Source of the DNA: Selaginella moellendorffii
Lineage: Eukaryota > Plantae > Lycopodiophyta
DNA length: 64,000 bases
Direction: 5' to 3'
Assembly (NCBI RefSeq): GCF_000143415.4
Contig: NW_003314323.1
Coordinates: 124,001 to 188,000 of the forward strand
The notes beneath the pieces were generated by a model, which searched no databases, was not told the DNA's origin, and worked only from the letters and a program-made list of their open reading frames with translations. The position numbers were made by a program, and so were the translations under genes. Shown here piece by piece: positions 1 to 64,000 of this stretch (its first letter is position 1; each line of letters begins with the position of its first letter).

Positions 1-72
1 CCTAAACACTAGGAATTGCAAGATTTCTTGCGCACCCGCTGCATGGCGGACGATGGGGAGGGGTTGCGATCC
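1..72 (+). pseudogene. 5' fragment (promoter plus MADDGEGLRS) of the DExH/CCCH helicase gene, cut at an inversion breakpoint
   Basis: Near-identical to 28753-28834 in the same orientation. Similarity stops at gcgatcc, where the inverted arm begins. Confidence 0.8.
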
Positions 73-229
73 ATTTTAGTGCTAATTGGTTTAAAAGGAA
101 ACCTAAAGGTGAAATGACGGCACCGGGAATATTTTGGTGCCGCTAATATTCGATTAGTCTGATTTCCTGGGTATCTTAACATCGACTAAAAATTTTTCGT
201 GTATCTCCAATTCCTTGGCAATTTCGCAG

Positions 230-1123
230 TCAGTACATTGGCACGGAAGCTTGTCCTCCCATTATCAATTCAGTTCTCACTTCGACTTCCACCTTTGTTT
301 CTGGGGCTGGCCTATTGTAATGTTGAGTGATCCGCTTGATCCACGGATGTTCCAAGATCTGGGCTGCCGTCAATCTTTTTTTCTTGTCCAGATTTAGCAT
401 CCCCAGCATCAAATCCTTGGCTAACACCGGAACCCTCGACCAGTCGAAGAGAATAAGGGGCAAATCTTCATACCTCTCCAACTCGCTGAGAACCTGAGGT
501 GTTTGAAGCTCCTCATATGCAATCTTTCCCGTGAGCATCTCATACAAAGTCACACCCAGCGCCCAAATATCACAAGATTCTTTGAACCTTTCCCCAGGGG
601 GCATGTACCGTGCAGTTCCACCGCGCATCAATGCCCCCTTTTCCTGCCCCTTCTGCCAGGAGAGGCCAAAATCCGCCACCTTTACCTCACCGTCATAGCC
701 GACTAAAATATTTCCCGGTTTTATGTCGTTGTGAGCCATCCCTAGGGCGTGCATCCGCTGCAACGTCCCCGCCACCTTCGCCACCACAAGTGCCGCCTCA
801 TCCTCGCCCAAGGGAAGCCTCGAGAGGAGTGTTCCTTCGCACAGCTCCATTATGATGTGGCAGAAACCCAAGTCACGCACAATGCCGATGAGACGAACCA
901 CGCCTGGGTCATGCCTGAGTTGGGCCATGATCTTGAGCTCTTGCAGTATGAGTTTATCGTCGCCCATCATGCTGTTCGTCTTGCACGCAAAGTGTTTCCC
1001 ATCTCTCAAACGGATCACCTCAAACACCCTCGAGAATCCACCCATTCCTATAGTCTTTGTTACCTGGTACTTGTCTAGCAGATTGGGGAACAATATCTCC
1101 ATCGTCTTTGCGTTCATCTCCAT
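230..1123 (-). CDS. Intronless Ser/Thr protein kinase (CAMK/PPCK-like, no regulatory domain), ~297 aa
   Basis: GMGGFSRV, FACK, HNDIKPGN, DFG, DIWALGV, RLTAAQILEHPW motifs. Likely start is MEMNAK at 1123; the longer 432-aa ORF is antisense overlap with the next gene. Confidence 0.85.
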   Translation of the reverse strand: MEMNAKTMEILFPNLLDKYQVTKTIGMGGFSRVFEVIRLRDGKHFACKTNSMMGDDKLILQELKIMAQLRHDPGVVRLIGIVRDLGFCHIIMELCEGTLLSRLPLGEDEAALVVAKVAGTLQRMHALGMAHNDIKPGNILVGYDGEVKVADFGLSWQKGQEKGALMRGGTARYMPPGERFKESCDIWALGVTLYEMLTGKIAYEELQTPQVLSELERYEDLPLILFDWSRVPVLAKDLMLGMLNLDKKKRLTAAQILEHPWIKRITQHYNRPAPETKVEVEVRTELIMGGQASVPMY

Positions 1124-1260
1124 CTCCCTTTTCTCTGTTGCAAAAAAATGCCAAACCCTAGAGGATACCCTTCCGCTTTTAACTTTAAAGGCCACATAAG
1201 TCACCTTTTCTTCCGAGCTTGAAAACTGGTTTAGGGCTTTACAATTTCTGCTCTTTCCAG

Positions 1261-2681
1261 TGTTGCGCTGGAATCCACCATTATATCGCATGGCATCGCG
1301 CTCTTTATTTCCTCCGACTTCCATTCGAGTGATTTTCTTGCTTGTTTCCAGGAATGCCTTACCGTAAAAAATTCCATACAGCTCAAGATTGTGAGAGCGA
1401 ACGTGGCCGTGCCGGCAACCATAGCCATTTAGGCGATGTTCCGTGCATTGGTATGCTTTTTGTTTTTTTAATGCTCTAACACGTGGCTGAGCTTGAACAT
1501 CGGTTTCAAAGACGGCCAGCCACGACATTCCTTACGTCGTAAGCTCTTTTTTCTCTTGTTCTCCACAGTTAGTGTTTTTCTTTCCCAGATTGCTCGTCGG
1601 GGAAATGGAGCAACCACTGTTTCAGCAACAATGTTTTTCGCTTCAAAGGTAGTTTCTACATTGGGAAAAAGAGGAGTCTCTGATGGATTATGTTCCAGGC
1701 AGGAATCAAAGTGTTCGTAACTGGAGGTATTGGAGGAGTTCATCGACAGGGTGAGTCAAGTAAGCCCAATGTTCTTTCTTATGTCATACTTTTGTGTCTT
1801 CAACTTTGTTTTTATTAAGCTATGGACGTGTCCTCGGACTTGACAGAACTGGGTAAAACTCCAGTTGCGGTGGTTTGTGCAGGGGTAAAATCAATCCTTG
1901 ACATTCCACGAACACTTGAATACCTGGTAAGACCATCGTATAGCGCACGAGTGTTTTAATATGAAACAATTTGCAGGAAACTCAAGGAGTGACGGTTGTT
2001 AGCTACTCAACTGATGAATTTCCAGCATTTTTTACTCCTAACAGTGGCTGTAAAGCACCTTGCCGAGCAGACAGCGTGGAGGAATGCGCAGCCATCATAG
2101 GTAAGCTCTAGCCATCGTGGTTATCGATTCTAACTTGACACTGCAGAGACAAACACGAAGTTTGGATTGGGTTCAGGCATTTTGATCGGTGTTCCAATAC
2201 CCGCAGAGCATGCAGCAGCAGCTAAAAACGTGGAATCGGCCATACAATCGGCACTGCACGAAGCAGAGTACGTCTCAGTGACCTCTCTTGCTATTCCTAC
2301 GTGTTTTTTTTTTAATAGGAGCAGAGGTATTGCCGGTAATTCTGTGACGCCATTCTTGCTCAAGCGCGTCAACGAGCTCACTGGAGGCCATTCATTGGCT
2401 GCAAGTATCCTTTTGTTTGGTAGTCCTCCTTTGGTAGTTTTTCTTTGCTACAATTGACAGATATCCAGCTCGTGAAGAATAATGCACTCGTTGGTGCGAA
2501 GATTGCAACGGCTCTGACAACAACTTCACTAAATCGTCTTGACACTCGGCCCCGATTGGTAGAACTGTTGTCCACAAAACGCGTGCGTGACAGCACTGTT
2601 TCTTTTTCCCATCTGTTCTCTTTGCCTGTTTCTTTTTTTCTGTGCTTTCAACAGATTATACTTCCCGCGGCATGTCGCTAG
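1261..2681 (+). pseudogene. PUMY: Pseudouridine-5'-phosphate glycosidase (PsuG/IndA family), 5'-damaged copy
   Basis: Spliced exons give [82 protein letters not shown]. Indels scramble the VPATIA segment, the acceptor near 1480 is lost, and no start exon is visible. Confidence 0.8.
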
Positions 2682-3151
2682 TGGCAACGGACAAAACACC
2701 ACACTTATAATGCCAGACACGGGAAAACTAAACTCGAAAGTGAGTTACTTACGAGGTAGAGACGATCAGCATCAACACGTTTATTGCTTTTGAATTTCGT
2801 CTTGCTTTGCTGTGTTGGATTACAGATGGGCAACGAGCTCAGTTTTTCTCACGAGAAACTTCTTGCCACACAGCCAATCCTCTCTTGCCATTCGAGCCTC
2901 GCTCGCGCAGAAGCTTCCTCCTATGAACAAAATATGGCGACCTTACTCTCTCTTGAGCTGGATCTTAGTAAGCCTCCAAGGCTCCAACTCATGCTTCTTC
3001 CTATCACGCGTTTATTCCGCGGCAATGGCAACATCTATAAATCTCCATCACCACTCCAGTGGCAACCATTGCAAACTCCAGTATTCGAAGTTTCATCCCA
3101 AGCCTTCGATCATACAAGTCTCCTCTTCCTGCCAGGAGTTTCGACCGAGCA

Positions 3152-4123
3152 ATGGGCGCTCTCAAAGTCATTGCATTGCTGTTGTTGGTCGAGCTTGCAT
3201 TCTCTGCTCGTCTCCCACCAAATTCCGATGTGTCTTTCTCTGAGAACTACTATGTCCGATGGGCCAATGATCATACGCGAGTGCTCAACGGTGGCAGCGA
3301 AATGCAGCTTGTTCTCGACAAGGTTTCAGGTAACAATCCCTGTCTCAAGCTTCTGTTTTGCTGATCAAGTCCTGTTGCATGATAGGTGCTGGATTTGGGT
3401 CCCGCAGCAAATACTTGTTCGGTCATATCAGCATGAAGATCAAGCTGGTTCCTAATGACTCTGCTGGAACTGTGACGGCATTCTACATGTCCTCGGAGAC
3501 CGACAAGCACGATGAGATCGACTTTGAGTTCTTGGGGAACGTTTCCGGGCAGCCATACATCGTCCAGACCAACGTTTTCGCCAATGGCGTTGGAAACCGG
3601 GAGCAGCGACACTACCTCTGGTTCGACCCCACTCAGGACTTCCACAGCTACTCCGTCCTCTGGAACAAGCAGCAGATCATGTAAGTTTTTTGCGAACACT
3701 TCTCGATAATCGCTCAAACTGTGGTTTTGGTCCCCCAGATTCTATGTGGACGATGTCCCTCTGCGTGTCCACAAGAACAACGAAGCCATCGGGATCCCAT
3801 TCCCAAAGAGCCAGCCAATGGGGATCTACTCGAGCCTGTGGAACGGAGACGACTGGGCTACTCGCGGCGGGCTGGAGAAGATCAACTGGGATCACGCTCC
3901 ATTTGTGGCGGCGTACAAGGGATTCAGCGTGGATGCTTGCGCCGGGGGTGTGGAGTCGTGCAGCGCTCCCAAGGGCAACTGGTGGGAGCAAGAGGCATTC
4001 CAGAGCACCGACGAGGAGACCAAGAGCAAGCTCAAGTGGGTCAAGGACAACTACATGATCTACGACTACTGCACCGACAGCAAGAGGTTTCCGACGACTC
4101 CCGCGGACTGTGGCCAGTTTTGA
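3152..4123 (+). CDS. XTH: Xyloglucan endotransglucosylase/hydrolase (GH16), 3 exons (3152-3329, 3386-3680, 3739-4123), 285 aa
   Basis: Signal peptide, catalytic [25 protein letters not shown]-terminus. GT-AG introns keep the frame. Confidence 0.95.
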
Positions 4124-6199
4124 GAGCTTCCATGTACTTACATTCTTTTGTACAGCACTATTCTTTTGTAATAGAAAATGTTCTTTTATTTTTTCATTTG
4201 GGTTCTTCAACACATTAGTTTTAAGGACGATCATCCAGGTAATGAAGAAAATCAAAGTTTGTTCAGATTGTCACACATTTCCAGGATCTCAAAGAGGAAG
4301 ATTATTTTGCATGATTCGACGAAGTTTCATCACTTCGAGAATGGTGCTTGCTACTGGTAAATTTAGAGGCATCTTATTTCGCTGCCAAGTAATTCTCCAA
4401 ATTTTAGGATCGTTTGGTAGACTCTAGACCATGGACAAAGATGGTTTCATCAGACACTATTCTGTTCCACTATTGACGTCAAAGCAAGCGTGACGCCCAA
4501 CATGGAAAAAAAGAATCTTTTACGAACTATGCAAAGAAACAGGAAGTCGGGGATTAAGGCAACGTGCATTGGGTGGGAGGAACGCTGAGCGTAGCGACCA
4601 TCACAGCCAGAACTATAAGAACAATCGTCCACAGGTGGCCAATTGGGGATGTGAAATCGCAGGGAATGAAACCCCGGGATTCATCACAAAAAAAAGGTGG
4701 CAAAGGTGATTCAAAAAGTCGTTATACGGAAGAACAAAAAATGCAGCATGCAAAGCACCCGACTTCATAACTTTAATAAAGGCAAGAGCATCAGATATTT
4801 TTATGCCAGCCTGACGTGCATATATACATCCCACATATCTAACAGTTAAAAGACTAGAAGAAGGTAGTTAGCTTTTTTACCTGTATTGTGGTAGAAGCTG
4901 CTGAAGAAGAGGGATGAAATTAATCTTTGTAACTACCTCTGTGAAAATAGAAAGCATTTGCTTAGAGCCCGTTGTGTAGTTGGTTTTCAGTTCCGTTAAA
5001 CCCTTCTCCAAGCTTTCCAAGTTCTTTGTCACGTCTTTTATGTTGTTTTCCAAGTCCTCTTTGTTGTCTTTCATGTAGTTTTTCAAGTCCTCTTTCTCCC
5101 TTCTCATTTCACATGGCGTATCCCAAGTAAAGTTTAGTCAGCGTTCAAACTTACATGGAGGCGTTTGCCTGAACAAGTGATCCAGTGCAGGGCTGGAAAT
5201 TTGGGGATACTACCTGAATGAATGTGCGCCCTGACTTGAAACCCTACATCGATCCTATTCCCATACTGAGATCCAACGGCCGAGATTGAATTATGGAACT
5301 TCTTGGTTAAAAAGCATAAGCGATTCTTCGGGCGGCTATTCATAGAACGATCATAGAACGCTGGGCAATCTAAGGCATGAAGCCAATCCCCCACGTCTGT
5401 CGGCTTGGATTAATAATTGGAACCACTACACTCATCGATTATTTGAGGTATCACTGTGGAAAGCCCTCTTGTCATGTTCTTGAGTCCATATTTTCTCCTA
5501 GAAGAAGAAGCATTGCCCCAGCCGATGAGCTGAATCCAAAGCATAGAGCGGCATTTGTGCAGCTGCCTTTTTTGTAGTCAGGCTACATTCTTCTATAGGA
5601 CTCCTTCATAAACATTCCCATTCGCAAGAAAGCTCCTTCAATGAGGTGGTGATCAAGCAGGCCAAAAAGGAGCCTCTCACTTGCTCGCTTCTTGGCCGCC
5701 TGTAACACCACCAATTGGAACAACAAAATTTAAAATTTCTCAACTACTTCAAGAAGGGCTACCTCCCAACGCTACTGTGGTAGAGGGCGATCCGTCGCAA
5801 GCCATGGAGCAGGAAGAGGCTTGCGGTTAAGCTGCAGCTGGCTACACTAGCATTGGAAGAGTCCAAGAAGCCAGAGAGATGCCGAGAGGAGATTCCTTCC
5901 ATGCTGCGTGCGAGGTATATGAAGTTTATGCATATTTGTGTCCTCATAATGAGTGAGCTCCTGAGCTTTGAAGGCACATGAAGAACACCTGGGCTTCACA
6001 AGCTACTTTGACCTGGGTGATGAAGCTGGTATCTGTCAGGTCGGAAGGCATTGCTGCTCAAATCCAAATAGAGATGTCTTGCAGATGCAGGTACCTTTTC
6101 CTCCTGCTTCTGGATCAGAGGATGCTCGCTGGAAAGCTATGAGTCCACCTTGTTTTGGGGAATGGAAGCTAAGCTTAATGTTACAAAACTTTACTTGTT

Positions 6200-7135
6200 T
6201 CTTTTAGTACTCTTTTAAGGAAGCAACATGATTATAACAGACAAAGCATGTACAATCTATATTGTAATACAATGGAAACATTTCAAACACTTGACAATTC
6301 TGAGCGTATGCAGACAGAAAGGTATTCCACCCTACACAACTGGTTCCACTAGATGTTCCAAAGGTGATAAGAACGCATTCTACTCCCATATTGCAATATA
6401 TCCTCTCAGATTCCTATTGTTGGCTTATGCTACAAGAATGGCTGTCCATGATACCAGGTCATCGACATCACATTCCAGAGCATACACATCAATTAAAAGA
6501 AATTTGATTTTCTTGGTCGATTTACCTACTTGGCTTTTTCAAACAAACAATATTAGGTTTATAATGTTACAAGAGCCTATAATGTATAAGAAAATCATAT
6601 CTGCATTATCATTTTCTCTAGACTTGGCATGGAGATTTGAGAGCTCAAAGATCCATCATTCATCCAAAAGAATACTAAAATCGCCCATAAGCCAAAAGAA
6701 GACACCCTGAGCAATTCCAGTAGCACTGGATTCTTGACGCCCTTGAGGATGCTAGATCTGTGCCAGGGCAATAGTGAGAGTTGGAGGCCGTGGCCACCGG
6801 AAATTTGACTGGGGGCGCAGCAGTCGAGTATCTCTTTAAGATGACATTCAGTATCTTGCAAGGCAATGCTGATGGCATATGTCCAAAGTGTGAATTTCTA
6901 CGTGTGTGGAATGCCCACATAGAAAACATATTGAGGCATCTCTTCTATCACATTGGTCGCTGATTCCAATTGGTACCAAGGGCTATTCCAGTTGGTACCA
7001 CAAAGCCTACTCTGGGCACGTGGAGGCCAAGGCAATCTTTGAAAGAATGCCAATGTGGGAGCTATTGATGTGGAACTCCATGCTGGTAGTAGGTGTCCAG
7101 AGAGGCATGGAAGCTTTTTAGAAGCATGCCTCAAC
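6200..7135. pseudogene. Degenerate PLS-type PPR fragments on both strands
   Basis: WNTFLSAYAQN (minus strand) and YSGHVEAKAIFERMPMWELLMWNSML (plus strand) are PPR-like, interrupted by stops. Confidence 0.55.
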
Positions 7136-7719
7136 AAGCTACCAAGGCCCAAAAGCTAGATAACTTGGAAGAATGTTGAACTCCCTTCAATTCCATGCCA
7201 GAGCACAACACAGCTTTGTGTGTTACCCTTTAAAATTGAATATTTAATAAGTAAATACTTTCAAATGCCCAAATAGTCCTAGCACCAGCGATAGGTTCTC
7301 CAAAATAGTGGAGGATTGAAGACTTGCGGTTCCATTAACACAATGAAAAGGATTGTAGTATTCTGTTCAAGTAAAGCATAGAGGGACCAAGAGTGATAAA
7401 GAAATCAATTTGCATCCATTTTATTGTAGTCTAATGCTTCCAGTTGGGTGCCAGATGACCTTTAAAAAACATGTAATGGTAATAGGAATGATGATTGGTT
7501 AATGATCACTATGCTTAGAATTCACTATGTTTATGATCCCCACCTTAGAATTCTGCCATTGACAGTTGGATCCTAACATGTCTGCCATGTCTAACAGTCA
7601 AGTTGAGCATGGCATTTCTGGCAGTTCCATTCAAACTTTCTCTGTTGTTGATTGTGTACAATGTCCAGCTAAAAACCTCTCAATCTAAACTTCTTATGAA
7701 CGAAATTTGACTAAATTTT

Positions 7720-8230
7720 TTTTATTTCAAGAGAGATATAGCCATGGTGGTTGGTGGTTTTATGTGAGCTTGTAAATGAATCAACTCAGTGTAACATTGA
7801 GGAATGGGAAATTTGGATATTTTCAAAATTGCATTATACAATCATAATGTACCCTTCTTGACAATGTTTTGGCTTGCAGTGCATCCAGAAATCTGGCTGG
7901 GATCTTAGGTGGGTGTCCCAATATGTTTAGGTCCTTAACAATATATGTCACTGGGGTACATAAATTGTTTGCTCAGCTCTTGATAAAGTTGACCTTCTTT
8001 ATGCTCAACACGAGTGTGTTGTTTTTCTACCATGTCACTCACTCTTTCCATATTTCCTCGACTTGACTAAGCCTAAGATCCTATGGGCAATTTAGACTTT
8101 CTACCATCATTGATTACATAATTGCTTCACCAAAGGAGAATGGCTTTTTTTCAATGATACTAAGTGAGGCTTGATTCACATTAATTTCTGGCTCTTGCAA
8201 CGCCAAGCAAGTTGTAGAATAGTCCATACT
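7720..8230 (+). mobile_element. Highly decayed Ty1/Copia RT-RNaseH remnant
   Basis: DIAMVVG resembles DIAYAVG, LGGCPNMFRSLTIYV resembles WAGCPDTRRSTTGYV, and EA*F...AKQVV resembles EAEY...KQAVW. Confidence 0.4.
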
Positions 8231-8458
8231 CAAATGTCATGATCACTACATGGAAACAGTAAGTTTAGTTTGATCCCTGAAAAAACAACACAAGCAATTT
8301 GATTAGGTACACATCATAGATTGCTTGGAGAATAATGCTATAACGCTGCTTCCTGTCAAAGTAATCTATGATGTTTGGAGAGTTTGATTGTGTAATCTCA
8401 AAGTGTGTGCAACCTATCGCTCTTGCAAGTAAACCATTAGAACAATGCAAGAAGAGAA

Positions 8459-8848
8459 TTAGTTTTTACCTACAACATTTACCAGCTTGATGTGAGTCAC
8501 ATCAGAAAACTCCTGGCTGATACCTTCAAGACTCCGAGCGCTTTGCAAGCTTCCACATACCGAGTACATATGGACGAGAGCCACGAAATCATGCGATGCT
8601 TCGTCACTGTCCATGCGAAAGTGGATCTCCGTGCCGATCTCTAGCTGCTTGAGAGTGCTGCAAGCCTTGAGCGCTGCGGGGATCAAAGAAATGCCTGGAG
8701 CTGATCCTTTTTCTCGCATTCTTGAGTAGAGTTCGAGCGTTTCTTGGTCTGATGGAAGAACGTTAGAGCTATCTTTGGTGCCGAGAGCCTCGAGCTTGAT
8801 TGGCACCCAGCTCGGGCAGCCACAGGAATCAATCCCACGTGAAGACAT
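8459..8848 (-). pseudogene. PPR (PLS) fragment
   Basis: ETLELYSRMREKG..P....AALKACSTLKQLEIGTEIH and LVHMYSVCGSLQSAR match P/L/S motif consensus. Only ~2 repeats are present. Confidence 0.65.
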
Positions 8849-9077
8849 GGACGGAGCCTTGGGAGATTTCTACACGGAAAAAGAGTCGTGTTAGCTTACC
8901 TTGGATGATCTCCGACCACTTTGCTGGATCTTCCAACAGATGCTGCCATTTGCGCTCTTCCGATCTGGCTGTGTGCTGCTCTCTCTAATTCCCAGAACCA
9001 TTCTTCTTCCTCTTCTTCTCTGTGAAAGAAATCGCTCCGAAAGAAGGGAGAGAGGATAATTTCAAACATCTGTCTAA

Positions 9078-9149
9078 GCATCAGTAGTCCAACGGGTAGG
9101 ATAATTGCCTTCCAAGCAATAGACCCGGGTTCGACTCCCGGCTGATGCA
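9078..9149 (+). tRNA. tRNA-Gly(TCC)
   Basis: GCATCAG/CTGATGC acceptor stem, ATTGC-ctTCCaa-GCAAT anticodon arm, GGTTCGACT T-loop, followed by a TTTTT Pol III terminator. Confidence 0.95.
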
Positions 9150-9461
9150 ATTTTTAAACAACTCGTTGTGGGCCTTGTCACCAAGCCGCTGGGGAAGACA
9201 TAATTGCCATTACATAATTGCCACCAACTATAGAGAATATCAGTGTTTTGTATTGGCTATGTTTTTGTTTGCTCACAGTGTTTTTATTTCCCTTTGGTTC
9301 TAGAAATTAGTCTGGTTTGTTTGACCGGAACAGTCAACGGCGAGCCGGCATAGTCAACGGCAAGGAGAGGTACAGTCAACAGCATGGATATCTCAAGTTG
9401 ACACCAACATAAGAGTTGAAGTTTGTATCCATTCCATTCAATTGTTAAAGTTTAGAAGAGC

Positions 9462-11279
9462 TTAGCTAGCCCATGCAGGAAGAGGGCACTCAAACGACCA
9501 CTCCTCGCAAGAATATTGCACACAATGCAGCCATAGCCCGTCGGAGTCGTCGTCATAGCCCGACGGTCCCAAGCGTGGACAATGCGTACACAGTGGATCC
9601 ATCTCAAAACTTGGTTCTTCTCGATCATCGTCGACCTTTCTCCTGGAATCTGATCAACAGAAAGGTGTCGTTCGAAAGAAAGAAGACAACGAAGTGATCC
9701 GAGCTTGTTTGTTTACCTTGTGCCTGTTGCTGGCGGCTCATGTCACTCCTTGCTGCCGAGTCTGCTGTTCCACCCCTTTTGGAGCGTTTTGGAGGATTTT
9801 CATGAAGGTAAAGGTCGTCGTTGGCGATGGGGTGTTTTAAGTGCTGCAAATGGACGCGTATCTAGAATGTGAGAGGAAAAAGCTTAGCAAACGAATCAAG
9901 AGACTAAGTTCCTTGCCTGGTGAGTTCTTCCTGTCAGAGGTTTGCATTCAACGATGCTGGATACTCCATCCGTGCTTAGACGCACAAACCTCGTACAAGC
10001 TTCTTTCCCTTTGCTATCCTGTTCTTCGCAAACCTGGAAAACTTGAGAACTGCAGTAAGAAATTGCTCACAATTGTGATGTTTACCTCCACAGTGCTCCT
10101 CCCTTCCCGTGCATCGTAATGAACAGCAGCATTCACCACCACCTGAGAAAAATCTTACAAGAGAGTCATCGAGAGCGGTTTTTTACCTCTTCTTCTGGAA
10201 ACACGCCAGTAACTTTAGCAACGTAAACTTTGCGAACTCTACCATTCTCGATCTGCAAGCATCACACAAAGACGTATAGCAAAATTTAAAAAGCGAAGGA
10301 AGCTTACGTCCTGCCGAAACTTGTCCGCTTTCACAGCGCTTTTGGCGAAAATAAGAAGCCCAGAAACAAGACGATCGAGCCTGTGAACAGCTGATAGAAA
10401 ATAAACGAGTTGAAAGAAAAATTGCATGAAAAGAGCTAGTTTACGGAATAAAGGTCCGGTGTTGTGCTCTGCTTGCAGGATGCCAAGCACAGTGTTCTTG
10501 CGGTACTGCCCGCAAGTATGGACCTGAAGAACAATAGTGGTGTTCAAAGTTTTCTTCCTTGCAAGTAGTAGAATTTTTTGGCACTCACTGGTATAGATGC
10601 TGGCTTGCATACTGTGAGAACTTCGGGTTCCTCGTGGAGAATTACAATACTCTCGGCCAGAACCGGTGGCTCATGCCTGGCTATCAAAATGGAAAAGCAG
10701 ACTAGAAATCAATGGAAGGACTTTAGAAGTGATGTGAAGCACCTGTGAACAAAGTGGCTCAGTTTCTGTGTCGTTCGAACTCTATATTCGCTATCACATT
10801 TTTTATCCTCTACCAAAATCCGGCCTGATCGAACAGCATCAACCTGCAAGAACAATGCCAGGTTTGATCTTTGCTTTCCAAGGAAAAACTCACATAATAC
10901 TCATACGGCCTTTGCCTGAATTCGTCGGCAAACATGTCCACGATTGTCTTTCCAGACCATCGCTGCTTCACCTGAGCAACGAGAAAAGAGAGATCAAAAT
11001 CAAGTTTTTCTTTCGAAATCGGAGAAACAAAAAAAAGAGAGATAAAAATCAAAGGTTTTCTTTCCAAACCCGGAGCCACAAAAAAAAGATAGATAAAAAT
11101 CTTTCGAAACCACTTACATGAGCAATGAACTCGAAATAATACGGTAGCACGAATCGCTTTCCTGTGACACAATGAAATGCAGGCGCTAGCTCACGACCAG
11201 AGAATTCCATCATTTTCTTACCGCCCACGATGATGTAATGCGAGGGAAGGATGGGCGTGTCGGGGTTCTCCCACTCCAT
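9462..11279 (-). CDS. RluA-family RNA pseudouridine synthase (plant RNA pseudouridine synthase 7-like), multi-exon
   Basis: [48 protein letters not shown], catalytic [20 protein letters not shown], and C-terminal DPLCTHCP...LWLHCVQY...CPLPAWAS*. Confidence 0.92.
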
Positions 11280-11375
11280 TGCTGTCTAAACCCTAAACGT
11301 TGTTTAAAACATAATTAAATTTCTTATCAATATTTTATCTATTCCAAGTTAACCCTGTTTAGGGTTTCTCTAGCT
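11280..11375. promoter_or_regulatory. 96-bp bidirectional promoter region with two oppositely oriented telo-boxes
   Basis: AAACCCTAA at 11288-11296 and TTAGGGTTT at 11359-11367, between two divergent ATGs. Confidence 0.6.
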
Positions 11376-12973
11376 ATGGAGGGAACTGAGCCCCAGGAGA
11401 TCTCCCGGCTCTTGGAGGTAATGCGCATTGGATTTTCATTCTCACTCCATCTTCTCAGGCGCTCAGAGTGCCGCGGGAGCTCACGAGGTCCTACGCGAGC
11501 AGCCAGGAGCGAGACGGTGCCAGGGCCGAGTTCCTGGCGTCGTCGCGCGAGGCGCTGGTCGCCCTGAGAACAGCGCTTGTGTCTGGGAAATGGGAGGAGC
11601 CTCGCGAGAGAGAGGTGATCTCTACGCTCGCTACTTTTGCTTGTGGCGAAGTGGAGTGGACGACGGACGAGCTCGGGGAGATCGCAGTGAGTGCGATCGA
11701 TTGTCTCGGCTCGTCTAGGCAGCAGCTGGTTTTGGATCACTTGCGAGAACTTTTGCTGGAGATCCACGCAAGTTTGAGGCATGGAACAAGAGAGGCCACT
11801 GCTCAAAGCTTGTATGAAGAAGGGCATTCTTCTCACGACGCTTCAAATGACATCGTTCTGGCGCATCAAATGTCTTGGATACTTTCGCAGGTAAGTCTTT
11901 GTTCTCCATCTAGCTCAAAGTCGTAAGTTTTTGGATTACTTTTCTTTGTAGATTGGCCATCCTCATCTCGGCAAGCACTGCCAGATTATCATGCCCTGTG
12001 TTCTCACAGCTTTAGATCACTACTCACCTCCAATCAAGGTACATTCTCTTTTACAGTTTTTCCTCAGCTTGTTCCTTTTTTTTTTCTCCTGTAGCGCCAA
12101 GGATTGGAATGCTGTCTCCATTTGGAGCAGGGCATGAACTCCACCGAGCTGAGGTGGTACAAAGACGTTCTACTCGATGCCGTATGTCAAAACATCGCTG
12201 GATGCGACGAGTTGTGGCCGCTGGTCGTCAAAACTGCTGTTCGCCTTGTGACGCGTATAGAAGGACGGAATGCCCGCTCGCCTTGGTAAGACGAAAGCTC
12301 CTTTTTGAGTTTGATCAGGAAAAATCTCTAAGGCATCCACACAGGTACAGGAAAATCCTGGCTGAGATGCTGGGTGAGCTTGAGAGGCATCCGGACGACA
12401 AGGAGAAACCGAATGTGTTCCTCCAAGAGATCGGACCTCAACTCAAGGCGATGGGCCTTGTGTTGGTCGCTCTCTTCAAGAGACTGTTCGCTCTTCTCTT
12501 CTACTGGCTTGACACTGGAGACAAAAGGACGTCCATTCTGGTGAGAATTCAACGCAAATTACGTTCCTTCGTCCTGATGACAAATTGTTTTCTTCTTCGC
12601 GTAGGTTCTTTCTTGCTTGCGGGCTGTGATTACTCACACTTGGATCCGAATACCGCATCTTGCAAACAGGTTCGTGTTAACATTCTCTTATTTCCTGACA
12701 ATCTTGCAAACGTTCCGGATGAACAGTATCTGGGAGCAGGCCGTGAAGCTGCATTGTAAAGTCGCGGACTTGGAAGTACGCGCGGCTGTTGCCGAGACGG
12801 CGTGCTATCTAATTGAGTAAGAACTTCCACACGCAAATTCTAAAATCTTTCATTTATCGATCTTTCTCAGGTGCGTTGGTCCGGAGATTTTGGAGACTCA
12901 CCAGGACGACGTAGAATTGGTGGCTGCAGTAAAATCTATAAAAGCTTATGAAGCCCAAACTCCCAAAACTTAA
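11376..12973 (+). CDS. TTI2-like ARM/HEAT protein (Arabidopsis At2g39910-like), ~8 exons; the only intact copy in the window
   Basis: HPHLGKHCQIIMPCVLTALDHYSP, DVLLDAVCQNIAGCDELW, RSPWYRKILAEMLGELERHP, TWIR motifs, with canonical splice sites. Confidence 0.8.
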
Positions 12974-13465
12974 CTAAAAGTGAGCGCCAAATTTCCTTTT
13001 AGGTCGAAAGCCACCACCTTTCATTTCAATGCACCACGACCGTTGACGGCACGAGCGTTCTAGACACTCCTCGGATGCTTCCATGAATTATAAACAATCA
13101 ATCACGGCCAGCTGGAAAACAGAAGGTAAACCCTCTAGCAAGTTTCCGGGGAATATTTCCGAACAAGCTCACTAGGGCTGGAGCAAACAGAGCGATCAGG
13201 ATCCAAAGAGCAACTCATCCATGGGTCGGGAGCAGCGGCGGCAACGAAAGCGCGGGCATGTCAAGGCGGCTATCTTTTCGTCACTCCTCCAATCTGTTTG
13301 CTCGCTCTGTTCCCAGGTCAAGGAATCCATCGCCGCCAGCGATTGCTCCGGCTCCTTTCGAGCTCTCTCCTTTTCCTCCAGCAAATGTTGCAGCTCTAGA
13401 TCGGGAGATCTGGGCGAGGATGAAGATCATAGCAGCAGATTGATCGGATGACCGAACGGCGGCTT

Positions 13466-13755
13466 AGTCAACCTAGTGAGAAAGACTAAAGCATATCTGA
13501 AAGAGTCGTCTCGCATTAGATGACGAGTCAATGTGTCAGATTTGTCTAGAAGCCTGGAGTTTAAGTCAACAACTGCCAAGATTTCCAAGGTTGATTGTTT
13601 GACCGGCACAGTCTACAACCCAGTAAATCCAGTCAGTAAGATTGTTCTCTGTGTGTCAATGCAATCGGTCAATGTGTAATTTTTCTCTAGGGGAGTTTTA
13701 GTTAAATCCAGACTTCAAGGTATTCCATGCCTGACTGTTTGACTGATACAGTCAA
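13466..13755. promoter_or_regulatory. Cluster of 7 W-boxes (TTGACY/RGTCAA)
   Basis: Perfect sites at 13466, 13526, 13564, 13599, 13667, 13739 and 13750. Confidence 0.6.
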
Positions 13756-14243
13756 CAGCCCAGCCATTGTTGTTCTACTTCGTCTCGTCTATGTATAAGG
13801 AACAAAAGAAAAAGTTAAAGAGGTGGTGGCCACTGGTTAGTGGGTGCATTTTCAAATGATTTTTTAAAAAGGCAAAAAGATCTCACGAGATTTGTCTGGC
13901 TAGGCCAAAACAAAAGGCCTGTGGAGGCACGTGCTTGAATTGGCAGGCCTCCGAGAAGCTTCTTCTGGTGCTGCAGGGAACCTTCGCCAGCTCATTCTCG
14001 CCCCTATCATGATGAATGCACCTGGCCAAGACGTTACTTGCATTCCACTCCACTCCAAGTTTAAATTCTCGAAGCAATCAACGTGATCAAAGTTACGTTG
14101 GCGATATTACTTTCATCCGGTCAAAGCCACACTAGTATATATAACCTGTTTGGCAGCGGGGGTTTTTATCCATACTCTTCTCCATCATTACTTATCTCTC
14201 TCTCGCTCTCTTTGTGTTCTTCCGAGCTCTATCGATCGATTCG

Positions 14244-14528
14244 ATGGAAATCTCGAGCAATCTGCGTGATGGGTCCTCGGCCGCGGCAGTGATCGAGCTT
14301 CTCAAGAAGGAGCAGCTCAAGAATTCGAGGGCCAAGCACAGGGTGCCCAGAAGGGGGCAAATCAAGGCCGCCATCGCGGCCTCCATGGCGCACTCCATCG
14401 CCTCAGCATTCTCCGAGATCAAGCGGCACCTCACGCCCGCTCCCTCGCGATGTCACTCGTCGTGTGGATCCTCGCTCAGCCGATCCAGCTCCACCGGATC
14501 TCACGACTCGTCGACCTTCAGGCTGTGA
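14244..14528 (+). CDS. Small intronless protein (94 aa) of an uncharacterised plant family with a PRRGQIKAxIA motif
   Basis: GC-rich coding bias, TATA-like tatatataa at ~14135, motif HRVPRRGQIKAAIAASMAHSI, Ser-rich tail. Confidence 0.7.
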   Translation: MEISSNLRDGSSAAAVIELLKKEQLKNSRAKHRVPRRGQIKAAIAASMAHSIASAFSEIKRHLTPAPSRCHSSCGSSLSRSSSTGSHDSSTFRL

Positions 14529-14865
14529 TGGAGTGATCTATAGCAAGATACAAGATCATCAAATTGGGAAATTCTCTTTCTCCAAATCGTCTCCAGCATC
14601 TCCAGAGATTGTGCTCGAGGCCGGGTCGTGATCTCGAGCCATGGCTCCAGCACAAGAACAGAGATGTTTGCATCGCGCAGCAAAAATGATCCATCCAAAG
14701 TCTTGTTCATAGCTTGATCAAAAGGATTTGCAAAGTCAATAAATTTGGTTGACCAGAATATGCGTTGTCTTTGTTTTTGAATATTCCTTGTTCCAACGTG
14801 TTTACTCATTTGAATGAAATGTTTTGGCGCTCACGAGACTCTAGGGCAGCAAGAAAGAAGATGCG

Positions 14866-15849
14866 ATGATCGCCAGGGCGAAGGCGCTGCTCAAATCCTG
14901 CTACAAGGGAAAGGTTTCCAGGGATTTCCAATCGATCGCAGCTTCTTTCATCTTCTTTCATCGATCTAAGGTCGAAATCTTTCATCCTGTTTCTCGCAGC
15001 TCGATGCGGCCCTAGAGCCAGCCGTAGAGCAGCCGCCGCAACCAGGGATTCAAGCGATGCCTGAGATTTCCACGTTGCGAGGGCTTCCTTTCCTGATTTC
15101 CGCAGCATTCGTGGTGAAGATGGTCCAGGGCACCCTCTTTGGCGACGACAAGGTAATCGAGGTGAAGATGAATCCTTTCCTTGGCCAGGAGGACTACCTG
15201 GTGTACAAAAGGTTCGAGCAAGCATTCCTCGGCGCTGCTAGTGCCCAGCCAAAGCTCGGTAAGAGGATGAGATTTTTGAGATTATTTCTCGACCAATTTT
15301 ATAAACTTTGATCAATGTGTTTGCAGCCAAGATCACGGCTGCCGATTTGGAGAAGTCTACAGGTTTTCAGTACCACAAGTTGAGCGACTGGATTCTCCTC
15401 CTCTACCATGGCACTCCGAGCACCAACATCTCTTCCATCCTCGAGAGTGGATTCGCCACGGTTGCCGCTCGGAGTAAGAACAGATACTGGTTTAGTGGCG
15501 ACCCATTCGTTTGCACCTCTTACGCCGACGAGGACTCCAGCGAGTACTACCTCCTTGCGGTTTTGGTGCTGTATCCAGAGAAGGTAATTTCTCGTAAATC
15601 TTTTTCTCTCATGTGACCGATTCATAGATGGGAGATGATGGTACATACGCGGTTACAAAAGAGTTCCAGAGCCACATTCTACCGGTCGCTACTGTAAGGA
15701 TCCAACGTGCCACTGCGAACAATACAGGTATAGACATGTTCTCATATGAATCTAGTCATGGTTTTTTATTAGGTGTGATCCAAGCTCCTCTGTCGAAGAC
15801 TTACCTGGAGCTTCTGCGAATTTTACAATCACGATCACCAGTGAAGTGA
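14866..15849 (+). CDS. Stand-alone PARP-like ADP-ribosyltransferase-domain protein, 5 exons (14866-14913, 15000-15258, 15327-15583, 15628-15727, 15773-15849), ~246 aa
   Basis: LLYHGT..NISSILESGF, YWFSGDPFVCTSYA, YLLAVLVL, GTYAV...HILPVATV correspond to ARTD core strands. All introns are GT-AG and in phase. Confidence 0.7.
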
Positions 15850-15999
15850 TGGTTTCCTGGAGGTATTATCTTCGTATTTTTGTTGAGTCCCCCAGGTATT
15901 GAATTTTCAAAACGCTGCAGGTAGGTACCGAGCTCGGAAATGCTCATGATCAACTGTTTGCTACAAAAAAAACTCTCAAAAGCTGGAAAATGAGGATAA

Positions 16000-17405
16000 T
16001 CAAAGCTCAAGTTTGGATTCAAGGAACTCGCAAATCTTCGGCATTGCTTCAACTGTCGTGTACGAGTGGTCTCGGTGCCTGCTGACAATTCGATGCAGTT
16101 GTACTCTGCGTTGCTCGCGCTCGAAATCGTTCCCAGGTACTGCCACAGCATCTCAGCACGCTTGTCTTCCTGCCTGTGCGAGTGGACAAATAATCCACAC
16201 AGGAGTAAGGAACACTTGTTCTTCTTTGCCCCGCTGACTGAATGTTTGGTGTCTTGGTCTTTTGTTTCTTGTTGTTGTTTATCAGGACTTTGATCCAAGA
16301 CAGAGGCATTCTTGATGAGTGACCCAAGTGGAGCAGAACTTGAAACCCAGTGTGCAGAGTTTTGCACCACAAATTTTCGAGCAATGCTCGAAAGTCTCTG
16401 TAGGATCACCACCATAAAAACCATACATATGCAAAGCTTATGCTTACCTCTAGGCGATGAGACGAATCAGAAAAAGCAATGCATTTTAGCCTTTGGAGAA
16501 CTTCCGACTCTGAGGCAAGACAAAGGGTTTGAGTAGAATGGTATCCAGATTGAACATAAAATAAAAATAAGAATTTGTGTAACCTCGCTGTCTGATAAGC
16601 TCACAAGCGTTGTATCCACCGCAAGAATGTGCAACAAAAGCGAGCTTTTTTGCAGGAATGTTCATGCAAATGTTATCCCAAACACATATAATATGATTTG
16701 AGCGTGTATCACTGCCTGAAATTTTTATTCCCTGCAAAGAGCTCAATAATATTTAGTACTAGGAAGTTTTCTTTACCTCTTCTGGTGAGTTATAGTTAGG
16801 ATTAAGGACTAAAACAGCAAAATCTCGCTTATGTGCCCATTCTGCATGGACAAGAAGAAAATATGGCTTTTTTCCCTTGTAATATAAGCTTACCAATAGA
16901 AGGTAGAACGCTACCAATTAGAATAGAATCCTGAATTTAAGAAGTTATTTGACCAAAACTCTGAATAATCATACTTACATTTATGCAAACTTTGTGAGAC
17001 CATAAACCTGCCCTGCAAAAGTCAATATTACAACTAAAATTTTTGTGTATTAGCTGTATCTCACTTGATTTTTCCTGCTCCACAAATGCAAATAAGCAGC
17101 ACTTTAGAAATTGCTACATTAGAAGACAGAAATACAGGACATTTAGCCTGGCCCTCTACAGATAATTGTTCCAGTGGAAGCTCTAGCTTTGTCATTCCAT
17201 ACTTATCAACCATGAGATCTTGCACAATTTTTGCTATAATCTCCCTAACTTGGTCATAGTATTGTTATAGAATTTTGTTTTCAGAGTAATTGAAAATAGA
17301 AATCATTACCTGATTACTAGCATCATGTTTGAATGGAGCTGCACTTATATCACAAATTTGAAAGCTTTCCTCATCAATGATGTAGCCCAACTTCTCAAGC
17401 TTCAT
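16000..17405 (-). pseudogene. FAM172/Arb2-like alpha/beta-hydrolase-fold gene, probably decaying
   Basis: LEKLGYIIDE, ICGAGKIKAGLWSHKVCIN, VLVLNPN, HIICVWDN, AFVAHSCGG, IAFSDS, WVSSSAPL, LSAGT. First acceptor reads AA (17265-17266) and a 1-nt frameshift lies at ~16070. Confidence 0.75.
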
Positions 17406-18849
17406 TTTAGCCCTAGTCTTAATTAGTATTTAGGATAAATTAAAGAACCTTTGCCTTTTCAAGGTCTTAGAACATTATGAGATCAATCATTGAGATGCAT
17501 GAGTATAAAATGATTAATTTTTTTCAAATTTTAATTTATGTAGATTAATTATTTTTTGGCATAAAATAATAAATATGCAGATAATATTTGTGGCTTACTT
17601 TAAAATCCACTTCAAATTCAAATTTTAAAATAGTCTAGGTCAATTGCATAAATACTTTATAGTTTGAAAGGCTAACATATTCTTTCAAAGGTTTTAGTTT
17701 TAGGGCTTAATCAATTGTTCATAGAATTAAATTTTAGATGTCTAATATTTATATACCAATCAAGATTATATGACTATGGGATAGATAATAAATAATTAAA
17801 TATAAAATATTACTAAATAAAATAAATTTATAATAATATATTATATTTATTTTATTATAAAATTTTAAATATATAAACTATTTAGTTAATCAATGAATAA
17901 TTAAATGAATTTTTCATAGCCTTCAATTATGTACATAATCAATATAGGCAATATATGGTATAGTGTCAAATGTGACTTTATTGTTTTTAGATAAAATGTT
18001 TTTTGAGAATAAAGATTACAAAATAATATAAATATAAAAACTTAAATTTTATCTTTGTTAGATCATGATTGAAGTGATAATAATATTTATCTATAATAGT
18101 TAAGATATTTAGTTAACAAAGTATTAATTCAAGAAAATAATTATATATAAAGATTTTTAGGGAATTCTAAGTGTATGCATATTTATAAGGTATTACTTGC
18201 AAATGCTACTCAATCAAAACTAAATTAAAACTTCATAGAAAAATCACTATCGACAAGGTTTAGACTAGGTTATAAATTATTAGTTAAATAAGTTTTTGAC
18301 AAAATATAAACTTGACTATTTTAAATATTCATGCAAATGCTTGCAAAAGGGACTTACTTTAGCTCTTCATCACAGTCAATATTTATAGTTTCATCAAGAA
18401 ACCAAAGCCTATATTATGGCTCAAGAGGATTTTGACTTTAAGAGGGTCTTAAATTTATAGAAAACCTTTATAACTTATCAAGAGAAACATATAGCATTAA
18501 AGATGACTATAAAGAATCATCACTTTCTATAGAAACTTACATACACTATCTCAATGCCTAGCTTGGTTAAATTGGTAATTTATTATAAAAATGTCCTTAA
18601 GGGACTAACCAAGAACACTCCTTGAATACTTAAGCATGAATAACTTAGGGCTTATTTGCCTCTCGGAAGGTGTAAACATAAGGCTAGAGTGTGCTACTTT
18701 GCCTCATACACAAGATAAGTGCACCGGCTCAACTTCACCCATATCTTAATCTTTATAGAGAGCTATATACGTTCTATAAGCTTCTTCCAAAATTAGCATT
18801 GGAGAGAATTGTGTGGATTCCCTTTGTAAAAATCATCCCTTTTTATTTC

Positions 18850-19000
18850 CCCAAATCCAAGTTGAAACTAAGCACCACATAAGGTCTTTTATATTTCTAA
18901 ATCCCATACTAGATCAATCCTTACAATCTCCTTATGATACTCAATGACTGGTTTGGCTGGTGATGCTGGATGGGGAACCACCTGGAGCCCTTCCACAGCA
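18850..19000 (+). mobile_element. Decayed Copia RT/RNaseH junction remnant in an AT-rich tract
   Basis: MTGLAGDAGWG resembles LxGYSDADWG. The flanking 17450-18450 region is extremely AT-rich. Confidence 0.3.
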
Positions 19001-20479
19001 TCCAAATACATGCAAACAATAGTGTTCCATGCTGACTTCAGAATGATTGGTCATATCCCTAAACTTTCTTTTGAAGAGTGATCAATGATCAAGTTGGGGA
19101 TGTATAAAATCTTCAATCTTGCCAATGTAATTCATTCTAATATCTAGAAAGTTTTGCAGCAATTTTTTTTTATATCTAGCTATACAGAACAACAATTCTC
19201 AATATCTTCATCTTCATCCATATATAAAGTGGATTTAGGCTTGCATGTTCATGGAGTTCCTCAACCTAGTAGTTGTGGATGGACTACTTTGAGATGGGCT
19301 GGTAAGCAATCCCCTCTTCACATAAAGTGTTTGTTGGCATTGCACATGAAAGGATTTCAAAATGACCTTCACTATAAACCAATAGTTTTAATACCAAGTT
19401 ATAAACAACTAAATTTTTCCATTCTACTTTTTTCCATTCAATGGTTTACTTAGCATCAGATATACAATGGCTCCAAAAATCCCTTGGTGGAGTGACTAGA
19501 GGTAGCATATGCTTTACTTTTCCCTCCAATTGAAAGAAAATAATGATGTATTAGATGGAAAGAAAGTTTGGAAACAAAATTAATAACTGCTTACAGTAAA
19601 GGATGTCTAAGGTTCATCTAAAAACAAAAAAGGAAATAGTAACAAAGCAAAATTGAGGAGAAAGAAAATGGAAGGAAGTAGAATTGGTAAATATTATAAT
19701 TCTAATCAAGCTGTACATCACTAATCTAGATTTTGGCTCCTCATTTTTGCCATCACTAGCTTGTGAGCACTACATTGCTAAAATAGTGAGAACCAAGGGG
19801 AGAAAGCAAACAAACAAGAAGACTATATCTCTTGAAGTTCCAAAGAACCCTAATGTCTCTTTTAACACAAGATACTAGTAAGCACCCTCCTCCACCTGTA
19901 AATTCATTCCTAGCAAGAGGGGAAAAAACAGCTTAAGTATAAACAACATTCAATCATGAAGAAAGGCACTTGAAAACTCACCCAAGTAACGGATTGATCA
20001 ACCCTATGTGAGAAAATTCTAATTGTAAGCCCAGTGAATAAATTTATGTTTGTGTAATGCTAGAAAAGCTTTATGTAAATTGACTATTGATAAGGATTGT
20101 TGAAACTATAAACAATTTCCACGTGCTCTTTCAATAGGATCCCACAAGCAAACCAAACTCAAGTCAAATGGAGCATGTATCTTGTATACATGTTTTCTTT
20201 CTGCCATGTGACAAGCCCAATCTCGAATCTTTAAATACTCTTGAGAAAACAAGGAAAGAAGAGAATTAAAGCAAATATGAACTGCAAGGCTTAACCATAA
20301 TAGTTCAATCTGCTTCTTGCCAAAAGCTATATAAAGTTGTAAAATGCATTCTTAGCATATAGAAAGGTAAAATGTTAAAGTTTCTCACTCAAGCCAGCTC
20401 AAAAACAACTTGCAGGATATATAGTAGATATTTATGAGTGCCCTTCTACCACACATCTTGTGCCAATTCTATACTTTCC

Positions 20480-21770
20480 AAAGTAGATTTTTGATAAAGT
20501 TAATTCTAGCTTCAAAGGCTTTAGTCCTCACATCACTGGACCAGTTAAGCAACTAGAATATAAGATGGACAAGACTGGGTAGCACCAGAGTAGCAACTGG
20601 TAGTTACTGGCTTGTGCCATTATACTTTGTCAGGGGAGAGCTCAAATGCATACCAGCACCCCTTGCATGAGCAAATCCATCCCTTAGAGCCCTCACCGTG
20701 AATGCGTTGATCGAGACTCTTGCATGAAAAATGTAACTTGATTTGAAGAACAAAACGAGAACTTACATTAAAAAGGCCAGCAGTGTTCATGTTCTTCATC
20801 AACCTCAAACAAGGAATAGTGACTAAGAAAAATAAAAGAGAAAAAGGAACCTGCAATTTCGATAAGTGTTTCAACAGAGATCCGTAATGGTTAACTTCTT
20901 TCAGAATGGCAGTCATAATGGTCCTACAATGGAGACTAAAGAAATATCTTTAATGCAAGAACTTCAACGTTAGTTCCCGTAGCAACGCACAAGTGTTCTA
21001 AAAACCAGTCGCTGCGAAAAAAGCCCGTGCTGGCATTTTAAGTTTCTAAATTCGACTGAATGCACAACTCAACTTGCTCATCCAAGAGTTGAGATGAAAA
21101 AAATTTCCATACTGATCACTTGAATAAACTTGCTCAAATAGTATCTTCGTCAAATAGTTTCGAAAAAGGTACAGCATTTCCCTGATAGTACTGGACTCAG
21201 TTTTTCACGACCAGATTCTTCCAATGGGCTTCAGTTATGGAATTTGGGTCCGCAGCAGCTGTTGGCAAGTTTTTGATTGGCAACTCTGCACCGTCGTTCT
21301 GCATTTTATCCTTATTTGTAAGGTGACTGACATTTTTTTCACAGGTTATTGTTCTTTGCGTCAACCGACCAGGATTGTTTCCAGAAGTTTATTTTGAAAG
21401 AAATCTGCGCATCCAACTGAGTAAATAGAAAATAGTGCTCGATAATATTACCACTGTTTTCTATCAACTTTGAAGCGTCGTGGGGCTGAGAACAACCTTT
21501 GATAATCGAGCAACAAGTTCTGCAAAGTGATGTTAATACCACTATCACTCCAGCACACAAACCTTGGGAATTGGTGCTGTGTTTCGTAACTCCTCTGTTT
21601 TTGACATCAAGAATAGCTCGTATGTCAAGCATCCTATAGGGACCCTTCTAGAAAACAATTGTAATCAAAACACTCACCTAGACCCCACGCATCCAGTTCA
21701 TATCGAGGAGATTTGCGAATTAACAAATTCTAAAGACTTGTACTGGCTCCCCACTAAGGTGCCATCAACT
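20480..21770 (-). pseudogene. SCY1-like pseudokinase (SCYL1/CTEXP) internal fragment, copy 1
   Basis: [51 protein letters not shown] remnants with introns, stops and frameshifts. Confidence 0.75.
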
Positions 21771-21864
21771 TTCCATAGAATCATGCCATATAAAATTTTA
21801 TACATCTAGCACCATAGAAACTCAGCAAGCACGTGGAAGGCATGAAGCTTCCAATCAATCGTCG

Positions 21865-22690
21865 AAGGCATGAGCAGGAGGTGTTTAAGTGCTTGCCTAC
21901 AGTTGTTTTGAACTACCGCATTAGAACTGTGTGCAAACAATGGAAAGATCTTGTAGATTCACTAGGATTTGTGAAATTTTATTCAGCATACCACTCTAAA
22001 AGCAAGCATCTACTCCCTCCTCGTGTCTTGGGTATAACTAGAAATGGTGAGGAAATCTACAGCTGCAACCCGTTTGTTGCTGGATCTGAAGCACACAAGG
22101 ATTGGGTCCGTCAGGATGTCTACAGTCACATCTGGGTTTTCAAAAGAGGTTTCAAGCATATACTCCTGCGTCTTCATTCTGCCCTGGTATTGGAACCGTC
22201 CATGCAGCGGTACTGGATCTGTATAGCAGAAGAGCGATTGCATGTATATGACTCAAGATCAGGAGTGTGGGACCAAGTGGATTACCTGGCTCATCTCATA
22301 CAGCAAAGCTTGGTTTTGAGCTTCAACATGGAAGAAATGAGATGGTCCATCGAGTGGTCATCATCCAATCCACATATGGGAGCTGGTTTGGCCAATTGGG
22401 TGGTAACAACAGCACCCCAGTTTTTCATTGTGGCTATAGTAGCAGATCGTGGGGTTGTGAAGATGATGCTAATAAGGTTGGACTGTGCATCAAAGAGATT
22501 TGTTAAGGAGGCAAGCTTTCCTTACAACCAGGAACACTTTCTTGTTTCTACAAGGGCACCTTCATGATTCCGGATAAGAATAGGTGTTTTTTCTGGATTA
22601 TCAGGGTAAGACCTGGAGTAACTTTCCAACTCGGAACCCTTCAGTTGTGATGTCTGCTTTTCTGTTTGCCATCTTTGGTGCCTCCATGAA
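21865..22690 (+). pseudogene. F-box protein pseudogene, copy 1
   Basis: Deleted and frameshifted version of 42588-43601, with its 5' end fused to SCY1-like sequence. Confidence 0.8.
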
Positions 22691-22849
22691 AGTTGTTTTA
22701 ACAGGAATGGAAGAGTAGATCACGATATACTAAGCCTGTGACGAGGAGAGAAAATCAAAGGTGAGTAATGGTATCCCTTTAGTACATTTTTGCATTCTTG
22801 TTTCTAGAGAAGGCCGCGAGCTTCGAATAAATTATTTGTTGACCAAATT

Positions 22850-23360
22850 AAGAGCGGGCTGAACAGCAGTTTTGACTACGAGCGGCCATAACTCGTCACA
22901 TCCAGCAATGTTGTGACATATGGCATCGATTGTACCACCTCAACTATGATGGAGTTCATGCCCTGCAATCCTTGGCGCTACAGAAAAAAAGTAGCAAAAA
23001 CACAAAACAAGCTGAGAAAAAACTGTTAAAGAGAACGTACCTTGATTGGAGGCGATTAGTGATGATCTAAACCTGTAGGAACAAGGTCTTGCCTGCGAAA
23101 GTGTGATGCGCCAAAACGATGTCATTAGAAGCGTCTTGAGAGAATCCCCTTCTTCATACAAAATTTTGAGCAGTTCTCTTGTTCCATGCCTCAAACTCAC
23201 GTGGATCTCCTTGCATGACGAGCCGAGACAACTGACTGCGATCTCCCTGAGTTCGTCCGTCGTCCACTCCACTTCGCCACAAGCAAAAGTAGCGAGCGTA
23301 GACACCTGTCTCTTGCAAGGCTTCTACACAAGCGCTGCTCTCAGGGCGACCAGCGCTTGG
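22850..23360 (-). pseudogene. TTI2-like fragment
   Basis: STLATFACGEVEWTTDEL and CDELWPLVVKTAV match 11376-12973, with many deletions. Confidence 0.8.
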
Positions 23361-24638
23361 CACCGTCTCACTCAGGACCTTGTGATGGACCTTTATAATA
23401 ATCAAACTCATCAAAACAATCTAGAATCCGCTCATACACATCCTTGGATAGTTTAGTTCTCCAAGAATTTGTTCACTGCGCGGAATAGCTAGACAAACTG
23501 CCGTTGACTATTTAGTCAACGATGCTTATAAAAATATCTGATGCTCTCGCCTTTATCAAAGTTATCAAGTCGGGTTGCTGCATTTTTAATTCTTCCAACC
23601 TTTTTTTTTGTTTTTATGAAGTTTCATTTTTCATGAGCAACTTTATCGAGGATGACTGCAATGAAGTACTTGCTGTGGTCCCTGAATCTGCCCTGCCCTA
23701 GACCCTGCAAACAATTATTATCCAACCAACTGTAAAAGACTGTGCTAAAACACATGCTAAGGCAGCACTTCGCGTTCCAAGAGCAGCAGGGATCGATGTA
23801 CAAGTCAAACCCCGCTGATATGAATATTACCATATCAGTGTCCTCAAGATTCTGAGATCAGTAATCCACAACCAAGTCCTTGAAAGGCTCACAGTAAAAA
23901 ACAGGGGGGTGTTTTGTCGCTCTCACATCGTTTATCACCGAAGTCTCCCAAGTAAATTTGTCTTATCAGTAGAAGTGCGGCTACAAGGTGATGATACAGG
24001 GTGCATAGGCATAAAAAAAAACCACGCAGAACTAAAACCCTGTAAAAAATACCAACCAAACTCAGATTTTGCTTACTACTATAATTCAAAGGCTGACTTT
24101 TCCCTGCGATTTCACATCGCCCACTTGGCCACCTGTGGACGATTGTTCTTATAGTTCTGGTCGCTAGGCTCAGCGTTCCTCCCACCCAATGCATGTTGCC
24201 TTAATCCCCGACTTCTTGTTTCTTTGCATGGTTCGTAAAAGATTCTTTTTCTCGATGTTGGGCATCACGCTTGCTTTGACGTCAATAATGTCTGATGAAA
24301 CCATCTTTGTCCATGGTCTAGAATCTACCAAACGATCCTAAATTTTGGAGAATTACTTGGTAGCGAAATAAGATGCCTCTAAATTTACTAGTAGCAAGCA
24401 CCATTCTCGAAGTGATGAAACTCCGTCAAATCATGCAAAATAATCTTCCTCTTTGAGATCCTGGAAATGTTGGAAGCCATGTGACAATCTGAACAAGCTC
24501 TGATGTTCTTCATTACCTGGATGGTCGTCCTTGGCTGTCTAAACTAATGTGTGGAAGAACCCAAATGAAAAAATAAAAGAACATTTTCTATTACAAAAGA
24601 ATAGTGCTGTACAAAAGAATGTAAGTACATGGAAGCTC

Positions 24639-25610
24639 TCAAAACTGGCCACAGTCCGCGGGAGTCGTCGGAAACCTCTTGCTGTCGGTGCAGTAGTCGT
24701 AGATCATGTAGTTGTCCTTGACCCACTTGAGCTTGCTCTTGGTCTCCTCGTCGGTGCTCTGGAATGCCTCTTGCTCCCACCAGTTGCCCTTGGGAGCACT
24801 GCACGACTCCACACCCCCTGCGCAAGCATCCACGCTGAATCCCTTGTACGCCGCGACGAATGGAGCGTGATCCCAGTTGATCTTCTCCAGGCCGCCGCGA
24901 GTAGCCCAGTCGTCTCCGTTCCACAGGCTCGAGTAGATCCCCATTGGCTGGCTCTTTGGGAATGGGATCCCGATGGCTTCGTTGTTCTTGTGGACACGCA
25001 GAGGGACATCGTCCACATAGAATCTGGGGGACCAAAACCACAGTTTGAGCGATTATCGAAAAGTGTTAGCAAAAAACTTACATGATCTGCTGCTTGTTCC
25101 AGAGGACGGAGTAGCTGTGGAAGTCCTGAGTGGGGTCGAACCAGAGGTAGTGTCGCTGCTCCCGGTTTCCAACGCCATTGGCGAAAACGTTGGTCTGGAC
25201 GATGTATGGCTGCCCGGAAACGTTCCCCAAGAACTCAAAGTCGATCTCATCGTGCTTGTCGGTCTCCGAGGACATGTAGAATGCCGTCACAGTTCCAGCA
25301 GAGTCTTTGGGAACCAGCTTGATCTTCATGCTGATATGACCGAACAAGTATTTGCTGCGGGACCCAAATCCAGCACCTATCATGCAACAGGACTTGATCA
25401 GCAAAACAGAAGCTTGGGACAGGGATTGTTACCTGAAGCCTTGTCGAGAACAAGCTGCATTTCGCTGCCACCGTTGAGCACTCGCGTATGATCATTAGCC
25501 CATCGGACATAGTAGTTCTCAGAGAAAGAAACATCTGACTTTGGTGGGAGACGAGCAGAGAGCGCAAGCTCGACCAACAACAGCAATGCAATGACTTTGA
25601 GAGCACCCAT
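24639..25610 (-). CDS. XTH: Xyloglucan endotransglucosylase/hydrolase, second intact copy
   Basis: Same 3-exon structure and [10 protein letters not shown] motif. The C-terminal 125 aa are identical to copy 1. Confidence 0.95.
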
Positions 25611-26073
25611 TGCTCGATCGAAACTCCTGGTAGGAACAGAAGACTTGTATGATCGAAGGCTTGGGATGAAACTTCGAATACTGGAGTTTGCAATGGTTGC
25701 CACTGGAGTGGTGATGGAGATTTATAGATGTTGCCATTGCCGCGGAATAAACGCGTGATAGGAAGAAGCATGAGTTGCAGCCTTGGAGGCTTACTAAGAT
25801 CCAGCTCAAGAGAGAGTAAGGTCGCCATAGGAGGAAGCTTCTGCGCGAGCGAGGCTCGAATGGCAAGAGAGGATTGGCTGTGTGGCAAGAAGTTTCTCGT
25901 GAGAAAAACTGAGCTCGTTGCCCATCTGTGATCCAATACAGCAAAGCAAGACGAAATTCAAAACCAATAAACGTGTTGATGTTGATCGTTTCTACCTCGT
26001 AAGTACCTCACTTTCAAGTAAATTAGTTTTTCCGTGTCTGGCATTAACAGCTGTGGTGTTTTGTCCGTTGCCA

Positions 26074-27405
26074 CTAGCGACATGCCGCGGGAAGTATAAT
26101 CTGTTGAAAGCACAGGAAAAGAAAAAGAAAAAAACAGGCAAGGAGTGGTGAACCCAACAGATGGGAAAAAGAAACAGTGTTGTCACGTACGCGTTTTGTG
26201 GACAACATTTCTACCAATCGGGGCCGAGTGTCATGACGATTTAGAAAAGCTGTTGTCAGAGCAGTTGCAATCTTCGCACCAACGAGTGCATTATTCTTCA
26301 CGAGCTGGATATCTGTCAATTGTAGCAAAGAAAAACTACCAAAAGAGGACTACCAAACAAAAGGATACTTGCAGCCAATGAATCGCCTCCAGTGAGCTCG
26401 TTGACGCGCTTGAGCAAGAATGGCGTCACAGAATTACCAGCAATACCTCTGCTCCTATAAAAAAAAAACACGTAGGAATACCAAGAGCGAAGTCACTGAG
26501 ACGTACTCTGCTTCATGCAATGCCGATTGTGTGGCCGATTCCACGTTCTTAGCTGCCGCTGCATGCTCTGCGGGTACCCGATCAAAATGCCTGAACCCAA
26601 TCCAAACTTCGTGTTTGCCTCTGCAGTGTCAAGTTAGAATCGATAACCACGATGGCTAGAGCTTACCTATGATGTCTGCGCATTCCTCCACGCTGTCTGC
26701 TCGGCAAGGTGCTTTGCAGCCACTGTTAGGAGTAAAAAATGCTGGAAATTCATCAGTTGAGTAGCTAACAACCGTCACTCCTTGAGTTTCCTGCAAATTG
26801 TTTCATAGTAAAACACCCGTGCGCTATACGATGGTCTTACCAGGTATTCAAGTGTTCGTGGAATGTCAGGGGTTGATTTTACCCCTGCACAAACCACCGC
26901 AACAGGAGTTTTACCCAGTTCTGTCAAGTCTGAGGACACGTCCATAGCTTAATAGAAACAAAGTTAAAGACACAACATTGGGCTTACTTGACGCTCTGTC
27001 GATGAACTCCTCCCATACCTCCAGTTACGAATACTTTGATTCCCCAAAGGCTCCTCTTTTAGAAACTACCTTTGAAAAACTGTGGAGAACAAGAGAAAAA
27101 AGAGCTTACGACAAGGAATGTCGTGGCTGGCCGTCTTTGAAACCGTGGTACAAAGCTTTGCAAGCCGTTCAAGCTCAGCCAAGCTCAAGCTTATGCATGT
27201 GCCTGTTAGAGCATAAAAAAAAAAAACAAAAAGCATACCAATGCACGGAACATCGTCTAAAATGGCACAGCCACGTTCGCTCTCACAATGAACTCCACCT
27301 CTTTAGTTGTATGGAATTTTTTAGGGTAAGGCAAGCAAGAAAATCACTGGAATGGAAGTCGGAGGAAATAAAGAGCGCGATAATGGTGGATTCCAGCGCA
27401 ACACT
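26074..27405 (-). pseudogene. PUMY: Pseudouridine-5'-phosphate glycosidase pseudogene, copy 2
   Basis: Reverse-complement copy with larger deletions (the GATTVSAT exon is largely lost, plus a deletion in the IGVPIP region). Confidence 0.8.
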
Positions 27406-27549
27406 GGAAAGAGCAGAAATTGTAAAGCCCTAAACCAGTTTTCGCAATGAACAAGCTCGGAAAAAAAGGTGACTTATGTGGCCTTTAAAGTTAAAAGCGG
27501 AAGGGTATCCTCTAGGGTTTGGCATTTTCTTGCAACAGAGAAAAGGGAG

Positions 27550-28455
27550 ATGGAGATGAACGCAAAGACGATGGAGATATTGTTCCCCAATCTGCTAGAC
27601 AAGTACCAGGTAACAAAGACTATAGGAATGGGTGGATTCTCGAGGGTGTTTGAGGTGATCCGTTTGAGAGATGGGAAACACTTTGCGTGCAAAACGAACA
27701 GCATGATGGGCGACGATAAACTCATACTGCAAGAGCTCAAGATCATGGCCCAACTGAGGCACGACCCAGGCGTGGTTCGTCTTGTCGGCATTGTGCGTGA
27801 CTTGGGTTTCTGCCACATCATAATGGAGCTGTGCGAAGGAACACTCCTCTCAAGGCTTCCCTTGGGAGAGGACGAGGCGGCACTTGTGGTGGCGAAGGTG
27901 GCGGGGACGTTGCAGCGGATGCATGCCCTAGGGATGGCTCACAATGATATAAAACCGGGAAACGTTCTAATAAGCTATGACAGCGAGGTAAAAGTGGCGG
28001 ATTTTGGCCTCTCTTGGCAGAAGGGGCAGGAAAAGGGGGCGTTGATGCGCGGTGGAACTGCGCGGTACATGCCCCCTGGGGAAAGGTTCAAAGAATCTTG
28101 TGATATTTGGGCGCTGGGCGTGACTTTGTACGAGATGCTCACAGGAAAGATTGCATATGAGGAGCTTCAAACACCTCAGGTTCTCAGCGAGTTGGAGCGG
28201 TATGAAGATTTGCCCCTTATTCTCTTCGACTGGTCAAGGGTTCCGGTGTTAGCCAAGGATTTGATGCTGGGGATGCTAAATCTGGACAAGAAAAAGCGAT
28301 TGACGGCAGCCCAGATCTTGGAACATCCGTGGATCAAGCGGATCACTCAAAATTACAATAGGCCAGCCCCAGAAACAAAGGTGGAGGTCGAAGCAAAACA
28401 GGATGTGAGAACTGAATTGATAGTGGGAGGACAAGCTTCCGTGCCAATGTACTGA
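27550..28455 (+). CDS. Intronless Ser/Thr kinase, second intact copy, 301 aa
   Basis: Same motifs as 230-1123, with 4 extra residues (AKQD) near the C-terminus. Confidence 0.85.
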   Translation: MEMNAKTMEILFPNLLDKYQVTKTIGMGGFSRVFEVIRLRDGKHFACKTNSMMGDDKLILQELKIMAQLRHDPGVVRLVGIVRDLGFCHIIMELCEGTLLSRLPLGEDEAALVVAKVAGTLQRMHALGMAHNDIKPGNVLISYDSEVKVADFGLSWQKGQEKGALMRGGTARYMPPGERFKESCDIWALGVTLYEMLTGKIAYEELQTPQVLSELERYEDLPLILFDWSRVPVLAKDLMLGMLNLDKKKRLTAAQILEHPWIKRITQNYNRPAPETKVEVEAKQDVRTELIVGGQASVPMY

Positions 28456-28805
28456 CTGCGAAATTGCCCACAAGCAATTGGAGATACACGAAAAAGTTTT
28501 AGTCGATGTTAAGACAGACTATTAGCTATGTCATTTCACCTTTAGGTTTCCTTTTAAACCAATTAGCCCTGACTGGGAATATTCACTTTCATGAAAAAAT
28601 TTTAGTCGGTGTTAAGATAAATCGAATATTAGCAGCACCACAATATTCCTGGTGCCGTCATTTCACCTTTAGGTTGGCTTTTAAACCAATTAACCTGGAA
28701 AATGACCGAAGCCCTAAGTTAGTGTCGGGAATATCCACTTTCATTTTTTTCACCCTAAACACGAGGAATTTGATTGTGGAGCAAGATTTCTTGCGCGCCC
28801 GCTGC

Positions 28806-31800
28806 ATGGCGGACGATGGGGAGGGGTTGCGATCCAGGCGGCTGCCCGTGCGGCGCCTCAAGGCGACGATCGTCCAGAAGGTGGAGATGAACCGGGTCAC
28901 GATCATCCTCGCCGAGACTGGCTCAGGTTTGCCTCTCCTTTGCTCGGATTACCCCTCTTTCGGAGCTTAGCAAGGGAATGTGGGTCTAGGAAAGAGCTCG
29001 CAAGTCCCGCAAATGCTGCTCGAGGAAGGGTTCGCCCCCATTCTGTGCACGCAGCCGAGAAGGCTTGCCGTGGTCGCCGTGTCCAAAATGGTGGCCGAGG
29101 AGCGAGGCTGCGAGCTTGGACAAGAAGTTGGATTTCACATTGGTCAGATGAATAGGACAAGTTCCAGGTAAATGCTCGATCGTTCTGAAAGTTCTAGTCT
29201 TTCCTTGATGTTTAGTTCTTGGGAGCTTTTTCCTTTTAGCTCCCCGAGTTCTTGGAGTTCTGTGGTTCTTTCTTTTGATCATAGATGTCACGGCATTTTT
29301 CCAGCTCCAAAATCGTCTTCCAGACTGCCGGTGTTCTTCTAGAGGAGATCAAATCGAAATGCGTGGCTGCTCTTTCTCACTACAAGGTGGTCATACTGGA
29401 TGAAATCCACGAGAGGTCTGTGGAGTCAGATATGGTTCTTTGTTGCGTCAAGATCTTGCTCTTTCGGAACAAGAACACACGGTGGGCTTCTTTTCGTCTC
29501 TATTGTTTCTGGATTTCTCTTGCTAATGTGATTGCTGCTGCCATAGTCTGGTGCTCATGTCTGCCACCGCTGACTTTAAACGCTATGAAAACTATTTTGC
29601 CGAGCTTGGCGAAACAGTTGAGAAGCTGGCTGTCTCGAACTTGGCCTCGAAGATCCAGCAACATCTGTTCCAGTGCAGCGTGAAGTATCTCGACCAGGTT
29701 CTGTATATTTTATTTCATTCGCGTTTATTTTTATCTTTCTGTTAACAATCCTCTGTCAGGTCGTACAACAACTTGGAAACAAGGAAGAGCACTTGTCTGT
29801 AATGAACTCGTTGGAGCAAAACCCCTCTCCCTGTAAGACCGGGACTGATATTGGGATGGAGATACAGCACCTGATTTTCGATCTTATCGCTCACATCCAC
29901 AAAGATGAGCCTGATCGCAAGAAGGGAATTCTGGTCTTCCTGCCAACTTATCGTGCCTTGGAAGAGCAGTGGTCTCCCCTCACGCAACGGGCACTGGATG
30001 TGGAGATATTTGTGCTCCACAGTAGCATTGACATCGACCAATCTTTGGAAGCAATGGAGGCGTACCATTCAGTGAGGAAGGTCTTTTCTTTCCTCAATTC
30101 TCCGTCTTGTTTCTTCTGAATCCTTCTTTTCTTTCAGGTGATTCTTGCGACTGATGTCGCCGAGTCTTCAATTACAATCCCGGGAGCATCGTTCGTCATC
30201 GACTCATGCCGCTGCCTAGAAGTGTTTTGGAACTCGAAAATGAAGAGAGACGCTCCCCGGATTGTCTGGGAGTCGAACTCACAGGTGAGAAGTTGTCTTT
30301 GTCCTCCAGCCAGACACCGTATCTTTCTCCTTTCAACTGTAGGCTGAACAACGTAAGGGACGCACAGGGCGTACCTGCGATGGGACTGTCTTTCGCATGG
30401 TGCCGCGAACAATGTACGCGACATTCAACAAGTTTGAGGTTCCCGCAATGCAGCTCTTGTCTTTACGAAAGCAAGTACTGTCACTGTTTTGTGCTGAAGC
30501 ACGAGCTTTGAATGATGCGTTGGGTACGTCTCAAGTTTGCTCGTCGTTTTCTGAATCGGAAATTTTATGTTTTGTTTTTCCAGCATTCTTCGATAAATGC
30601 CTGAATCCACCACATCCAGACACTGTTTATGATGCTTTGGAGTCACTTGAAGCACTGAACGCTCTACAGCCCGATGCTAGAGGGAAGAAGTTGCCGACTC
30701 CATACGGACGAATACTTGCGTCTCTTCCACTATCTTTGGAGGCTTCTATGCTTGTCATGGAGGGCTGCGAACGCGGGTACCTGAATGAGTGTGCTGTCAT
30801 AGCTTCTGTGCTAGACACTACGCCGAGTCCGATTATCCTACCTTTCGGAGCACACTATTCTTTTCAGTACTTCCAGGAATCACAAAATGGTGTCAGGCAA
30901 TCTCGTCAAGCTGCTCTTCTTGGCAACCTCTGCGCGTTTGAATTCTGGCAGTGCGTCTTGAAGGTACGACTTCGTTTGTTTCTTTTCCTTGCCTCTCCTT
31001 GATGTTTTTCACACAGGACAACTATCGATGGCAAAAGCTATCGCACGAATTTTTATCCTCAACGATCGTCACCGTTCATGGAGAGGAGTCGGAGAAGGAA
31101 TTCTGCAAACAGCATCACCTTTCTTTGTTTTCACTCAACGCTGTCGCTGAGCTCTGTAAGTCTTTCAAGTTTTAGAACCAAACTTGATGTTTGCTTTGTT
31201 TTTGAGGCAGCTAGTTGCGTGCTAGAAGTTATGCATCGGTGGAGACCACAGTCAATAAAGCTTCTAACAGGACCTCCATCTTATTATACGGCTTTCTCCT
31301 TCCAGCACCTCTGCTTTCATAGCCAAGACGACGAGTCGTGCCTGGGACTTCCGTATGTTTCAAATGGGAGCTTCCACAACGAGAATAACCAGTCAGATTT
31401 GCTGAAGATCATTGTGGAGGTAACTTGTTTGAACCCGTGCTTTGGTTTTCCAACACTTACGATCCACTGTTTCAGACTCAAGCAAGATACTTAGAACCGC
31501 AGAGTAATTACGAGTCAATCCATTTTCCTAAAGAAGAGGACGGGAAAGTGCAGTGCGTGTACTTCCGTAGAGGCTCTTGCGCTAAAGGAAACGGCTGTGA
31601 GTTCTCACACTCCGTCTCTTCCACGCCAGTATGCAAGTTTTTCTTGTCCGGGGATGTAAGTGTCAGCTTTTTAACTCGCATTATTCTCAAGCGATTGTAT
31701 GGCAGGGATGTCGCTATGGTGCTCATTGTCGATATAAGCACGACTCGGATGTTCCACGCTGGGACAATCGTCTTGAGCTTGACGAAGACGTAGCTCAGTT

Positions 31801-32463
31801 TCCTACGGTGCTGTGTTCTTCCACTCGAAACTTGGAGGGCACCATGCTAGTTTTTGGAAGGCAGGCACTGTCTTATATCCATCAGCTGCAAGATCTTGCT
31901 ACTGCATCCATCGCGGTAGCTTGCAACGAAGGTTCTCAGCTAGTAGCAGAGAAGTATGATTCATCTCTCTCTACCGTGATCCTGGACTTGCCTTCGAGAA
32001 TCCAGATCCTTTGGGGGCTCAACGCATCGTCTTTGGTTACTTCCTCCGCGGAAGAAGCGAGAGAGCTCCCAGACTGGACGAAAGTCAAGTGCATCGTCTT
32101 GAACTTTCCACTCAGGAGCATCAGCGATCCAGATCAACACAAGGCGTTCTTCCAGGAGATTTTCCACTTCTTGGCAGTGACGCACCGCAAGCTCAACTTA
32201 CTCCACAGTGGACTTGTGCTGCTTCTCACTATGACCAACATCGAATTTTGCCAGTGCCAGGTATTGATTGTTCACGATTTTCGAGTGATCTTAAGTTTGT
32301 TCTTTGGCTCTCACAGGTAGAACGAGCTGGTCGAGAGAATTTCCTCTTCCTCCAGTCCTCCACGGCAGTGGATCCAGCGTTTTTCAAGGGGAGCTCTATC
32401 CGACCGCCAGTAAAGCTCGTCACTTACATCTTCAAGCTCGTGTTTCCCCGGAGGTTTCTTTGA
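28806..32463 (+). CDS. DExH-box RNA helicase with two CCCH zinc fingers (Arabidopsis DExH8/C3H31-like), multi-exon
   Basis: AETGSGKS, CTQPRR, DEIHER, MSAT, ILVFLP, ATDVAESSITI, QRKGRTGR, CVYFRRGSCAKGNGCEFSH and CKFFLSGDGCRYGAHCRYKH. Confidence 0.88.
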
Positions 32464-32520
32464 TGAGGTTATCTTCGTTTTGTTCCCGCCCGGAATTTTA
32501 TCTGCACCGTCGGATCTATT

Positions 32521-32830
32521 TCAAATTTTTGCCTGTCCTAGAACAGGAGCGACCTGGGAATCCATCAAGAATGCCGAGGTCTACTCTCCAAATCCGATAC
32601 TCATCGTCCGTGGCGACCAAACAGGCAAGCAGCAGTGGCAAAATCCCCTCGGCATTGCAAGATTTCAAGGCTGTGATCTCGCCACGGCCACCAGGCCTTC
32701 GGTGGATGCTTCTCGCAGTATGGCGCGCAGCCCAATTCCAATGTATGCCCGGTGGGACTGCCAGGAGCTCTCCCGGTTCTCAACGAGAGGGTCGTGAAAT
32801 TCGCCTGGCGCTCAAGTCCGATCTCTCTCT
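32521..32830 (+). pseudogene. GatB 5' fragment with internal deletions
   Basis: Collapsed copy of 51178-51595 ([19 protein letters not shown]) lacking the start codons, fused to SCY1-like sequence. Confidence 0.8.
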
Positions 32831-33920
32831 CGATAAGTGTTTCAACAGAGATCCCATAATGGTTAACTGCTTTCAGGCAATGGAAATACCTTTGTTGCAA
32901 GAATGAGGACTTCAACGTTAGTTCCCGTAGCAACGCACAAGTGTCCGAAAAACCAGTGGCTGCGAAAAAAACCCGTGCAGGCATTTTTAGTTTCTAAATT
33001 CGAGTGAATGCACAACTCAACTTGCTCATGGAAAAGTATTTCCATACTGATCACTTGCTCAAATAAACTTGCTCGAATAGTACGGTCAGTCGACGCAAAG
33101 AACAATAAATTGTGAAAAAAAGGTCAGTCACCTTACAAATAAGGATAAAATGCAGAACAACGGTGCAGCGTTGCCAATCAAAAACTTAATAAAAGAAAAA
33201 TGCAGTAGGCTATTGTGACAGCCAAGCCCCCATTTAAAAAATGGAGGTAACGGCTGCTGCGGACCCAAACTCCAGAACTGAAGCCACCATTGGAAGAATC
33301 TGCGCGAAAAACTGAGTCCGGTACTATCAGGGAAATGCTGTACCTTTTTCAAGGAAGCTGTATCCTTGAGGCCATAAACTGGACTGTTTCCAGAAGTTTA
33401 TTTTGAAAGAAATCTGCGCATCAAACCGAGTAAATAGAAAATAGTGCTCGATAATATTACCGCTGTTTTCTATCAACTTTGAAGCATCGTGAGGGCTGAA
33501 AGCAACCTTTGATAATCGGGCAACAAGTTCTGCAAATTTATGTTAATACCACTATCACTCCGGCACACAAACCTTGGGAATTGGTGCTGTGTTTCGTGAC
33601 TCCCCTGTTTTTGACATCGAGAATAGCTCGTACGTCAAGCATCCTACAGCGACCATTCTAGAAAACAATTGTAATCGAAACACTCACCTAGACCCCACGC
33701 ATCCAGTTCATATCGAGGAGATTTGCGAATTAACAAATTCTAAAGACTTGTACTGGCTCCCCACTAACCATTCATATTGCTGCTCACACGCACCAAAATG
33801 ACAACAGCGAAAAATACAGGGACTTACAAGCATGAGTCCAGATCCGGATTCGCACCATCGAAGCACGTCGAAGGCATGAAGCTTCCAATCCAGTGAAGGA
33901 GTACACCATAAATCTGATGC
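32831..33920 (-). pseudogene. SCY1-like pseudokinase fragment, copy 2
   Basis: TPSLDWKLHAFDVL, EWLVGSQYK, FASTDRTIRASL, ATGFSDTCALLRELTLKS. Confidence 0.75.
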
Positions 33921-33994
33921 CTATGGGAACTTGAGGAACTTGAATGGAAAAAACTTTTTGTGGCTTTCATAAAAGAAGCCCCTTTTGTACTAGG

Positions 33995-34983
33995 CATCTT
34001 GGTGCACATAATTGAGCAGGAGGTATTGAAGCGCTTGCCTCCAGTTGCTTTGCACTGCCGCATTAGAGCTGTGTGCAGACAATGGAGGGATCTTGTAGAT
34101 TCACTAGGATTTGCAAAGTTTTATTCAGCATACCACTCTAAAAGTAAACACCTACTTCCTCCTTGTGTCTTGGGTATAACTAGAAATGGTGAGGATATCT
34201 ACAGCTGCAACCCGTTTGTTGCTGGATCTGAAGCACCAAAGGATTGGGTCCATCAGGATGTCTACAGTCACATCAGGGTTTTCAAAACTTGTGGTGGATT
34301 GCTGCTTGGATGATTATGTTGTTCTCAATCCGCTTACTAGAGCTCTCAAGGTGCTTCCCCCACCGCCTCTGAAAGAGGTTTCAAGGGCAGTCGTATATAT
34401 ACTCCTGCGTCTTTGTTCTGCGCTGGTATTGGAACCGTCCATGCAGCGGTACTGGATCTGTATAGCAGAAGAGCGATTGCATGTATATGACTCAAGATCA
34501 GGAGTGTGGGACCAAGTGGATTACCTTCCTGGCTGGTCTCATCTCACATATGGAGTGGGAATGGCCAACAGCAAAGCTCATTTTAATTCGACTCAGGGGA
34601 TATTGAGCTTCAACATGGAAGAAATGAGATGGTCCATCGAGTGGTCATCATCCAATCGACCTATGGGAGCTGGTTGGGCCAATTGGGTGGTAACAACAGC
34701 ACCCCAGTTCTTCATTGTGGCTATAGGAGCAGTTCGTGGGGTTGTGAAGATGATGCTAATAAGGTTGGACTGTGCATCCAAGAGATTTGTTAAGGAGGCA
34801 AGCTTTCCTTACAACGAGGAATACCATCTTATCCCTCCGGCCTGTTTCACCTTCATGATTCCGGATAAGAGTAAGGTGTTTTTTTTGGATTATGAGAGTA
34901 AGACCTGGACTAACATTCCAACTCAGAACCCTTCAGTTGTGATGTCTGCTTTTCTGTTTGCACCATCTTTGGTGCCTCCATGA
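33995..34983 (+). pseudogene. F-box protein pseudogene, copy 2
   Basis: ATG deleted and an 11-nt deletion at ~34310 frameshifts it relative to 42588-43601. Confidence 0.85.
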
Positions 34984-35224
34984 AAGTTAATATTTTATGT
35001 TATTAGAATTTTCTTCTAGGCATCCAAATGTTTTAACAGCACTGAAGGAATGTGGAAGGAATGGAAGCGTAGATCACGATATACTAAGCCTGTGATGAGG
35101 AGAGAAAATCAAAGGTGAGTAATGGTATGCCTTTAGTACATTTTTGCATCCTTTGTTTCTAGAGGGGATCGCATCAAGTTTCCAAGGCCGCGAGCTTCGA
35201 ATAAATTATTTGTGACGAAATTAA

Positions 35225-36130
35225 GAGCGGGCTGAACAGCAGTTTTGACTACGAGCAGCCATAACTCGTCGCATCCAGCGATGTTGTGACATATGGCATC
35301 GAGTAGAAACACCACCTCAACTCTGATGGAGTTCATGCTCTGCAACAGAAAACAAAAGTAGCAAAAACACAAAACAAGGTGAGAATCTAAAGCTGTAAGA
35401 TGACAATTTGGCAGTGCTGGCCAAGCCAATCTACACCTCAAGAAAGAAATCTCTGAAAGGACTTGCCTGCGAAAGTACCCAAGTCATGTGATGTTCCTCT
35501 ATCGGAGCTCCTCGAGGCCCAATCGATCGTTGACAGGATCACTGCCGCTGGAATGGATCTCGGTGTCATCGTCACCACGGCCGTAGCATTTGCTATTGGA
35601 AGATGTATCTACAATGCCAAAAAACCTTGCTAACCCCTACAAGTGTCATGGACAACAATGCTGGTCAGTATGCCGTACAGGCATCTCGTGTAATATCTTC
35701 TTGGCTTCTTGTGTGTGGCCGGATTGAGAGAATTCAGCTAGCATCGACGTTCAAGAGACGACATTCTTCTCCAACATGGAGTTTTTGTTTGCATATGCCC
35801 ATACTGGGATATGCAGAAAGGAGCAAGGTCCAAATAGCCACGTTTGTCTGGAGCATTGTATCACATATTCGTTACACGCATTTAAACCTTCCCTGGGCCT
35901 CGCGGGCATCTCCTTGAATATGCATTTTGCATATTAGATGCCCATTTTGGGCATATGCCAATAGCGAGTGGGGCTACCAATAGAGCTCCTCGAGCTACAC
36001 GGTATCAAGGCCTCTACGTTCTTGAATGCTGAGAGAATGCCCTTCTCTATACAAACCTTGAGCAGCTTCTCCATGCCGCGTAGAGGTCACCTGTCTCTCG
36101 CAAAGCTTCTACACAAGCGCTGCTCTCAGG
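35225..36130 (-). pseudogene. TTI2-like fragments interrupted by a + strand PPR-like remnant (~35500-36030)
   Basis: LDAICHNIAGCDELWLLVVKTAV on the minus strand. The insert has WAYANSE..LELHGIKASTFLNA PPR-like remnants. Confidence 0.6.
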
Positions 36131-37129
36131 CTTGGCCCGACGACACGGGCACCACACGGGTTTCTCGACACGGACACCAGTAGCAAGCACCATTCTTCGA
36201 AGTGATGAAACCTCATCAAATCATGCAATCCCCTTTGAGATCCTGGAAATGTTGGAAGCCACTCTGAACTTCTTCATCTTCATTACCCGGATGGTCGCCC
36301 TCAACAAAGTTGTAGTAAGCCTGCGTCAGCTCCAGTGAGATTCAGCAAATTAACTCCTTTAATCCAAAACTCTGGGATTATGGGAGGGGGTAAAGTGGGC
36401 GGTGCGCATGATGTTCAACGTCAACGGGCGTTCCATTCTTCGCGAGAGTAAGCAGCGGTGATCGACGTCCAGGCCGCCACATTCTAGCTTTCCATGCTCT
36501 CAACTAACCTCGTCGCACCATCGCCAGTGGTTTCCGTATTGATCAAGAAGCCGCTAGAGTTCTCTGGGAGATGCAAGGAGGACAATATGTCGTTCCTTAG
36601 CTGGAAGCTAGCGCCAAACTCACGGCCTTGAGCTCGGCAGCGACCTGATCTGCTAGCTTGGACGACACAAGGGAAGGTCTCCCACATCCTGGGAAGAGTT
36701 TCCTGGGAGAAGCTTCGCGGATGTGCCATCACTTCCCGGAGTGCAGCGAGGAGGTGACGGTGAAAGAGCCTCCCGGCATTGAGATTTCCCTACCAGGAGC
36801 AAGAACAAGCCTCCATAATGTCATCTTGTCCGCCTTGTAGCTCCAAGAGCCGAAATACCGCGATCACGTCGACGCGTCGGCCGTGCTGCGCGTAGGCCTC
36901 GTTCCAGAAGACGATATTACGCACCGCTCACTGCTGCTAGCAAGCAGTTCCATAATTTACTGTGAGGTGGGTTGTTGAGGAGCAGAGTAGAGTCTGTGTA
37001 CGAGATGGTTCAAGGTCTCCTATGTAAAAAAGTATAATGTGAAGTTTTCGTGGCAGATTCTTCAGAGATGATTGTTCAAGTAATTGTTTCTCTGGTCAAT
37101 GGAATGGAATGAAAGTCCATTATTAATAT

Positions 37130-37790
37130 CGCGCCACGCCCTGAGAGCAGCGCTTGTGTCTGAGAAGCCTCGCGAGGGACAGGTGATCTCTACACTCGCT
37201 ACTTCTGCTTATCGTGAAATGGAGTGGAGAACAGACGAACTCAGGGAGATCGCAGCCAGGAGCGAGACGATGCCAGGGCCGAGTTCCTGGCGTCGTCGCG
37301 CGAGGCGCTGGTCGCCCTGAGAACAGCGCTTGTGTCTGGGAAATGGGAGAAGCCTCGCGAGAGAGAGGTGATCTCTACGGTCGCTACTTTCGCTTGTGGC
37401 GAAGTGGAGTGGACGACGGACGAGCTCAGGGAGATCGCAGTCAGTGCGATCGATTGTCTCGGCTCGTCTACGGAGCAGCTGGTTTTGCGAGAACTTTTGC
37501 TGGAGATCCACGCGAGTTTGAGGCATGGAACAAGAGAAGCTGCTCAAAGCTGTTTGTATGAAGGGAATCCAATGTGCACAGCCAGACCAGACATTCTTCT
37601 CAAGGCGCTTCTAATGACATCGTTTTGGCGCATCAAATCACTTGGATACTTTCGCAGGCAAGTCCTTGTTCTCCAGCTAGCTCTAACTCGGAGATTTATT
37701 TTCTTGAGGTGTAGATTGGCCGTGTGCTTCAATCAAGATACGTAACTTGTTTTGAGTTTTTGCTTTCCTGTAGTGCCGAGGATTGAACTC
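37130..37790 (+). pseudogene. TTI2-like fragments (internal partial tandem duplication)
   Basis: QERDDARAEFLASSREALVALRTALVSGKWEKPREREVIS matches the intact gene and is preceded by a second partial copy. Confidence 0.8.
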
Positions 37791-37794
37791 CAAC

Positions 37795-37829
<35 letters not shown>

Positions 37830-38339
37830 GTTGAATTTCTTCACTTTGACATTCAGAGCACTGGGCAGAAATCTACCTACTTTTATTAATAGATAATATT
37901 AAAAATAAAATAAACTTCTAGTTTGCATTCGAACTTGGAAACTTGACCTTGCAAACATGTAAAAGCTCTTTAGAAAAACAGAATGCAAAAAATGTACTAA
38001 GGGGATACCATAACTCACCTTTGGTTTTCTCTTCATCACAGACTCAGTATATCCTTTTCCATTCCTTCCACATTCCTTCAGTATATCGTAATCTACCCAT
38101 ACCTCTTAGTTTTGTGCTTTAATTCTTTTAATGCTAGCTTTTTTTCACAAGAAAATCTTTGCTTCCATTCCTTCCACATTCCTTCCATACCTAGAACAAC
38201 CCAAAACCCTAGAAGAAAATTCTAATAACATAGAATATTAACTTTCATAGGGGCACCAAAGATAATTAAAGGGTTGTGACTCTCATAATCCAGAAAGTTG
38301 CATAGGTGTTGCAAAGTCTAAAAGAGAGAACATTGTAAG

Positions 38340-38640
38340 AAAAGTTTCCACATGGAGTCTGGAAAGTGGTTTTATCTTTGTGCTCTGGAGCAATGAGTAG
38401 CTAATGTAGCCCACATAGCCAGAGTAAAACAACCAAGTTGTCGATGATGGAGGGCACGAAGCTTACCATTGGATTTGATGACTGGAGGAGAGCCACTCTG
38501 TGTAGTCCACTAGATAGATGAAGTCCACAGAAAGGAGGTGTTTCAATTCGGCCTTAGATTTGCATTTGGATCTTGTCACGAACGCCCTCTTTGAGTGTGA
38601 TCTCGTGATCATGTTGTCTGGGACTCCCATGCAAAGATGT
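38340..38640 (+). pseudogene. Possible degenerate DEAH helicase fragment unrelated to the local helicase
   Basis: ESGK, then DEVH (frameshift) ERR...DLHLDLV..DLVIMLSGT, in motif I-II-III order. Confidence 0.35.
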
Positions 38641-40109
38641 CCTTGAAGTGGTGGAGCAAGTTGACGAGTTGTGTTGTGGACTAGTTGTCGAGAGCACTTG
38701 CAAGACAGGCTGGATCCTTGTCTGCTGAGAGGAAGACTTCATGGCATCAGCTGAACAAAGCCAGAAAACAGGAGGAGTTTCACAAGGTACGCACAAAGTT
38801 CAGCTTTTTTACTGGTCCTAAGATTCAAGGGCCCGAGATCAAGAGCCTGAGATCGAGAGCCCGAGATTTTTACTGGTCCCAGGGCCTGAGATCGCAGAGA
38901 TCCAAACGCAAACAACATCTTCTCCAATCATTTTCTTCTTGTGTTTTCGATTGCTCTTAGGCCAAGGAGAGTGATACTGTGGTGGAAGCCAGCAACCAAG
39001 TTGCTCAGTGGTACATCATGGACGAGTACAATTGTCCAGGACACAAGTTTGGATCCGGGATATCATCACAGAGGTGCATCTCATGCATTGATCAGCTAGG
39101 CGTTGAGAACACACACCAGATCCTACACGCATCAAACCCTAAGTACTTCCTCTATATATCCTTGGATCAAAGGAATGTGCTGATATCCACATCACACATT
39201 CCATTGGGATGCCACTAACTTGTCCAAGGATAACAAGACAACCTGAAGGAAACACAAGTGGATTGATCCAAGGCAATCTGTCAAAGGTAATTGTTGGAAC
39301 TTCAAAACAATTGCAAAGGCAAAAGTATAGACATGACCTGAGAGTAAATCTATTCTCAGAAAATTGATACTCTAATCTTTAATTGGACATAGTTTTTTAT
39401 CATATTAGTAATCACTTTATATACTGTAGAGCATTTTTAGTTGATGTGAAATTTCTAGGTGTGTGTCCTTGAATTCCGATATCAGTTTGCAAGTAGCATT
39501 TATTCATTATAAAGACAAGCAATGGACTATGCAATCCTTAAAGTCAAAAACTTAAAAGGGAATCTCCTAATATTGTTCTGTTTCTTTTTTGAAAGCTGAT
39601 GCTAAGTCCTTCTATATTCTTAAAAATAGAATATACTTGAACATACTTGATAATTGTTTAAAAATATAACTTATTAATATTTTAAATAATAAAAAATAAG
39701 ATTTAAATATATTTATAACAAAGTAGCTTTTCTACCTTTCACTTGGCTATAAATATTGCATTTAGACTTTTACCCTTTTGAGATTTTGACCTCTTCACCT
39801 GGAGCAGCTAAATAGCTAAGCCTTTGCCTCCTTAGGAACTCCACTCCCACTACCTAGACTAGCAATATATTGTCATGCAGTTGCCTCAAAATATCCACCA
39901 GGCCCTTTGATCACTAATTCATAAGACCATTTTGGTTTGAATCCTCATTTATCAGCTCAGTCCCTCATTCAATCTTGAATGCCATTTGCCACAAGGAAAA
40001 AAATGATGTGGGATAGCTCTTTTTAGCTGAAAACTGAAAAGACAACATTTGGTTTTGTTTTGTGGTAGCTTTATATTTAATAAGAACCTCTTGAAAAGCA
40101 TTCAGTGGC

Positions 40110-40480
40110 TGAACATATGACATTGCCCACTCTATTGCTGAGGCCCCTTCGACAAAAAATGGACCATAATTTAATCAATTAGCTAATATAGGTTGTCTAT
40201 CCAAATCCAAGCAAAGCTTAGCAATTCAATCAAGAGCTTCTCGCACATATCACTAGAGGGATGTTGCTCTGGCCCAACCAAAAATTACCTCTTTGCACTC
40301 ACTCTTGTGCTGCGAGGCCATATGGCTCCAGTGCCTCCTGGGTGCATCGCAAGATTAATTCTCACACCAAACACCTCACCATTTCATGCGGGATTGAAGA
40401 CAACATTATCCAGCTGATTTACTATCTTACACAAGAAATGACTGCAAACATCTTGACAAAGCCCCTGCTTCCTAGCAAGC
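40110..40480 (+). mobile_element. Ty1/Copia RNaseH remnant
   Basis: SHTKHLTI...IEDNIIQLIYYLTQEMTANILTKPL resembles SRTKHIDI...I.L.Y.PT..M.ADILTKPL. Confidence 0.65.
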
Positions 40481-41049
40481 TTTCTCCCTCATCTAAGATG
40501 CAGCCACGTGGTATGCCACGTGGCACATAAAGCGGACACTCGACACTTTTCGGATGATCTCGTATACAATCTCACATTGGAGATCATAACCATCCCTCCC
40601 TTACTCTCGACTGAGTTGAAACGAGCGAGGTTTCGTCAATGAGGTGATCTCGATGGATGCATTGTCTAAACCGCTACTCTTGCGAAGAAATGAAAACCGC
40701 AGCAGAGGAAAGGTTGGAGACTCTCACCAGTGGTTGTTTGCTTGGGGCCGTTGGCGTTCGTCTGGGACGCAATGCAATGGGACGCTGTTATGCAGCTTGT
40801 TTCATGGCGTTGCTGTGGCTGCTGCCGCGTCTTCCATGTCGTCCCATCCATCGCTCGTCTTTGGTCATCGGCTACGCTGTCGAAGAAATCTTCGCTCAAG
40901 GAAGTGCTGGGCTGGGGTGCTATGAGAGAGCTCACAGTGCAGCTTTAGACGATAAGAGATAGTCAGCTATCCAAAGTTATAAGCATTTACAAACCCGAGA
41001 AGACCCGACGTTGCAACAGGCAGAATACTGGGGCTCACTCCATCCTCGA

Positions 41050-42500
41050 GCTCAGAGTAGATTTTTGATAAAGTTACTTCGATGTGGACAATGCTGACCT
41101 TGTTGTGATGCTTCCGGACAAGTAGCTTCAAAGGCTTTAGTCCTCACATCAGTTAAGCAACTAGAATAAAAGATGGAGCAACCTGTAGTTACTGGCTTGT
41201 GGCCCATTATACCTTGTCAGGGAAGAGCTCAAACGCATACCAGCACCCCTTGCAGGAGCAAATCCATCCCTTAGAGCCTTTGCCGTGATGCGTTGATCAG
41301 ACTCTTGCATGAAAAATGTAACTTGATTCGAAGAACAAGAGGAGAATGTACGTTAAGAAGGCCGGCAGTGTTCAGGTTCTTCGTCAACATGATAGAGACT
41401 AAGAAAAATAAAAGAGAAAAAGGAACTTGCAATTTCGATAAGTGTTTCAACAGAGATCCCATAATGGTTAACTGCTTTCAGGCAATGGAAATACCTTTGG
41501 TGCAAAAATGAGCATTGACTTCAACGTGTGTTCGAAAAACCAGTGGCTGCGAAAAAAACCCGTGCAGGCATTTTTAGTTTCTAAATTCGAGTGAATGCAC
41601 AACTCAACTTGCTCATGGAAAAGTATTTCCATACTGATCACTTGCTCAAATAAACTTGCTCGAATAGTACGGTCAGTCGACGCAAAGAACAATAAATTGT
41701 GAAAAAAAGGTCAGTCACCTTACAAATAAGGATAAAATGCAGAACAACGGTGCAGCGTTGCCAATCAAAAACTTAATAAAAGAAAAATGCAGTAGGCTAT
41801 TGTGACAGCCAAGCCCCCATTTAAAAAATGGAGGTAACGGCTGCTGCGGACCCAAACTCCAGAACTGAAGCCACCATTGGAAGAATCTGCGCGAAAAACT
41901 GAGTCCGGTACTATCAGGGAAATGCTGTACCTTTTTCAAGGAAGCTGTATCCTTGAGGCCATAAACTGGACTGTTTCCAGAAGTTTATTTTGAAAGAAAT
42001 CTGCGCATCAAACCGAGTAAATAGAAAATAGTGCTCGATAATATTACCGCTGTTTTCTATCAACTTTGAAGCATCGTGAGGGCTGAAAGCAACCTTTGAT
42101 AATCGGGCAACAAGTTCTGCAAATTTATGTTAATACCACTATCACTCCGGCACACAAACCTTGGGAATTGGTGCTGTGTTTCGTGACTCCCCTGTTTTTG
42201 ACATCGAGAATAGCTCGTACGTCAAGCATCCTACAGCGACCATTCTAGAAAGCAATTGTAATCGAAACACTCACCTAGACCCCACGCATCCAGTTCATAT
42301 CGAGGAGATTTGCGAATTAACAAATTCTAAAGACTTGTACTGGCTCCCCACTAACCATTCATATTGCTGCTCACACGCACCAAAATGACAACAGCGAAAA
42401 ATACAGGGACTTACAAGCATGAGTCCAGATCCGGATTCGCACCATCGAAGCACGTCGAAGGCATGAATCTTCCAATCCAGTGAAGGAGTACACCATAAAT
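41050..42500 (-). pseudogene. SCY1-like pseudokinase fragment, copy 3
   Basis: Nearly identical to 32831-33920 and extends further, like copy 1 ([19 protein letters not shown]). Confidence 0.75.
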
Positions 42501-42587
42501 CTCGATGCCTATGGGAGATTGTTGAGGAACTTGAATGGAAAACCCTTTTTGTGGCCTTCATAAAAGAAGCCCCTTTTGTACTAGGGT

Positions 42588-43601
42588 ATGGACATTTTGG
42601 TGCACATAATTGAGCAGGAGGTGTTGAAGCGCTTGCCTCCAGTTGCTTTGCACTGCCGCATTAGAGCTGTGTGCAGACAATGGAGGGATCTTGTAGATTC
42701 ACCAGGATTTGCAAAGTTTTATTCAGCATACTACTCTAAAAGTAAGCATCTACCTCCTCCTCGTGTCTTGGGTATAACTAGAAATGGTGAGGATATCTAC
42801 AGCTGCAACCCGTTTGTTGCTAGATCTGAAGCACCAAAAGATTGGGTCCATCAAGATGTCTACAGTCACATCAGGGTTTTCAGAACTTGTGGTGGATTGC
42901 TGCTTGGAACGATGGGTGATGATTATGTTGTTCTCAATCCGCTTACTAGAGCTCTCAAGGTGCTTCCCCCACCGCCTCTGAAAGAGGTTTCAAGGGCAGT
43001 CGTATATATACTCCTGCGTCTTCATTCTGCCCTGGTATTGGAACCGTCCATGCAGCGGTACTGGATCTGTATAGCAGAAGAGCGATTGCATGTATATGAC
43101 TCAAGATCAGGGGTGTGGGACCAAGTGGATTACCTTCCTGGCTGGTCTCATCTCATATATGGAGTGGGGATGGCCAACAGCAAAGCTTATTTTAATTCGA
43201 ATCAGGGGATATTGAGCTTCAACATGGAAGAAATGAGATGGTCCATCGAGTGGTCATCATCCAATCGACCTATGGGAGCTGGTTGGGCCAATTGGGTGGT
43301 AACAACAGCACCCCAGTTCTTCATTGTGGTTATAGGAGCAGTTTGTGGGGTTGTGAAGATGATGCTAATAAGGTTGGACTGTGCATCCAAGAGATTTGTT
43401 AAGGAGGCAAGCTTTCCTTACAACGAGGAATGCCATCTTATCCCTCCGGCCTGTTTCTACGAAGGCACCTTCATGATTCCGGATAAGAGTAAGGTGTTTT
43501 TTTTGGATTATGAGAGTAAGACCTGGACTAACATTCCAACTCAGAACCCTTCAGTTGTGATGTCTGCTTTTCTGTTTGCACCATCTTTGGTGCCTCCATG
43601 A
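42588..43601 (+). CDS. Intronless F-box protein with a C-terminal beta-propeller/kelch-like region, 337 aa; the only intact copy
   Basis: EVLKRLPPVALHCRIRAVCRQWRDLV F-box, GGLLLG..YVVLNPLTR.LKVLPPPP, VYDSRSGVW. Confidence 0.85.
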   Translation: MDILVHIIEQEVLKRLPPVALHCRIRAVCRQWRDLVDSPGFAKFYSAYYSKSKHLPPPRVLGITRNGEDIYSCNPFVARSEAPKDWVHQDVYSHIRVFRTCGGLLLGTMGDDYVVLNPLTRALKVLPPPPLKEVSRAVVYILLRLHSALVLEPSMQRYWICIAEERLHVYDSRSGVWDQVDYLPGWSHLIYGVGMANSKAYFNSNQGILSFNMEEMRWSIEWSSSNRPMGAGWANWVVTTAPQFFIVVIGAVCGVVKMMLIRLDCASKRFVKEASFPYNEECHLIPPACFYEGTFMIPDKSKVFFLDYESKTWTNIPTQNPSVVMSAFLFAPSLVPP

Positions 43602-43904
43602 AAGTTAATATTTTATGTTATTAGAATTTTCTTCTAGGCATCCAAGTGTTCATAAGTTCTCTTGCACACCCATTTATGATCAATAAGTTTTCAATTGAAC
43701 AGTATAAAACACTATTCAAATTAACAGCACTGAAGGAATGTGGAAGGAATGGAAGAGTAGATCACGATATACTAAGCCTGTGAAGGAGAGAAAATCAAAG
43801 GTGAGTAATGGTATAGTACATTTTTGCATCCTTTGTTTCTAGAGGGGATTGCATCAAGTTTCCAAGGCCACGAGCTTCGAATAAATTATTTGTTGACCAA
43901 ATTA

Positions 43905-44280
43905 AGAGCGGGCTGAACAGCAGTTTTGACTACGAGCAGCCATAACTCGTCGCATCCAGCAATGTTGTTACATATGGCATCTAGTAGAAACGTTTGTACC
44001 ACCTCAACTCTGATGGAGTTCATGCTCTGCAATCCTTGGTGCTACAGAAAAAAAAGTAGCGAAAACACAAAACAAGCTGAGAATCTAAAGCTGTAAGATG
44101 CAGTGCTGGCCGAGCCAATCTATATTTCAAGAAAAGAAATCTCTGAAAGAACTTGCCTGCGAAACCATGTGATGTTCTTGAAAGAATGCCCTTCTCTATA
44201 CAAACTTTGAGCAGCTTCTCCATGCTGCGTAGAGGTCACCTGTCTCTCGCAAAGCTTCTACACAAGCACTGCTCTCAGGC
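43905..44280 (-). pseudogene. TTI2-like fragment
   Basis: Matches 22850-23360 and 35225-36130, and is followed by XTH 3'-flank sequence (44330-44470). Confidence 0.7.
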
Positions 44281-46317
44281 TTGGCCCGACGACATGGGCA
44301 CCACACGGGTTTCTCAACACGGACACCAGTAGCAAGCACCATTCTCGAAGTGATGAAACCTCATCAAATCATGCAATCCTCTTTGAGATCCTGGAAATGT
44401 TGGAAGCCATGTGACAGTCTGAACAAACTCTAAACTTCTTCATCTTCATTACCCGGATGGTCGTCCTCAACAAAGTTGTAGTAAGCCTGCATCAGCTCCA
44501 GTGAGATGGCTTGCTCACTCAGCAAATTAACTCCTTTAATCCAAAACTCTGGGATTATGGGAGGGGGTTAAGGCGGTGTGCATGATGTTCGTCGTCAACG
44601 GACAGTTGTGAGGATGTAGTACATCTGAGATCACTGTATGGCTAAGACACATGGTGACACGTGGTGGATCTGGAGAGTCGCAACTCTCACCTGTGTATGT
44701 CCGCTTTTGCCACGTGGCATACCACGTGGCTGCATCTTAGATGAGGGAGAAAACTGCTAGGAAGCAAGGGCTTCGTCAAGATGTTTGCATGTGTAATATA
44801 GTAAATCAGATAGAAAGTAGTGAAGAGCAAAAATAATGGTAAAAAGAAGGATACAAATTCTTTATAATTAATTTATTTTAATTATTATTTGTTCTAAAAT
44901 TTAATGATAATTATTTATTTTTTCTCTTGGAGTGCTTATCAAAATATATGTCTAAGAATTTTTGTAAGTATTTTTTATGTGATATGTAAGATTAATAAAT
45001 TAATTTTTTAAATGACAAAATAAAACATAAAAATCTTTTTCTGAGCTTTTTAGTGTTCTCCAGTACATTAGTTTAAAATAATAATTAATTTTTAAAGTTA
45101 TTTTAAAAGTTTAATATTAATATCACATAAAAATAATGACTATTATAACTACTTTGGATAGCCACATCAAAATTGTGTGCAGACAATTATATACTGAAAA
45201 ACACACCATTATAATTTCATGACCATTTTATAGTTTTTTTTAAAACATACATTATATGATTTTTTTAATTCATAGATATATTATTTTGTATTTGTAATTC
45301 AAATAGCTATCCACTATATATATTTATATAGAGTTTTGGGTGATTAATTATTCCAATTAAATTTCAACTATTAAATCCACACATTAAATACTCATTATCT
45401 TTTATATGTAGAATATTTTATCCTTAATTTATATCTATAATAAATTAATGAATATCATCAATTTAAAAAACTATTTTACAAATATATATATTTGTATCAG
45501 CAAAAACTAGCCCCATACTATTTTAGTTATCTTCATACATAACTAAGTATTCATCATTACCTAGTTAATACAAAAACTAATCTACCAGCTTTTTAAAAAA
45601 ATTATTATTCTAATTATCTTGTCTTTATTTTTTAGTTCTACACCTAAATGATCTAACTAATAGCTTATACGCGCATAGACTGAAGAGGTATGACTTCATC
45701 CCTGACCCCGCCGCAGCCATCATGACTGCATGGTGTCGGTCCGCCATTGCTCCCACGTTCCCCATCCGATTGGCCCACACCCTGCAGAGCTGGCCGCTCC
45801 ATATGCTCGTAAGCATTGACACAAACCAAATGGCAGTTACAAATAGAATAAAAAAATAAAACACAAGAAAAGGACATGTTATGTGACTTCAATCAGTAAG
45901 TCACAGGGTGCCCAATGGGTGATTTAAGAAATCGACATTGTTTTTTATTTTATCAATGGATATTAGTTCCAAAATCCAATATAGCTATGGCAAGAGCTAT
46001 GCTTTTGTAAAGATTTTTATTTGTACCAAATTGCCAGTGTGCCTCTGTGCGAGAACTTATGAGTGAATCAAGAACTTGCACACTTTCCAGCTCGATGGAT
46101 AGCTCACTATCTGCAACTCGAGATGGAAAGATTTATATAGTGCTATTAAACGCAAGATTAAATTGCTAGTGGCTACAAGTGAATCAAGAACTTGTCCATT
46201 TTCCAGCTCGATGGACATGCCGCACCATGATTTTGGAGCAGCCGCTGGGAAGTCCTTCCATTTCATTCTCAACCTCCACAAGCAAAGTCATCTTCTGAGT
46301 TTCCAGAGGGAATGGAG

Positions 46318-46653
46318 TATGTCCCCCCCCGGGGAAAAGTTGAAAGAATCTTGTGATATTTGGGCTCTGGGGAAAGATTGCATATGAGGAGTTTCAAACA
46401 CCTCAGGTTCTCAGCGAGTTATGAAGATTTGCCCCTTGTTCTCTTCGACTGGTCGAGGGTTCCGGTGTTAGCCAAGGATTTGATGCTGGGGATGCTAAAT
46501 CTGGACAAGAAAAAACGATTGACGGCAGCCCAGATCTTGGAACATCCGTGGATCACTCAAAAATACAATAGGCCAGCCCCAGAAACAAAGGTGGAAGTCG
46601 AAGCAAAACAGGATGTGAGAACTGAATTGATAATGATCATGCCAATGTACTGA
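46318..46653 (+). pseudogene. C-terminal kinase fragment
   Basis: MSPPGEKLKESCDIWALG (deletion) ...YEDLPLVLFDWSRVPVLAKD, a copy of 28070-28455. Confidence 0.85.
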
Positions 46654-46859
46654 CTGCGAGATTGCCCACAAGCAATTGGAGATACACTAAACATTTTTAG
46701 TTGATGCTAAGATACCTATCCGGCACCGAAATATTCCTATAGTGCCGTCATTTCACCTTTAGGTTTCCTTTTAAAACCAAAACTAGCGGTGCCGGGAATA
46801 TTCACTTTCATTTTTTTCACCCTAAACACGGGAGTTTGCAAGATTTCCTGCCCTGGCGG

Positions 46860-49800
46860 ACTCCGATCCAGGCGGCGCTTCAAGGCGACGATCGTCCAGA
46901 AGGTGGAGATGAACCGGGTCACGATCATCCTCGCCGAGACTGGCTCAGGTTTGCCTCTTCTTTGCTCGGATTACCCCTCTTTCGGAGCTTAGCAAGGGAA
47001 TGTGGGTCTAGGAAAGAGCTCGCGAGTCCCGCAAATGCTGCTCGAGGAAGGGTTCTCGCCCATTCTGTGCACGCAGCCGAGAAGGCTTGGCGTGGTCGCC
47101 GTGTCCAAAATGGTGGCCGAAGACTTGGACAAGAAGTGGGATTTCACATTGGTCAGATGAATCGGACAAGTTCCAGGTAAATGCTCGAGCTTTTCGAAAG
47201 TTCTAGTCTTTCCTTGATGTTTAGTTCTTGGGAACTTTTTCCTCGAGTTCTTGGAGTTCTGTGGTTCTTTCTTTTGATCTTAGATGTTCTTTTCTCCATT
47301 CCTAAGTCACGGCATTTTTCCAGCTCCGGTGTTCTTCTAGAGGAGATCAAATCCAAAGGCGTGGCTGCTCTTTCTCACTACAAGGTGGTCATACTGGATG
47401 AAATCCACGAGAGGTCTGTGGAGTCAGATATGGTTCTTTGTTGCGTCAAGATCTTGCTCTTTCGGAACAAGAACACACGGTGGGCTTCTTTTTGTCTCTT
47501 TTTTTTTCTGGATTCTCTTGCTAATGTGATTGCTGCTGCCATAGTCTGGTACTCATGTCTGCCACCGCTGACTTTAAACGCTACGAAAACTATTTTGCCG
47601 AGCTTGGCGAAACAGTTGAGAAGGTGGCTGTCTCGAACTTGGCCTCGAAGATCCAGCAACATCTGTTCCAGTGCAGCGTGAAGTATCTCGACCAGGTTCT
47701 GTATATTTTATTTCATTCGCGTTTATTTTTATCTTTCTGTTAACCATCCTCTGTCAGGTCGTGCAACAACTTGGAAACAAGGAAGAGCACTTGTCTGTAA
47801 TGAACTCGTTGGAGCAAAACCCCTCTCCCTTTAAGAACGGGACTGATATTGGGATGGAGATACAGCACCTGATTTTCGATCTTATCGCTCACATCCACAA
47901 AGATGAGCCTGATCGCAAGAAGGGAATTCTGGTCTTCCTGCCAACTTATCGTGCCTTGGAAGAGCAGTGGTCTCCCCTCACGCAACGGGCACTGGATGTG
48001 GAGATATTTGTGCTCCACAGTAGCATTGACATCGACCAATCTTTGGAAGCAATGGAGGCGTACCATTCAGTGAGGAAGGTCTTTTCTTTCCTCAATTCTC
48101 CGTCTTGTTTTTTCTGAATCCTTCTTTTCTTTCAGGTGGTTCTTGCGACTGATGTCGCCGAGTAATACCGGGAGCATCGTTCGTCATCGACTCATGCCGC
48201 TGCCTAGAAGTGTTTTGGAACTCGAAAATGAAGAGAGACGCTCCCCGGATTGTCTGGGAGTCGAACTCACAGGTGAGAAGTTGTCTTTGTCCTCCAGCCA
48301 GAACCGTATCTTTCTCCTTTCAACTGTAGGCCGAACAACGTAAGGGGCGCACAGGGCGTACCTGCGATGGTACTGTCTTTCGCATGGTGCCGCGAACAAT
48401 GTACACGACATTCAACAAGTTTGAGGTTCCCGCAATGCAGCTCTAGTCTCTACGAAAGCAAGTACTGTCACTGTTTTGCGCTCAACCACGACCTTTGAAT
48501 GATACTTTGGGTACGTCTCTTCGTTTTCTAATCGGAAATTTTGTGTTTTGTTTTTCCAGCATTCTTCGATAAATGCCTGAATCCACCGCATCCAGACACT
48601 GTTTATGATGCTTTGGAGTCACTTGAAGCACTGAACGCTCTACAGCGCGATGCTAGAGGGAAGAAGTTGCCGACTCCATACGGACAAATACTTGCGTCTC
48701 TTCCACTATCTTTGGAGGCTTCTATGCTTGTCATGGAGGGCTGCGAACGAGAACAGTCAGGCACCCGATTCTAGACACTACGCCGAGTCCGATTATCCTG
48801 CCTCTCGGAGCTAGCGGTACAGCACACTATTCTTTTCAGTACTTCAAGGAATCACAAAATGGTGTAAAGGCAATCTCGTCAAGCTGCTCTTCTTGGCAAC
48901 CTCTGCGCGTTTGAATTCTGGCAGTGCGTCTTGAAGGTACGACTTCGTTTGTTTCTTTTCCTTGTCTTTCTCACACAGCGGTGGCAAAAGCTATCCCACG
49001 AATTTTTATCCTCAACTATCGTCACCATTCATGGAGAGGAGTCGGAGAAGGAATTCTGCAAACAGCATCACCTTTCTTTGTTTTCACTCAACGCTGTCGC
49101 TGAGCTCTGTAAGTCTTTCAAGTTTTAGAACCAAACTTGATGTTTGCTTTGTTTTTGAGGCAGCTAGTTGCGTGCTAGAAGTTATGCATCGGTGGAGAAA
49201 GCTTTTAACAGGACCTCCATCTTATTATACGGCTTTCTCCTTCCAGCACCTCTGCTTTCGCAGCCAAGACGACGAGTCGTGCCTGGGACTTCCGTATGTT
49301 TCAAACGGGAGCTTCCACAACGAGAATAAGCAGTCAGATTTGCTGAAGATCATTGTGGAGGTAACTTGTTTGAACTCGTGCTTCGGTTTTCCAACACTTA
49401 CGATCCACTGTTTCAGACTCAAGCAAGATACTTAGAACCGCAGAGTAATTACGAGTCGATCCATTTTCCTAAAGAAGAGGACGGGAAAGTGCAGTGCGTG
49501 TACTTCCGTAGAGGCTTTTGCGCTAAAGGAAACGGCTGTGAGTTCTCACACTCCGTCTCTTCCACGCCAGCAGTATGCAAGTTTTTCTTGTCCGGGGATG
49601 TAAGTGTCAGCTTTTTAACTCGCATTATTCTCAAGCGATTGTATGGCAGGGATGTCGCTATGGTGCTCATTGTCGATATAAGCACGACTCGGATGTTCCA
49701 CGCTGGGACAATCGTCTTGAGCTTGACGAAGACGTAGCTCAGTTTCCTGGTGCTGTGTTCTTCCACTCGAAACTCGGAGGGCACCATGCTAGTTTTTGGA

Positions 49801-61761: not shown

Positions 61762-62143
61762 ATGGTGAGTGTGCGCGTTTTGATCGATCATAGCATTGAT
61801 CTCTTTTGATTTCCAGGTGTGTATCGCGTGCTTGCTGCCGATCTTCCTTCTCCCTCTAGTCAACATTCTCCCTCGTCTCTTCGATTTCTTCATGGTATGC
61901 TCAATTTCTCGCGAGGAATTCTCGACGATTTCGTCTCCCATTCTGTGCTTCCAGGCCAAATTCTATCGCGTTTTTAGGCAGGATTATAAGCCGCCAGCTC
62001 GAGCGCCGGCGCAGTGCCCCATTCCATCCATGAGAAAGGTTTGATTCATTCGCCGGGAAGAAAAATTCGTGATCTCTCTGGATTTCCAGGAAGGAAGCAA
62101 AGAGGGAGAATCTCCGCCCGTGGACGATACAAAGAAAGAATAA
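61762..62143 (+). CDS. 72-aa membrane microprotein (plant At5g03460-like; C18orf32/UPF0729-like N-terminus), 4 exons
   Basis: Exons ATG | 61817-61894 | 61955-62038 | 62090-62143 give MVCIACLLPIFLLPLVNILPRLFDFFMAKFYRVFRQDYKPPARAPAQCP...KKE*. Confidence 0.8.
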
Positions 62144-62223
62144 TATAAACAGTGTAAAAGCCCCGGGTTAACATGATGCCCCTTCTTTTTCATCGTCTCG
62201 TCTATTAGGGCATAGCTGAAGCT

Positions 62224-63805
62224 ATGGGTATGGAGCTCGAGCAATGCGAGGAGCAAGGAGGAGCGCGCGTCGAGGATCTTCATCCCGAATCGAGGCCCAG
62301 CATTCTCTGCGTTGGCGCGGCGGGCGTCGGCAAGACGACGATCGCGAATCGTGAGTAATCGCATGAGATTTCTAGTTCTTCTGTCAGATCTAAGCTCGGC
62401 GGCAATTCAGGGTTGAGGCGCGATCGCGAGGTAATTGACGCATCGTCAGGAGCGATCACATGCTATGGGTACGCTGTTAGATCGCACTAGCGCCGAGATT
62501 TACATGAGTTTTCTTCTTCGCGTAAAAGCTGGAAAATCGACACCAAGTACTACACTGCAAATGTAGGAATCTGGACGGCTCGGCTGGAGCAAGAACAAAC
62601 TGACGAGGTTGTGAAGAGACTGGAATCTCTGAGTGGACAGTGCGAAGCGCTCGTCATGGTTTTTGATCTTAGCAACGTAAGCGCATTTCTTTTCTTCTCC
62701 GTCTTATCGAACTTGTATTGTGTTTATAGGATTCTTCGTTTGATCGACTAAAGAACTGGGCGTCCAGAGCAGACTTGACCGCGTTTGAGATACTCCTTTG
62801 CGTTGGAAACAAAGCCGACCGTTTGCCGCAACACTATGGCCACGTCGAGTACCGCCGGAGGCTACAAAGGCTTGGAGAGTCGTCCAGTGATCCTCATCCC
62901 GAGTTTCTGGAATTCGGGATACAAAGGAACGAAGGAAGCTCGTTGCTTGACGACGAAGAGGTCGAGCTCGCAGGGCCAGCTCCCCCAGTTGACGAGAAGA
63001 AGCATAGCAGGATCGAGTGGTGCATCGAGAATGGCATCGAGTACATTGAGGCGTGTGCACTGAACGTTGCCTTTGACGACTGTAAGCACTGCTTCCTTCT
63101 ATCGCTTTTCTAGCTTTACGCTTTTCCTTCTCAGGTTTGTCATTGGATGGAGATTTGCAAGGTGTGTCCCGCATTCGAGGAGCACTGTCGGCTCACATGT
63201 GGCCGGGGATGGTGATGAAGCCAACTCCCAGCAAAGCGACCAGTGAAGCTCAAGCTTGCACACAAGGAGGTGAGAAAGAAATCTCCAAAATACCGTCACG
63301 AGCACGATCTTGTATTCGCGTAGATCCTTCGAGCGACGAGGAGTCCGACTTTACCATCGAGTACGAGCTTCTCTCGAGTGTATCAGACGACGAAGCCTTT
63401 GCCGCTGAGAGCGAAAGCCACCACCGCGAGGATCAAGCGACCGATAGCAGTGTCCTTGAAGCAGCATCAGTGACAGGGCAAGAAGCTACTGCCGATGCGA
63501 GCGAAGAACATGCTGGAGGAGTTAGCGGTGCTTCAGAAACAACACTAGCTGGAGACGATGGTGGAGCTCACGGCGATGGAGAAGAAGAAGTCGGGCATAA
63601 CAATGGACACGAAGCTTCGCAAGTTCGAAGCTCCGGCAATGGCAGCGAAGCGTATAGAATGGACGAGTTTGAGCAGCTGATGCAGGAGATGGCGGGTATG
63701 CGAGAGAATCTCAGTATGATGCCGGACGCACAGCGGCGAGAGATCGCCTCCCAGATCGCGATGAGAATGGCGTCCATGTTTATGGACGACGACGACGACG
63801 AATGA
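62224..63805 (+). CDS. Alpha/gamma-adaptin-binding protein p34 (AAGAB/Irc6)-like
   Basis: GAAGVGKT P-loop, WKIDTKYYTANV, LLCVGNKAD, GVSRIRGALSAHMWPGMVMK, C-terminal FEQLM...PDAQRREIA. Confidence 0.85.
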
Positions 63806-64000
63806 TCGATCATAATAGAAGAAGAAAACTTTACTCGAAACTTCAAGACTTAGAAATCAAAGCTAAAGTCCTTGCTTGGCACCAGAAGACCTCGGCGTTC
63901 CTCGGCAGCTTTTCCACGATCCTGCTCCTACTCAAACATGTTCTTCTCGTCTCGCACAAACTCGGCGAATGGAAACGTCCATGGCGCCGTGCTCCCCCGG

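What the first reader, a model, noticed from the sequence alone, without database searches (positions are those of the whole stretch)
14866..15849. Stand-alone minimal PARP-like ADP-ribosyltransferase, unlike canonical plant PARP1-3 or SRO/RCD1
Seen: an intact 5-exon, ~246-aa gene with YHGT, a second aromatic/Tyr motif (YWFS..P..CTSYA), a hydrophobic LLAVLV strand and a terminal YAV...HILP strand. There are no Zn-finger, WGR, regulatory, WWE or RST domains. Known: ARTD enzymes use an H-Y-E triad, and replacement of the Glu (here GTYAV, giving H-Y-T) is typical of mono-ADP-ribosyltransferases. Inference: this may be an uncharacterised plant mono-ART or NAD-consuming defence enzyme, and it is the best candidate for new biology in the window.
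Basis: partly seen in the sequence, partly recalled or inferred. Interest (0 to 1): 0.75.

Follow-up and report, generated by a model that had tools for sequence, protein, structure and literature searches.

The report
Spikemoss-only short stand-alone PARP-like gene
This is a real, weakly expressed gene found only in the spikemoss Selaginella moellendorffii; it encodes a 211-residue protein that is little more than a shortened, highly diverged PARP-type (NAD-using) domain, and whether it is an active enzyme is unknown.

Summary
The window is Selaginella moellendorffii scaffold GL377627.1. Its first exon and first intron are not supported. The transcript runs unspliced through that intron, so the coding sequence starts at ATG 15057 and ends at TGA 15847-15849, giving 211 aa rather than about 246. 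A further intron lies in the 3'UTR.

The gene is already in databases (EFJ14401.1/D8SM02; allele EFJ25996.1/D8RP93), and UniProt auto-names both alleles 'PARP catalytic domain-containing protein'. Both public gene models are wrong at the 3' end.

Sequence evidence for a PARP domain is weak:
- The Pfam PF00644 match is below threshold (19-21 bits against a cut-off of 26.7).
- The ESM Atlas model of the allele has only PARP catalytic domains as structural neighbours (TM 0.57-0.63).
- Every weak PDB hit belongs to the ADP-ribosyltransferase superfamily.

A full HMMER scan of 1.84 billion proteins found relatives only in S. moellendorffii: one 184-aa paralog (27-30% identity, buried in a chimeric PPR gene model) and one decayed fragment. 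H-G-T is conserved between the paralogs. The triad Tyr position is Trp, and the Glu position is Thr (Arg in the paralog).

There is no WWE, RST, WGR or zinc-finger domain. I found no evidence for a defence role. Earlier notes of this scan list other compact PARP-like genes on other pieces of this genome. I could not tell whether any of them is this gene.

The parts
14884..15056 (+). Transcribed 5' leader.
   Evidence: The X1 transcript contig is continuous over 14884-15257, and raw reads of X11/X12 cover 14862-15015 with no joint. The first start codon in the main frame is at 15057.
15057..15258 (+). Coding exon 1 (residues 1-67 and the first base of codon 68), starting MPEISTLRGLPF.
   Evidence: The ATG aligns with the paralog's ATG (MQPRRGLSY). 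The exon matches the family profile at E 2e-28.
15259..15326 (+). Intron of 68 nt, GT..AG, phase 1. Its position and phase are shared with the paralog's only intron.
   Evidence: Joint seen in the X1 contig and in 3+1 raw RNA-seq reads of X11/X12. Paralog intron at L001 8983-9027.
15327..15583 (+). Coding exon 2: the core of the PARP-like domain. It carries H95-G96-T97 (15407-15415), W122 (15488-15490) and Y133 (15521-15523).
   Evidence: Translation. Pfam PARP E 4e-4, 20.3 bits. Family profile E 5e-37.
15584..15627 (+). Intron of 44 nt, GT..AG.
   Evidence: Joint in the X1 contig. The GenBank model EFJ14401.1 uses a different acceptor that this contig does not support.
15628..15727 (+). Coding exon 3: the GTYAV strand, with T159 (15643-15645) at the position of the catalytic Glu, followed by the HILPVATVRI strand.
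   Evidence: The LP.A motif is conserved with the paralog.
15728..15772 (+). Intron of 45 nt, GT..AG. It would read through in frame if retained.
   Evidence: Joint in contigs of X1 and X5.
15773..15862 (+). Exon 4: the last 25 codons, the stop TGA at 15847-15849, and 13 nt of 3'UTR.
   Evidence: The stop is conserved in the other haplotype.
15863..15920 (+). 3'UTR intron of 58 nt, GT..AG.
   Evidence: Joint in contigs of X1 and X5.
15921..16299 (+). 3'UTR exon. The 292-aa allele model EFJ25996.1 wrongly treats it as coding, and it is antisense to the tail of the neighbouring Arb2 gene model.
   Evidence: X1 contig and plus-strand-only reads. The A-run length differs between haplotypes, which shifts the frame, and the stop codon is conserved.

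Best explanation
This is a genuine, weakly expressed Selaginella moellendorffii gene (CDS 15057-15849, 4 coding exons, 211 aa). Its product is essentially one shortened, highly diverged PARP-type (diphtheria-toxin-class, ARTD) ADP-ribosyltransferase-fold domain with no accessory domains. It belongs to a tiny family seen only in this species: this gene, one 184-aa paralog, and one decayed fragment.

Proposed working (inferred, not shown):
- The strand-helix motif LLLYHGT..N..SIL..G forms the nicotinamide/adenosine-ribose side of an NAD+ pocket. W122-F123 and Y133 supply the aromatic walls.
- There is no catalytic Glu (Thr here, Arg in the paralog), so it cannot build poly(ADP-ribose).
- At most it transfers a single ADP-ribose, as the H-Y-hydrophobic PARPs do, or it only binds NAD+/ADP-ribose.

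My split: PARP/ART fold about 0.8; NAD+ binding retained about 0.45; real transferase activity about 0.25.
For: A real gene:
- A spliced 1201-nt transcript with four GT..AG introns, plus-strand reads only, and transcript-sized shares of the stretch in runs of several studies.
- The ORF and stop are intact in both haplotypes.
- The paralog ORF is intact in both haplotypes and shares the intron position and phase.
- The coding sequence diverges less between haplotypes (7/636) than the introns (4/157) or the 3' flank (20/607).

PARP-type fold:
- Pfam PF00644 is the only family hit for this gene's alleles and the only ADP-ribosyltransferase family hit for the paralog model, over the same profile region (E 3e-4 to 3e-3).
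- A family profile searched against PDB sequences returned 36 hits at E<10. All are ADP-ribosyltransferase superfamily members: PARP1, PARP3, PARP12, Tpt1 and DarT.
- All ten listed structural neighbours of the ESM Atlas model of the allele are PARP catalytic domains (PARP12-like, SRO2, RCD1-like), at TM 0.57-0.63 over 145-171 residues.
- Language-model feature neighbours of both this protein and the paralog domain include PARP-only clusters.
- UniProt auto-names both alleles as containing a PARP catalytic domain.

Pocket under constraint: H95, G96, T97, N101, S104, I105, E107, G109, W122, F123, E140, Y141, L171, P172 and A174 are invariant between paralogs that share only 27-30% identity. The decayed copy has HST and an internal deletion.
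Against: - Every sequence match to PARP is below the curated threshold or non-significant, and covers mainly one roughly 35-residue motif.
- AlphaFold2 gave no usable model (pLDDT 31 and 43), and Foldseek on it returned noise.
- The Atlas model is only medium confidence (pLDDT 0.58, pTM 0.55). It may itself be driven by the same motif.
- Two pocket positions are not conserved between paralogs (Y133 to His, T159 to Arg), and the triad Tyr is Trp.
- The segment that carries strand 4 and the acceptor loop in other PARPs seems to be missing.
- Allelic pN/pS is high but rests on few changes (5 non-synonymous against 2 synonymous here; 4 against 3 in the paralog).
- Expression is low (depth about 1-2 in 12% of a 10.8-Gb library).
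Confidence: 0.58

Rival explanations
1. It is a catalytically dead pseudo-PARP. The fold is kept as a scaffold or as a binding module for ADP-ribose, NAD or a protein partner, as in plant RCD1/SRO or human PARP13, and it has no transferase activity.
For: - No catalytic Glu in either paralog, and the Tyr position is Trp.
- Y133 and T159 are not conserved between paralogs.
- The acceptor-loop region is apparently deleted.
- Allelic pN/pS is relaxed-looking.
- SRO2- and RCD1-like models are among the nearest structural neighbours.
- AtRCD1 was shown not to bind NAD+ (Jaspers 2010, PMC2848248).
Against: The known inactive plant and human members have lost the triad His (RCD1 L-H-N and PARP13 Y-Y-V in Jaspers' Table 2). 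Here H-G-T is invariant between paralogs of under 30% identity, and it is lost only in the decayed copy.
Confidence: 0.28
2. It is not an ADP-ribosyltransferase at all. On this reading it is a lineage-specific orphan protein whose HGT..SIL..G stretch resembles the PARP/Tpt1 motif by chance.
For: - All sequence matches are sub-threshold and short.
- AlphaFold2 did not fold it.
- The paralog domain alone hit only an unrelated response regulator in the PDB, at E 0.013.
Against: - All 36 weak PDB profile hits are ADP-ribosyltransferase superfamily members.
- All ten listed Atlas structural neighbours are PARP domains, aligned over 145-171 residues and not just the motif.
- The downstream elements (aromatic-F-S/T strand, EY-hydrophobic strand, x-Y/F-h-V strand, LP.A strand) come in the PARP order and are conserved in the paralog.
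Confidence: 0.1
3. It is a truncated descendant of the plant RCD1/SRO family (PARP Clade 2) that has lost its RST and WWE domains. On this reading it is not a separate lineage.
For: - Plant SRO2-like and RCD1-like clusters are among the best structural neighbours (TM 0.62-0.63, the longest alignments).
- Jaspers 2010 mentions two further truncated, unassigned putative SROs in S. moellendorffii.
Against: - No RST or WWE hit at E<=10.
- The SRO signature motifs around the three triad positions (W-x-G; G-x-G-[IV]-[YH]-L-S; P-K-N-Y-[IV]-V-W), including those of SmSRO1a, are not matched by LYHGT, NRYWFSG and DDGTYAV.
- A full HMMER scan with the allele reached no SRO at E<=1e-3.
Confidence: 0.1
4. 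It is a diverged Tpt1/KptA-type RNA 2'-phosphotransferase.
For: - The LYHGTP..N..SIL..G stretch matches archaeal Tpt1 chains as well as it matches PARPs (E 0.18-0.5).
- Its size (211 aa) is similar to that of Tpt1.
Against: - No Pfam PF01885 hit at E<=10.
- The match is 21 residues long.
- I see no N-terminal Arg-His pair of the Tpt1 catalytic tetrad in the sequence (that tetrad is recalled from memory).
- All Atlas structural neighbours are PARPs.
Confidence: 0.03

Closest known systems
Mono-ADP-ribosylating PARPs of the H-Y-hydrophobic type (human PARP7 and PARP10-15; Clade 3 of Citarelli et al. 2010, PMC2964712)
   Same: - H-G-T on strand 1, followed by the N...I...G helix.
- A non-Glu residue at the third triad position.
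- A proline-containing final strand.
- PARP12-like models are the commonest structural neighbours of the Atlas model.
   Different: - No WWE, macro or zinc-finger domain.
- Trp instead of the triad Tyr.
- No G-x-G before that strand.
- Clade 3 is reported to have no plant members.
- Phylogenetic placement was not tested.
Plant RCD1/SRO proteins (PARP Clade 2; Jaspers et al. 2010, PMC2848248)
   Same: - A plant PARP-like domain with a non-canonical triad.
- SRO2- and RCD1-like models are among the best structural neighbours.
- Type-B SROs are also short, at about 300 aa.
   Different: - No RST domain and no WWE domain.
- It keeps the triad His that RCD1 has lost.
- The SRO motifs around the triad are not matched.
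Clade 6 PARPs (PARP6/8/16-like; in plants reported only from green algae and a moss)
   Same: - A PARP domain that lacks the Glu, with no other known domain.
- One Atlas feature neighbour is a PARP16-type cluster (ARTD15_N).
   Different: - Clade 6 proteins have a conserved region N-terminal to the PARP domain and C-terminal extensions.
- No sequence-level link was found.
Other compact PARP-like genes of S. moellendorffii noted by this scan (for example s1-337392, s1-334498, s1-405267, s1-395611, s1-411679)
   Same: The same genome, unusually short PARP-type domains, low expression, and absence from published plant PARP surveys, according to those notes.
   Different: - Several of them carry a WWE head, which this one does not.
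- None was reached by the HMMER scan with this protein at E<=1e-3, so any relationship is distant or absent.
- I could not compare the sequences.

Membership tests
PARP catalytic domain (Pfam PF00644 / PROSITE PS51059) | Score at or above the Pfam gathering threshold (26.7 bits) | tested here: not met
   19.4-20.7 bits for the exon and both alleles, and 17.7 bits for the paralog. UniProt's automatic name implies that some other rule fired, but I could not run that rule.
PARP catalytic domain (Pfam PF00644 / PROSITE PS51059) | ADP-ribosyltransferase (split beta-sheet) fold | tested here: inconclusive
   The ESM Atlas model (pLDDT 0.58) has only PARP domains among its ten listed neighbours, at TM 0.57-0.63. 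My AlphaFold2 models were unusable (pLDDT 31 and 43).
PARP catalytic domain (Pfam PF00644 / PROSITE PS51059) | H-Y-E triad, or H-Y-hydrophobic in the mono-ARTs | tested here: inconclusive
   His is present and conserved (H95). The Tyr position is W122, with Y121 beside it. The Glu position is T159, and Arg in the paralog. Positions were assigned by motif spacing against PARP1 numbering recalled from memory, not by a structure.
PARP catalytic domain (Pfam PF00644 / PROSITE PS51059) | NAD+ binding and ADP-ribosyl transfer | not testable with these tools
   This needs recombinant protein.
RCD1/SRO (PARP Clade 2) | C-terminal RST domain (PF12174) | tested here: not met
   No hit at E<=10 in the 292-aa allele model or in the exons. 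RNA shows that the protein ends at 15849.
RCD1/SRO (PARP Clade 2) | SRO-type motifs around the triad positions | tested here: not met
   Compared by eye with Additional file 2 of PMC2848248, including SmSRO1a.
Canonical PARP1-3 (Clade 1) | WGR and PARP regulatory domains, plus the catalytic Glu | tested here: not met
   No Pfam hit other than PARP. The Glu position holds Thr.
Tpt1/KptA RNA 2'-phosphotransferase | PF01885 match and the Arg-His-Arg-Arg tetrad | tested here: not met
   No PF01885 hit at E<=10. Only a 21-residue HGT-motif match to Tpt1 chains, at E 0.18-0.5.
Clade 3 mono-ART PARPs | Grouping with PARP7 and PARP9-15 in a catalytic-domain phylogeny | not tested
   The session's tools returned no PARP reference sequences, and all protein searches returned only Selaginella proteins.

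The most novel reading that the evidence does not exclude
The family is an active, previously unrecognised class of intracellular plant mono-ADP-ribosyltransferase (or NAD+-cleaving enzyme) confined to spikemosses. It would use an H-W-x pocket on a minimal PARP core. It would also have been kept next to an Arb2/FAM172-type gene at both paralogous loci because the two act together.
Probability: 0.15. Interest if true: 0.6.

Novelty: new member of a known kind. Interest (0 to 1): 0.35.

Why it matters
Published surveys place land-plant PARP-like proteins in only three groups: PARP1-3, RCD1/SRO, and a PARP16-like clade reported in a moss (PMC2964712, PMC4245714). In 2010 no plant mono-ADP-ribosyltransferase had been isolated or predicted (PMC2848248).

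A stand-alone PARP-like gene that keeps the NAD-binding His, in a lycophyte and outside the SRO architecture, adds to the picture that early-diverging land plants carry more ADP-ribosylation-type genes than the model angiosperms show. It also gives a small, easily expressed protein on which to test for activity.

The practical results are modest. Both public models of this gene, and the PPR-fused model of its paralog, need correction. The candidate is weaker than first proposed because of its sub-threshold homology, altered triad, low expression and restriction to a single species.

Tried and rejected
- AlphaFold2 on the allele protein alone (pLDDT 31) and on the three-sequence family alignment (pLDDT 43). 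Both models were unusable, and Foldseek against the PDB with the second returned only noise (TM about 0.1). I did not run further fold searches on these models.
- Word-index protein searches with exon 3, with the allele core, and with the family alignment. They found only the gene's own records.
- Scans of metagenome and viral contigs with the family alignment. No relatives were found.
- A PDB search with the paralog domain alone. The only hit was an unrelated response regulator.
- The GenBank 164-aa model, which uses a different acceptor for the third coding exon. The X1 transcript contig does not support that acceptor.
- The 292-aa allele model. Its last 77 residues come from splicing around a stop codon that is conserved in both haplotypes. 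RNA keeps that stop, and the extension is frame-shifted by an A-run difference in this haplotype.
- The Gnomon PPR-PARP-like-PPR proteins as a true fusion. The paralog has its own ATG and its own stop, and the model needs a 2-kb intron. I treat the fusion as probably chimeric. RNA for that locus was not examined.
- A search for papers naming the gene's accessions found none.
I sent the window's spliced model to search tools exon by exon, by reference only. I did not submit the joined protein anywhere. In its place I used the database's own records P0001 and P0002, which a search returned. In scripts, exon coordinates were concatenated only to count codons and allelic changes.

Full report
**Where we are.** The window is identical, with 0 mismatches over 12,641 bases, to Selaginella moellendorffii scaffold GL377627.1 of assembly GCA_000143415.2.

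**The observation.**
- LLLYHGT, RYWFSGDPFVCTSYA and LLAVLVL in 15329-15583.
- GTYAV...HILPVATV in 15628 onward.

One call of read laying on 14400-16700 gave the transcript structure. A 1201-nt contig of run X1 lies on 14884-15257, 15326-15581, 15626-15725, 15771-15860 and 15919-16299. After the tool's stated cut shifts, the GT..AG introns are 15259-15326, 15584-15627, 15728-15772 and 15863-15920.

Support for the individual introns:
- The first also has 3+1 raw-read joints in two RNA-seq runs of 2026.
- The third and fourth are also in a contig of run X5.
- All reads have the first mate on the minus strand. In a standard stranded library this means a plus-strand RNA.

The contig runs straight through it, reads cover it, and no joint is reported. 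Unspliced, the ORF from ATG 14866 stops at 15013-15015. The first start codon of the main frame is ATG 15057, which is also where both database models start.

The stop TGA at 15847-15849 lies inside the fourth exon, 13 nt before the last intron, so that intron is in the 3'UTR. The coding exons sum to 636 nt, or 211 aa.

**How the spliced model was searched.** The joined protein was not submitted anywhere. The exon-3 search returned the gene's own GenBank/UniProt record P0001 (EFJ14401.1, D8SM02, 164 aa). Its 90% cluster also holds P0002 (EFJ25996.1, D8RP93, 292 aa), from the other haplotype scaffold. I used these stored records as stand-ins for the spliced product.

Both records are partly wrong:
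- P0001 uses an acceptor for the third coding exon that the transcript does not show.
- P0002 splices around the stop codon into 77 extra residues. That stop is conserved in both haplotypes and is retained in the RNA. The extension is frame-shifted in this haplotype by an A-run of 8 instead of 10.

**Is it PARP-like?**

Sequence evidence is consistent but weak:
- Pfam PF00644 is the only family hit for the exon and for both alleles. The E-values are 3e-4 to 8e-4 and the scores 19-21 bits, against a gathering score of 26.7. The match covers the His strand and the following helix.
- The paralog hits the same part of the same model on its own, at E 2.7e-3.
- A profile of the family searched against all PDB sequences gave 36 hits at E<10. 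Every one is an ADP-ribosyltransferase-superfamily protein: many PARP1 constructs, PARP3, PARP12, an archaeal Tpt1 and DarT. The best E-value is only 0.16.

Structure evidence is mixed:
- The ESM Atlas holds its own model of P0002 (pLDDT 0.58, pTM 0.55). All ten rows of its structural neighbours are PARP catalytic domains (PARP12-like, macro-PARPs, plant SRO2 and RCD1-like), at TM 0.57-0.63 over 145-171 aligned residues spanning residues 1-208.
- Feature neighbours of both this protein and the paralog domain include clusters of small PARP-only proteins.
- My own AlphaFold2 runs failed (pLDDT 31 and 43), and Foldseek on the better one gave noise. The fold therefore rests on one medium-confidence predicted model plus the motif order.

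UniProt's automatic name for both alleles, 'PARP catalytic domain-containing protein', shows that the PARP label is already in the databases. I put the probability of a PARP/ADP-ribosyltransferase fold at about 0.8.

**Relatives.** A full HMMER scan of 1.84 billion representative proteins with P0002 found four proteins at E<=1e-3:
- The gene's own record.
- Two repeat proteins that match only the spurious C-terminal extension or residues around it.
- P0004 (XP_024519991.1, 1488 aa, S. moellendorffii), whose residues 564-737 align to residues 7-182 at 27-30% identity.

P0004 and its allele P0007 are Gnomon models with PPR repeats on both sides. At the locus (L001), the homologous part is a two-exon unit with its own ATG (8784) and its own stop (9381-9383). 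It codes for 184 aa and is intact in both haplotypes. A 2-kb model intron separates it from the downstream PPR part. Its single intron sits at the same position and phase as the window's 15259-15326 intron. I therefore read it as a stand-alone paralog swallowed by a chimeric model.

About 6 kb away, on the other strand, lies a decayed third copy. It reads LKFLWHST...GDEDRFTV and has an internal deletion. The family profile finds no further copy in the window. Word-index searches and scans of metagenome and viral contigs found nothing else. As far as these collections show, the family is confined to S. moellendorffii.

**Active site.**

Conserved between the two paralogs:
- H95-G96-T97, N101, S104-I105, E107, G109 and R116.
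- W122-F123, D137 and E140-Y141.
- K153, D156, V162 and E165.
- L171-P172 and A174.

Using PARP1 numbering from memory (H862, Y896, S904, Y907, E988), the spacing gives these equivalences:
- W122 falls at the Y896 position, because the W-F-S/T strand matches Y-F-A.
- Y133 falls at Y907, 11 residues further on. It is His in the paralog.
- T159 falls at E988. It is Arg in the paralog.

The triad is thus H-W-T here and H-W-R in the paralog.

Against mono-ART PARPs as I recall them, the stretch between strand 3 and the 'Glu' strand is about 25 residues shorter. Strand 4 and the acceptor loop therefore seem to be missing.

The invariant H-G-T across very diverged paralogs, lost only in the decayed copy, argues that the NAD-side of the pocket is under selection. 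The changes at the other positions argue against robust transferase activity. Allelic differences are few and uninformative:
- This gene has 5 non-synonymous and 2 synonymous changes (pN 0.010, pS 0.014).
- The paralog has 4 non-synonymous and 3 synonymous changes.
- The coding sequence is less diverged between haplotypes than the introns and the 3' flank.

**Comparison with known plant families.** No WWE, RST, WGR, PRD or zinc-finger domain is detected.

The SRO active-site motifs in Additional file 2 of Jaspers et al. 2010, including that of the Selaginella SRO SmSRO1a, do not resemble LYHGT, NRYWFSG or DDGTYAV. That paper mentions two further truncated, unassigned putative SROs in this species. 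I cannot tell whether they are this gene.

The PARP surveys I could read describe only three groups for land plants: Clade 1, Clade 2, and Clade 6 in a moss. They state that Clade 3, the mono-ART PARPs, has no plant members. A 2025 plant PARP phylogenomic paper, as far as its text could be searched, does not mention Selaginella or such genes. No paper holds the gene's accessions.

**Function.** Nothing in the context suggests defence. The neighbours are a pseudouridine synthase gene, a Tti2-domain gene and an Arb2-domain gene.

My best reading is a lineage-restricted, minimal PARP-fold protein that probably still binds NAD+. At most it is a mono-ADP-ribosyltransferase, and a catalytically dead scaffold is the main rival.

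**Verdict.** The gene and the PARP-like reading hold. The gene model needed correction, the homology is faint, and the protein is already auto-labelled. Activity and any defence role are unsupported. Interest is moderate to low. Earlier notes of this scan list several other compact PARP-like genes on other pieces of this genome.

Noticed in passing
window about 16302-17405 (minus strand); L001 4085-5738 (minus); L004 1222-2593 (minus): An Arb2/FAM172-type gene lies next to the PARP-like gene at both paralogous loci. The Arb2 copies are 50-64% identical in tblastx pieces. The arrangement differs: tail-to-tail in the window, head-to-head with a PPR gene between them at the paralog locus. This could be an old two-gene duplication or a functional link.
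   Followed up: partly
L001 6001-13688 (XP_024519991.1) and L004 3001-11013 (XP_024517979.1): The Gnomon models of 1488 and 1500 aa join a PPR gene, the 184-aa PARP-like paralog and a second, similar PPR gene. The paralog has its own ATG and stop, and the model needs a 2-kb intron in a genome whose introns are about 50 nt. The model is probably chimeric.
   Followed up: partly
L001 15041-15301 (minus strand): A decayed third copy of the PARP-like gene, with HGT changed to HST and the helix and second strand deleted. It is in inverted orientation, 6 kb from the paralog.
   Followed up: yes
window 14400-14760 (plus strand): A highly expressed plus-strand transcript (depth 270 falling to 10 in run X11) ends about 120 nt before the PARP-like transcript starts. 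It shows roughly 45% allele ratios at 14439, 14455, 14613, 14620 and 14634, so both haplotypes are expressed. No gene is annotated here in the record's gene list, and ORF 14214-14528 has no Pfam family.
   Followed up: partly
window 15801-16424 (minus strand): The annotated 404-aa Arb2 gene model ends in a 207-aa minus-strand ORF that overlaps the PARP-like gene's last coding exon and its 3'UTR. This ORF has no Pfam hit, and the two RNA-seq runs show only plus-strand reads there. The tail of that model may be wrong, or the two genes may overlap at their 3' ends.
   Followed up: partly
window 15920-15921, 15964 and 16071, compared with L002: In the 3'UTR the two haplotypes differ by a 2-nt deletion at the 3'UTR intron acceptor, an A-run of 8 against 10, and a 1-nt insertion. 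The X1 transcript contig carries a third combination of these alleles.
   Followed up: no
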